A stretch of 40,343 nucleotides of DNA from Escherichia coli (lineage in GTDB: Bacteria > Pseudomonadota > Gammaproteobacteria > Enterobacterales > Enterobacteriaceae). Of this stretch, positions 1 through 40,343 are shown in pieces. The DNA lies in the NCBI RefSeq assembly GCF_003334355.1, contig NZ_QOWP01000033.1. One strand, given 5' to 3'. The notes below the pieces were generated by a model. That model ran no database searches. It saw only the letters and a program-made list of their open reading frames with translations, and was not told the DNA's origin. How positions within the stretch are numbered: the stretch's first letter is position 1; every line of letters begins with the position of its first letter. A program made the position numbers and the translations under genes.

Positions 1-10202: not shown

Positions 10203-11744
10203 ATGCCTTATCTACTTGAAATGAAGAACATTACCAAAACCTTCGGCAGTGTGAAGGCGATTGATAACGTCTGCTTGCGGTTGAATGCTGGCGAAATCGT
10301 CTCACTTTGTGGGGAAAATGGGTCTGGTAAATCAACGCTGATGAAAGTGCTGTGTGGTATTTATCCCCATGGCTCCTACGAAGGCGAAATTATTTTTGCG
10401 GGAGAAGAGATTCAGGCGAGTCACATCCGCGATACCGAACGCAAAGGTATCGCCATCATTCATCAGGAATTGGCCCTGGTGAAAGAATTGACCGTGCTGG
10501 AAAATATCTTCCTGGGTAACGAAATAACCCACAATGGCATTATGGATTATGACCTGATGACGCTACGCTGTCAGAAGCTGCTCGCACAGGTCAGTTTATC
10601 CATTTCACCTGATACCCGCGTTGGCGATTTAGGGCTTGGGCAACAACAACTGGTTGAAATTGCCAAGGCACTTAATAAACAGGTGCGCTTGTTAATTCTC
10701 GATGAACCGACAGCCTCATTAACTGAGCAGGAAACGTCGGTTTTACTGGATATTATTCGCGATCTACAACAGCACGGTATCGCCTGTATTTATATTTCGC
10801 ACAAACTCAACGAAGTCAAAGCGATTTCCGATACGATTTGCGTTATTCGCGACGGACAGCACATTGGTACGCGTGATGCTGCCGGAATGAGTGAAGACGA
10901 TATTATCACCATGATGGTCGGGCGAGAGTTAACCGCGCTTTACCCTAATGAACCACATACCACCGGAGATGAAATATTACGTATTGAACATCTGACGGCA
11001 TGGCATCCGGTTAATCGTCATATTAAACGAGTTAATGATGTCTCGTTTTCCCTGAAACGTGGCGAAATATTGGGTATTGCCGGACTCGTTGGTGCCGGAC
11101 GTACCGAGACCATTCAGTGCCTGTTTGGTGTGTGGCCCGGACAATGGGAAGGAAAAATTTATATTGATGGCAAACAGGTAGATATTCGTAACTGTCAGCA
11201 AGCCATCGCCCAGGGGATTGCGATGGTCCCCGAAGACAGAAAGCGCGACGGCATCGTTCCGGTAATGGCGGTTGGTAAAAATATTACCCTCGCCGCACTC
11301 AATAAATTTACCGGTGGCATTAGCCAGCTTGATGACGCGGCAGAGCAAAAATGTATTCTGGAATCAATCCAGCAACTCAAAGTTAAAACGTCGTCCCCCG
11401 ACCTTGCTATTGGACGTTTGAGCGGCGGCAATCAGCAAAAAGCGATCCTCGCTCGCTGTCTGTTACTTAACCCGCGCATTCTCATTCTTGATGAACCCAC
11501 CAGGGGTATCGATATTGGCGCGAAATACGAGATCTACAAATTAATTAACCAACTCGTCCAGCAGGGTATTGCCGTTATTGTCATCTCTTCCGAATTACCT
11601 GAAGTGCTCGGCCTTAGCGATCGTGTACTGGTGATGCATGAAGGGAAACTAAAAGCCAACCTGATAAATCATAACCTGACTCAGGAGCAGGTGATGGAAG
11701 CCGCATTGAGGAGCGAACATCATGTCGAAAAGCAATCCGTCTGA
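10203..11744 (+). CDS. xylG: D-xylose ABC transporter ATPase (duplicated ABC domains)
   Basis: 513 aa; Walker [10 protein letters not shown] and ABC signature LSGGNQQK visible, with two ATPase halves. Confidence 0.96.
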
Positions 11745-12903
11745 AGTGAAATTGGCCGTACCGACATCCGGTGGCTTCTCCGGGCTGAAATCACTGAATT
11801 TGCAGGTCTTCGTGATGATTGCAGCTATCATCGCAATCATGCTGTTCTTTACCTGGACCACCGATGGTGCCTACTTAAGCGCCCGTAACGTCTCCAACCT
11901 GTTACGCCAGACCGCGATTACCGGCATCCTCGCGGTAGGAATGGTGTTCGTCATAATTTCTGCTGAAATCGACCTTTCCGTCGGCTCAATGATGGGGCTA
12001 TTAGGTGGCGTCGCGGCGATTTGTGACGTCTGGTTAGGCTGGCCTTTGCCACTTACCATCATTGTGACGTTGGTTCTGGGACTGCTTCTCGGTGCCTGGA
12101 ACGGATGGTGGGTCGCGTACCGCAAAGTCCCTTCATTTATTGTCACCCTCGCGGGCATGTTGGCATTTCGCGGCATACTCATTGGCATCACCAACGGCAC
12201 GACTGTTTCCCCCACCAGCGCCGCGATGTCACAAATTGGGCAAAGCTATCTACCTGCCAGCACTGGCTTCATCATTGGCGCGCTTGGCTTAATGGCTTTT
12301 GTTGGTTGGCAATGGCGCGGAAGAATGCGCCGTCAGGCTTTGGGTTTGCAGTCTCCGGCCTCTACCGCAGTAGTCGGTCGCCAGGCTTTAACCGCTATCA
12401 TCGTATTAGGCGCAATCTGGCTGTTGAATGATTACCGTGGCGTTCCCACTCCTGTTCTGCTGCTGACGTTGCTGTTACTCGGCGGAATGTTTATGGCAAC
12501 GCGGACGGCATTTGGACGACGCATTTATGCCATCGGCGGCAATCTGGAAGCAGCACGTCTCTCCGGGATTAACGTTGAACGCACCAAACTTGCCGTGTTC
12601 GCGATTAACGGATTAATGGTAGCCATCGCCGGATTAATCCTCAGTTCTCGACTTGGCGCTGGTTCACCTTCTGCGGGGAATATCGCCGAGCTGGACGCAA
12701 TTGCAGCATGCGTGATTGGCGGCACCAGCCTGGCTGGCGGTGTCGGGAGCGTGGCTGGAGCGGTAATGGGGGCATTTATCATGGCTTCACTGGATAACGG
12801 CATGAGTATGATGGATGTACCGACCTTCTGGCAGTATATCGTTAAAGGTGCGATTCTGTTGCTGGCAGTATGGATGGACTCCGCAACCAAACGCCGTTCT
12901 TGA
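11722..12903 (+). CDS. xylH: D-xylose ABC transporter permease
   Basis: 393-aa hydrophobic ORF overlapping the xylG 3' end by 23 nt. Confidence 0.95.
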
Positions 12904-12980
12904 TTTTGATAAAAATTTTCTCGAAGCCGGTAACGTATTACCGGTTTTGAGTTTTTGCATGATTCAGCAGGAAAAGAACC

Positions 12981-14159
12981 ATGTTTACTAAACGTCACCG
13001 CATCACATTACTGTTCAATGCCAATAAAGCCTATGACCGGCAGGTAGTAGAAGGCGTAGGGGAATATTTACAGGCGTCACAATCAGAATGGGATATTTTC
13101 ATTGAAGAAGATTTCCGCGCCCGCATTGATAAAATCAAGGACTGGTTAGGAGATGGCGTCATTGCCGACTTCGACGACAAACAAATCGAGCAAGCGCTGG
13201 CTGATGTCGACGTCCCCATTGTTGGGGTTGGCGGCTCGTATCACCTTGCAGAAAGTTACCCACCCGTTCATTACATTGCCACCGATAACTATGCGCTGGT
13301 TGAAAGCGCATTTTTGCATTTAAAAGAGAAAGGCGTTAACCGCTTTGCTTTTTATGGTCTTCCGGAATCAAGCGGCAAACGTTGGGCCACTGAGCGCGAA
13401 TATGCATTTCGTCAGCTTGTCGCCGAAGAAAAGTATCGCGGAGTGGTTTATCAGGGGTTAGAAACCGCGCCAGAGAACTGGCAACACGCGCAAAATCGGC
13501 TGGCAGACTGGCTACAAACGCTACCACCGCAAACCGGGATTATTGCCGTTACTGACGCCCGAGCGCGGCATATTCTGCAAGTATGTGAACATCTACATAT
13601 TCCCGTACCGGAAAAATTATGCGTGATTGGCATCGATAACGAAGAACTGACCCGCTATCTGTCGCGTGTCGCCCTTTCTTCGGTCGCTCAGGGCGCGCGG
13701 CAAATGGGCTATCAGGCGGCAAAACTGTTGCATCGATTATTAGATAAAGAAGAAATGCCGCTACAGCGAATTTTGGTCCCACCAGTTCGCGTCATTGAAC
13801 GGCGCTCAACAGATTATCGCTCGCTGACCGATCCCGCCGTTATTCAGGCCATGCATTACATTCGTAATCACGCCTGTAAAGGGATTAAAGTGGATCAGGT
13901 ACTGGATGCGGTCGGGATCTCGCGCTCCAATCTTGAGAAGCGTTTTAAAGAAGAGGTGGGTGAAACCATCCATGCAATGATTCATGCCGAGAAGCTGGAG
14001 AAAGCGCGCAGTCTGCTGATTTCAACCACCTTGTCGATCAATGAGATATCGCAAATGTGCGGTTATCCATCGCTGCAATATTTCTACTCTGTTTTTAAAA
14101 AAGCATATGACACGACGCCAAAAGAGTATCGCGATGTAAATAGCGAGGTCATGTTGTAG
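12981..14159 (+). CDS. xylR: Xylose operon activator, AraC/XylS family
   Basis: 392 aa; periplasmic-binding-protein-like N-terminal domain and C-terminal AraC-type HTH (…LSINEISQMCGYPSLQYFYSVFKK…). Confidence 0.95.
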   Translation: MFTKRHRITLLFNANKAYDRQVVEGVGEYLQASQSEWDIFIEEDFRARIDKIKDWLGDGVIADFDDKQIEQALADVDVPIVGVGGSYHLAESYPPVHYIATDNYALVESAFLHLKEKGVNRFAFYGLPESSGKRWATEREYAFRQLVAEEKYRGVVYQGLETAPENWQHAQNRLADWLQTLPPQTGIIAVTDARARHILQVCEHLHIPVPEKLCVIGIDNEELTRYLSRVALSSVAQGARQMGYQAAKLLHRLLDKEEMPLQRILVPPVRVIERRSTDYRSLTDPAVIQAMHYIRNHACKGIKVDQVLDAVGISRSNLEKRFKEEVGETIHAMIHAEKLEKARSLLISTTLSINEISQMCGYPSLQYFYSVFKKAYDTTPKEYRDVNSEVML

Positions 14160-14203
14160 CGATGATGAGAATTGTCGGCGTCACATCAGGTAACGCTGCG
14201 TGG

Positions 14204-14278
<75 letters not shown>

Positions 14279-14300
14279 TCGTAGCTCAACTGCCTGAGAC

Positions 14301-14340
14301 AAAGTAAAAAGCCTTATCCGACTGACAAGTCGGATAAGGC
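14301..14340 (-). terminator. Rho-independent terminator of bax
   Basis: Perfect 12-bp stem GCCTTATCCGAC (14311-14322) / GTCGGATAAGGC (14329-14340) with loop TGACAA; the A-run just below it on + gives a U-tract on the minus-strand transcript. Confidence 0.65.
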
Positions 14341-14354
14341 TCAAGGAAATGCAA

Positions 14355-15179
14355 TTACATATGCGCCGCGATTAACCGTTGGTTATCCTGGTACATTGCG
14401 AACAGGTAGTTGTTATAACTCTTCCCTTTGGTCGAGTAGCCCTTCAGCTTGTGAATCATCGCTGTGGCAGTCACTTCCTGATCCGCTTTACGCAGCTGCG
14501 CACGCGATTTACGGAACGAAGAGTAAGCCGGGTGCGTATTCAGGTTAGTGACATAGGCGCTCACCGATTCTTTGACAGAACTAAACTGTGAGTACCCTTT
14601 CACTTTACCTGGCGCATTGGTACAACGTCCTTTCATGCATTTCATGCCGAACAGGTTGTTGTTGTTGCGCGCCAGCTTCGACGTTCCCCAACCGCTTTCT
14701 GCTGCAGCCATCGTCGCCACCATACTGGTGGGGATAATGTCTACGCGTTCAAGCAAGGTATTCCACGGGATTTTTCGCGTATTACCGGACCACTTCACCT
14801 TGTAGCGTTTGGCGATGTCTTTCAGACGCGCACGCTCAGCAGGTGACCATTGGCCCTGATACTGTTTTGAAATGAGCCAGTTACGTTCCGCAGTAATGGC
14901 CGCATTTTGGCTGGTAATGTAAGGCATTACGGTCCGGAGAAACGCCTTTTTCCTTGGTGTTCCGGAAGGGTATTTTCGCAAATCAGGAAGTGAACTACTC
15001 TTTGCACTATTGCGAGAATACTCTTGTTTACTGCTTACCTGTTTATTACTAGCTTTAGTTAAGTGGGACTTTTGACTCGCTGTTGTTGTGTGCGTCTTCG
15101 CTAACACCTCACTCGAAAACACCAGAGTGAGTAACATAAGAATCATCGCCCCATATCGTCGTATGGGAGTCAAAATCAT
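14355..15179 (-). CDS. bax: Secreted putative glucosaminidase (Bax)
   Basis: 274 aa; N-terminal signal peptide (MILTPIRRYGAMILMLLTLVFSSEVLA), Ser/Lys-rich low-complexity linker, C-terminal globular domain. Confidence 0.85.
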   Translation of the reverse strand: MILTPIRRYGAMILMLLTLVFSSEVLAKTHTTTASQKSHLTKASNKQVSSKQEYSRNSAKSSSLPDLRKYPSGTPRKKAFLRTVMPYITSQNAAITAERNWLISKQYQGQWSPAERARLKDIAKRYKVKWSGNTRKIPWNTLLERVDIIPTSMVATMAAAESGWGTSKLARNNNNLFGMKCMKGRCTNAPGKVKGYSQFSSVKESVSAYVTNLNTHPAYSSFRKSRAQLRKADQEVTATAMIHKLKGYSTKGKSYNNYLFAMYQDNQRLIAAHM

Positions 15180-15399
15180 CAGGTCTCCTGGTCGGATTTA
15201 ATCATTCCAACACCTTATATTTTTCACAAATTTGAGAGTTGAATCTCAAATCATATCAAAAATAGCTGTCAAGAGCACCCCAAGGAATAGTCCAAATCTG
15301 AAACTATGTCACGTGTTAACGATTCAGATTGGCGCTAAATCGCAGAAAATGTGGGGGTTATCGCAAAATTCAGCCGTTTTTTGCGCGAGATCGCTCACC

Positions 15400-15440
15400 C
15401 TTGCTTCTCATCCTGTGGACTTACCGCTCAGGGATGAGTT
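15400..15440. promoter_or_regulatory. Candidate MalT-box region upstream of malS
   Basis: MalT-box-like hexamers: TCATCC at 15408-15413 (reverse orientation) and GGATGA at 15432-15437, 60-90 bp upstream of the malS ATG. malS is a known MalT-dependent gene. Confidence 0.3.
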
Positions 15441-15498
15441 TTGTTTGGCTTATCGCTGGCAAACTGTCTGAAATCGCAGCAATAAGGACTCATCCGCC

Positions 15499-17529
15499 AT
15501 GAAACTCGCCGCCTGTTTTCTGACACTCCTTCCTGGCTTCGCCGTTGCCGCCAGCTGGACTTCTCCGGGGTTTCCCGCCTTTAGCGAACAGGGGACAGGA
15601 ACATTTGTCAGCCACGCGCAGTTGCCCAAAGGTACGCGTCCACTAACGCTAAATTTTGACCAACAGTGCTGGCAGCCTGCGGATGCGATAAAACTCAATC
15701 AGATGCTTTCCCTGCAACCTTGTAGCAACACGCCGCCTCAATGGCGATTGTTCAGGGACGGCGAATATACGCTGCAAATAGACACCCGCTCCGGTACGCC
15801 AACATTGATGATTTCCATCCAGAACGCCGCCGAACCGGTAGCAAGCCTGGTCCGTGAATGCCCGAAATGGGATGGATTACCGCTCACAGTGGATGTCAGC
15901 GCCACTTTCCCGGAAGGAGCCGCCGTACGGGATTATTACAGCCAGCAAATTGCGATAGTGAAGAACGGTCAAATAATGTTACAACCCGCTGCCACCAGCA
16001 ACGGTTTACTCCTGCTGGAACGGGCAGAAACTGACACATCCGCCCCTTTCGACTGGCATAACGCCACGGTTTACTTTGTGCTGACAGATCGTTTCGAAAA
16101 CGGCGATCCCAGTAATGACCAGAGTTACGGACGTCATAAAGACGGTATGGCGGAAATTGGCACTTTTCACGGCGGCGATTTACGCGGCCTGACCAACAAA
16201 CTGGATTACCTCCAGCAGTTGGGCGTTAATGCTTTATGGATAAGCGCCCCATTTGAGCAAATTCACGGCTGGGTCGGCGGCGGTACAAAAGGCGATTTCC
16301 CGCATTATGCCTACCACGGTTATTACACACAGGACTGGACGAATCTTGATGCCAATATGGGCAACGAAGCCGATCTACGGACGCTGGTTGATAGCGCACA
16401 TCAGCGCGGTATTCGTATTCTCTTTGATGTCGTGATGAACCACACCGGCTATGCCACGCTGGCGGATATGCAGGAGTATCAGTTTGGCGCGTTATATCTT
16501 TCTGGTGACGAAGTGAAAAAATCGCTGGGTGAACGCTGGAGCGACTGGAAACCTGCCGCCGGGCAAACCTGGCATAGCTTTAACGATTACATTAATTTCA
16601 GCGACAAAACAGGCTGGGATAAATGGTGGGGAAAAAACTGGATCAGAACGGATATCGGCGATTACGACAATCCTGGATTCGACGATCTCACTATGTCGCT
16701 AGCCTTTTTGCCGGATATCAAAACCGAATCAACTACCGCTTCTGGTCTGCCGGTGTTCTATAAAAACAAAATGGATACCCACGCCAAAGCCATTGACGGC
16801 TATACGCCGCGCGATTACTTAACCCACTGGTTAAGTCAGTGGGTCCGCGACTATGGGATTGATGGTTTTCGGGTCGATACCGCCAAACATGTTGAGTTGC
16901 CCGCCTGGCAGCAACTGAAAACCGAAGCCAGCGCCGCGCTTCGCGAATGGAAAAAAGCTAACCCCGACAAAGCATTAGATGACAAACCTTTCTGGATGAC
17001 CGGTGAAGCCTGGGGCCACGGCGTGATGCAAAGTGACTACTATCGCCACGGCTTCGATGCGATGATCAATTTCGATTATCAGGAGCAGGCGGCGAAAGCA
17101 GTCGACTGTCTGGCGCAGATGGATACGACCTGGCAGCAAATGGCGGAGAAATTGCAGGGTTTCAACGTGTTGAGCTACCTCTCGTCGCATGATACCCGCC
17201 TGTTCCGTGAAGGGGGCGACAAAGCAGCAGAGTTATTACTATTAGCGCCAGGCGCGGTACAAATCTTTTATGGTGATGAATCCTCGCGTCCGTTCGGTCC
17301 TACAGGTTCTGATCCGCTGCAAGGTACACGTTCGGATATGAACTGGCAGGATGTTAGCGGTAAATCTGCCGCCAGCGTCGCGCACTGGCAGAAAATCAGC
17401 CAGTTCCGCGCCCGCCATCCCGCAATTGGCGCGGGCAAACAAACGACACTTTTGCTGAAGCAGGGCTACGGCTTTGTTCGTGAGCATGGCGACGATAAAG
17501 TGCTGGTCGTCTGGGCAGGGCAACAGTAA
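15499..17529 (+). CDS. malS: Periplasmic alpha-amylase (GH13)
   Basis: 676 aa; signal peptide MKLAACFLTLLPGFAVAA and GH13 catalytic region motif GFRVDTAKH. Confidence 0.96.
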   Translation: MKLAACFLTLLPGFAVAASWTSPGFPAFSEQGTGTFVSHAQLPKGTRPLTLNFDQQCWQPADAIKLNQMLSLQPCSNTPPQWRLFRDGEYTLQIDTRSGTPTLMISIQNAAEPVASLVRECPKWDGLPLTVDVSATFPEGAAVRDYYSQQIAIVKNGQIMLQPAATSNGLLLLERAETDTSAPFDWHNATVYFVLTDRFENGDPSNDQSYGRHKDGMAEIGTFHGGDLRGLTNKLDYLQQLGVNALWISAPFEQIHGWVGGGTKGDFPHYAYHGYYTQDWTNLDANMGNEADLRTLVDSAHQRGIRILFDVVMNHTGYATLADMQEYQFGALYLSGDEVKKSLGERWSDWKPAAGQTWHSFNDYINFSDKTGWDKWWGKNWIRTDIGDYDNPGFDDLTMSLAFLPDIKTESTTASGLPVFYKNKMDTHAKAIDGYTPRDYLTHWLSQWVRDYGIDGFRVDTAKHVELPAWQQLKTEASAALREWKKANPDKALDDKPFWMTGEAWGHGVMQSDYYRHGFDAMINFDYQEQAAKAVDCLAQMDTTWQQMAEKLQGFNVLSYLSSHDTRLFREGGDKAAELLLLAPGAVQIFYGDESSRPFGPTGSDPLQGTRSDMNWQDVSGKSAASVAHWQKISQFRARHPAIGAGKQTTLLLKQGYGFVREHGDDKVLVVWAGQQ

Positions 17530-17706
17530 CTTTTCCGGCTTCCCGTTCGTCAGTACCTCGGGAAGCCGCCAACCAGGATAAAATGTCAGCCCTAATCAGC
17601 GTTGCAGGATAAAGCACCGCTCACTCTTCAACAGACCGATTTGCACCCCAGCAAATGTAGCGTTATTGTTACCTTCCTTGCTACAGAGTTCGACAGATAT
17701 CCCGCT

Positions 17707-18960
17707 ATGACATTCTCCCTTTTTGGTGACAAATTTACCCGCCACTCCGGCATTACGCTGTTGATGGAAGATCTGAACGACGGTTTACGCACGCCTGGCG
17801 CGATTATGCTCGGCGGCGGTAATCCGGCGCAGATCCCGGAAATGCAGGACTACTTCCAGACGCTACTGACCGACATGCTGGAAAGTGGCAAAGCGACTGA
17901 TGCACTGTGTAACTACGACGGTCCACAGGGGAAAACGGAGCTACTCACACTGCTTGCCGGAATGCTGCGCGAGAAGTTGGGTTGGGATATCGAACCACAG
18001 AATATTGCACTAACAAACGGCAGCCAGAGCGCGTTTTTCTACTTATTTAACCTGTTTGCCGGACGCCGTGCCGATGGTCGGGTCAAAAAAGTGCTGTTCC
18101 CGCTTGCACCGGAATACATTGGCTATGCTGACGCCGGACTGGAAGAAGATCTGTTTGTCTCTGCGCGTCCGAATATTGAACTGCTGCCGGAAGGCCAGTT
18201 TAAATACCACGTCGATTTTGAGCATCTGCATATTGGCGAAGAAACCGGGATGATTTGCGTCTCCCGGCCGACGAATCCAACAGGCAATGTGATTACTGAC
18301 GAAGAGTTGCTGAAGCTTGACGCGCTGGCGAACCAACACGGCATTCCGCTGGTGATTGATAACGCTTATGGCGTCCCGTTCCCGGGTATCATCTTCAGTG
18401 AAGCGCGCCCGCTATGGAATCCGAATATCGTGCTGTGCATGAGTCTTTCCAAGCTGGGTCTACCTGGCTCCCGCTGCGGCATTATCATCGCCAATGAAAA
18501 AATCATCACCGCCATCACCAATATGAACGGCATTATCAGCCTGGCACCTGGCGGTATTGGTCCGGCGATGATGTGTGAAATGATTAAGCGTAACGATCTG
18601 CTGCGCCTGTCTGAAACAGTCATCAAACCGTTTTACTACCAGCGTGTTCAGGAAACTATCGCCATCATTCGCCGCTATTTACCGGAAAATCGCTGCCTGA
18701 TTCATAAACCGGAAGGAGCCATTTTCCTCTGGCTATGGTTTAAGGATTTGCCCATTACGACCGAGCAGCTCTATCAGCGCCTGAAAGCACGCGGCGTGCT
18801 GATGGTGCCGGGGCACAACTTCTTCCCAGGGCTGGATAAACCGTGGCCGCATACGCATCAATGTATGCGCATGAACTACGTACCAGAGCCGGAGAAAATT
18901 GAGGCGGGGGTGAAGATTCTGGCGGAAGAGATAGAAAGAGCCTGGGCTGAAAGTCACTAA
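17707..18960 (+). CDS. avtA: Valine--pyruvate aminotransferase
   Basis: ORF from 17602; the expected start MTFSLFGDKF gives 417 aa; class I aminotransferase with PLP-lysine motif SLSKLG. Confidence 0.93.
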   Translation: MTFSLFGDKFTRHSGITLLMEDLNDGLRTPGAIMLGGGNPAQIPEMQDYFQTLLTDMLESGKATDALCNYDGPQGKTELLTLLAGMLREKLGWDIEPQNIALTNGSQSAFFYLFNLFAGRRADGRVKKVLFPLAPEYIGYADAGLEEDLFVSARPNIELLPEGQFKYHVDFEHLHIGEETGMICVSRPTNPTGNVITDEELLKLDALANQHGIPLVIDNAYGVPFPGIIFSEARPLWNPNIVLCMSLSKLGLPGSRCGIIIANEKIITAITNMNGIISLAPGGIGPAMMCEMIKRNDLLRLSETVIKPFYYQRVQETIAIIRRYLPENRCLIHKPEGAIFLWLWFKDLPITTEQLYQRLKARGVLMVPGHNFFPGLDKPWPHTHQCMRMNYVPEPEKIEAGVKILAEEIERAWAESH

Positions 18961-18964
18961 AAAT

Positions 18965-19064
18965 TGCCTGATGCGCTACGCTTATCAGGCCTACATGATT
19001 TCTGCAATATATTGAATTTGGAAGAATTTGTAGGCCGGATAAGGCGTTTACGCCGCATCTGGCA
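18965..19064. repeat. BIME (pair of inverted REP units)
   Basis: TGCCTGATGCGCTACGCTTATCAGGCCTAC at 18965-18994 and GTAGGCCGGATAAGGCGTTTACGCCGCATCTGGCA at 19030-19064, in opposite orientations. Confidence 0.7.
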
Positions 19065-19110
19065 TAAACAAAGCGCACTGTTCCGGCGTTGAGAAACGCC
19101 GGAAAACGTT

Positions 19111-19584
19111 TCAAACAGGCTGCTGCCGTAGCCGATGCCGCTGCACTTTCTCGACATCCATGCACTGCAACGCCTTTGTCGGGCAGGCTTCAACACAGGC
19201 CGGTCCCGTCTCCCGATGCCAGCACAGATCGCACTTAATCGCCCTCGCCTTTTTGCGCGAAGAAACGACCTCCATCGCACCAAACGGGCAAGCCAGCATA
19301 CAGCTTTTACAGCCAATGCAACGTGTTTGTTCAACGAAAATATGCCCATGTTCGCGGCTTATCGCGTCAACAGGGCAGACATTCGCGCACGGTGCATCTT
19401 CACACTGATGACAGGCTACTGCCGTGGTCCAGCAGTGGTCTTTAATGACACGAATACGGGAAATAAACTCGTCTGGTGACAACGCAGCGCAATCCTGATT
19501 CTCATGATGCGACACTGCGCAAGCCACTTCACAGGTACGGCAACCGATACATTTCGTCGCATCCGCAATAATAAACCGGTTCAT
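19111..19584 (-). CDS. ysaA: 4Fe-4S polyferredoxin-like protein (HycB/HydN family)
   Basis: 157 aa (second Met of the ORF); four Cys clusters visible: CIGCRTCEVAC, CHQCEDAPCANVCP, CIGCKSCMLACP, CDLCWHRETGPACVEACP. Confidence 0.88.
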   Translation of the reverse strand: MNRFIIADATKCIGCRTCEVACAVSHHENQDCAALSPDEFISRIRVIKDHCWTTAVACHQCEDAPCANVCPVDAISREHGHIFVEQTRCIGCKSCMLACPFGAMEVVSSRKKARAIKCDLCWHRETGPACVEACPTKALQCMDVEKVQRHRLRQQPV

Positions 19585-19685
19585 GATCACTCCTTTGCAC
19601 TAAAACAGCAGAGTGCCAGAGAGCGCGTCCCTACTGCTTTGATCCAACGAAGGAAATGTTAAAGTTTTGGCACTTGTCCAATGCG

Positions 19686-20534
19686 TTATGTGATCGCGCC
19701 CAGGTCGTCCCTGACAGTAAATCCCAGTTCATTAGAAATAGCCTGCGCGGTTTCACGCAGTGGTTTCAGGAGATTTTTCTCCCCCACCTGTTTCAGACGT
19801 GATGTCGAAAGCGAAATCGACACGGCGTACGGCACCCGCCCATGAATATCAAACACCGGAACAGCAATACAGGAGACGCCGAGTTCGTTTTCTTCTCTGT
19901 CCATCGCCGCTCCGCTTTCACGAATGTGCGCCAGTTCGTCGAACATCGCGGGCAGCTCGGTAATGGTATTGCGGGTTAACGGCTGGATCTCATGCTGATG
20001 GCTTTCCCAGTATGACTTCACGTAGTCCGGGTGACCAAACGCCATGTAGATCTTGCCCATTGCGGAACAGTAGAGCGGCATATGCTGGCCAATATAGGCA
20101 CGGGTTCGCAGCATCCCGGTTGTCGGCTCCAGCTTATAAATCAAAATAGCGTGATCGTCTTCGCGGCTGGAGAAGTTAATGGTTTCACCAGTGGCGATGT
20201 TCAGTGCCTCAAGATGCGGAGCGGCGATATGAATGATATTCAGCGAAGACAGCGCCTTCTGCCCGACGGCAATAAATTTGGTGGTCAGGCGATAACTCCC
20301 TGCGGCAGGCGCGGTGGTCACATAGCCGCAGGACTGTAATCCCTGCAATAAGCGATGGACGGTACTCTTATTTAAACCAGCCAGCTCCGAAAGATGCGCC
20401 AACGGACAACCGTTTGGATAGTTGCTCAAAATCTCAATCAGCATCAACCCGCGAAACAGACTCTGGCTTCCGGCTGGACGCTCTTTTTCCTGCGCCATCT
20501 CGTTCTCTTTTTTTCCCATCACTTCTTTCCCCAT
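19686..20534 (-). CDS. yiaJ: IclR-family transcriptional repressor of the yiaK-sgbE operon
   Basis: 282 aa; N-terminal HTH (…LSELAGLNKSTVHRLLQGL…) and C-terminal IclR effector domain; divergent from yiaK. Confidence 0.93.
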   Translation of the reverse strand: MGKEVMGKKENEMAQEKERPAGSQSLFRGLMLIEILSNYPNGCPLAHLSELAGLNKSTVHRLLQGLQSCGYVTTAPAAGSYRLTTKFIAVGQKALSSLNIIHIAAPHLEALNIATGETINFSSREDDHAILIYKLEPTTGMLRTRAYIGQHMPLYCSAMGKIYMAFGHPDYVKSYWESHQHEIQPLTRNTITELPAMFDELAHIRESGAAMDREENELGVSCIAVPVFDIHGRVPYAVSISLSTSRLKQVGEKNLLKPLRETAQAISNELGFTVRDDLGAIT

Positions 20535-20559
20535 TTTGTCGCGTCCTGATGGTAGCGCA

Positions 20560-20581
20560 AAGTGTGCCGTAGTTCACGATC
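20560..20581. promoter_or_regulatory. Candidate CRP binding site in the yiaJ/yiaK divergent region
   Basis: TGTGC-N6-TCACG at 20563-20578, matching the TGTGA-N6-TCACA consensus at 8 of 10 positions. Confidence 0.4.
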
Positions 20582-20734
20582 TCGACAGATAATTTATAAC
20601 CAATTGATTTTTATGTCTTTTGAAATTCATCAATCAGATTGCTTTGTTAAAAAGTGATCGATATATTTGAAATCAAGTTTCGCATATTGAAATTTTAAGC
20701 CAAAAAAGCGATCAAAAAAACAAGGAAGCCTGGG

Positions 20735-21733
20735 ATGAAAGTGACATTTGAGCAGTTAAAAGCAGCCTTTAATCGGGTCTTAATTTCACGCGGCGTTGAC
20801 AGCGAAACGGCTGACGCCTGTGCAGAGATGTTCGCCCGCACCACCGAATCCGGCGTTTATTCTCACGGCGTTAATCGTTTCCCTCGTTTCATTCAACAAC
20901 TGGAAAACGGCGATATCATTCCTGATGCCCAACCCAAACGTATAACCAGCCTCGGCGCAATTGAACAGTGGGACGCCCAGCGTTCGATCGGTAACCTGAC
21001 AGCGAAAAAGATGATGGATCGCGCCATTGAACTGGCTGCCGATCACGGTATTGGTCTGGTGGCACTACGTAATGCCAACCACTGGATGCGCGGCGGCAGC
21101 TACGGCTGGCAGGCGGCGGAAAAAGGCTATATTGGCATTTGCTGGACCAACTCCATCGCCGTAATGCCGCCGTGGGGCGCAAAAGAGTGTCGCATCGGCA
21201 CTAACCCGCTGATCGTCGCCATTCCTTCCACGCCGATCACCATGGTCGATATGTCGATGTCGATGTTCTCTTACGGCATGTTAGAAGTTAACCGTCTGGC
21301 AGGTCGTCAGCTCCCGGTCGATGGTGGCTTTGATGATGAGGGCAATTTGACCAAAGAACCTGGCGTTATCGAGAAGAATCGCCGCATTTTGCCGATGGGC
21401 TACTGGAAAGGTTCTGGCATGTCGATTGTGCTGGATATGATCGCTACTCTCCTTTCCGACGGCGCATCCGTTGCCGAAGTCACCCAGGACAACAGCGACG
21501 AATACGGCATTTCACAAATTTTTATTGCCATTGAAGTGGACAAGCTTATCGACGGTCCCACCCGCGATGCCAAGCTGCAACGCATCATGGATTACGTTAC
21601 TAGTGCCGAGCGTGCTGACGAAAATCAGGCCATTCGCTTACCCGGCCATGAATTTACTACCCTGCTGGCCGAAAACCGCCGTAACGGCATCACTGTTGAT
21701 GACAGCGTGTGGGCCAAAATCCAGGCGTTATGA
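20735..21733 (+). CDS. yiaK: 2,3-diketo-L-gulonate reductase (Ldh_2 family)
   Basis: 332 aa; good RBS (AAGGA) upstream; first gene of the operon. Confidence 0.93.
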
Positions 21734-21741
21734 GGAGATAA

Positions 21742-22212
<471 letters not shown>

Positions 22213-22329
22213 TCGAATAATCGTCTACGCCAGAACGCCTGGGTAATGTTATTGCTCTAACTATATTAATAATTCAGGTTGCTGCACATGCGACTTGAAT
22301 TATGACAGACATAGCCTCAAGGAATAGCT

Positions 22330-22803
22330 ATGAAAAAAATACTCGAAGCAATACTGGCGATTAATCTCGCCGTACTTTCCTGTATTGTATTTATAAACAT
22401 TATTTTAAGATATGGTTTTCAGACAAGCATTTTATCTGTTGATGAATTGTCACGTTATTTATTTGTCTGGTTAACGTTTATTGGCGCGATTGTAGCTTTT
22501 ATGGATAACGCCCACGTTCAGGTCACCTTTCTGGTGGAGAAACTCTCCCCCGCATGGCAGCGACGAGTCGCTCTGGTTACCCATTCCTTAATCTTATTTA
22601 TTTGTGGCGCACTGGCCTGGGGCACAACGCTAAAAACAATTCAGGACTGGAGCGATTATTCACCGATCCTCGGTTTACCCATCGGCCTGATGTATGCCGC
22701 TTGTCTGCCCACCAGCCTCGTTATCGCATTCTTTGAACTGCGTCATTTATATCAACTCATCACGCGTAGCAATTCTCTAACGTCGCCACCGCAAGGAGCT
22801 TAA
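22330..22803 (+). CDS. yiaM: TRAP transporter small permease (DctQ-like)
   Basis: 157-aa hydrophobic protein with RBS AAGGA; immediately precedes the large permease. Confidence 0.92.
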
Positions 22804-22805
22804 TC

Positions 22806-24083
22806 ATGGCTGTGCTGATTTTTCTGGGCTGTCTGTTGGGTGGTATTGCTATCGGTTTGCCTATTGCCTGGGCACTGTTGTTGTGCGGGGCGGCGTTAAT
22901 GTTCTGGCTGGACATGTTTGATGTCCAGATCATGGCACAAACGCTGGTGAACGGAGCCGATAGCTTCTCCCTGCTGGCGATTCCGTTCTTTGTGCTGGCG
23001 GGTGAAATCATGAATGCGGGCGGCTTGTCAAAACGCATTGTTGACCTGCCGATGAAACTGGTGGGGCATAAACCAGGCGGGCTGGGCTACGTCGGCGTGC
23101 TGGCAGCTATGATTATGGCGAGCCTTTCTGGTTCTGCCGTTGCGGATACCGCCGCCGTTGCCGCTCTACTGGTGCCGATGATGCGCAGCGCCAACTATCC
23201 GGTCAACCGGGCGGCGGGGCTGATTGCCTCTGGCGGCATTATCGCGCCAATTATTCCCCCTTCCATTCCGTTTATTATCTTCGGCGTTTCCAGCGGATTA
23301 TCCATCAGTAAGCTGTTTATGGCGGGCATTGCCCCTGGCATGATGATGGGCGCAACGCTGATGCTTACCTGGTGGTGGCAGGCCAGTCGCCTTAATTTAC
23401 CCCGCCAGCAAAAAGCAACGATGCAGGAAATCTGGCACTCTTTTGTCTCCGGTATCTGGGCGCTGTTTCTTCCAGTCATCATTATTGGCGGGTTTCGCTC
23501 CGGTCTGTTTACCCCTACCGAAGCCGGGGCCGTTGCTGCTTTCTATGCGCTGTTTGTCGCCACAGTTATTTACCGTGAAATGACCTTCGCCACACTTTGG
23601 CATGTACTCATTGGCGCGGCGAAAACCACCTCAGTGGTTATGTTTCTGGTGGCCTCGGCACAAGTTTCCGCCTGGCTGATTACCATTGCTGAACTGCCGA
23701 TGATGGTTTCTGATTTACTGCAACCGTTGGTCGATTCACCGCGTCTGCTGTTTATCGTCATTATGGTGGCTATCCTGATTGTCGGCATGGTCATGGATTT
23801 AACGCCAACGGTATTAATTCTTACCCCGGTATTAATGCCTTTAGTTAAAGAGGCAGGAATCGATCCGATTTATTTCGGTGTCATGTTTATCATTAACTGC
23901 TCAATCGGCTTAATTACACCGCCTATCGGTAATGTACTTAACGTTATTTCAGGGGTGGCAAAACTCAAATTCGATGATGCAGTCAGAGGCGTTTTCCCTT
24001 ACGTCCTGGTTTTATATTCATTATTAGTCGTATTTGTTTTTATTCCCGATCTCATCATCCTCCCTTTGAAATGGATTAATTAA
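22806..24083 (+). CDS. yiaN: TRAP transporter large permease (DctM-like)
   Basis: 425-aa polytopic membrane protein, 2 nt after yiaM. Confidence 0.93.
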   Translation: MAVLIFLGCLLGGIAIGLPIAWALLLCGAALMFWLDMFDVQIMAQTLVNGADSFSLLAIPFFVLAGEIMNAGGLSKRIVDLPMKLVGHKPGGLGYVGVLAAMIMASLSGSAVADTAAVAALLVPMMRSANYPVNRAAGLIASGGIIAPIIPPSIPFIIFGVSSGLSISKLFMAGIAPGMMMGATLMLTWWWQASRLNLPRQQKATMQEIWHSFVSGIWALFLPVIIIGGFRSGLFTPTEAGAVAAFYALFVATVIYREMTFATLWHVLIGAAKTTSVVMFLVASAQVSAWLITIAELPMMVSDLLQPLVDSPRLLFIVIMVAILIVGMVMDLTPTVLILTPVLMPLVKEAGIDPIYFGVMFIINCSIGLITPPIGNVLNVISGVAKLKFDDAVRGVFPYVLVLYSLLVVFVFIPDLIILPLKWIN

Positions 24084-24095
24084 AAGGAAAATATT

Positions 24096-25082
24096 ATGAA
24101 ATTACGCTCTGTAACCTACGCATTATTCATTGCTGGCCTGGCTGCATTCAGCACATCTTCTCTGGCGGCACAATCTTTACGTTTCGGTTATGAAACATCA
24201 CAAACCGACTCGCAACATATTGCGGCGAAAAAATTCAATGATTTATTGCAGGAGAGAACCAAAGGCGAGCTGAAATTAAAACTGTTCCCGGACAGCACTC
24301 TCGGTAACGCGCAGGCGATGATCAGCGGCGTACGTGGCGGCACCATCGATATGGAAATGTCCGGCTCGAATAACTTTGCCGGGTTATCACCAGTGATGAA
24401 CTTGCTTGATGTCCCTTTCCTGTTCCGCGATACCGCTCACGCGCATAAAACGCTCGACGGCAAAGTCGGTGATGATCTGAAAGCCTCACTTGAAGGTAAA
24501 GGACTGAAAGTACTGGCCTACTGGGAAAACGGCTGGCGCGATGTCACCAACTCGCGCGCACCGGTTAAAACCCCCGCCGACCTGAAAGGGCTGAAAATCC
24601 GCACCAACAATAGCCCGATGAATATCGCCGCATTCAAAGTCTTTGGCGCTAACCCGATCCCGATGCCGTTTGCCGAAGTCTATACCGGGCTGGAAACCCG
24701 CACTATCGACGCTCAGGAACACCCGATCAACGTCGTCTGGTCAGCAAAATTTTTCGAAGTGCAGAAGTTCCTTTCTCTGACGCACCACGCCTATTCCCCG
24801 CTTCTGGTGGTGATCAACAAAGCGAAGTTTGATGGCTTAAGTCCGGAGTTCCAGCAGGCGCTAGTTTCATCTGCACAAGAAGCGGGTAACTATCAGCGCA
24901 AACTGGTTGCTGAAGATCAGCAAAAAATCATCGACGGCATGAAAGAAGCGGGCGTGGAAGTCATCACCGATCTCGACCGCAAAGCCTTTAGCGACGCACT
25001 GGGGAATCAGGTTCGCGACATGTTTGTTAAAGATGTGCCGCAGGGAGCTGATCTGCTGAAAGCCGTGGATGAGGTGCAATAA
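24096..25082 (+). CDS. yiaO: TRAP transporter periplasmic solute-binding protein (DctP-like)
   Basis: 328 aa with signal peptide MKLRSVTYALFIAGLAAFSTSSLAA. Confidence 0.93.
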   Translation: MKLRSVTYALFIAGLAAFSTSSLAAQSLRFGYETSQTDSQHIAAKKFNDLLQERTKGELKLKLFPDSTLGNAQAMISGVRGGTIDMEMSGSNNFAGLSPVMNLLDVPFLFRDTAHAHKTLDGKVGDDLKASLEGKGLKVLAYWENGWRDVTNSRAPVKTPADLKGLKIRTNNSPMNIAAFKVFGANPIPMPFAEVYTGLETRTIDAQEHPINVVWSAKFFEVQKFLSLTHHAYSPLLVVINKAKFDGLSPEFQQALVSSAQEAGNYQRKLVAEDQQKIIDGMKEAGVEVITDLDRKAFSDALGNQVRDMFVKDVPQGADLLKAVDEVQ

Positions 25083-25085
25083 ACC

Positions 25086-26582
25086 ATGACGCAATACTGG
25101 CTGGGGTTAGATTGTGGCGGTAGCTGGCTGAAAGCCGGGCTGTATGACCGCGAAGGCCGGGAGGCAGGCGTGCAGCGCCTGCCGCTGTGCGCATTAAGCC
25201 CGCAGCCAGGCTGGGCAGAGCGCGATATGGCAGAACTGTGGCAATGCTGCATGGCTGTCATTCGCGCCCTGCTTACTCATTCTGGTGTTAGCGGGGAACA
25301 AATTGTCGGTATCGGCATCTCCGCACAGGGAAAGGGCTTGTTTTTGCTGGATAAAAACGACAAACCGCTCGGGAATGCTATTTTGTCCTCGGACCGCCGG
25401 GCGATGGAAATCGTTCGTCGCTGGCAGGAAGATGGCATCCCGGAAAAACTCTACCCGCTGACCCGACAAACCTTGTGGACCGGGCATCCGGTGTCGCTGT
25501 TACGCTGGCTGAAAGAGCACGAACCAGAACGCTACGCGCAAATTGGCTGCGTGATGATGACGCACGACTACCTGCGCTGGTGTTTAACTGGCGTCAAAGG
25601 CTGTGAAGAGAGCAATATTTCCGAGTCCAACCTCTACAACATGAGTCTTGGGGAATATGACCCGTGCCTCACCGACTGGCTGGGGATCGCTGAAATCAAT
25701 CACGCCCTGCCGCCTGTTGTCGGATCTGCCGAAATCTGCGGGGAGATCACCGCTCAGACAGCCGCCCTGACCGGTCTGAAAGCGGGTACGCCCGTTGTTG
25801 GCGGCCTGTTTGATGTGGTTTCCACCGCACTCTGCGCCGGGATCGAAGACGAATTTACCCTCAATGCGGTGATGGGGACCTGGGCGGTGACCAGCGGCAT
25901 AACCCGCGGTTTACGTGACGGTGAAGCGCATCCGTATGTCTATGGTCGCTACGTTAACGATGGTGAATTTATCGTTCACGAAGCCAGCCCTACCTCTTCC
26001 GGCAACCTCGAATAGTTTACCGCACAGTGGGGAGAAATCTCGTTTGATGAGATCAATCAGGCCGTTGCCAGCTTGCCGAAGGCTGGGGGCGATCTCTTTT
26101 TCCTGCCGTTCCTGTACGGCAGCAACGCCGGACTCGAGATGACCAGTGGTTTCTACGGGATGCAGGCCATTCACACCCGCGCGCACCTGTTGCAGGCCAT
26201 CTATGAAGGGGTGGTGTTCAGCCATATGACCCACCTCAACCGAATGCGCGAACGTTTTACTGATGTTCACACCCTACGCGTCACTGGCGGCCCGGCGCAC
26301 TCCGATGTCTGGATGCAAATGCTGGCGGACGTCAGCGGTCTGCGTATCGAGCTGCCGCAGGTGGAAGAAACCGGCTGCTTTGGTGCGACCCTTGCCGCCC
26401 GCGTCGGCACCGGGGTTTATCACAACTTCAGCGAAGCCCAACGTGACTTGCGACACCCGGTGCGCACCCTGCTGCCAGATATGACCGCCCATCAGCTTTA
26501 CCAAAAAAAATATCAACGTTATCAGCATCTCATTGCCGCACTTCAGGGCTTTCACGCCCGCATTAAGGAGCACACATTATGA
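25086..26582 (+). pseudogene. lyxK: L-xylulose kinase interrupted by in-frame amber codon (TAG at 26013-26015)
   Basis: A single 499-codon frame (498 aa plus stop) is split into 309 aa (25086..26015) and a same-frame continuation to 26582. The stop falls where paralogous XylB in this window has a Trp (LDWAAK versus lyxK NLE*FTAQW), consistent with TGG to TAG. Confidence 0.85.
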
Positions 26583-27241
26583 GCCGACCACTTCTGCAAC
26601 TGGCCCTCGACCACTCATCACTTGAAGCCGCGCAGCGCGACGTGACGCTGTTAAAAGACAGCGTCGATATCGTCGAAGCGGGCACCATTCTCTGTTTAAA
26701 CGAAGGGCTTGGCGCGGTGAAAGCCTTGCGCGAACAGTGCCCGGACAAAATCATCGTTGCTGACTGGAAGGTCGCCGACGCTGGTGAAACGCTCGCGCAA
26801 CAGGCGTTTGGCGCAGGCGCTAACTGGATGACCATCATCTGCGCCGCGCCGCTCGCGACGGTAGAAAAAGGCCACGCAATGGCACAACGCTGCGGGGGTG
26901 AAATTCAGATAGAGCTGTTCGGTAACTGGACGCTGGACGACGCCCGCGACTGGCATCGTATTGGCGTGCGGCAGGCCATTTATCATCGCGGTCGTGATGC
27001 ACAGGCCAGCGGGCAACAGTGGGGCGAAGCCGATCTGGCACGCATGAAGGCGCTTTCAGATATCGGCCTTGAGCTTTCCATTACTGGCGGGATTACCCCT
27101 GCTGACCTGCCGCTGTTTAAAGATATCCGCGTGAAAGCGTTTATTGCCGGGCGGGCACTGGCAGGCGCGGCAAATCCGGCGCAAGTGGCTGGCGATTTCC
27201 ATGCGCAAATCGACGCTATCTGGGGAGGTGCGCGTGCGTAA
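26579..27241 (+). CDS. sgbH: 3-keto-L-gulonate-6-phosphate decarboxylase
   Basis: 220 aa; ATGA overlap with the lyxK stop; OMP-decarboxylase-like fold family. Confidence 0.93.
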
Positions 27242-28094
27242 TCATCCGTTAGGGATTTATGAAAAAGCGCTGGCGAAAGATCTCTCCTGGCCGGAGCGGC
27301 TGGTGCTGGCAAAAAGCTGCGGTTTTGATTTTGTCGAAATGTCGGTGGATGAAACCGACGAACGGCTCTCACGTCTTGACTGGAGCGCCGCACAAAGGAC
27401 TTCGCTGGTTGCCGCGATGATCGAAACAGGTGTTGGGATCCCGTCGATGTGCCTGTCCGCACATCGTCGCTTTCCCTTTGGTAGCCGTGACGAGGCAGTG
27501 CGCGAACGGGCGCGGGAAATCATGAGTAAAGCGATTCGCCTGGCGCGCGATCTCGGCATTCGCACCATCCAGCTGGCAGGTTATGACGTCTATTACGAAG
27601 ACCACGACGAAGGCACCCGGCAACGTTTTGCTGAAGGGCTGGCGTGGGCAGTCGAACAGGCGGCGGCATCACAAGTAATGCTGGCGGTGGAGATTATGGA
27701 TACCGCGTTTATGAACTCCATCAGCAAATGGAAAAAATGGGACGAGATGCTCGCCTCACCGTGGTTCACCGTCTACCCGGACGTCGGCAACCTCAGCGCC
27801 TGGGGCAATGATGTTCCCGCCGAACTGAAACTGGGCATTGACCGTATCGCCGCGATCCACCTGAAAGACACCCAGCCAGTCACCGGGCAAAGTCCCGGAC
27901 AGTTCCGCGACGTGCCGTTTGGCGAAGGCTGCGTCGATTTCGTTGGCATCTTCAAAACGCTGCATAAACTGAACTATCGCGGTTCTTTCCTGATTGAGAT
28001 GTGGACCGAAAAAGCCAAAGAGCCGGTGCTGGAGATTATTCAGGCGCGGCGTTGGATTGAAGCGCGTATGCAGGAGGCTGGATTTATATGTTAG
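27234..28094 (+). CDS. sgbU: L-xylulose-5-phosphate 3-epimerase
   Basis: ORF from 27144; likely GTG start at 27234 ([13 protein letters not shown]) giving 286 aa, overlapping sgbH by 8 nt. Confidence 0.88.
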
Positions 28095-28783
28095 AGCAAC
28101 TGAAAGCCGACGTGCTGGCGGCGAATCTGGCGCTTCCCGCTCACCATCTGGTGACGTTCACCTGGGGCAATGTCAGCGCGGTAGACGAAACGCGGCAATG
28201 GATGGTAATCAAACCTTCCGGCGTCGAGTACGACGTGATGACCGCCGACGATATGGTGGTGGTTGAGATAGCCAGCGGTAAGGTGGTGGAAGGCAGCAAA
28301 AAACCCTCTTCCGATACACCAACGCATCTGGCGCTCTACCGTCGCTATGCCGAAATTGGCGGTATTGTGCATACCCACTCGCGCCACGCCACCATCTGGT
28401 CACAGGCCGGGCTGGATCTCCCCGCCTGGGGCACCACCCACGCCGATTATTTTTACGGTGCCATCCCCTGCACGCGACAGATGACCGCAGAGGAGATTAA
28501 CGACGAATATGAATATCAGACCGGCGAAGTGATCATTGAAACCTTCGAAGAACGTGGCAGGAGTCCGGCACAAATCCCGGCGGTGCTGGTGCATTCTCAC
28601 GGCCCGTTCGCATGGGGTAAAAACGCCGCCGATGCCGTGCATAACGCCGTAGTACTCGAAGAATGCGCCTATATGGGTCTATTCTCGCGCCAGCTTGCGC
28701 CGCAGCTCCCTGCGATGCAAAACGAACTGCTGGATAAGCACTACCTGCGTAAGCATGGGGCCAATGCCTATTACGGGCAGTAA
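28088..28783 (+). CDS. sgbE: L-ribulose-5-phosphate 4-epimerase (class II aldolase family)
   Basis: 231 aa, overlapping sgbU by 7 nt; last gene of the operon. Confidence 0.93.
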
Positions 28784-28791
28784 TCCCTCAC

Positions 28792-28813
28792 GCCGGGGCT
28801 TCATCGCCCCGGC
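28792..28813 (+). terminator. Stem-loop at the 3' end of the yiaK-sgbE operon (no U-tract)
   Basis: GCCGGGGC (28792-28799) / GCCCCGGC (28806-28813) with a 6-nt loop, 9 nt after the sgbE stop; no following T-run, so intrinsic termination is uncertain. Confidence 0.3.
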
Positions 28814-29129
28814 ACTACGAATTGATATGTTCCTTGCTGTAACGCCGCTTCCACGCTGCTGGCGTTAAACCAGTATGTTTCTGAAAAATCTGCCGGAAAT
28901 AGCCAACGTCATTAAACCGTATTGCATGGAGCAGGCCGACAACGTCGAGTCACTGCATAACCTGTTGCTGCCCGCCGATGCGCCATTTACGACATTTGAA
29001 GGCAAGGGATTGTTCAGCCATAAGATCCTGATTCAGACGCCAGGTTCCCGGTATGAACAGAGCAATCCAGAGCAACAACCTTTGTGGCATTACGACGGAG
29101 CACCAGCCGCACCGACATCCACCGGTGAA

Positions 29130-29870
29130 TTAAAAACGCCAGCTCACCCCGGTGACAAAGGTAAAACTCTCATTACGATCAATCATCGGGCTGTCGGTAA
29201 TCTCTTCCGGCAGCTCGCTGTATCCTGCGCTCGCCATCAATACGACGTGCTCTCCTATCGGGTATTTTGCCGTCAGGCTGACATAGGGCACCCAGGCATC
29301 CTGCGCGGAATAACTTGCCAGACCGCTACGACGGGACTCACTCTCTGAAATGCCATAGTAATAGTCACTGAAATTCTCGTCATAATAGAGAACGCCCAGC
29401 GCAGGTGTCAGCGACAGACGACCTATCTGCATTTTGTGGAATACCGATAGCTCCCCCACCCAGCCGTTGCTGTTATCCAGAACGTCCGCAGCTGCAGAGG
29501 CTTTCACGGTTCCCCAACGCTCGTGGTGATACCAGGCACCCCCCGCCATAGCCGTACTATCACGCTTATCAAGCTGTTGCATGGCATAATCGTCATTATC
29601 GGTAGGGTCAAATTCCAGCGGCATCCAGGATGCGGTCAGGCTAAGTTCATTTTTTTCACTTTGCGACAGAATAAAACCTAACGTGGTCTGACGAACATAA
29701 AAAGTATCACCTTCATAACTAATCAGCGGAATTGCCTTCGTATTTTCATTATAACCGCGATAAGGCGATTCATTATAAGCCGCACCAGCACCAATGGATA
29801 ATTCAGAAGCAGTTGCGCTTGCCATAAAAGGCAACGCAAATAACGCCACAATATTGCGATTAATTAACAT
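29130..29870 (-). CDS. yiaT: Outer membrane protein, MipA/OmpV family
   Basis: 246 aa with signal peptide MLINRNIVALFALPFMASATA and C-terminal aromatic residue (…GVSWRF) typical of beta-barrel OMPs. Confidence 0.9.
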   Translation of the reverse strand: MLINRNIVALFALPFMASATASELSIGAGAAYNESPYRGYNENTKAIPLISYEGDTFYVRQTTLGFILSQSEKNELSLTASWMPLEFDPTDNDDYAMQQLDKRDSTAMAGGAWYHHERWGTVKASAAADVLDNSNGWVGELSVFHKMQIGRLSLTPALGVLYYDENFSDYYYGISESESRRSGLASYSAQDAWVPYVSLTAKYPIGEHVVLMASAGYSELPEEITDSPMIDRNESFTFVTGVSWRF

Positions 29871-29993
29871 GTCCGGTATTCCATTTTAAAATAAGATAAA
29901 AAAGAGTCGGCATAATAATGCTTACAATTTCTCCGGTGCAAGATTCATATTTATATAGTAATATATAAAATTATATATAATTGGGCTGTTGCG

Positions 29994-30968
29994 ATGACAA
30001 AATTACAACTTAAGTACCGGGAGTTAAAAATTATCTCGGTAATCGCTGCCAGTGAAAATATCAGCCATGCCGCGACTGTACTTGGCATCGCACAGGCCAA
30101 CGTCAGCAAATATCTTGCTGATTTTGAATCAAAAGTGGGTTTAAAAGTCTTTGACCGAACCACCCGGCAGCTGATGCTCACACCTTTTGGCACCGCGCTG
30201 TTACCGTACATCAACGACATGCTGGACAGAAACGAGCAACTTAATAATTTTATTGCAGATTATAAGCATGAGAAACGTGGTCGGGTCACCATCTACGCCC
30301 CAACCGGCATAATTACCTATTTATCCAAACATGTAATCGATAAAATTAAAGATATCGGTGATATCACCTTATCGCTAAAAACCTGCAATCTTGAGCGTAA
30401 TGCCTTTTATGAAGGCGTCGAATTTCCTGATGATTGTGATGTTTTAATCAGCTACGCTCCACCAAAAGATGAATCGCTGGTTGCCAGTTTTATTACCCAA
30501 TATGCCGTAACCGCTTATGCCAGCCAGCGCTATCTTGAGAAACATCCCATTAGCCGTCCTGACGAACTCGAACATCACTCCTGTATTTTGATCGACTCGA
30601 TGATGATCGACGACGCGAATATCTGGCGCTTCAACGTCGCCGGGAGTAAAGAGGTGCGGGATTATCGCGTGAAGGGAAATTACGTTTGCGACAACACGCA
30701 ATCTGCGCTGGAGCTGGCACGAAATCACCTGGGGATTGTGTTTGCGCCAGACAAAAGTGTGCAGAGCGACCTGCAAGACGGCACGCTGGTGCCCTGCTTT
30801 CAGCACCCGTATGAATGGTGGCTGGATCTGGTGGCTATCTTCCGTAAACGGGAATACCAGCCCTGGCGGGTCCAGTATGTGCTGGATGAAATGCTGCGTG
30901 AAATTCGCCACCAGCTTGCTCAGTCGCAGCAATTGCGGCCTGAACAAGCAGCGGAAAGCGAAGATTAA
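29994..30968 (+). CDS. yiaU: LysR-family transcriptional regulator
   Basis: 324 aa; N-terminal LysR HTH (…[33 protein letters not shown]…). Confidence 0.9.
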
Positions 30969-32101
30969 TGATCGAGATAAAGGTAATGCACCCAACTGGT
31001 CATGCGTAACAGCACTTTGCGCATCACCGAGACATGGCTGAAATGATCAGAGTAGACCGCCACCTGGGCGTAAATACCGTCTGGTAAAGCGCTCAAATCA
31101 GTGTGCTCATCCAGTTCAATGGTCGCGATAACGCCATCTGAACCCGGCGCTATGTTTAACGTCTGTAAGGTGCCGGTCGACTGATAAGCTCCGCCGGGAA
31201 CAGCTGGACTAATGGCTGCCAGCTTACCGCTGAACACTTTGCCTGGCAGAGCGTTAAATACCACTTCCGCATCATCGCCGGGAGCCAGGCGCAGCAAGGA
31301 GTTCTGACGGAACTGCGCCACGATTTGTCGTTTCTGATCGGGTATAAACACCATCACCGGACGTAGCGGCAGCGACGCGGCATAGGTACCCGGACGAATC
31401 AGCACCTGGGTCACATAACCATCGCTCGGCGCACGCACTATCGTCTGCTCAAGGTTATATTTTGCTTCCGCGAGCTGCGCTTTCAGGCTGGCGATTTGAG
31501 AATGTTCACCCAACACCAGGCTATCCAGCTGGCTCTGGATCTGTTTTTGTTCCGCCGCCGATGACTTTACGGAGGCTTCCTGCGCCAGATAATTTTGCCG
31601 CGCCACATCAATATCGCGTTCTGAAAACGGGTTTACTTTCGCCTGGCTGCCGCGTGCGTAACGCTGATACTCTTTAGCGAATTTATCCCGCGTGGCCTTT
31701 GCCTGCTGAGTATTCGCCGCCATCTCATCTAACTCTGCGCCCAACGCCCGCTGTTTATGTTCTGCGGTAACGATATCCGCCATCAGCCGATCCACCCGCG
31801 CCTGATAACGCGTCGGGTCCAGTCGAAATAGCACCTCACCTTTTTTAATCAGCGTATTTTTCTTATCCGTCACTTCGATCACCACGCCTGTCACCTGTGG
31901 GACAACAGGAATAGAAATAACCGCTTTTTGCGCTTTGAAGGTATACGGATGGTTATAGTTCATTAACAGAATTAAACCACTGACAATAAATATGCCACCC
32001 AGAGCCGCTGTGGGAATGGTCCATTTATTTACAGGAATTTTGAAGATCTTAAACATTGCCCATGCAAAAGCCACATAGGTCAAAACAATCAGTAAATCCA
32101 T
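30965..32101 (-). CDS. yiaV: Membrane fusion protein (HlyD/EmrA/AaeA family)
   Basis: 378 aa; N-terminal TM helix, coiled-coil segment, beta-barrel region; convergent with yiaU with overlapping stop codons. Confidence 0.9.
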
Positions 32102-32106
32102 AAGTA

Positions 32107-32430
32107 TTACTCGGCAGAAGAGGATTTGATGTCGGCGAGCTGTTTCTCCAGCCCGGCAATACGCTGTTGTAGTTGCACAACGGAGGAGTCATGGTTTTGC
32201 ATTCCCCATCCCCGCTCCGGGCGGTAAAGCGTGGCCCAAATCCACAAAAATGGCCAGATAACATGCAGCGTAAAAAGACTCACCCAACCAGCAACATGAA
32301 TGGCGTCGGCATGAGGATGATTACGTTTTTTAGCAATCAGGTAGGGAATATCATGTAAAATAATAATCCCATAGAATATCACCAGAAATACAAAAATAAG
32401 CACTCCCAGTGCAAAATAGTCCAGGAACAT
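32107..32430 (-). CDS. yiaW: Small inner membrane protein (DUF3302)
   Basis: ORF to 32460; likely start [10 protein letters not shown] giving 107 aa; 5 nt upstream of yiaV in the same orientation. Confidence 0.85.
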
Positions 32431-32860
32431 ATTTCCCTCAAAGAATATAAAAAAGAACAATTAACGCATATTATGAAATGCCATGATGCAGTGCAATTTC
32501 CTTATTTATATAACGACATATTGTTTTTTATATACTTTCTGAAATGTGCTGTCTGGTTTTTCAACAGGACGAGGTTTATCATATTGAAATAGTGGAACTA
32601 TTGGCCAAACTAATGAATAACTCCAGTAAAACATCCACAGTACAGATTAAGCGTATTAAACCTTCAATTATCTACCGTTTATTGCTGATTGGCCTCGGAT
32701 CACCAATGGTGATTTACGGCCTGGTTCGCCCGCTCACCATCGAAACGCGAGATTAAACTCCTGACAAAACACGCCCCAGAAACGCACTTCTGTTGGCGTA
32801 GTCTGGGTTATTGCGCACGTAGGTTTAAAACGTAAATTGTAACAACGTGCGCTTTGTTTA

Positions 32861-32944
32861 TGCCGGATGCGGCGTGTACGCCTTATCCGGCCTACGGTCA
32901 GGTTCCCGTAGGCATGATAAGACGCGTAAGCGTCGCATCAGGCA
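32861..32944. repeat. BIME (two REP units)
   Basis: TGCCGGATGCGGCGTGTACGCCTTATCCGGCCTAC at 32861-32895 and GTAGGCATGATAAGACGCGTAAGCGTCGCATCAGGCA at 32908-32944, downstream of aldB. Confidence 0.7.
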
Positions 32945-32974
32945 ATGAATACCCAATGCGACCAGCTTCTTATA

Positions 32975-40343: not shown

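Follow-up and report, generated by a model that had tools for sequence, protein, structure and literature searches.

The bax gene of Escherichia coli encodes a member of glycoside hydrolase family GH73, by profile, by fold and by its general-acid residue, and the same coding sequence holds an element of about 107 nt whose codons are frozen across seven genera and inside which the dominant premature 3' end of the bax transcript has been mapped. The explanation that best accounts for the protein, to which we assign a probability of roughly 0.6, is that Bax is a Sec-exported, peptidoglycan-cleaving GH73 enzyme with E161 as proton donor, expressed during slow growth. The gene, its family assignment, its upstream ORF (uORF) and the effect of CspD on its mRNA are already published or annotated, so that this finding is in itself already known. 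What the present analysis adds are the domain boundaries, the lineage-specific loss of a hairpin carboxylate, and the synonymous-site-frozen element at a mapped 3' end; in a known gene, it is this putative regulatory element that is the main source of interest.

Identity and genomic context of bax

The window is the whole 40,343-nt stretch of E. coli DNA that was analysed. In it, the bax ORF spans 14355..15179 on the minus strand (274 codons plus stop), and its translation carries TTTASQKSHLTKASNKQVSSKQEYSRNSAKSSSLPD exactly. An earlier sequence-only reading had named this gene bax, an identification that holds: the NCBIfam equivalog NF007681 'protein bax' matches residues 1-274 of 274 with 564.2 bits against a curated cutoff of 193, and the DNA is 100% identical to annotated E. 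coli bax. The gene was found in 5426 of 5426 complete E. coli genomes. Its dN/dS relative to Salmonella is 0.068 for the whole gene and 0.033 for the part encoding the GH73 domain, the latter lying at 0.03-0.04 against Salmonella and Enterobacter.

The placement of the gene between xyl and mal genes is likewise correct: xylR, on the plus strand and convergent with bax, ends at 14159, and malS, on the plus strand and divergent from bax, starts at 15499. The order xylR-bax-malS is retained in Salmonella, Enterobacter, Citrobacter, Lelliottia, Kosakonia and Yokenella; synteny with xylR and malS is confined to Enterobacteriaceae, and the neighbours of six distant homologues vary. In Leminorella grimontii (contig positions 5860..9573), the bax homologue (51% identity) adjoins, in convergent orientation, a trio of MBOAT, DUF459-SGNH and Ape1_N-GDSL genes, which looks like a peptidoglycan O-acetylation cluster of the patA-patB-ape1 type; the adjacency of bax may be a coincidence. 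In two homologues with the short hairpin described below, one of them from a Kushneria cluster (Halomonadaceae) and the other from metagenome contigs, bax lies downstream of slt (soluble lytic transglycosylase), DUF1232 and htpG, and also adjoins a PhoPQ-like two-component system (contig positions 240..4815); coincidence is a possible explanation of the slt-bax adjacency in Halomonadaceae too. Upstream of malS, at 15380..15470 of the window, two blocks are conserved between genera, AACTCATCCC and CAGGA(T/G)GAG, which may resemble MalT-box sequences.

Downstream of bax, a stable hairpin runs directly into a U-tract, so that the terminator attributed to the gene by the sequence-only reading is indeed present. 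The hairpin (14342..14309, minus strand) has a perfect 15-bp stem with 7 GC pairs and a 4-nt loop and is followed by UUUUUACUUUGU; its fold energy is -26.3 kcal/mol (z=-6.4 relative to shuffles). Its arms are complementary at 12 of 12 positions to a neighbouring REP/BIME half-site at 14224-14235. The xylR-bax spacer (14161..14341) contains a REP/BIME-type palindrome and gives a sub-threshold match to the REP-derived Rfam family naRNA4 at 14161-14236; owing to this REP-like spacer and to the terminator arms, a 1.3-kb query had matches at a median of 9 sites in each E. coli genome.

Table 1. Features of the bax region (window coordinates; signed positions are counted from the bax start)
Feature	Position	Strand	Remarks
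Candidate extended -10, TGaTATGAT	15250..15258	-	Proposed by eye; predicts a transcription start near -63
uORF MIKSDQET (8 codons), most likely baxL	15179..15205	-	Last base of its TGA is the first of the bax ATG (TGATG)
Term-seq 3' end, +12 (or +22)	15168; MG1655 3737166	-	Just past baxL stop and bax start; Adams 2021
Dominant Term-seq 3' end in bax, +167 (or +177)	15013; MG1655 3737011	-	Adams 2021, supplementary tables
Third Term-seq 3' end, +352 (or +362)	14828	-	Adams 2021
Nucleotide-frozen element in bax CDS, +144..+250 (~107 nt)	14930..15036	-	~93% of positions invariant in seven genera
Predicted Sec-type signal peptide, codons 1-27	15099..15179	-	R7/R8, 11-residue hydrophobic core, VLA before K; read from sequence
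Variable S/K/T-rich disordered linker, codons 28-47	15039..15098	-	pLDDT ~50-59; dN/dS 0.64 vs Salmonella
Codons 48-64, VSSKQEYSRNSAKSSSL	14988..15038	-	Predicted disordered, yet conserved in protein and DNA
Bax-family N-terminal helical extension, codons 65-141	14757..14987	-	Helices 74-105 and 113-125 pack against the GH73 core
GH73 (PF01832) catalytic-type core, codons 142-267	14379..14756	-	
E161 in AAAESGWG, candidate general acid	14697..14699	-	Invariant in 88/88 representatives
Shortened beta-hairpin KCMKGRCTNAPGKVKGYSQF, codons 180-199	14583..14642	-	C181/C186 pair, no acidic residue
bax intrinsic terminator	14299..14342	-	15-bp perfect hairpin and U-tract; arms REP-like

The leader, baxL and premature 3' ends

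The gene had been described as monocistronic, a description that is too simple, as the baxL uORF overlaps its start and both published premature 3' ends and CspD control apply to it. The ORF encoding MIKSDQET is preceded by AAGGTG and is the sole ATG-initiated uORF overlapping the bax start, and most likely corresponds to the published baxL. Its frame and its overlap are kept in Salmonella and Enterobacter, there as TAATG. Such a conserved, overlapping short ORF with a Shine-Dalgarno-like sequence is what distinguishes uORF-regulated genes, and evidence of translation is published: baxL was detected by ribosome profiling and by tagging, and introducing a stop codon into it raises expression of the downstream gene (Weaver 2019).

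Morita and colleagues found little full-length baxL-bax mRNA in LB and more of it when CspD was overproduced; in M9-acetate and M9-glycerol the full-length form is cspD-dependent, and truncated transcripts occur. The RNA determinant of the CspD effect could not be mapped in that work. Term-seq provides three 3' ends within bax. The dominant one, at +167, scores 228,364 in one condition and 493,614 in another and is marked as not Rho-dependent, while those at +12 and +352 are weaker or specific to one condition (Adams 2021). The tabulated 61-mers match the window exactly, and the positions given here assume that the tabulated sequence runs 10 nt beyond the 3' end, as is supported by the distance column of the table (11 and 166); otherwise they become +22, +177 and +362.

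The 5' leader (15180..15262, minus strand) is far more conserved than the synonymous sites of the gene, with 87% of positions -20..-6 invariant in seven genera. A scan of the bax region for the sigma-70 consensus returned no promoter. At the position of the candidate extended -10 element Salmonella has TGcTAGAAT, and the published northern probe starts at -63.

A frozen element inside the coding sequence

Conservation of the coding sequence is unevenly distributed. Pairwise codon identity at degenerate sites is 1.00 over codons 46-60 and 0.92 over codons 61-75, against 0.54 in the GH73 domain, and two blocks of the frozen element, +146..+175 (30 nt) and +191..+205 (15 nt), are 100% invariant in the seven genera. 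The core blocks persist in Leminorella, whose protein is 51% identical, and a possible stem there carries one compensatory change. The dominant Term-seq 3' end (+167) falls inside the frozen block, and the highest C/G ratio of the bax mRNA, 1.57 at +186..+315, covers the 3' half of the element. This rut-like excess of C over G is only suggestive, the 3' end being flagged as not Rho-dependent in Adams 2021.

Several accounts of the element were considered and rejected. The stability of the local RNA fold does not reach significance (z=-1.26), and the seven genera show no covariation. Pairing with the leader or the Shine-Dalgarno region is weaker than that of shuffled or other windows. As to an overlapping ORF, a TAA stop interrupts a GTG-initiated sense ORF in three genera, and the starts of the antisense ORFs are not conserved. 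The element is not a repeat, as each genome holds one copy. A search for Rfam families in the bax leader and coding region gave no matches. We tentatively propose that the element may be an undescribed cis-acting RNA, which would either gate elongation into bax, as the site of premature 3'-end formation and the target of CspD-dependent read-through acting jointly with baxL translation, or define a stable 5' RNA of about 230 nt that has its own role, the protein then being a single-carboxylate GH73 used only in slow growth.

Predicted export signal and linker

The sequence-only reading saw in Bax an exported protein, and the expected features are there: R7 and R8 are followed by the hydrophobic run AMILMLLTLVF and by SSEVLA ahead of K28, that is, a charged n-region, a short hydrophobic core and a V-L-A motif. 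Bax would accordingly be predicted to reach the periplasm, with cleavage of the signal before K28. The mature protein is strongly basic (pI about 10.4; 43 K+R vs 12 D+E).

What follows had been taken for a low-complexity linker of about 50 residues. Residues 28-75 comprise 23% S, 15% K and 12% T, with mildly lowered entropy (~3.1 bits vs 3.5-3.8 elsewhere), and AlphaFold pLDDT values of 50-59 over residues 24-60 indicate disorder. The description suits codons 28-47, which are truly variable in both sequence and length and are not conserved outside Enterobacteriaceae; one enterobacterial Bax (P0108, alignment columns 42-68) has a 27-residue S/K-rich insertion, SSHKHSKTLSSSKKVSSKTISSKNVSSK, within this variable half, which thus tolerates length change, unlike the frozen half. 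It does not suit codons 48-64, which are conserved, with codons frozen at the nucleotide level in seven genera, so that this stretch is not simply filler.

The conserved domain and the Bax family

A profile search for a glucosaminidase domain, which had been suggested as a check, gives a match to Pfam Glucosaminidase PF01832 (GH73) over residues 142-267 (E=1e-18, 68.6 bits). A glycoside-hydrolase domain is thus detectable, where the lack of one would have counted against the assignment. All seven PHROG matches (7/7) are endolysin families, and the domain has a lysozyme-like alpha-lobe fold that can be superposed on solved GH73 domains. An exhaustive search of 1.84 billion representative proteins yielded 3607 Bax-related clusters in which homology spans approximately residues 60 to 270, whence the conserved unit consists of the GH73 core and a helical extension of about 80 residues (residues ~65-274 in all). 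Invariant or near-invariant residues of the extension are F80, K77, P86, N92, R99 and Y126. A hydrophobic N-terminus, a variable linker and a domain of about 210 residues follow one another in nearly all of 88 family representatives. The earlier claim of a glucosaminidase-like globular domain is therefore sound as regards GH73 fold and family, but the domain is larger than the Pfam core (65-274) and lacks the family's usual hairpin Glu; the label 'glucosaminidase', as applied to Bax, should be read as a statement of fold and family.

Catalytic residues and the shortened hairpin

E161 of Bax aligns with E184 of FlgJ, in ALESGWG, and the role of this general-acid Glu is described in the GH73 literature (PMC4752226, PMC9108991). 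Y248, S249 and Y255 are invariant in the family, GYSTKGKSY of Bax aligning with GYATDPNY of FlgJ (the C-terminal Tyr motif). FlgJ, Auto, TM0633 and AtlA also depend on a second Glu, carried by a mobile beta-hairpin: FlgJ E223Q has residual activity only, and for AtlA an inverting mechanism has been proposed in which E246 acts as general base (PMC4752226, PMC9108991). In GH73 clusters 1-2 this hairpin Glu is E223 in FlgJ, E156 in Auto and E246 in AtlA.

The extended beta-hairpin with its second catalytic Glu, characteristic of clusters 1-2, is missing from E. coli Bax. Its hairpin, CTNAPGKVKGYSQF, is 6-7 residues shorter than the family consensus CGxVPxxRxxGxxHEVxxF, no D or E occurs between residues 162 and 203, and column 195, which is E in 70 of the 88 representatives, is G in E. 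coli. This column of the Bax family is likely the equivalent of FlgJ E223, no stronger term being used because the profile alignment is of low confidence in that stretch. In most of the family (80% of representatives) the hairpin is longer and bears a conserved (H/Y)E motif; the short form is common to Enterobacteriaceae, Leminorella and Halomonadaceae (Kushneria, Chromohalobacter, Cobetia). An aligned acidic residue is absent in 6 of the 8 short-hairpin representatives, E. coli and Leminorella included, and the other two, Cobetia among them, keep a Glu nearby. The clade without the hairpin Glu has kept E161 throughout, which argues that this residue still matters. At the base of the stub hairpin, C181 (present in 85/88 representatives) and C186 (84/88) probably form a disulfide which, if formed, would fit a periplasmic location.

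Is Bax an enzyme?

In the explanation that we favour, Bax would be a Sec-exported, basic periplasmic protein in which the disordered linker leads into the domain of about 210 residues made up of GH73 core and helical extension. Its most likely function would be to bind the glycan strands of peptidoglycan and to cut the GlcNAc-beta-1,4-MurNAc bond, the proton being donated by E161. Bax lacks the hairpin carboxylate used as general base by FlgJ and AtlA, and catalysis would therefore have to make do with a single enzyme carboxylate; it might be substrate-assisted through the 2-acetamido group, or recruit another residue or a water molecule as base, and might be weak. Translation of baxL and the premature 3' ends at about +12 and +167 would hold Bax production low in fast growth, and full-length mRNA would rise when CspD is abundant, in slow growth on acetate or glycerol; with such a CspD-linked rise, Bax would probably be a wall-remodelling enzyme of slow growth or stationary phase.

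Enzymatic activity of E. coli Bax is plausible but not assured, as the missing hairpin Glu is required in FlgJ and AtlA. The main rival is that enterobacterial Bax is a dead or nearly dead GH73 derivative that binds glycan strands in a lectin-like, scaffolding or regulatory capacity instead of cutting them, which we consider unlikely although by no means far-fetched. The hairpin Glu, whose equivalent FlgJ and AtlA need (PMC4752226, PMC9108991), was lost together with 6-7 residues of the hairpin, and the cleft of E. coli Bax has further changes at otherwise near-invariant family positions (Q157M, F169L, G187T, H194K). In agreement with the earlier statement that the role of Bax is uncharacterised, the searchable literature, where results are swamped by the apoptosis protein BAX, yielded no enzymatic characterisation, and we found there no activity assay, structure or clear phenotype; a bax deletion in Salmonella left association with Caco-2 cells unchanged (PMC4937416). 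The invariance of E161, Y248, S249 and Y255 across the short-hairpin clade, down to about 40% identity, would however be unexpected after catalysis had long been abandoned, and GH73 precedents exist for working without the hairpin carboxylate, which is dispensable in some enzymes and absent in some sequences, a substrate-assisted route having been suggested (PMC4752226). Strong purifying selection, the retention of E161 in all short-hairpin lineages and these precedents together favour an active, mechanistically atypical glucosaminidase.

Two further readings concern the substrate and the location of the protein. Bax could be an active glycosidase that acts on another GlcNAc polymer or an imported glycan (for example poly-GlcNAc, enterobacterial common antigen or chitin-type oligosaccharides) and not on peptidoglycan. 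A remodelled cleft and an extra N-terminal helical module could shift specificity, and the position between sugar-utilisation genes is retained in six other genera; but close relatives in structure and sequence all act on peptidoglycan, bax is transcribed separately from its convergent and divergent neighbours, and outside Enterobacteriaceae the informative neighbours are wall-related (pat/ape-like in Leminorella, slt in Halomonadaceae), all of which makes this the least probable of the readings, and a very improbable one. We regard as improbable, to a lesser degree, that the N-terminal segment remains uncleaved and anchors Bax in the inner membrane, with the domain tethered by the disordered linker and so able to reach the wall. 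Nearly all of the 88 representatives have an N-terminal hydrophobic segment, as signal peptide, membrane anchor or lipobox; many have long hydrophobic N-termini (~20 residues) with no obvious cleavage motif, about 10 of the 88 have a lipobox, and some members appear membrane-anchored. The variable linker that follows the hydrophobic segment in all those members suggests that tethering is ancestral. Against this, the hydrophobic core of E. coli Bax is short, at about 11 residues, and a good -3/-1 motif, V-L-A, comes after it, as would be typical of a cleaved Sec signal.

Significance

To our knowledge, Bax is, besides flagellar FlgJ, the only protein of E. coli with a periplasmic peptidoglycan glucosaminidase fold, and we know of no housekeeping peptidoglycan glucosaminidase activity demonstrated in this species. 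If active, Bax would add to the wall enzymes of E. coli a class of glycan-strand cutter that is insensitive to MurNAc modifications, and would offer a test case for GH73 enzymes that work without the hairpin base. As the uORF, the premature 3' ends and CspD keep bax off in fast growth, standard experiments in LB would miss the protein, and this early-transcript control points to slow growth on poor carbon sources as the time to look for it. With the frozen coding-region element, the CspD/baxL mechanism, for which published work failed to map the RNA determinant, acquires a definite sequence to target.

Comparison with known systems

A close known system is the C-terminal glucosaminidase domain of Salmonella FlgJ (PDB 5DN4/5DN5; GH73). 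Unlike FlgJ, Bax has no rod-capping N-terminal domain and carries a predicted Sec signal in place of flagellar export; its hairpin is much shorter and lacks an E223 equivalent, and it adds the helical extension of about 80 residues and the Cys pair. An assignment of Bax as a FlgJ was rejected, as TIGR02541 scores 19.3 bits against a cutoff of 193, on the GH73 part only, and a rod-binding domain is absent. In the catalytic domain of AtlA from Enterococcus faecalis (PDB 7QFU; GH73), hydrolysis with inversion depends on E212 and hairpin E246, and the hairpin closes over the substrate (PMC9108991), whereas the hairpin of Bax holds no residue able to take the role of E246. Tge2 of Pseudomonas protegens (PDB 4KT3) is a type VI secretion effector, delivered between cells and paired with an immunity protein; Bax differs in being, by its sequence, Sec-exported, in its housekeeping-type gene and in having no immunity-like neighbour. 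The wider 'Bax' family (COG-type FlgJ-related, in Gammaproteobacteria and others) shares the architecture and the invariant residues of E. coli Bax, which differs in belonging, with Leminorella and Halomonadaceae, to the branch with the short hairpin and not to the majority with the (H/Y)E type.

At the level of regulation, baxL-bax resembles other E. coli operons, such as mdtU-mdtJI, pssL-pssA and argL-argF, that have a short translated uORF ahead of or overlapping the main ORF, early Term-seq 3' ends, and more full-length mRNA when CspD is overproduced. It stands apart from these in that its dominant 3' end lies about 167 nt into the coding sequence, inside a synonymous-frozen block of about 107 nt.

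Follow-up and report, generated by a model that had tools for sequence, protein, structure and literature searches.

Four-cluster ferredoxin-like modules join formate dehydrogenases or other Mo/W enzymes to their partners in several described systems, among them HycB3/HycB4 of the hydrogen-dependent CO2 reductase (HDCR) and the polyferredoxin subunits of W-aldehyde oxidoreductases, which are homo- or hetero-polymeric electron wires. In the formate hydrogenlyase (FHL) of Escherichia coli, the four [4Fe-4S] clusters of HycB form the relay from FdhF, and the FHL structure paper reported that FdhF is only loosely bound to the complex and may interact with other proteins. [quoted passage not shown]

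A further protein of this kind, YsaA, was studied by Pinske 2018 (PMC6004506), whose premise was that no oxidoreductase or hydrogenase gene lies near ysaA. In that work, the benzyl-viologen activity of formate dehydrogenase H (FDH-H) fell to 57% of the parental value on deletion of ysaA and to about 59% on deletion of hydN; the effects were additive, with 28% left in the ysaA hydN double mutant and 1% in the triple mutant that also lacked hycB. The ysaA deletion was complemented by pysaA or phydN, and the hydN deletion was not complemented by pysaA. H2 evolution and the FdhF protein level were unaltered in the ysaA mutant, and deletion of aegA caused no further loss of FDH-H activity on top of the hydN, ysaA or hycB deletions. 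Two-hybrid assays gave strong signals of YsaA with AegA (5,867/6,150 MU), HycB (3,896/4,215 MU), HydN (3,072/4,608 MU), HycF and itself, weaker ones with FdnH, NarH and NuoE, and 694 MU with FdhF, in one orientation only, against a threshold of 600 MU; the two-hybrid partners of HydN were the same, and HydN was reported to be recalcitrant to over-production. Pinske 2018 concluded that HydN and YsaA are probable alternative small subunits that direct FDH-H electrons to non-hydrogen-producing complexes (PMC6004506). The gene, its orphan position and its probable FdhF partner were thus already published in 2018. The preliminary description of the locus had called the redox partner not evident, which holds for the E. 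coli gene context alone but not for the literature, where FdhF has been named.

The window analysed here is a stretch of 40,343 nucleotides of E. coli DNA, which over the 1.7 kb tested is 100% identical to the chromosome of strain ATCC 8739. As the preliminary description had proposed, the gene at 19111..19584 on the minus strand is ysaA: translation from an ATG gives 157 amino acids and a stop, and RefSeq places ysaA at the identical locus. A Shine-Dalgarno sequence read from the DNA, AAGGAG (19590..19595, minus strand), lies 5 nt from this ATG, and its GGAG is kept at the same place in the orthologues of the leader alignment. A longer product from an in-frame GTG at 19590, two codons 5' of the ATG, was considered and found implausible, because AAGGAG abuts the GTG and leaves no room for a ribosome-binding site, as against 5 nt before the ATG. 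A 114-aa open reading frame antisense to ysaA (19135-19479, plus strand) is probably not coding.

Of the 19 cysteines of YsaA, 16 make up four CxxCx(2-8)CxxxC motifs: C12-x2-C15-x2-C18-x3-C22, C58-x2-C61-x4-C66-x3-C70-P, C89-x2-C92-x2-C95-x3-C99-P and C118-x2-C121-x8-C130-x3-C134-P. Composition-preserving shuffling of YsaA yielded four such motifs in none of 100,000 sequences and three in 2 of 100,000, and among all stop-to-stop segments of 100 aa or more in the 40-kb window, only that of YsaA contains the motif, so the four complete motifs described beforehand are real. All 16 ligand cysteines are invariant across 34 YsaA sequences, which include the 33 orthologue loci found among the best 80 of at least 483 relatives. 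As to the other cysteines, C141 (codon 19162-19164) is also invariant in 34/34 YsaA sequences and in most HydN sequences and is not a cluster ligand, judged by homology to HycB; C51 (codon 19432-19434) is confined to typical E. coli, 3% of the aligned sequences.

The cysteine spacing, on which the preliminary description had let its assignment depend, fits 4Fe-4S models: Pfam recognises Fer4_11 (1.8e-12) and other 4Fe-4S families, and NCBIfam ranks HydN first, followed by the N-termini of AegA and YgfT. Among proteins of solved structure, HycB from formate hydrogenlyase is closest (7z0s_B, E = 2.8e-36), and all four Cys groups align with its cluster ligands; HycB3 of HDCR (2e-34) and FdnH (3.2e-12) were further matches. 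An AF2 model (pLDDT 79.5, pTM 0.73; residues 51-59 poorly defined) retrieved only four-cluster subunits as top Foldseek matches (TM 0.55-0.68), the best being HycB 7z0s_B and HDCR HycB3/HycB4, and the modelled structure displays a double bacterial-ferredoxin fold. By sequence, YsaA can be classed as a HycB/HydN-type four-cluster ferredoxin-like protein, a type that includes beta subunits of Mo/W-bisPGD enzymes, and it is predicted to be a small soluble protein carrying four [4Fe-4S] clusters in the HycB/HydN arrangement.

The closest paralogue is HydN of the E. coli hydN-hypF operon, which is 62-65% identical to YsaA and has in common with it the four Cys groups and the N-terminus MNRFIIAD. 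However, against the HydN equivalog model NF007658, whose curated cut-off is 260 bits and on which true HydN genes score 376-381 bits (E. coli HydN 380.6, Cedecea HydN 376.5), YsaA reaches only 214.6 bits. HydN has a loop of about 14 residues between Cys groups 3 and 4 and a C-terminal tail, and YsaA lacks both; Pinske 2018 proposed the loop as part of the interface with the partner (PMC6004506). Different in length as well, HydN has 175-185 aa, whereas 33 YsaA orthologues among the best 80 of at least 483 relatives have 151-165 aa, bar one of 184 aa in Superficieibacter. In the same set of relatives HydN reaches Proteus, Serratia and Yersinia, whereas YsaA is confined to Enterobacteriaceae; hydN is preceded by an FhlA inverted repeat and a sigma54 promoter, and ysaA by neither. 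Score, length, loop, tail and locus all separate YsaA from HydN proper, and at the sequence level it appears as a fast-evolving, trimmed HydN paralogue.

HycB (PDB 7Z0S/7Z0T), which is also the best match by fold (Foldseek E = 1.7e-13, TM 0.62), is only about 40% identical to YsaA, has a loop between Cys groups 3 and 4 that is about 32 aa longer, and also has a tail. H2 production depends on HycB, which is a stable FHL subunit, and neither is true of YsaA (PMC6004506). YsaA can be aligned over its full length to the NCBIfam models of AegA (residues 1-154, 176 bits) and YgfT (residues 1-149, 137 bits). Both of those proteins, however, carry the module joined to a GltD-like NAD(P)H/flavin domain, and YsaA consists of the module alone. 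AegA is the strongest two-hybrid partner of YsaA and, unlike YsaA, gave no signal with FdhF (PMC6004506). The next-best matches by both sequence and fold were HDCR HycB3/HycB4 (PDB 7QV7) and the polyferredoxin subunits of W-aldehyde oxidoreductases (8C0Z, 9MQX); in comparison with these polymeric wires, self-contact of YsaA is known only as a two-hybrid signal (4,237 MU; PMC6004506).

The gene order in the window is malS and avtA on the plus strand, ysaA and yiaJ on the minus strand, and yiaK-yiaO-lyxK-sgbHUE on the plus strand. The neighbours were thus named correctly beforehand: avtA (valine-pyruvate transaminase; 17707..18960, plus strand) is convergent with ysaA, and the IclR-family regulator gene yiaJ (19686..20534, minus strand) lies upstream in the same direction, separated by a gap of 101 nt and possibly co-transcribed. 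Searches with tblastn for homologues of FdhF, HypF, HycE, HycG, HycI and NixA found no match in the 40-kb window, in agreement with the earlier statement that no catalytic subunit is adjacent. Between the convergent stop codons of avtA and ysaA lies a REP/BIME hairpin cluster (18961..19110, no strand assigned), which folds strongly on both strands (z-scores -6.3 and -5.8) and in which Rfam finds ES036 at 18987-19029 and a sub-threshold naRNA4, both REP-derived families; the query sequence searched against E. coli genomes had a median of 31 matching sites in each. The cluster probably forms the 3' end of the ysaA and avtA mRNAs and stabilises them.

For comparison of loci, one genome per species was scanned and the best 80 of at least 483 relatives were retained, comprising 33 YsaA-type, 45 HydN-type, one AegA-like fusion and two outliers; the counts of loci that follow refer to these best 80. 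Homologues of FdhF, HypF, HycE, HycG, HycI or a nickel transporter occurred within 8 kb of ysaA at 0/33 loci, and neither aegA nor ygfT adjoined ysaA at any of the 33. At the 45 hydN loci, by comparison, fdhF lay 12-43 nt downstream in 25 and hypF directly downstream in 14, so that 39/45 hydN genes had one of the two immediately downstream as against 0/33 ysaA genes; hyc genes were usually less than 8 kb from hydN-type loci, and the identities of the linked fdhF, hypF and hyc genes were confirmed by NCBIfam. The orphan state is therefore a fixed property of ysaA across the 33 loci found among the best 80 of at least 483 relatives, and because its sister gene hydN is linked to fdhF, the published FdhF partner is supported by paralogy. 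It was also seen that every fdhF directly following hydN (25 loci among the best 80 of at least 483 relatives, e.g. L030:8584-10734, L063 and L081) encodes Cys (ARV-C-HGPS) at the position of the E. coli FdhF selenocysteine, which marks the hydN-linked enzymes as Cys-type FDH-H; Leclercia and Silvania have a second FdhF-like gene about 5.6 kb downstream.

On the downstream side, avtA was the convergent neighbour in about 30 of the 33 ysaA loci from the best 80 of at least 483 relatives. The upstream neighbour was always co-directional, its identity varying among yiaJ (16 loci), an AraC-like gene (10), selB (4), yiaT (2) and aldB (1). selA and selB make selenocysteine for FdhF and other formate dehydrogenases. 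In the window, selB-selA (about 36020-39252) is encoded like ysaA on the minus strand, 16 kb upstream of it, and the genes in between in E. coli are yiaJ-sgbE, yiaT-W, aldB and yiaY. selB is directly upstream of ysaA in Kosakonia, where the order is yibF-selA-selB-ysaA followed by convergent avtA, and in Enterobacter sp. Bisph1 and K. oxytoca (L013, L014, L016, L049; gaps 126-791 nt), from which it follows that the 16 kb in E. coli are variable cargo.

In Cedecea and Buttiauxella (L030, L042, L056, L084), a whole formate regulon (fhlA-hypEDCBA | hycA-I-hydN-fdhF-hypF-nixA) directly adjoins avtA-malS and so fills the avtA-side slot that ysaA has in E. coli. This hints, at low probability, that ysaA is a remnant of a formate-regulon island next to avtA. 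As the main reading it was set aside, because only the avtA-malS flank of the Cedecea island is common with the ysaA locus, the other flank being sodA/rha-like and not selAB, and because a neighbour-joining tree without bootstrap placed YsaA outside all HydN and not beside the Cedecea/Buttiauxella HydN, a position possibly due to long-branch attraction. The formate regulon in the avtA slot, together with the leader block described below, might merit follow-up, and neither was part of the preliminary description.

The ysaA gene is a single-copy chromosomal core gene in 5424/5426 complete E. coli genomes, and the 33 orthologue loci among the best 80 of at least 483 relatives span at least 12 genera of Enterobacteriaceae. 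With dN/dS of 0.05-0.13, ysaA is under purifying selection, although its dN is 3-5 times as high as HydN's when identical species pairs are compared, and the faster change at non-synonymous sites could mean a looser or a different role than that of HydN. The ysaA mRNA is polysome-associated (Poly-seq, PMC5001579), and a 2.7-fold anaerobic increase is attributed to Kang et al. 2005 as cited in Pinske 2018 (PMC6004506); these reports and the dN/dS values answer the objection, raised beforehand, that the gene might not be expressed.

The preliminary description had also called ysaA monocistronic, and this is unproven, since yiaJ, 101 nt upstream, has the same orientation, no terminator was found in the gap, and the leader reaches at least to -75. 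The last point comes from PMC5001579, where Table 1 lists ysaA with a MazF cut distance of 75; an ACA, the MazF cleavage site, was confirmed in the window sequence at 19657..19659 (minus strand), -75 from the ysaA AUG, so the leader covers most of the 101-nt gap. A scan of the yiaJ-ysaA gap for sigma70 promoters and terminators found none, the sole terminator-like hairpin of the scan being located inside yiaJ. Read-through from yiaJ into ysaA, or co-transcription of the two, is thus possible. In the divergent yiaJ/yiaK promoter region, TTGAAATTCATCAA at 20620-20633 is one mismatch from the FNR consensus TTGAT-N4-ATCAA, and if yiaJ and ysaA are co-transcribed, this FNR-like sequence could bear on the anaerobic induction of ysaA.

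Regulation of its own is nevertheless likely for ysaA. In an alignment of 21 species (A1; window 19585-19700), a conserved block of about 110 nt accompanies ysaA irrespective of the upstream gene, with invariant GATCAA(A/G)GC and (C)TCTGGCAC(T)CTG at fixed spacing and a T-run. On the minus strand of the window these elements appear as GGATCAAAGC / GATCAAAGC at 19636..19645, in which GATCAA is invariant, as CTCTGGCACTCTG at 19609..19621, which is nearly invariant in the 21 species whatever the upstream gene, and as the T-run at 19602-19605 after the latter. In Enterobacter and Lelliottia a deletion has removed the block, and ysaA directly adjoins yiaJ; in four genomes of these genera its ATG is 3 nt past the yiaJ stop. 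In addition, a weak gSELEX peak of the RNAP-sigmaE holoenzyme was reported in vitro in the yiaJ-ysaA spacer (PMC5493296). It is the retention of the block beside any upstream gene, together with the sigmaE binding in the spacer, that argues for separate regulation.

Several candidate elements in this leader were examined and rejected. The conserved TGGCAC of the CTCTGGCACTCTG block offers a good -24 element of a sigma54 promoter, but no species has GC at -12, and it is only about 30 nt from the ysaA ATG, which also excludes it as a working sigma54 element; it is possible that it is a relic of the hydN promoter. Searches of the yiaJ-ysaA gap with up to two mismatches found neither a sigma54 consensus nor an FNR box, the latter including the 19636-19645 block, and no FhlA-type inverted repeat was found upstream of ysaA. 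In the parts consulted, genome-wide studies of sigma54 name neither ysaA nor yiaJ. Partial matches to sigmaE sites in the leader failed across species or in spacing. At the RNA level, RNAalifold gave no consensus structure for the leader block and Rfam no match in the yiaJ-ysaA gap; a hairpin in which the CUCUG block would sequester the GGAG of the Shine-Dalgarno sequence appeared in 11/21 minimum-energy folds, but with a mean z-score of only -0.7, and the hairpin followed by a U-run in the E. coli leader is not conserved.

As to function, we lean slightly towards the reading that YsaA is a soluble four-cluster wire on FdhF, which would carry formate electrons to acceptors other than hydrogenase 3, AegA and YgfT being the best candidates. 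YsaA would dock on cytoplasmic FdhF as an alternative small subunit in the manner of HycB, presumably take electrons directly from the [4Fe-4S] cluster of FdhF, pass them along its own four clusters, and hand them to some protein other than hydrogenase 3. Candidates for this acceptor are AegA and YgfT, two proteins of formate-dependent urate utilisation, through their HydN-like N-terminal domains. We know of no physiological electron flow that depends on YsaA. [quoted passage not shown] Against docking on FdhF, the two-hybrid signal with FdhF barely exceeded the threshold, the ysaA phenotype was confined to an artificial dye and YsaA was absent from purified FHL (PMC6004506); moreover, fdhF, aegA and ygfT never adjoin ysaA at the 33 loci of the best 80 of at least 483 relatives, and the dN of YsaA is several times that of HydN. 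The same phenotype in the dye assay alone, with H2 output unaltered, would also be expected if YsaA were a low-potential Fe-S protein of a generic, promiscuous kind that serves no particular partner. The loss of FDH-H activity would then be an assay effect, with benzyl viologen taking its electrons mainly from the exposed clusters of any HycB-like protein bound to FdhF. The signals with many Fe-S proteins including FdnH, NarH and NuoE suggest that the contacts may be promiscuous, Pinske warns of non-specific interactions (PMC6004506), and YsaA evolves faster than HydN. We nevertheless consider this explanation rather unlikely, since the Fdx control gave no interactions and HydN and AegA did not bind FdnH or NarH, which means that the two-hybrid contacts were not indiscriminate, and since deletion of aegA was non-additive although AegA has a HydN-like domain (PMC6004506); a single-copy core gene under purifying selection in at least 12 genera also speaks against it.

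The weak and orientation-dependent contact with FdhF would likewise suit a transient one (PMC6004506), as of an assembly or holding factor that protects or matures the Fe-S/Mo-bisPGD site of FdhF before it joins FHL and is not an electron conduit, and the paralogue hydN shares its E. coli transcript with a maturase gene. Yet the amount and gel migration of FdhF were unaltered, H2 was normal in the ysaA, hydN and double mutants, extra copies did not compete with HycB, other Mo-bisPGD enzymes were unaffected, and Pinske judged the idea unlikely (PMC6004506); as 16 invariant cluster ligands also suit an electron wire better than a chaperone, we regard such a role as improbable. Equally doubtful is a wider proposal, in which ysaA would be the surviving, trimmed hydN of an avtA-side hyc-hydN-fdhF-hypF island and YsaA a minimal connector in hetero-oligomeric Fe-S wires with HydN, HycB and the HydN-like domains of AegA/YgfT, in the manner of HDCR HycB3/HycB4 filaments, spreading FdhF electrons to several acceptors with its expression set by the conserved leader element. 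Finally, the 101-nt distance to yiaJ on the same strand with no terminator found, a leader of at least 75 nt, and the gap of just 3 nt in Enterobacter and Lelliottia could place ysaA functionally in the yiaJ/yiaK-S (2,3-diketo-L-gulonate/L-xylulose) system, as an electron supplier co-transcribed with the repressor gene. However, linkage to the yia operon is not conserved: yiaJ is upstream at only 16 of the 33 loci from the best 80 of at least 483 relatives, the leader is kept beside selB, aldB, yiaT and AraC-like genes, and ysaA is retained where the locus has no yia genes, e.g. in Kosakonia. To our knowledge, the enzymes of the yia pathway are NADH- or ATP-dependent and need no ferredoxin, and we give this explanation hardly any credence. 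The hydN-fdhF linkage, the orphan ysaA fixed beside avtA, the leader block and the strong published YsaA-AegA contact provide handles on which acceptors take FDH-H electrons off hydrogenase 3.

Two minor features were observed elsewhere in the window. Between sgbE (araD-like) and yiaT, RefSeq annotates two short pseudogene fragments (about 28816-29109), one an AraC-family C-terminal piece and the other hypothetical. At the window start, Rfam detects a sok antitoxin RNA (17-156, minus strand; 70.1 bits, above the gathering score). In the ATCC 8739 record that matches the window, an IS3-family transposase gene ends next to it, which suggests a hok/sok locus neighbouring an IS element.

Follow-up and report, generated by a model that had tools for sequence, protein, structure and literature searches.

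Does the in-frame amber codon that splits lyxK, a sugar kinase gene of the yiaK-S operon, correspond to a genuine loss of the gene in the Escherichia coli strain that carries it, and if so, what would this loss entail for the pathway and for the genes located downstream? We addressed this question within the window, namely the whole 40,343-nucleotide stretch of DNA that was analysed, whose features of interest are collected in table 1. We consider it highly probable (roughly 0.9) that the codon is a genuine, recent, and strain-specific nonsense mutation, W310*, that makes a pseudogene of lyxK, in an operon that is normally silent and dispensable and whose defective alleles would be nearly neutral.

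The lyxK gene and its amber codon

The identity of the interrupted gene is supported by several observations. Its 1,497-nt frame is matched in 4,853 of 5,426 complete E. coli genomes, all listed annotations being lyxK (L-xylulokinase), and the counterpart coding sequence of strains MG1655 and PSS-12 is found between yiaO and a gene annotated as ulaD (i.e., sgbH), within the yiaKLMNO-lyxK-sgbHUE operon, at a locus that adjoins the divergent repressor gene yiaJ in the annotations of both genomes. At the nucleotide level, the lyxK of the window is identical to that of K-12 at 1,495 of 1,497 positions, the only differing bases being 26014 and 26388, and this near-identity implies that the lesion affects a known gene rather than a chance pattern of open reading frames. 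When the missing tryptophan is restored, the translation displays the FGGY_N (PF00370, residues 4–250, E = 5.9e-96) and FGGY_C (PF02782, residues 259–439, E = 1.2e-19) Pfam domains. The locus, its neighbors, and the domain architecture are hence those of the E. coli K-12 lyxK (UniProt P37677), and the pair of FGGY domains, the position between yiaO and sgbH, and the near-identity to the K-12 gene all identify a LyxK orthologue, with the exception that the TAG at codon 310 leaves no uninterrupted frame for the 498-aa enzyme. Unlike the K-12 gene, the lyxK of the window harbors W310* in addition to A435T, which makes a full-length enzyme impossible by normal decoding: it is a lyxK pseudogene and does not count as a functional orthologue. 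As far as annotation is concerned, it should be flagged as such (internal stop, W310*).

With regard to function, the passages of PMC6958661 that deal with this operon describe the lyxK/yiaP product as an L-xylulose/3-keto-L-gulonate kinase and the operon as repressed by YiaJ (citing Sanchez 1994, Ibanez 2000, and Campos 2007), and the same passages, via the older work that they cite, present yiaK-S as a cryptic operon implicated in the use of L-lyxose, L-xylulose, and ascorbate (PMC6958661). From an evolutionary perspective, LyxK has been depicted as a recent specialisation among FGGY proteins, restricted to a few gammaproteobacterial groups (PMC3245297).

On the + strand, the site reads AAC CTC GAA TAG TTT ACC. 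The translation of positions 25086–26585 contains a single internal stop, at codon 310 (SSGNLE*FTAQWGEISF), and ends at the normal TGA at 26580–26582; between the two, the frame is open, with neither a frameshift nor an additional stop, and the listing of open reading frames breaks it into a 309-codon frame and a downstream remnant. All coordinates of the original prediction are exact, as are its codon number and the peptide that it gives around the TAG. The substitution of TGG by TAG that it had put forward is likewise borne out by the alignment, MG1655 and PSS-12 both reading TGG at codon 310: base 26014 is a G in the reference lyxK and an A in the window, and the eventuality that the reference might itself carry a TAG is ruled out by K-12 MG1655. 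A tryptophan is indeed present at the equivalent position of the XylB encoded in the same window, as had been proposed (GNLEWFT in LyxK aligns with SCLDWAA in XylB), and W310 is also aligned with a tryptophan in the solved FGGY kinases 3ifr (LNW) and 5vm1 (LEW) of the PDB.

With 173 mismatches to MG1655 in 35.3 kb of BLAST alignment, the window comes from a natural E. coli strain other than K-12. The complete genome closest to it is that of PSS-12, which presents only 5 differences over 37,444 bases, reads TGG at codon 310, and possesses A435T. Since a TGG is thus found on a PSS-12-like background, the nonsense change is a recent G>A transition, when A435T, common to the window and to PSS-12, must be older. 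A 61-mer centred on the TAG has no exact match among complete E. coli genomes: all of the 3,690 genomes that match it do so with at least one mismatch, and those that were examined read TGG. An ancestral codon in the closest relatives, an allele that is reproducible, and a frame devoid of further decay, as expected of a recent nonsense pseudogene, are therefore all found here, the substitution and its ancestral state being directly established.

Table 1. Features of the window that bear on the interruption of lyxK (positions are those of the window).
Feature	Position	Strand	Description	Basis
yiaJ (plaR)	19686..20534	-	IclR-family repressor of the operon, intact	annotation and translation; repressor role from PMC6958661
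yiaKLMNO-lyxK-sgbHUE operon	20735..28783	+	every frame except lyxK intact	
lyxK (yiaP)	25086..26582	+	disrupted; 498 codons plus TGA	MG1655 and PSS-12 annotation at the equivalent position
Truncated frame	25086..26015	+	predicted 309-aa product with the entire FGGY_N and the first ~51 residues of FGGY_C	listing of open reading frames, Pfam
Premature amber codon	26013..26015	+	TAG at codon 310, from the transition G26014A; ancestral TGG (Trp)	sequence, comparison with MG1655 and PSS-12
lyxK region untranslated after the stop	26016..26578	+	563 nt, encoding the rest of FGGY_C, including TGGPAHS	composition scan
lyxK A435T	26388	+	G>A relative to K-12, common to PSS-12	alignment
sgbH (annotated ulaD) start region	26565..26581	+	Shine-Dalgarno AAGGAG at 26565-26570, ATG at 26579-26581	sequence, annotation
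Window-derived changes	23807; 26014; 28503		yiaN P334 synonymous; lyxK W310*; sgbE G139D	polarised with K-12
PSS-12-derived changes	23556; 26425		yiaN V251F; lyxK N447S	polarised with K-12
Two gene remnants between sgbE and yiaT	~28815-28916; 28920-29108		AraC-family C-terminal fragment; hypothetical-protein fragment	

Recurrence of nonsense alleles and dispensability of lyxK

The same TAG was also found on two other haplotypes, in contigs from the runs SRR10298268 and ERR4843394, which differ from the window by 57 and 128 mismatches, respectively, and read GCC at codon 435. The SRR10298268 contig differs from its nearest complete genome, BUCT2930, by one mismatch, which is the TAG site, and by a 1-bp intergenic indel; the ERR4843394 contig differs from its own nearest complete genome, 14EC007, by two mismatches, one of which is the TAG site, and both BUCT2930 and 14EC007 read TGG at codon 310. 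The second mismatch between ERR4843394 and 14EC007 is another G>A transition, at position 8355 of the contig, which falls in yiaW by its coordinates. The recurrence itself is directly established, and it would most simply be explained by the same G>A having arisen three times, once in the lineage of the window and once on each of the two other backgrounds. On the latter two, short-patch recombination may have acted instead of independent mutation, since lyxK is nearly invariant among these backgrounds.

To put this recurrence into perspective, we looked up, as controls, the truncated products that would result if other lyxK codons lying one step away from a stop became nonsense codons. W266 is replaced by TAG in five places and by TGA in four, W315 by TAG in three places (plus 12 similar ones) and by TGA in two, and Q314 by TAG in one place. 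Nonsense alleles at these control codons are as common as or commoner than W310*, and codon 310 is in this regard unexceptional. Like W310*, these public alleles each consist of a one-step transition to a stop within a K-12-like lyxK, and they differ from it by the codon only. W310* is consequently an ordinary allele, its equivalents in lyxK being already numerous in public data. Among the control sequences, it can also be mentioned that the one from ERR14040935 (together with 6 similar places) continues, immediately after the TGA at W315 (near gene position 946), with sequence that bears no relation to lyxK, and that the one from SRR22352202 departs from lyxK near gene position 1425; these breaks may be junctions of insertions or rearrangements rather than simple point mutations.

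Could this repeated loss of LyxK be positively selected, in which case the recurrent W310*, W266*, and W315* would be convergent adaptive knockouts and not the products of neutral decay? If so, the yia route would be shut off at LyxK in some niches, possibly to avoid a toxic build-up of sugar phosphates or a wasteful flux derived from ascorbate. The idea can draw on the existence of the same or equivalent nonsense alleles on several backgrounds, on the location of all five differences between the window and PSS-12 inside the operon, and on the fact that 5 of 6 lineage-variable sites change the protein. We nonetheless deem it quite unlikely, because the alleles lie at the tips of the tree, each with a near-identical relative that reads TGG; because W310* is found in none of the complete genomes (3,690 with a match to the 61-mer); because different sites and both types of stop are affected, as mutation pressure would produce in a deeply sampled gene devoid of constraint; and because the counts are low and clustering was tested post hoc. 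Alternatively, position 26014 might be a mutational hotspot, which would account for its three occurrences. If the identical G>A on three haplotypes has indeed the appearance of a hotspot, the opposite-strand context, AAACCATTC, is not a Dcm CCWGG site, and independent nonsense alleles, produced by both possible transitions, are at least as numerous at W266 and W315, which leaves this explanation very improbable. Given that codon 310 is unexceptional relative to the control codons, there is no need to call upon a hotspot or selection here and, more generally, recurrent nonsense SNPs should be compared with control sites before one or the other is invoked.

The near-neutral decay of a dispensable gene, which is the reading that we favor, finds parallels in other natural lineages. 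Indeed, lyxK is absent from 573 of the 5,426 complete E. coli genomes; lineages 2 and 3 of Shigella sonnei have fixed a deletion of about 22 kb that extends from xylFGH to lyxK and the sgb genes (PMC12795559); and the lyxK of Salmonella Gallinarum is a pseudogene by a 1-bp substitution (PMC8538453). The latter two cases likewise represent the inactivation, in natural lineages, of the same dispensable pathway, whereas the loss in the window comes down to a single point nonsense mutation, recent, limited to a small sub-lineage, and surrounded by an otherwise intact operon. Together, the recurrence of nonsense alleles, the absences among complete genomes, the S. sonnei deletion, and the S. Gallinarum pseudogene imply that lyxK is weakly constrained, and W310* provides one more data point for a weak constraint on the cryptic yiaK-S operon in E. 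coli and its relatives. As the operon is silent in ordinary conditions and dispensable in nature, alleles such as W310* would be close to neutral; they appear time and again and survive on terminal branches of the E. coli tree.

Reproducibility and decoding of the amber codon

The exact 309-aa product is present in assemblies of public runs, where gene callers report it on independent contigs. Among the 10 places returned for this product, six were contigs whose sequence runs out at codon 310 or inside it, several reading TG there, and were discarded as evidence; the four others continue past the site and read TAG. The ERR4578542 contig, common to 6 samples, and the SRR3823860 contig match the window at 100% identity, TAG included, along 16,980 and 9,809 bases, respectively; these two contigs were recovered again by a look-up of SgbE. 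The evidence for reproducibility thus consists of assembled contigs, and amounts to at least seven sequencing runs that share an identical haplotype comprising the TAG, which excludes a random error of sequencing or assembly. The possibility that the true base at 26014 is a G and that lyxK is intact had been raised along with the original prediction and, now confronted with independent assemblies, it can be discarded as extremely improbable: if a private error would also leave complete RefSeq genomes without the allele, the identical haplotype, TAG included, recurs in contigs from these separate runs, and the site lies outside any homopolymer or repeat. The six or more runs that yielded an identical contig could stem from one strain sequenced several times, perhaps the very source of the window, and a mutation specific to a laboratory clone may, unlike a random error, be compatible with them. 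As a side observation, exact look-ups of truncated proteins in huge assembly collections return many partial products at contig ends that mimic nonsense alleles, the control look-ups being no exception, and such products should hence be filtered by requiring sequence beyond the stop.

A genuine amber codon might still be decoded, through a natural suppressor tRNA or programmed readthrough, such that a full-length LyxK (e.g., W310Q) would be made. The frame beyond the stop is undegraded, FGGY_C included, and amber suppressors of the supE44/glnV44 type, supE inserting a glutamine, occur in laboratory K-12 strains. However, the recent age of the mutation, as measured by the 5 SNPs between the window and PSS-12, accounts for the preservation of the downstream frame, and the host is not a K-12 strain, in view of its divergence from MG1655. 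Moreover, the stop is not conserved, being matched exactly in none of the genomes compared and replaced by TGG in the nearest relatives, and the base that follows the TAG is a T, UAGU being a context in which E. coli terminates translation efficiently. A search for tRNA genes in the 40-kb window returned none. Readthrough has accordingly next to no probability in our eyes, and suppression by supE in the strain of the window is hypothetical.

Predicted consequences for the kinase and for the downstream genes

If the TAG that G26014A has put in place of the Trp310 codon acts as an ordinary stop, translation would end after residue 309. The consequences for the domains are directly established: residues 310–498 are removed and, according to the Pfam boundaries, the fragment retains about 50 of the 181 residues of FGGY_C and misses about 130. 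A 309-aa fragment without the C-terminal FGGY domain had been anticipated, and this holds for the length and for most of the domain, with the correction that the stop is located inside FGGY_C and not before it. The lost part of FGGY_C comprises the TGGPAHS motif, which, from general knowledge of FGGY/ASKHA proteins, we take to be the nucleotide-binding glycine motif. Because about 130 of 181 FGGY_C residues are missing, the nucleotide-binding part among them, the 309-aa fragment, made of FGGY_N and the first quarter of FGGY_C, should be without kinase activity. As LyxK is the only kinase of the yiaK-S pathway (2,3-diketo-L-gulonate/L-xylulose/L-lyxose), the yia route would come to a halt at the phosphorylation of 3-keto-L-gulonate/L-xylulose. 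The strain is hence predicted to be unable to use this route even if yiaJ were derepressed, be it for L-lyxose via L-xylulose or for the 2,3-diketo-L-gulonate/aerobic ascorbate branch.

The amber codon might also affect the expression of sgbH, sgbU, and sgbE, located downstream. In this respect, the situation resembles that of classical polar amber mutants (lacZ, trp), in which a UAG likewise occurs within a gene at a promoter-proximal to middle position of a polycistronic operon. The RNA that separates the stop from the next start is long, untranslated, C-rich, and G-poor, as expected for a polar amber: C exceeds G in 63% of the 78-nt windows of 26016..26578, with a peak C/G ratio of 2.6 at 26465–26545. 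A scan of the same interval found neither promoter-like nor intrinsic-terminator-like sites between the stop and sgbH. The length of this untranslated stretch, its richness in C, and the lack of such sites make a Rho-dependent polarity on sgbH, sgbU, and sgbE plausible as judged from the sequence. Unlike in the lacZ and trp amber mutants, however, polarity and suppression by supE are both hypothetical for the lyxK of the window, sgbH is preceded by a strong Shine-Dalgarno sequence, and repression is the usual state of the operon. As a matter of fact, the ATG of sgbH overlaps the TGA of lyxK as ATGA and is preceded, 8 nt upstream, by its own AAGGAG, so that the initiation of sgbH need not depend on translational coupling; the normal repression of the operon is a further point against a strong polar effect. 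Re-initiation within lyxK after the stop was also considered and was not retained, in-frame starts having a weak Shine-Dalgarno sequence or none. The best of them, the ATG at 26139, with a GGA at -9, opens a 147-aa open reading frame, and gene callers do report a 147-aa FGGY_C open reading frame.

Beyond the amber codon, the five differences between the window and PSS-12 all fall within 23556–28503 (yiaN to sgbE, 5 kb), and none was found in the other ~32 kb compared. This clustering in the operon suggests a relaxed constraint or a small recombination patch, on the basis of few sites and of a post hoc test. One of these changes, SgbE G139D (28502–28504), was envisioned as a second damaging hit or as a lineage marker, and was rejected on both counts. 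Indeed, an identical SgbE is native to divergent lineages with an intact lyxK, two contigs that combine the Asp139 SgbE with an intact lyxK showing about 200 mismatches over 7.7 kb, which implies that D139 is a tolerated natural allele and that it cannot serve to order the events of the lineage.

The original prediction had further held that every other gene of the window is intact. This stands for yiaJ and for the other genes of yiaK-S, but not for the interval between sgbE and yiaT, which harbors two gene remnants. These remnants are annotated as pseudogenes at the equivalent positions of K-12, PSS-12, 14EC007, and BUCT2930, and are ancestral, shared relics unrelated to W310*. At the edge of the window, rhsA (RHS element core protein, 40186–40343) is cut about 160 nt in by the end of the sequence and is not disrupted. 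Finally, the differences from K-12 cluster at about 12000–12932 (xylH) and at 30800–31150 (yiaU/yiaV), many of them at a 3-nt spacing, and long stretches elsewhere in the window are identical to K-12; these clusters are the usual E. coli mosaic of recombination tracts.

Follow-up and report, generated by a model that had tools for sequence, protein, structure and literature searches.

Membrane fusion proteins (MFPs) are typically encoded in the same operon as the pump with which they work. Among the described adaptors, EmrA of EmrAB-TolC is the best match, by sequence and by fold, of YiaV, the MFP encoded in the Escherichia coli locus studied here. The initial annotation of this DNA had looked elsewhere for a counterpart: it likened the yiaTUVW genes to the aaeR-aaeXAB efflux locus and regarded YiaV as an MFP orphaned of its pump. 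As to published data, YiaU targets the waa operon and yiaT, which it represses (PMC9068703). A passage of PMC10485832 attributes to Hu and Coates 2005 and to Shimada 2022 an effect of yiaV on antimicrobial drug tolerance in E. coli, and in the literature that we searched no direct test of yiaV for an efflux or drug phenotype was reported. The genes are known already, and the family-level picture given below appears to be undescribed.

The yiaTUVW locus and its products

The window, i.e. the whole stretch of 40,343 nucleotides that was analysed, is E. coli chromosome and contains the four genes in a 3.3 kb segment (29130-32430) showing 100% identity with E. coli NZ_AP027697.1, where RefSeq annotates the same genes. 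The yiaT, yiaU, yiaV and yiaW ORFs lie where they had initially been placed and contain the Pfam domains MipA, LysR, HlyD/MFP and DUF3302, respectively. The features are as follows:

28815-28916, minus strand: AraC-family pseudogene fragment, a remnant
28920-29108, plus strand: hypothetical pseudogene fragment, a remnant
29130-29870, minus strand: yiaT, 246-aa MipA/OmpV-family outer-membrane protein (Pfam MipA, PF06629)
29871-29993: yiaT-yiaU divergent intergenic region, AT-rich, with promoter-like hexamers (consensus matches only)
29994-30968, plus strand: yiaU (LpsR), 324-aa LysR-type regulator, divergent from yiaT and convergent with yiaV
30965-30968: TTAA common to the convergent stops, TAA of yiaU (plus strand) and TAA of yiaV (minus strand)
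30965-32101, minus strand: yiaV, 378-aa EmrA-like membrane fusion protein (HlyD/MFP)
32107-32430, minus strand: yiaW, 107-aa DUF3302 inner-membrane protein
32431-32974: yiaW-aldB intergenic region, with REP-like palindromes and a small ORF
32544-32756, plus strand: the small ORF in this gap, a 48-aa hypothetical protein in RefSeq

The pseudogene fragments at 28815-29108 are what is left of an AraC-MFS-GH127 island, which other E. coli have intact at this position; the left boundary of the variable yiaTUVW block is marked by these fragments. A scan of the locus for terminators and promoters gave only consensus-level matches, inside coding regions. The promoter of yiaWV is presumed to lie within 32431-32974, where a promoter-like match, at consensus level only, occurs at 32607-32578. 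The yiaT-yiaU intergenic region is likely to be the site where YiaU exerts its published control of yiaT (PMC9068703). YiaT matches PF06629 over its full length (E 7.8e-52, model positions 1-221 of 221), and YiaU has an N-terminal HTH_1 domain (PF00126, 1e-12) followed by the substrate-binding domain LysR_substrate (PF03466, 5e-15). Comparison with the Citrobacter and Pseudocitrobacter orthologues gave dN/dS values of 0.02-0.045 for yiaV and 0.03-0.05 for yiaW; because of these low values (0.02-0.05 overall) both can be considered as real genes under strong purifying selection.

The overlap of the yiaU and yiaV stop codons without a terminator, noticed from the start, is real: the two ORFs share 4 nt (TTAA) and therefore an intergenic terminator is impossible. 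Transcription does overlap here, yiaU-yiaV being one of the 165 convergent excludons listed for E. coli MG1655, with RNA-seq evidence (PMC12288877); through this 3′ overlap the two transcription units may interfere with each other. Across 16 related loci, the tail-to-tail distance between yiaU and yiaV is either -4, -7 or +16 to +29 nt.

YiaV is a genuine MFP (HlyD family, TC 8.A.1), as had been proposed. Pfam detects CusB_dom_1 (5e-15) and HlyD_D23 (2e-9), and the AlphaFold model (pLDDT 76) has as best Foldseek matches EmrA, MacA, AcrA and MexA (E 3e-21 to 1e-11), with EmrA of EmrAB-TolC on top (E 3e-21). The full MFP architecture, on which the initial annotation had made its reading depend, was found by Pfam, AlphaFold and Foldseek together, i.e. 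barrel-sandwich (lipoyl), alpha-hairpin and beta-barrel domains. The long alpha-hairpin spans residues 97-152 and 161-218 and is accompanied by the beta-barrel. According to hydropathy and the model, the N-terminal membrane anchor consists of two hydrophobic helices (2-19 and 28-48), an arrangement that is invariant across the family of MFPs paired with DUF3302 proteins, and there is a conserved amphipathic helix (355-375) at the C-terminal side. Residues that are invariant specifically in this family fall in the membrane hairpin, the hairpin tip and the C-terminal helix. K18, N25, W27, R361 and R366 are among the invariant residues of YiaV, which is predicted to be N-out. With NCBIfam models, YiaV scores 113 bits for EmrA/EmrK, 112 bits for MdtN and 63 bits for AaeA; it lies outside the EmrA/EmrK subfamily, because the cut-off of that model is 391 bits.

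YiaW matches DUF3302 (PF11742) over the full length of the model (E 2.2e-43, positions 1-77 of 77). The Pfam scan found no other family in it, NCBIfam assigned none, and searches of the PDB by sequence and by fold returned chance-level matches only. In its AlphaFold model (pLDDT 90), helices 2-35 and 41-68 make up a helical hairpin, after which comes a C-terminal helix (81-106). The turn of the hairpin, R-x-H-P-H-x-D-A-I, is near-invariant among the conserved columns of the family, for which the representative library has 883 clusters at 50% identity; R36, H38, P39 and D42 are invariant residues of YiaW. The predicted topology is N-out/C-out, with the HPH turn in the cytoplasm.

The proposed parallel with aaeR-aaeXAB did not hold up. 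When the suggested profile comparisons were made, hhalign of DUF3302 against AaeX (DUF1656) profiles gave a probability of 0.06%, and BLAST of YiaW against AaeX an E value of 2.2; with Pfam negative as well, we rejected YiaW as a remote AaeX homologue. YiaV is 21% identical to AaeA, and its 63 bits, against a cut-off of 400, place it below its own scores for EmrA/EmrK and MdtN, while YiaU reaches 34 bits on the AaeR model, whose cut-off is 425. Besides, yiaU is convergent and has other targets, and yiaT and yiaU adjoin the pair in three genera only (see below). The likeness is superficial only.

A pump-less pair across genomes

The enteric set consisted of the best 80 loci from a contig profile search with a DUF3302 alignment, all of them from Enterobacterales. 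Among these, a YiaV-type MFP gene follows the DUF3302 gene at 2-5 nt in 72 out of 72 pairs, from 71 loci; in our window, yiaV starts 5 nt past the yiaW stop. The non-enteric set was obtained by re-running the metagenome search with a distant first sequence in the alignment, and the two genes were adjacent in 74 of the 77 metagenomic or other loci having downstream sequence, a figure to be read with the caveat that many metagenomic contigs are short and phylogenetically non-independent. Flanking genes are completely different between lineages, and the same pump-less pair is found in Gammaproteobacteria, in Alphaproteobacteria and in one Bacteroidota MAG. The conserved unit is the DUF3302-MFP pair, not the four-gene yiaTUVW cluster. 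One contig (L123) has an in-frame DUF3302-MFP fusion ORF, which we set aside as a likely sequencing error, since the 3′ end of this very gene contains a frameshift.

The yiaT gene lies beside the pair at only 15 of 78 enterobacterial DUF3302 sites, and among these sites yiaTU is adjacent to yiaVW in Escherichia, Citrobacter and Pseudocitrobacter only. yiaT is a lineage-specific neighbour, outside the conserved module; yiaT-yiaU may be a separate regulator-target pair that was brought beside yiaVW in the Escherichia/Citrobacter lineage. YiaT was likewise rejected as outer-membrane partner of YiaV, being found beside the pair in one lineage only and belonging to the MipA family by Pfam. Members of this family are small beta-barrels, not TolC-like tunnels.

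E. coli has a paralogous pair, yibI-yibH, located 16 kb from yiaVW. It is present in 5407 out of 5426 E. coli genomes, against 3810 out of 5426 for yiaVW; yibI is induced in urine and deletion of yibIH lowers fitness (PMC5404293).

That no pump is encoded near yiaV was correctly stated at the outset: the only transporters found in the whole 40-kb window, XylFGH and YiaMNO, are importers, and no efflux pump was found there. The same was observed elsewhere. Within 3-4 genes of the pair there was no FUSC, RND or DHA2-MFS pump at the 78 enteric sites or in the 57 non-enteric contexts, as far as single-sequence phmmer queries can tell, from which very divergent transporters could escape. The sole matches to this pump panel near DUF3302 belonged to unrelated importers or to an EmrAB-like pair that comes with its MFP, and AaeB or FUSC homologues were absent from the neighbourhood of DUF3302 genes at the enteric sites and in the non-enteric contexts. 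Large membrane proteins encoded nearby in enteric loci were discarded as pump candidates, since they are PTS IIBC, a GPH symporter and PotBC-like permeases; so was an EmrB in one enteric locus, which has an MFP of its own. To be without an adjoining pump is normal for the DUF3302-MFP family, so that the ‘missing pump’ of yiaV is no local loss, and to call YiaV orphaned is misleading. Of the two options offered for it, i.e. to borrow a pump or to act differently, the second fits better, because absence of a pump in cis is the rule across the family; an AaeB-type pump, be it lost or borrowed, fits less well.

Outer-membrane factors (OMFs) are a different matter, TolC-like OEP genes sharing an operon with the pair in several lineages. 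The arrangement can be as simple as a clean three-gene OEP-DUF3302-MFP operon (L086, contig Ga0136269_1000008). An adjoining TolC-like OEP gene was found with 11 of 21 short-hairpin forms, with none of 21 long-hairpin forms and with none of 72 enteric pairs, so that OMFs in cis were seen in the short-hairpin subfamily only; E. coli is among the long-hairpin forms. A search for further OMFs with family HMMs made from those found gave none. In locus L089 there is a complete FUSC-OEP-DUF1656-AaeA-like operon besides a DUF3302-MFP-OEP operon; since both coexist as separate operons, they must be distinct systems. Other recurrent neighbours are CPA cation/proton antiporters, in 7 of the 57 non-enteric contexts, and SulP transporters, in 3 loci.

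Possible modes of action

The reading that we prefer, with a confidence falling somewhat short of an even chance, is that YiaW and YiaV form, as an autonomous two-gene module, the inner-membrane part of a TolC-type conduit that has no canonical transporter. yiaW-yiaV would be one copy of this ancient module, in which a DUF3302 hairpin protein is translationally coupled to an EmrA-like MFP with a two-helix membrane hairpin of its own. By analogy with EmrA, YiaV may oligomerise to form a tube in the periplasm that would dock, via its conserved hairpin tip, onto a TolC-type channel of the outer membrane. In E. coli this channel would be TolC or a different OMF encoded at a distance, and in many other lineages the OMF encoded with the pair. 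YiaW and the membrane helices of YiaV could then constitute an inner-membrane base replacing the FUSC, MFS, RND or ABC pump, and coupling or gating would most plausibly take place at the invariant His/Asp/Arg turn of YiaW. Against this conduit it must be said that we know of no two-helix protein that drives transport. It may also be observed that OMFs in cis never accompany the long-hairpin forms, E. coli included, and that recurrent neighbours such as CPA and SulP could be the real membrane partners.

A bolder version, which we hold to be possible but doubtful, is that DUF3302, the YiaV-type adaptor and TolC or a dedicated OMF together form an export or vent system of a new type, complete in itself and spanning the envelope. 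A ring of small helical hairpins, from YiaW and from the adaptor's membrane hairpin, would replace the classical transporter, and might be gated or energised via the His/Asp/Arg turn, or coupled to CPA or SulP.

Another possibility, rather unlikely in our opinion, is that YiaV and YiaW serve as a spare or condition-specific adaptor for a canonical pump encoded at a distance, e.g. EmrB, EmrY, MdtO, AaeB, YdhK or an ABC exporter. YiaV does have the full MFP architecture and its closest relatives, EmrA and MdtN, are partners of MFS or FUSC pumps; besides, components acting in trans are not unusual, TolC too being encoded elsewhere in E. coli. But the constant partner of the MFP is DUF3302, and in about 130 contexts no pump was found, while the OMF, a normally distal component, is often in cis. 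Moreover, the FUSC system next door in L089 is equipped with an MFP and a DUF1656 protein of its own.

We regard as improbable an accessory role of the module in ion or osmotic homeostasis instead of efflux, in which it would work with or regulate CPA K+/Na+:H+ antiporters, SulP, K+ channels or mechanosensitive channels and might act as a scaffold or gated vent across the periplasm. Most loci, including 78 out of 78 enterobacterial ones, are without such a neighbour, the associations come from few lineages and, to our knowledge, no MFP works with a CPA or SulP transporter. In favour of such a role, CPA genes adjoin the pair in L007, L089, L103, L104, L141, L142, L154 and L162, with DUF3302-MFP-OEP-CPA on one strand in three of them; a SulP gene directly follows the pair in L121 and Sinorhizobium and is located upstream of it in L134; Aeromonas has an MscS-like gene upstream of the pair, in divergent orientation; and a K+ channel and a Ca2+/H+ exchanger are encoded nearby in Sinorhizobium. 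The induction of yibI in urine (PMC5404293) would also fit.

Finally, decay of an aaeR-aaeXAB-type locus by loss of the AaeB-like pump, with what remains being non-functional or neofunctionalised, is very improbable and already contradicted: a superficially similar layout (LysR gene, small membrane protein, MFP) is outweighed by DUF3302 being unrelated to DUF1656, by the 63 versus 400 bits of YiaV on the AaeA model, by the strongly purifying selection (dN/dS 0.02-0.05), by the same pump-less pair occurring in Gamma- and Alphaproteobacteria and a Bacteroidota MAG, and by the convergent orientation and other targets of yiaU (PMC9068703).

E. coli has two such pairs, one of which is found in nearly every genome, and the genes of both still bear y-names. 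If the preferred reading, a self-sufficient TolC-type conduit without canonical pump, is true, then the tripartite envelope machines would gain a new class, and DUF3302 (about 880 clusters at 50% identity) a role. If the partner is instead a distal pump or an ion transporter, an efflux system would turn out to have an unusual split organisation.

Comparison with known systems

A close counterpart of yiaW-yiaV is yibI-yibH, whose products share with YiaV and YiaW 78% (MFP) and 74% (DUF3302) of their amino acids; order and coupling of the genes are the same, and here too there is no pump. However, yibI-yibH is core and adjoins mtlA, whereas yiaVW is accessory and linked to yiaTU. Like other convergent excludons, yiaU and yiaV overlap, here at their stop codons, and have an entry in the MG1655 excludome, but in some Citrobacter species the two ORFs are 16-29 nt apart and do not overlap.

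With AaeXAB, YdhIJK and MdtNOP the locus shares a small two-helix membrane protein encoded directly upstream of a membrane-anchored MFP, with a LysR gene nearby. The differences are that DUF3302 is unrelated to DUF1656, that there is no FUSC pump at yiaVW and that the regulator gene, yiaU, is convergent, not divergent. YiaV has two N-terminal hydrophobic helices and a conserved C-terminal helix, whereas AaeA, the one canonical adaptor inspected, has a single hydrophobic stretch.

EmrAB-TolC (EmrA, PDB 8ZAL/8ZAR) provides the best match in sequence and fold, with the same adaptor architecture of N-terminal membrane anchor, lipoyl/barrel-sandwich domain, long alpha-hairpin and beta-barrel; no membrane-proximal domain was detected in YiaV, as is the case with EmrA. 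E. coli yiaVW also resembles EmrA in being without an adjoining OMF gene. It differs in that no EmrB-like MFS pump goes with YiaV, which has instead an obligate DUF3302 partner.

The yiaTUVW interval and its surroundings

The initial annotation had recognized four genes as an orphan membrane fusion protein (MFP) cluster without a pump. All four are already known and annotated y-genes, for which the ORF listing and the RefSeq annotation are concordant, and their coordinates and domains are as described:

29130-29870, minus strand: yiaT, MipA domain (8e-52)
29994-30968, plus strand: yiaU, HTH_1 and LysR_substrate domains
30965-32101, minus strand: yiaV, HlyD-family domains
32107-32430, minus strand: yiaW, DUF3302 (2e-43)

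The window is E. coli chromosome. The absence of a nearby pump also held: the transporters of the whole 40-kb window are the importers XylFGH and YiaMNO only, with no efflux pump, and the other genes are glyQS, the xyl genes, malS, avtA, yiaJ-O, lyxK-sgbHUE, aldB, yiaY, selAB, yibF and the start of an RHS element. Several smaller features were seen as well. At the start of the window (17-156, minus strand) Rfam detects the sok antitoxin RNA (70 bits for a gathering score of 59) beside an IS150 copy, which indicates a hok/sok-type locus there. The ES036 (CssrF) sRNA matches at 18987-19029 (minus strand; 46 bits, gathering score 37.6) between avtA and ysaA. The yiaW-aldB gap holds a small ORF (32544-32756, plus strand), annotated in RefSeq as a 48-aa hypothetical protein. 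Palindromic repeats of REP-like type are located at 32850-32950, downstream of aldB.

The 3.3-kb yiaTUVW interval is 100% identical in strain PSS-12 and was found in 3810 of 5426 complete E. coli genomes. It lies in a variable spot, sgbE(araD)-aldB (28784-32974), and is missing from about 30% of genomes: in some strains araD directly adjoins aldB, while others carry AraC-MFS-GH127 and HicAB there, or the AraC-MFS-GH127 island along with yiaTUVW, and HicAB or Fic may replace yiaTUVW. Two pseudogene fragments at 28815-29108 are remnants of this island, which is intact at the same site in other E. coli. In the natural isolates H6, H41 and H42, yiaV or its paralogue yibH is interrupted by IS1 or IS903, which matches published IS1 insertions in yiaW of macrophage-evolved E. 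coli; the latter did not explain the phenotype (PMC5495878).

The claimed overlap of yiaU and yiaV is exact: GAAGATTAATGATCG carries TTAA at 30965-30968, so that the two TAA stops have four bases in common. Tail-to-tail spacing is tight in all 16 yiaU-bearing loci among the matches listed (-4 nt in 5, -7 nt in 2, +16 to +29 nt in 9). The suggestion that this arrangement could cause transcriptional interference already has backing in the literature, since yiaU-yiaV is one of 165 convergent excludons detected in 50% or more of the MG1655 transcriptomes (PMC12288877).

A two-gene DUF3302-MFP module

The real unit is not the four-gene cluster; it is a two-gene DUF3302-MFP module that is conserved, selected and translationally coupled. 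The paralogues yibI and yibH form a second such pair some 16 kb past yiaW, outside the window (positions 10503-12004 of contig L003), adjoining mtlA. YibI is 74% identical to YiaW and YibH 78% identical to YiaV, and the pair is present in 5407 of the 5426 genomes, versus 3810 for yiaTUVW. In 71 Enterobacterales loci among the matches listed, a YiaV/YibH homologue of 378-380 aa directly follows all 72 DUF3302 genes having a downstream gene, mostly after 2-5 nt. The flanks vary widely (mtlA; men or nuo genes in Erwinia; others in Serratia, Yersinia, Buttiauxella and Pantoea), and the yiaT-yiaU flank is limited, in these loci, to Escherichia, Citrobacter and Pseudocitrobacter. Of 95 further loci, comprising 80 metagenomic contigs and the contexts of distant representatives, 77 extend 200 nt or more downstream, and in 74 of these the next gene encodes a YiaV-type MFP. 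The pair also occurs on megaplasmids or chromids of Pantoea, Rhizobium/Sinorhizobium, Vibrio, Pseudoalteromonas and Aeromonas, and in one Bacteroidota MAG (Reichenbachiella). Against Citrobacter and Pseudocitrobacter, dN/dS values of 0.02-0.05 show that purifying selection on both yiaV and yiaW is strong.

Two peculiar arrangements were met among these loci. One contig (L123:1299-2510) has a single ORF with DUF3302 (residues 1-109) in frame with a YiaV-type MFP (residues 116-401); since a frameshift occurs close to the 3′ end of this gene, the fusion might stem from a sequencing error. In several sediment contigs (L095, L097, L098, L099, L118, L121) three genes lie upstream of the pair on the same strand: one reductive-dehalogenase-like, one of about 92-95 aa, and one for a NosR/NapH/RnfG-like membrane protein.

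Functional literature on yiaV, yiaW and their family is thin. Higher transformation efficiency after yiaW deletion is reported second-hand in PMC12844161, and a V. vulnificus genomics paper states, with reference to Hu and Coates 2005 and Shimada 2022, that yiaV affects antimicrobial drug tolerance of E. coli (PMC10485832). Mixed biofilms mildly induce yiaV; yibI is urine-induced, and its deletion cuts UPEC fitness to a competitive index of 0.33 (PMC5404293). TCDB lists YiaV as uncharacterised (8.A.1.1.4). In the searched literature DUF3302 appears in one paper, as an annotation mention only, and we found there no description of DUF3302 plus a YiaV-type adaptor as an autonomous pump-less module, as often having its own outer-membrane channel (OMF or OEP), or as unrelated to AaeX systems. 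The idea of a pump-less module is directly testable.

Structure, neighbours and possible mode of action

The AlphaFold model of YiaV (alignment of 37 family members, pLDDT 76) has two N-terminal helices (2-19 and 28-48), then barrel-sandwich strands, a long hairpin (97-152 / 161-218) and a beta-barrel, and finally a C-terminal helix (355-375). Its top Foldseek match is EmrA of the EmrAB-TolC cryo-EM structures (E 3e-21, TM ~0.6), followed by MacA, AcrA and MexA; EmrA is also its closest PDB sequence match. Hydropathy is consistent with two N-terminal membrane segments, whereas AaeA, the sole canonical adaptor sequence inspected, has one hydrophobic stretch. Invariant in the MFPs are the N-terminal motif FK.FK.P.NKW...LGG...MNYNHP, R...G-S at the hairpin tip and R..LLRM.SW in the C-terminal helix. 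YiaW is modelled (pLDDT 90) as a helical hairpin (2-35 and 41-68) and a third helix (81-106), with no PDB relative by sequence or fold search; DUF3302 invariants are the turn HDIP..IA..R.HPH.DAI and a WP.LWIWA motif.

Neighbouring genes were compared with a panel of pumps and permeases (AaeB and a second FUSC protein, AcrB, MacB, an FtsX-type permease, EmrB) and of TolC and four other OEPs, two cation/proton antiporters (CPA), DUF1656 and other MFPs. Within -4 to +5 genes of 78 enterobacterial DUF3302 sites, among the matches listed, there is no FUSC, RND, OEP, CPA or FtsX gene; there is one ABC match (Buttiauxella L042; the related locus L036 has PotB/PotC-like permeases) and one EmrB, accompanied by its own MFP. 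Judged by the same panel, FUSC, RND and DHA2-MFS genes are missing from all 57 non-enteric loci that have 1.5 kb or more of context; an ABC gene occurs once, on the opposite strand, and an FtsX-type permease in one organism. A TolC-like OEP gene is adjacent in 9 of the 57. Locus L086 is a complete three-gene OEP-DUF3302-MFP operon without a pump, with spacings of 2 and 1 nt and flanking genes on the opposite strand. OEP linkage follows hairpin length: of 21 complete short MFPs (300-345 aa) 11 have it, while it is absent from all 21 long ones (360 aa or more) and from all 72 enteric pairs among the matches listed, a pattern that would fit long EmrA-like hairpins reaching the housekeeping TolC and short ones using a dedicated OMF.

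YiaV combines an EmrA-like fold with the absence of a canonical pump in cis at the 78 enteric sites and in the 57 other contexts, and many relatives have an OMF in cis. We propose that YiaV would oligomerise as EmrA does, that its conserved tip would dock an OMF, and that YiaW, with the membrane hairpin and C-terminal helix of YiaV itself, may form the inner-membrane base. By the positive-inside rule the KKR-rich HPH turn of YiaW should be cytoplasmic, which would place the N-terminus of YiaV and the two ends of YiaW in the periplasm; the L123 fusion, possibly an artefact, is topologically consistent with this.

Alternatively, YiaV and YiaW may work with a canonical pump encoded distally. The likeness to EmrA is compatible with such a partner; the lack of one in cis speaks against it, and we regard it as unlikely. 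A second alternative, that the module acts with ion transporters, seems less probable still. A CPA-family K+/Na+:H+ antiporter occurs in 7 of the 57 contexts, and the order DUF3302-MFP-OEP-CPA was met three times (CPA genes lie beside the pair in L007, L089, L103, L104, L141, L142, L154 and L162), a SulP transporter adjoins it in L121, L134 and L176, and an MscS-like channel does so in Aeromonas (L178). These neighbours suggest a possible link of the pair to ion homeostasis; no CPA gene was found around the 78 enterobacterial sites among the matches listed.

Comparison with aaeR-aaeXAB

The observations of the initial annotation were confirmed in full and its interpretation in part: the parallel to aaeR-aaeXAB, for which K-12 served as reference, was not borne out. 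YiaV does carry HlyD-family domains; it is not an AaeA-type adaptor, as its best NCBIfam scores are for EmrA/EmrK (113 bits) and MdtN (112 bits) versus merely 63 bits for AaeA, all far under curated cut-offs. It is 21% identical to AaeA, which lacks about 57 of its hairpin residues. YiaW has no similarity to AaeX, and a profile-profile comparison of DUF3302 (36 proteins) with AaeX/DUF1656 (22 proteins) gave a probability of 0.06%. That yiaTUVW is a decayed Aae-type locus, as the shared layout might suggest, is contradicted by these data and is most improbable. On the MAG contig L089, a FUSC-OEP-DUF1656-AaeA-like operon (957-5851) lies 2 kb from a DUF3302-MFP-OEP-CPA operon (8001-11933), so the two modules are distinct and coexist. 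The regulators differ too: aaeR is transcribed divergently from aaeXAB, but yiaU diverges from yiaT and converges with yiaV. In published ChIP-exo and RNA-seq data, yiaT expression rises (log2 2.8) and that of the waa operon falls when yiaU, renamed LpsR, is deleted, and yiaV is absent from that paper (PMC9068703). With proteins, regulator orientation and targets all different, the resemblance to aaeR-aaeXAB is one of layout only.
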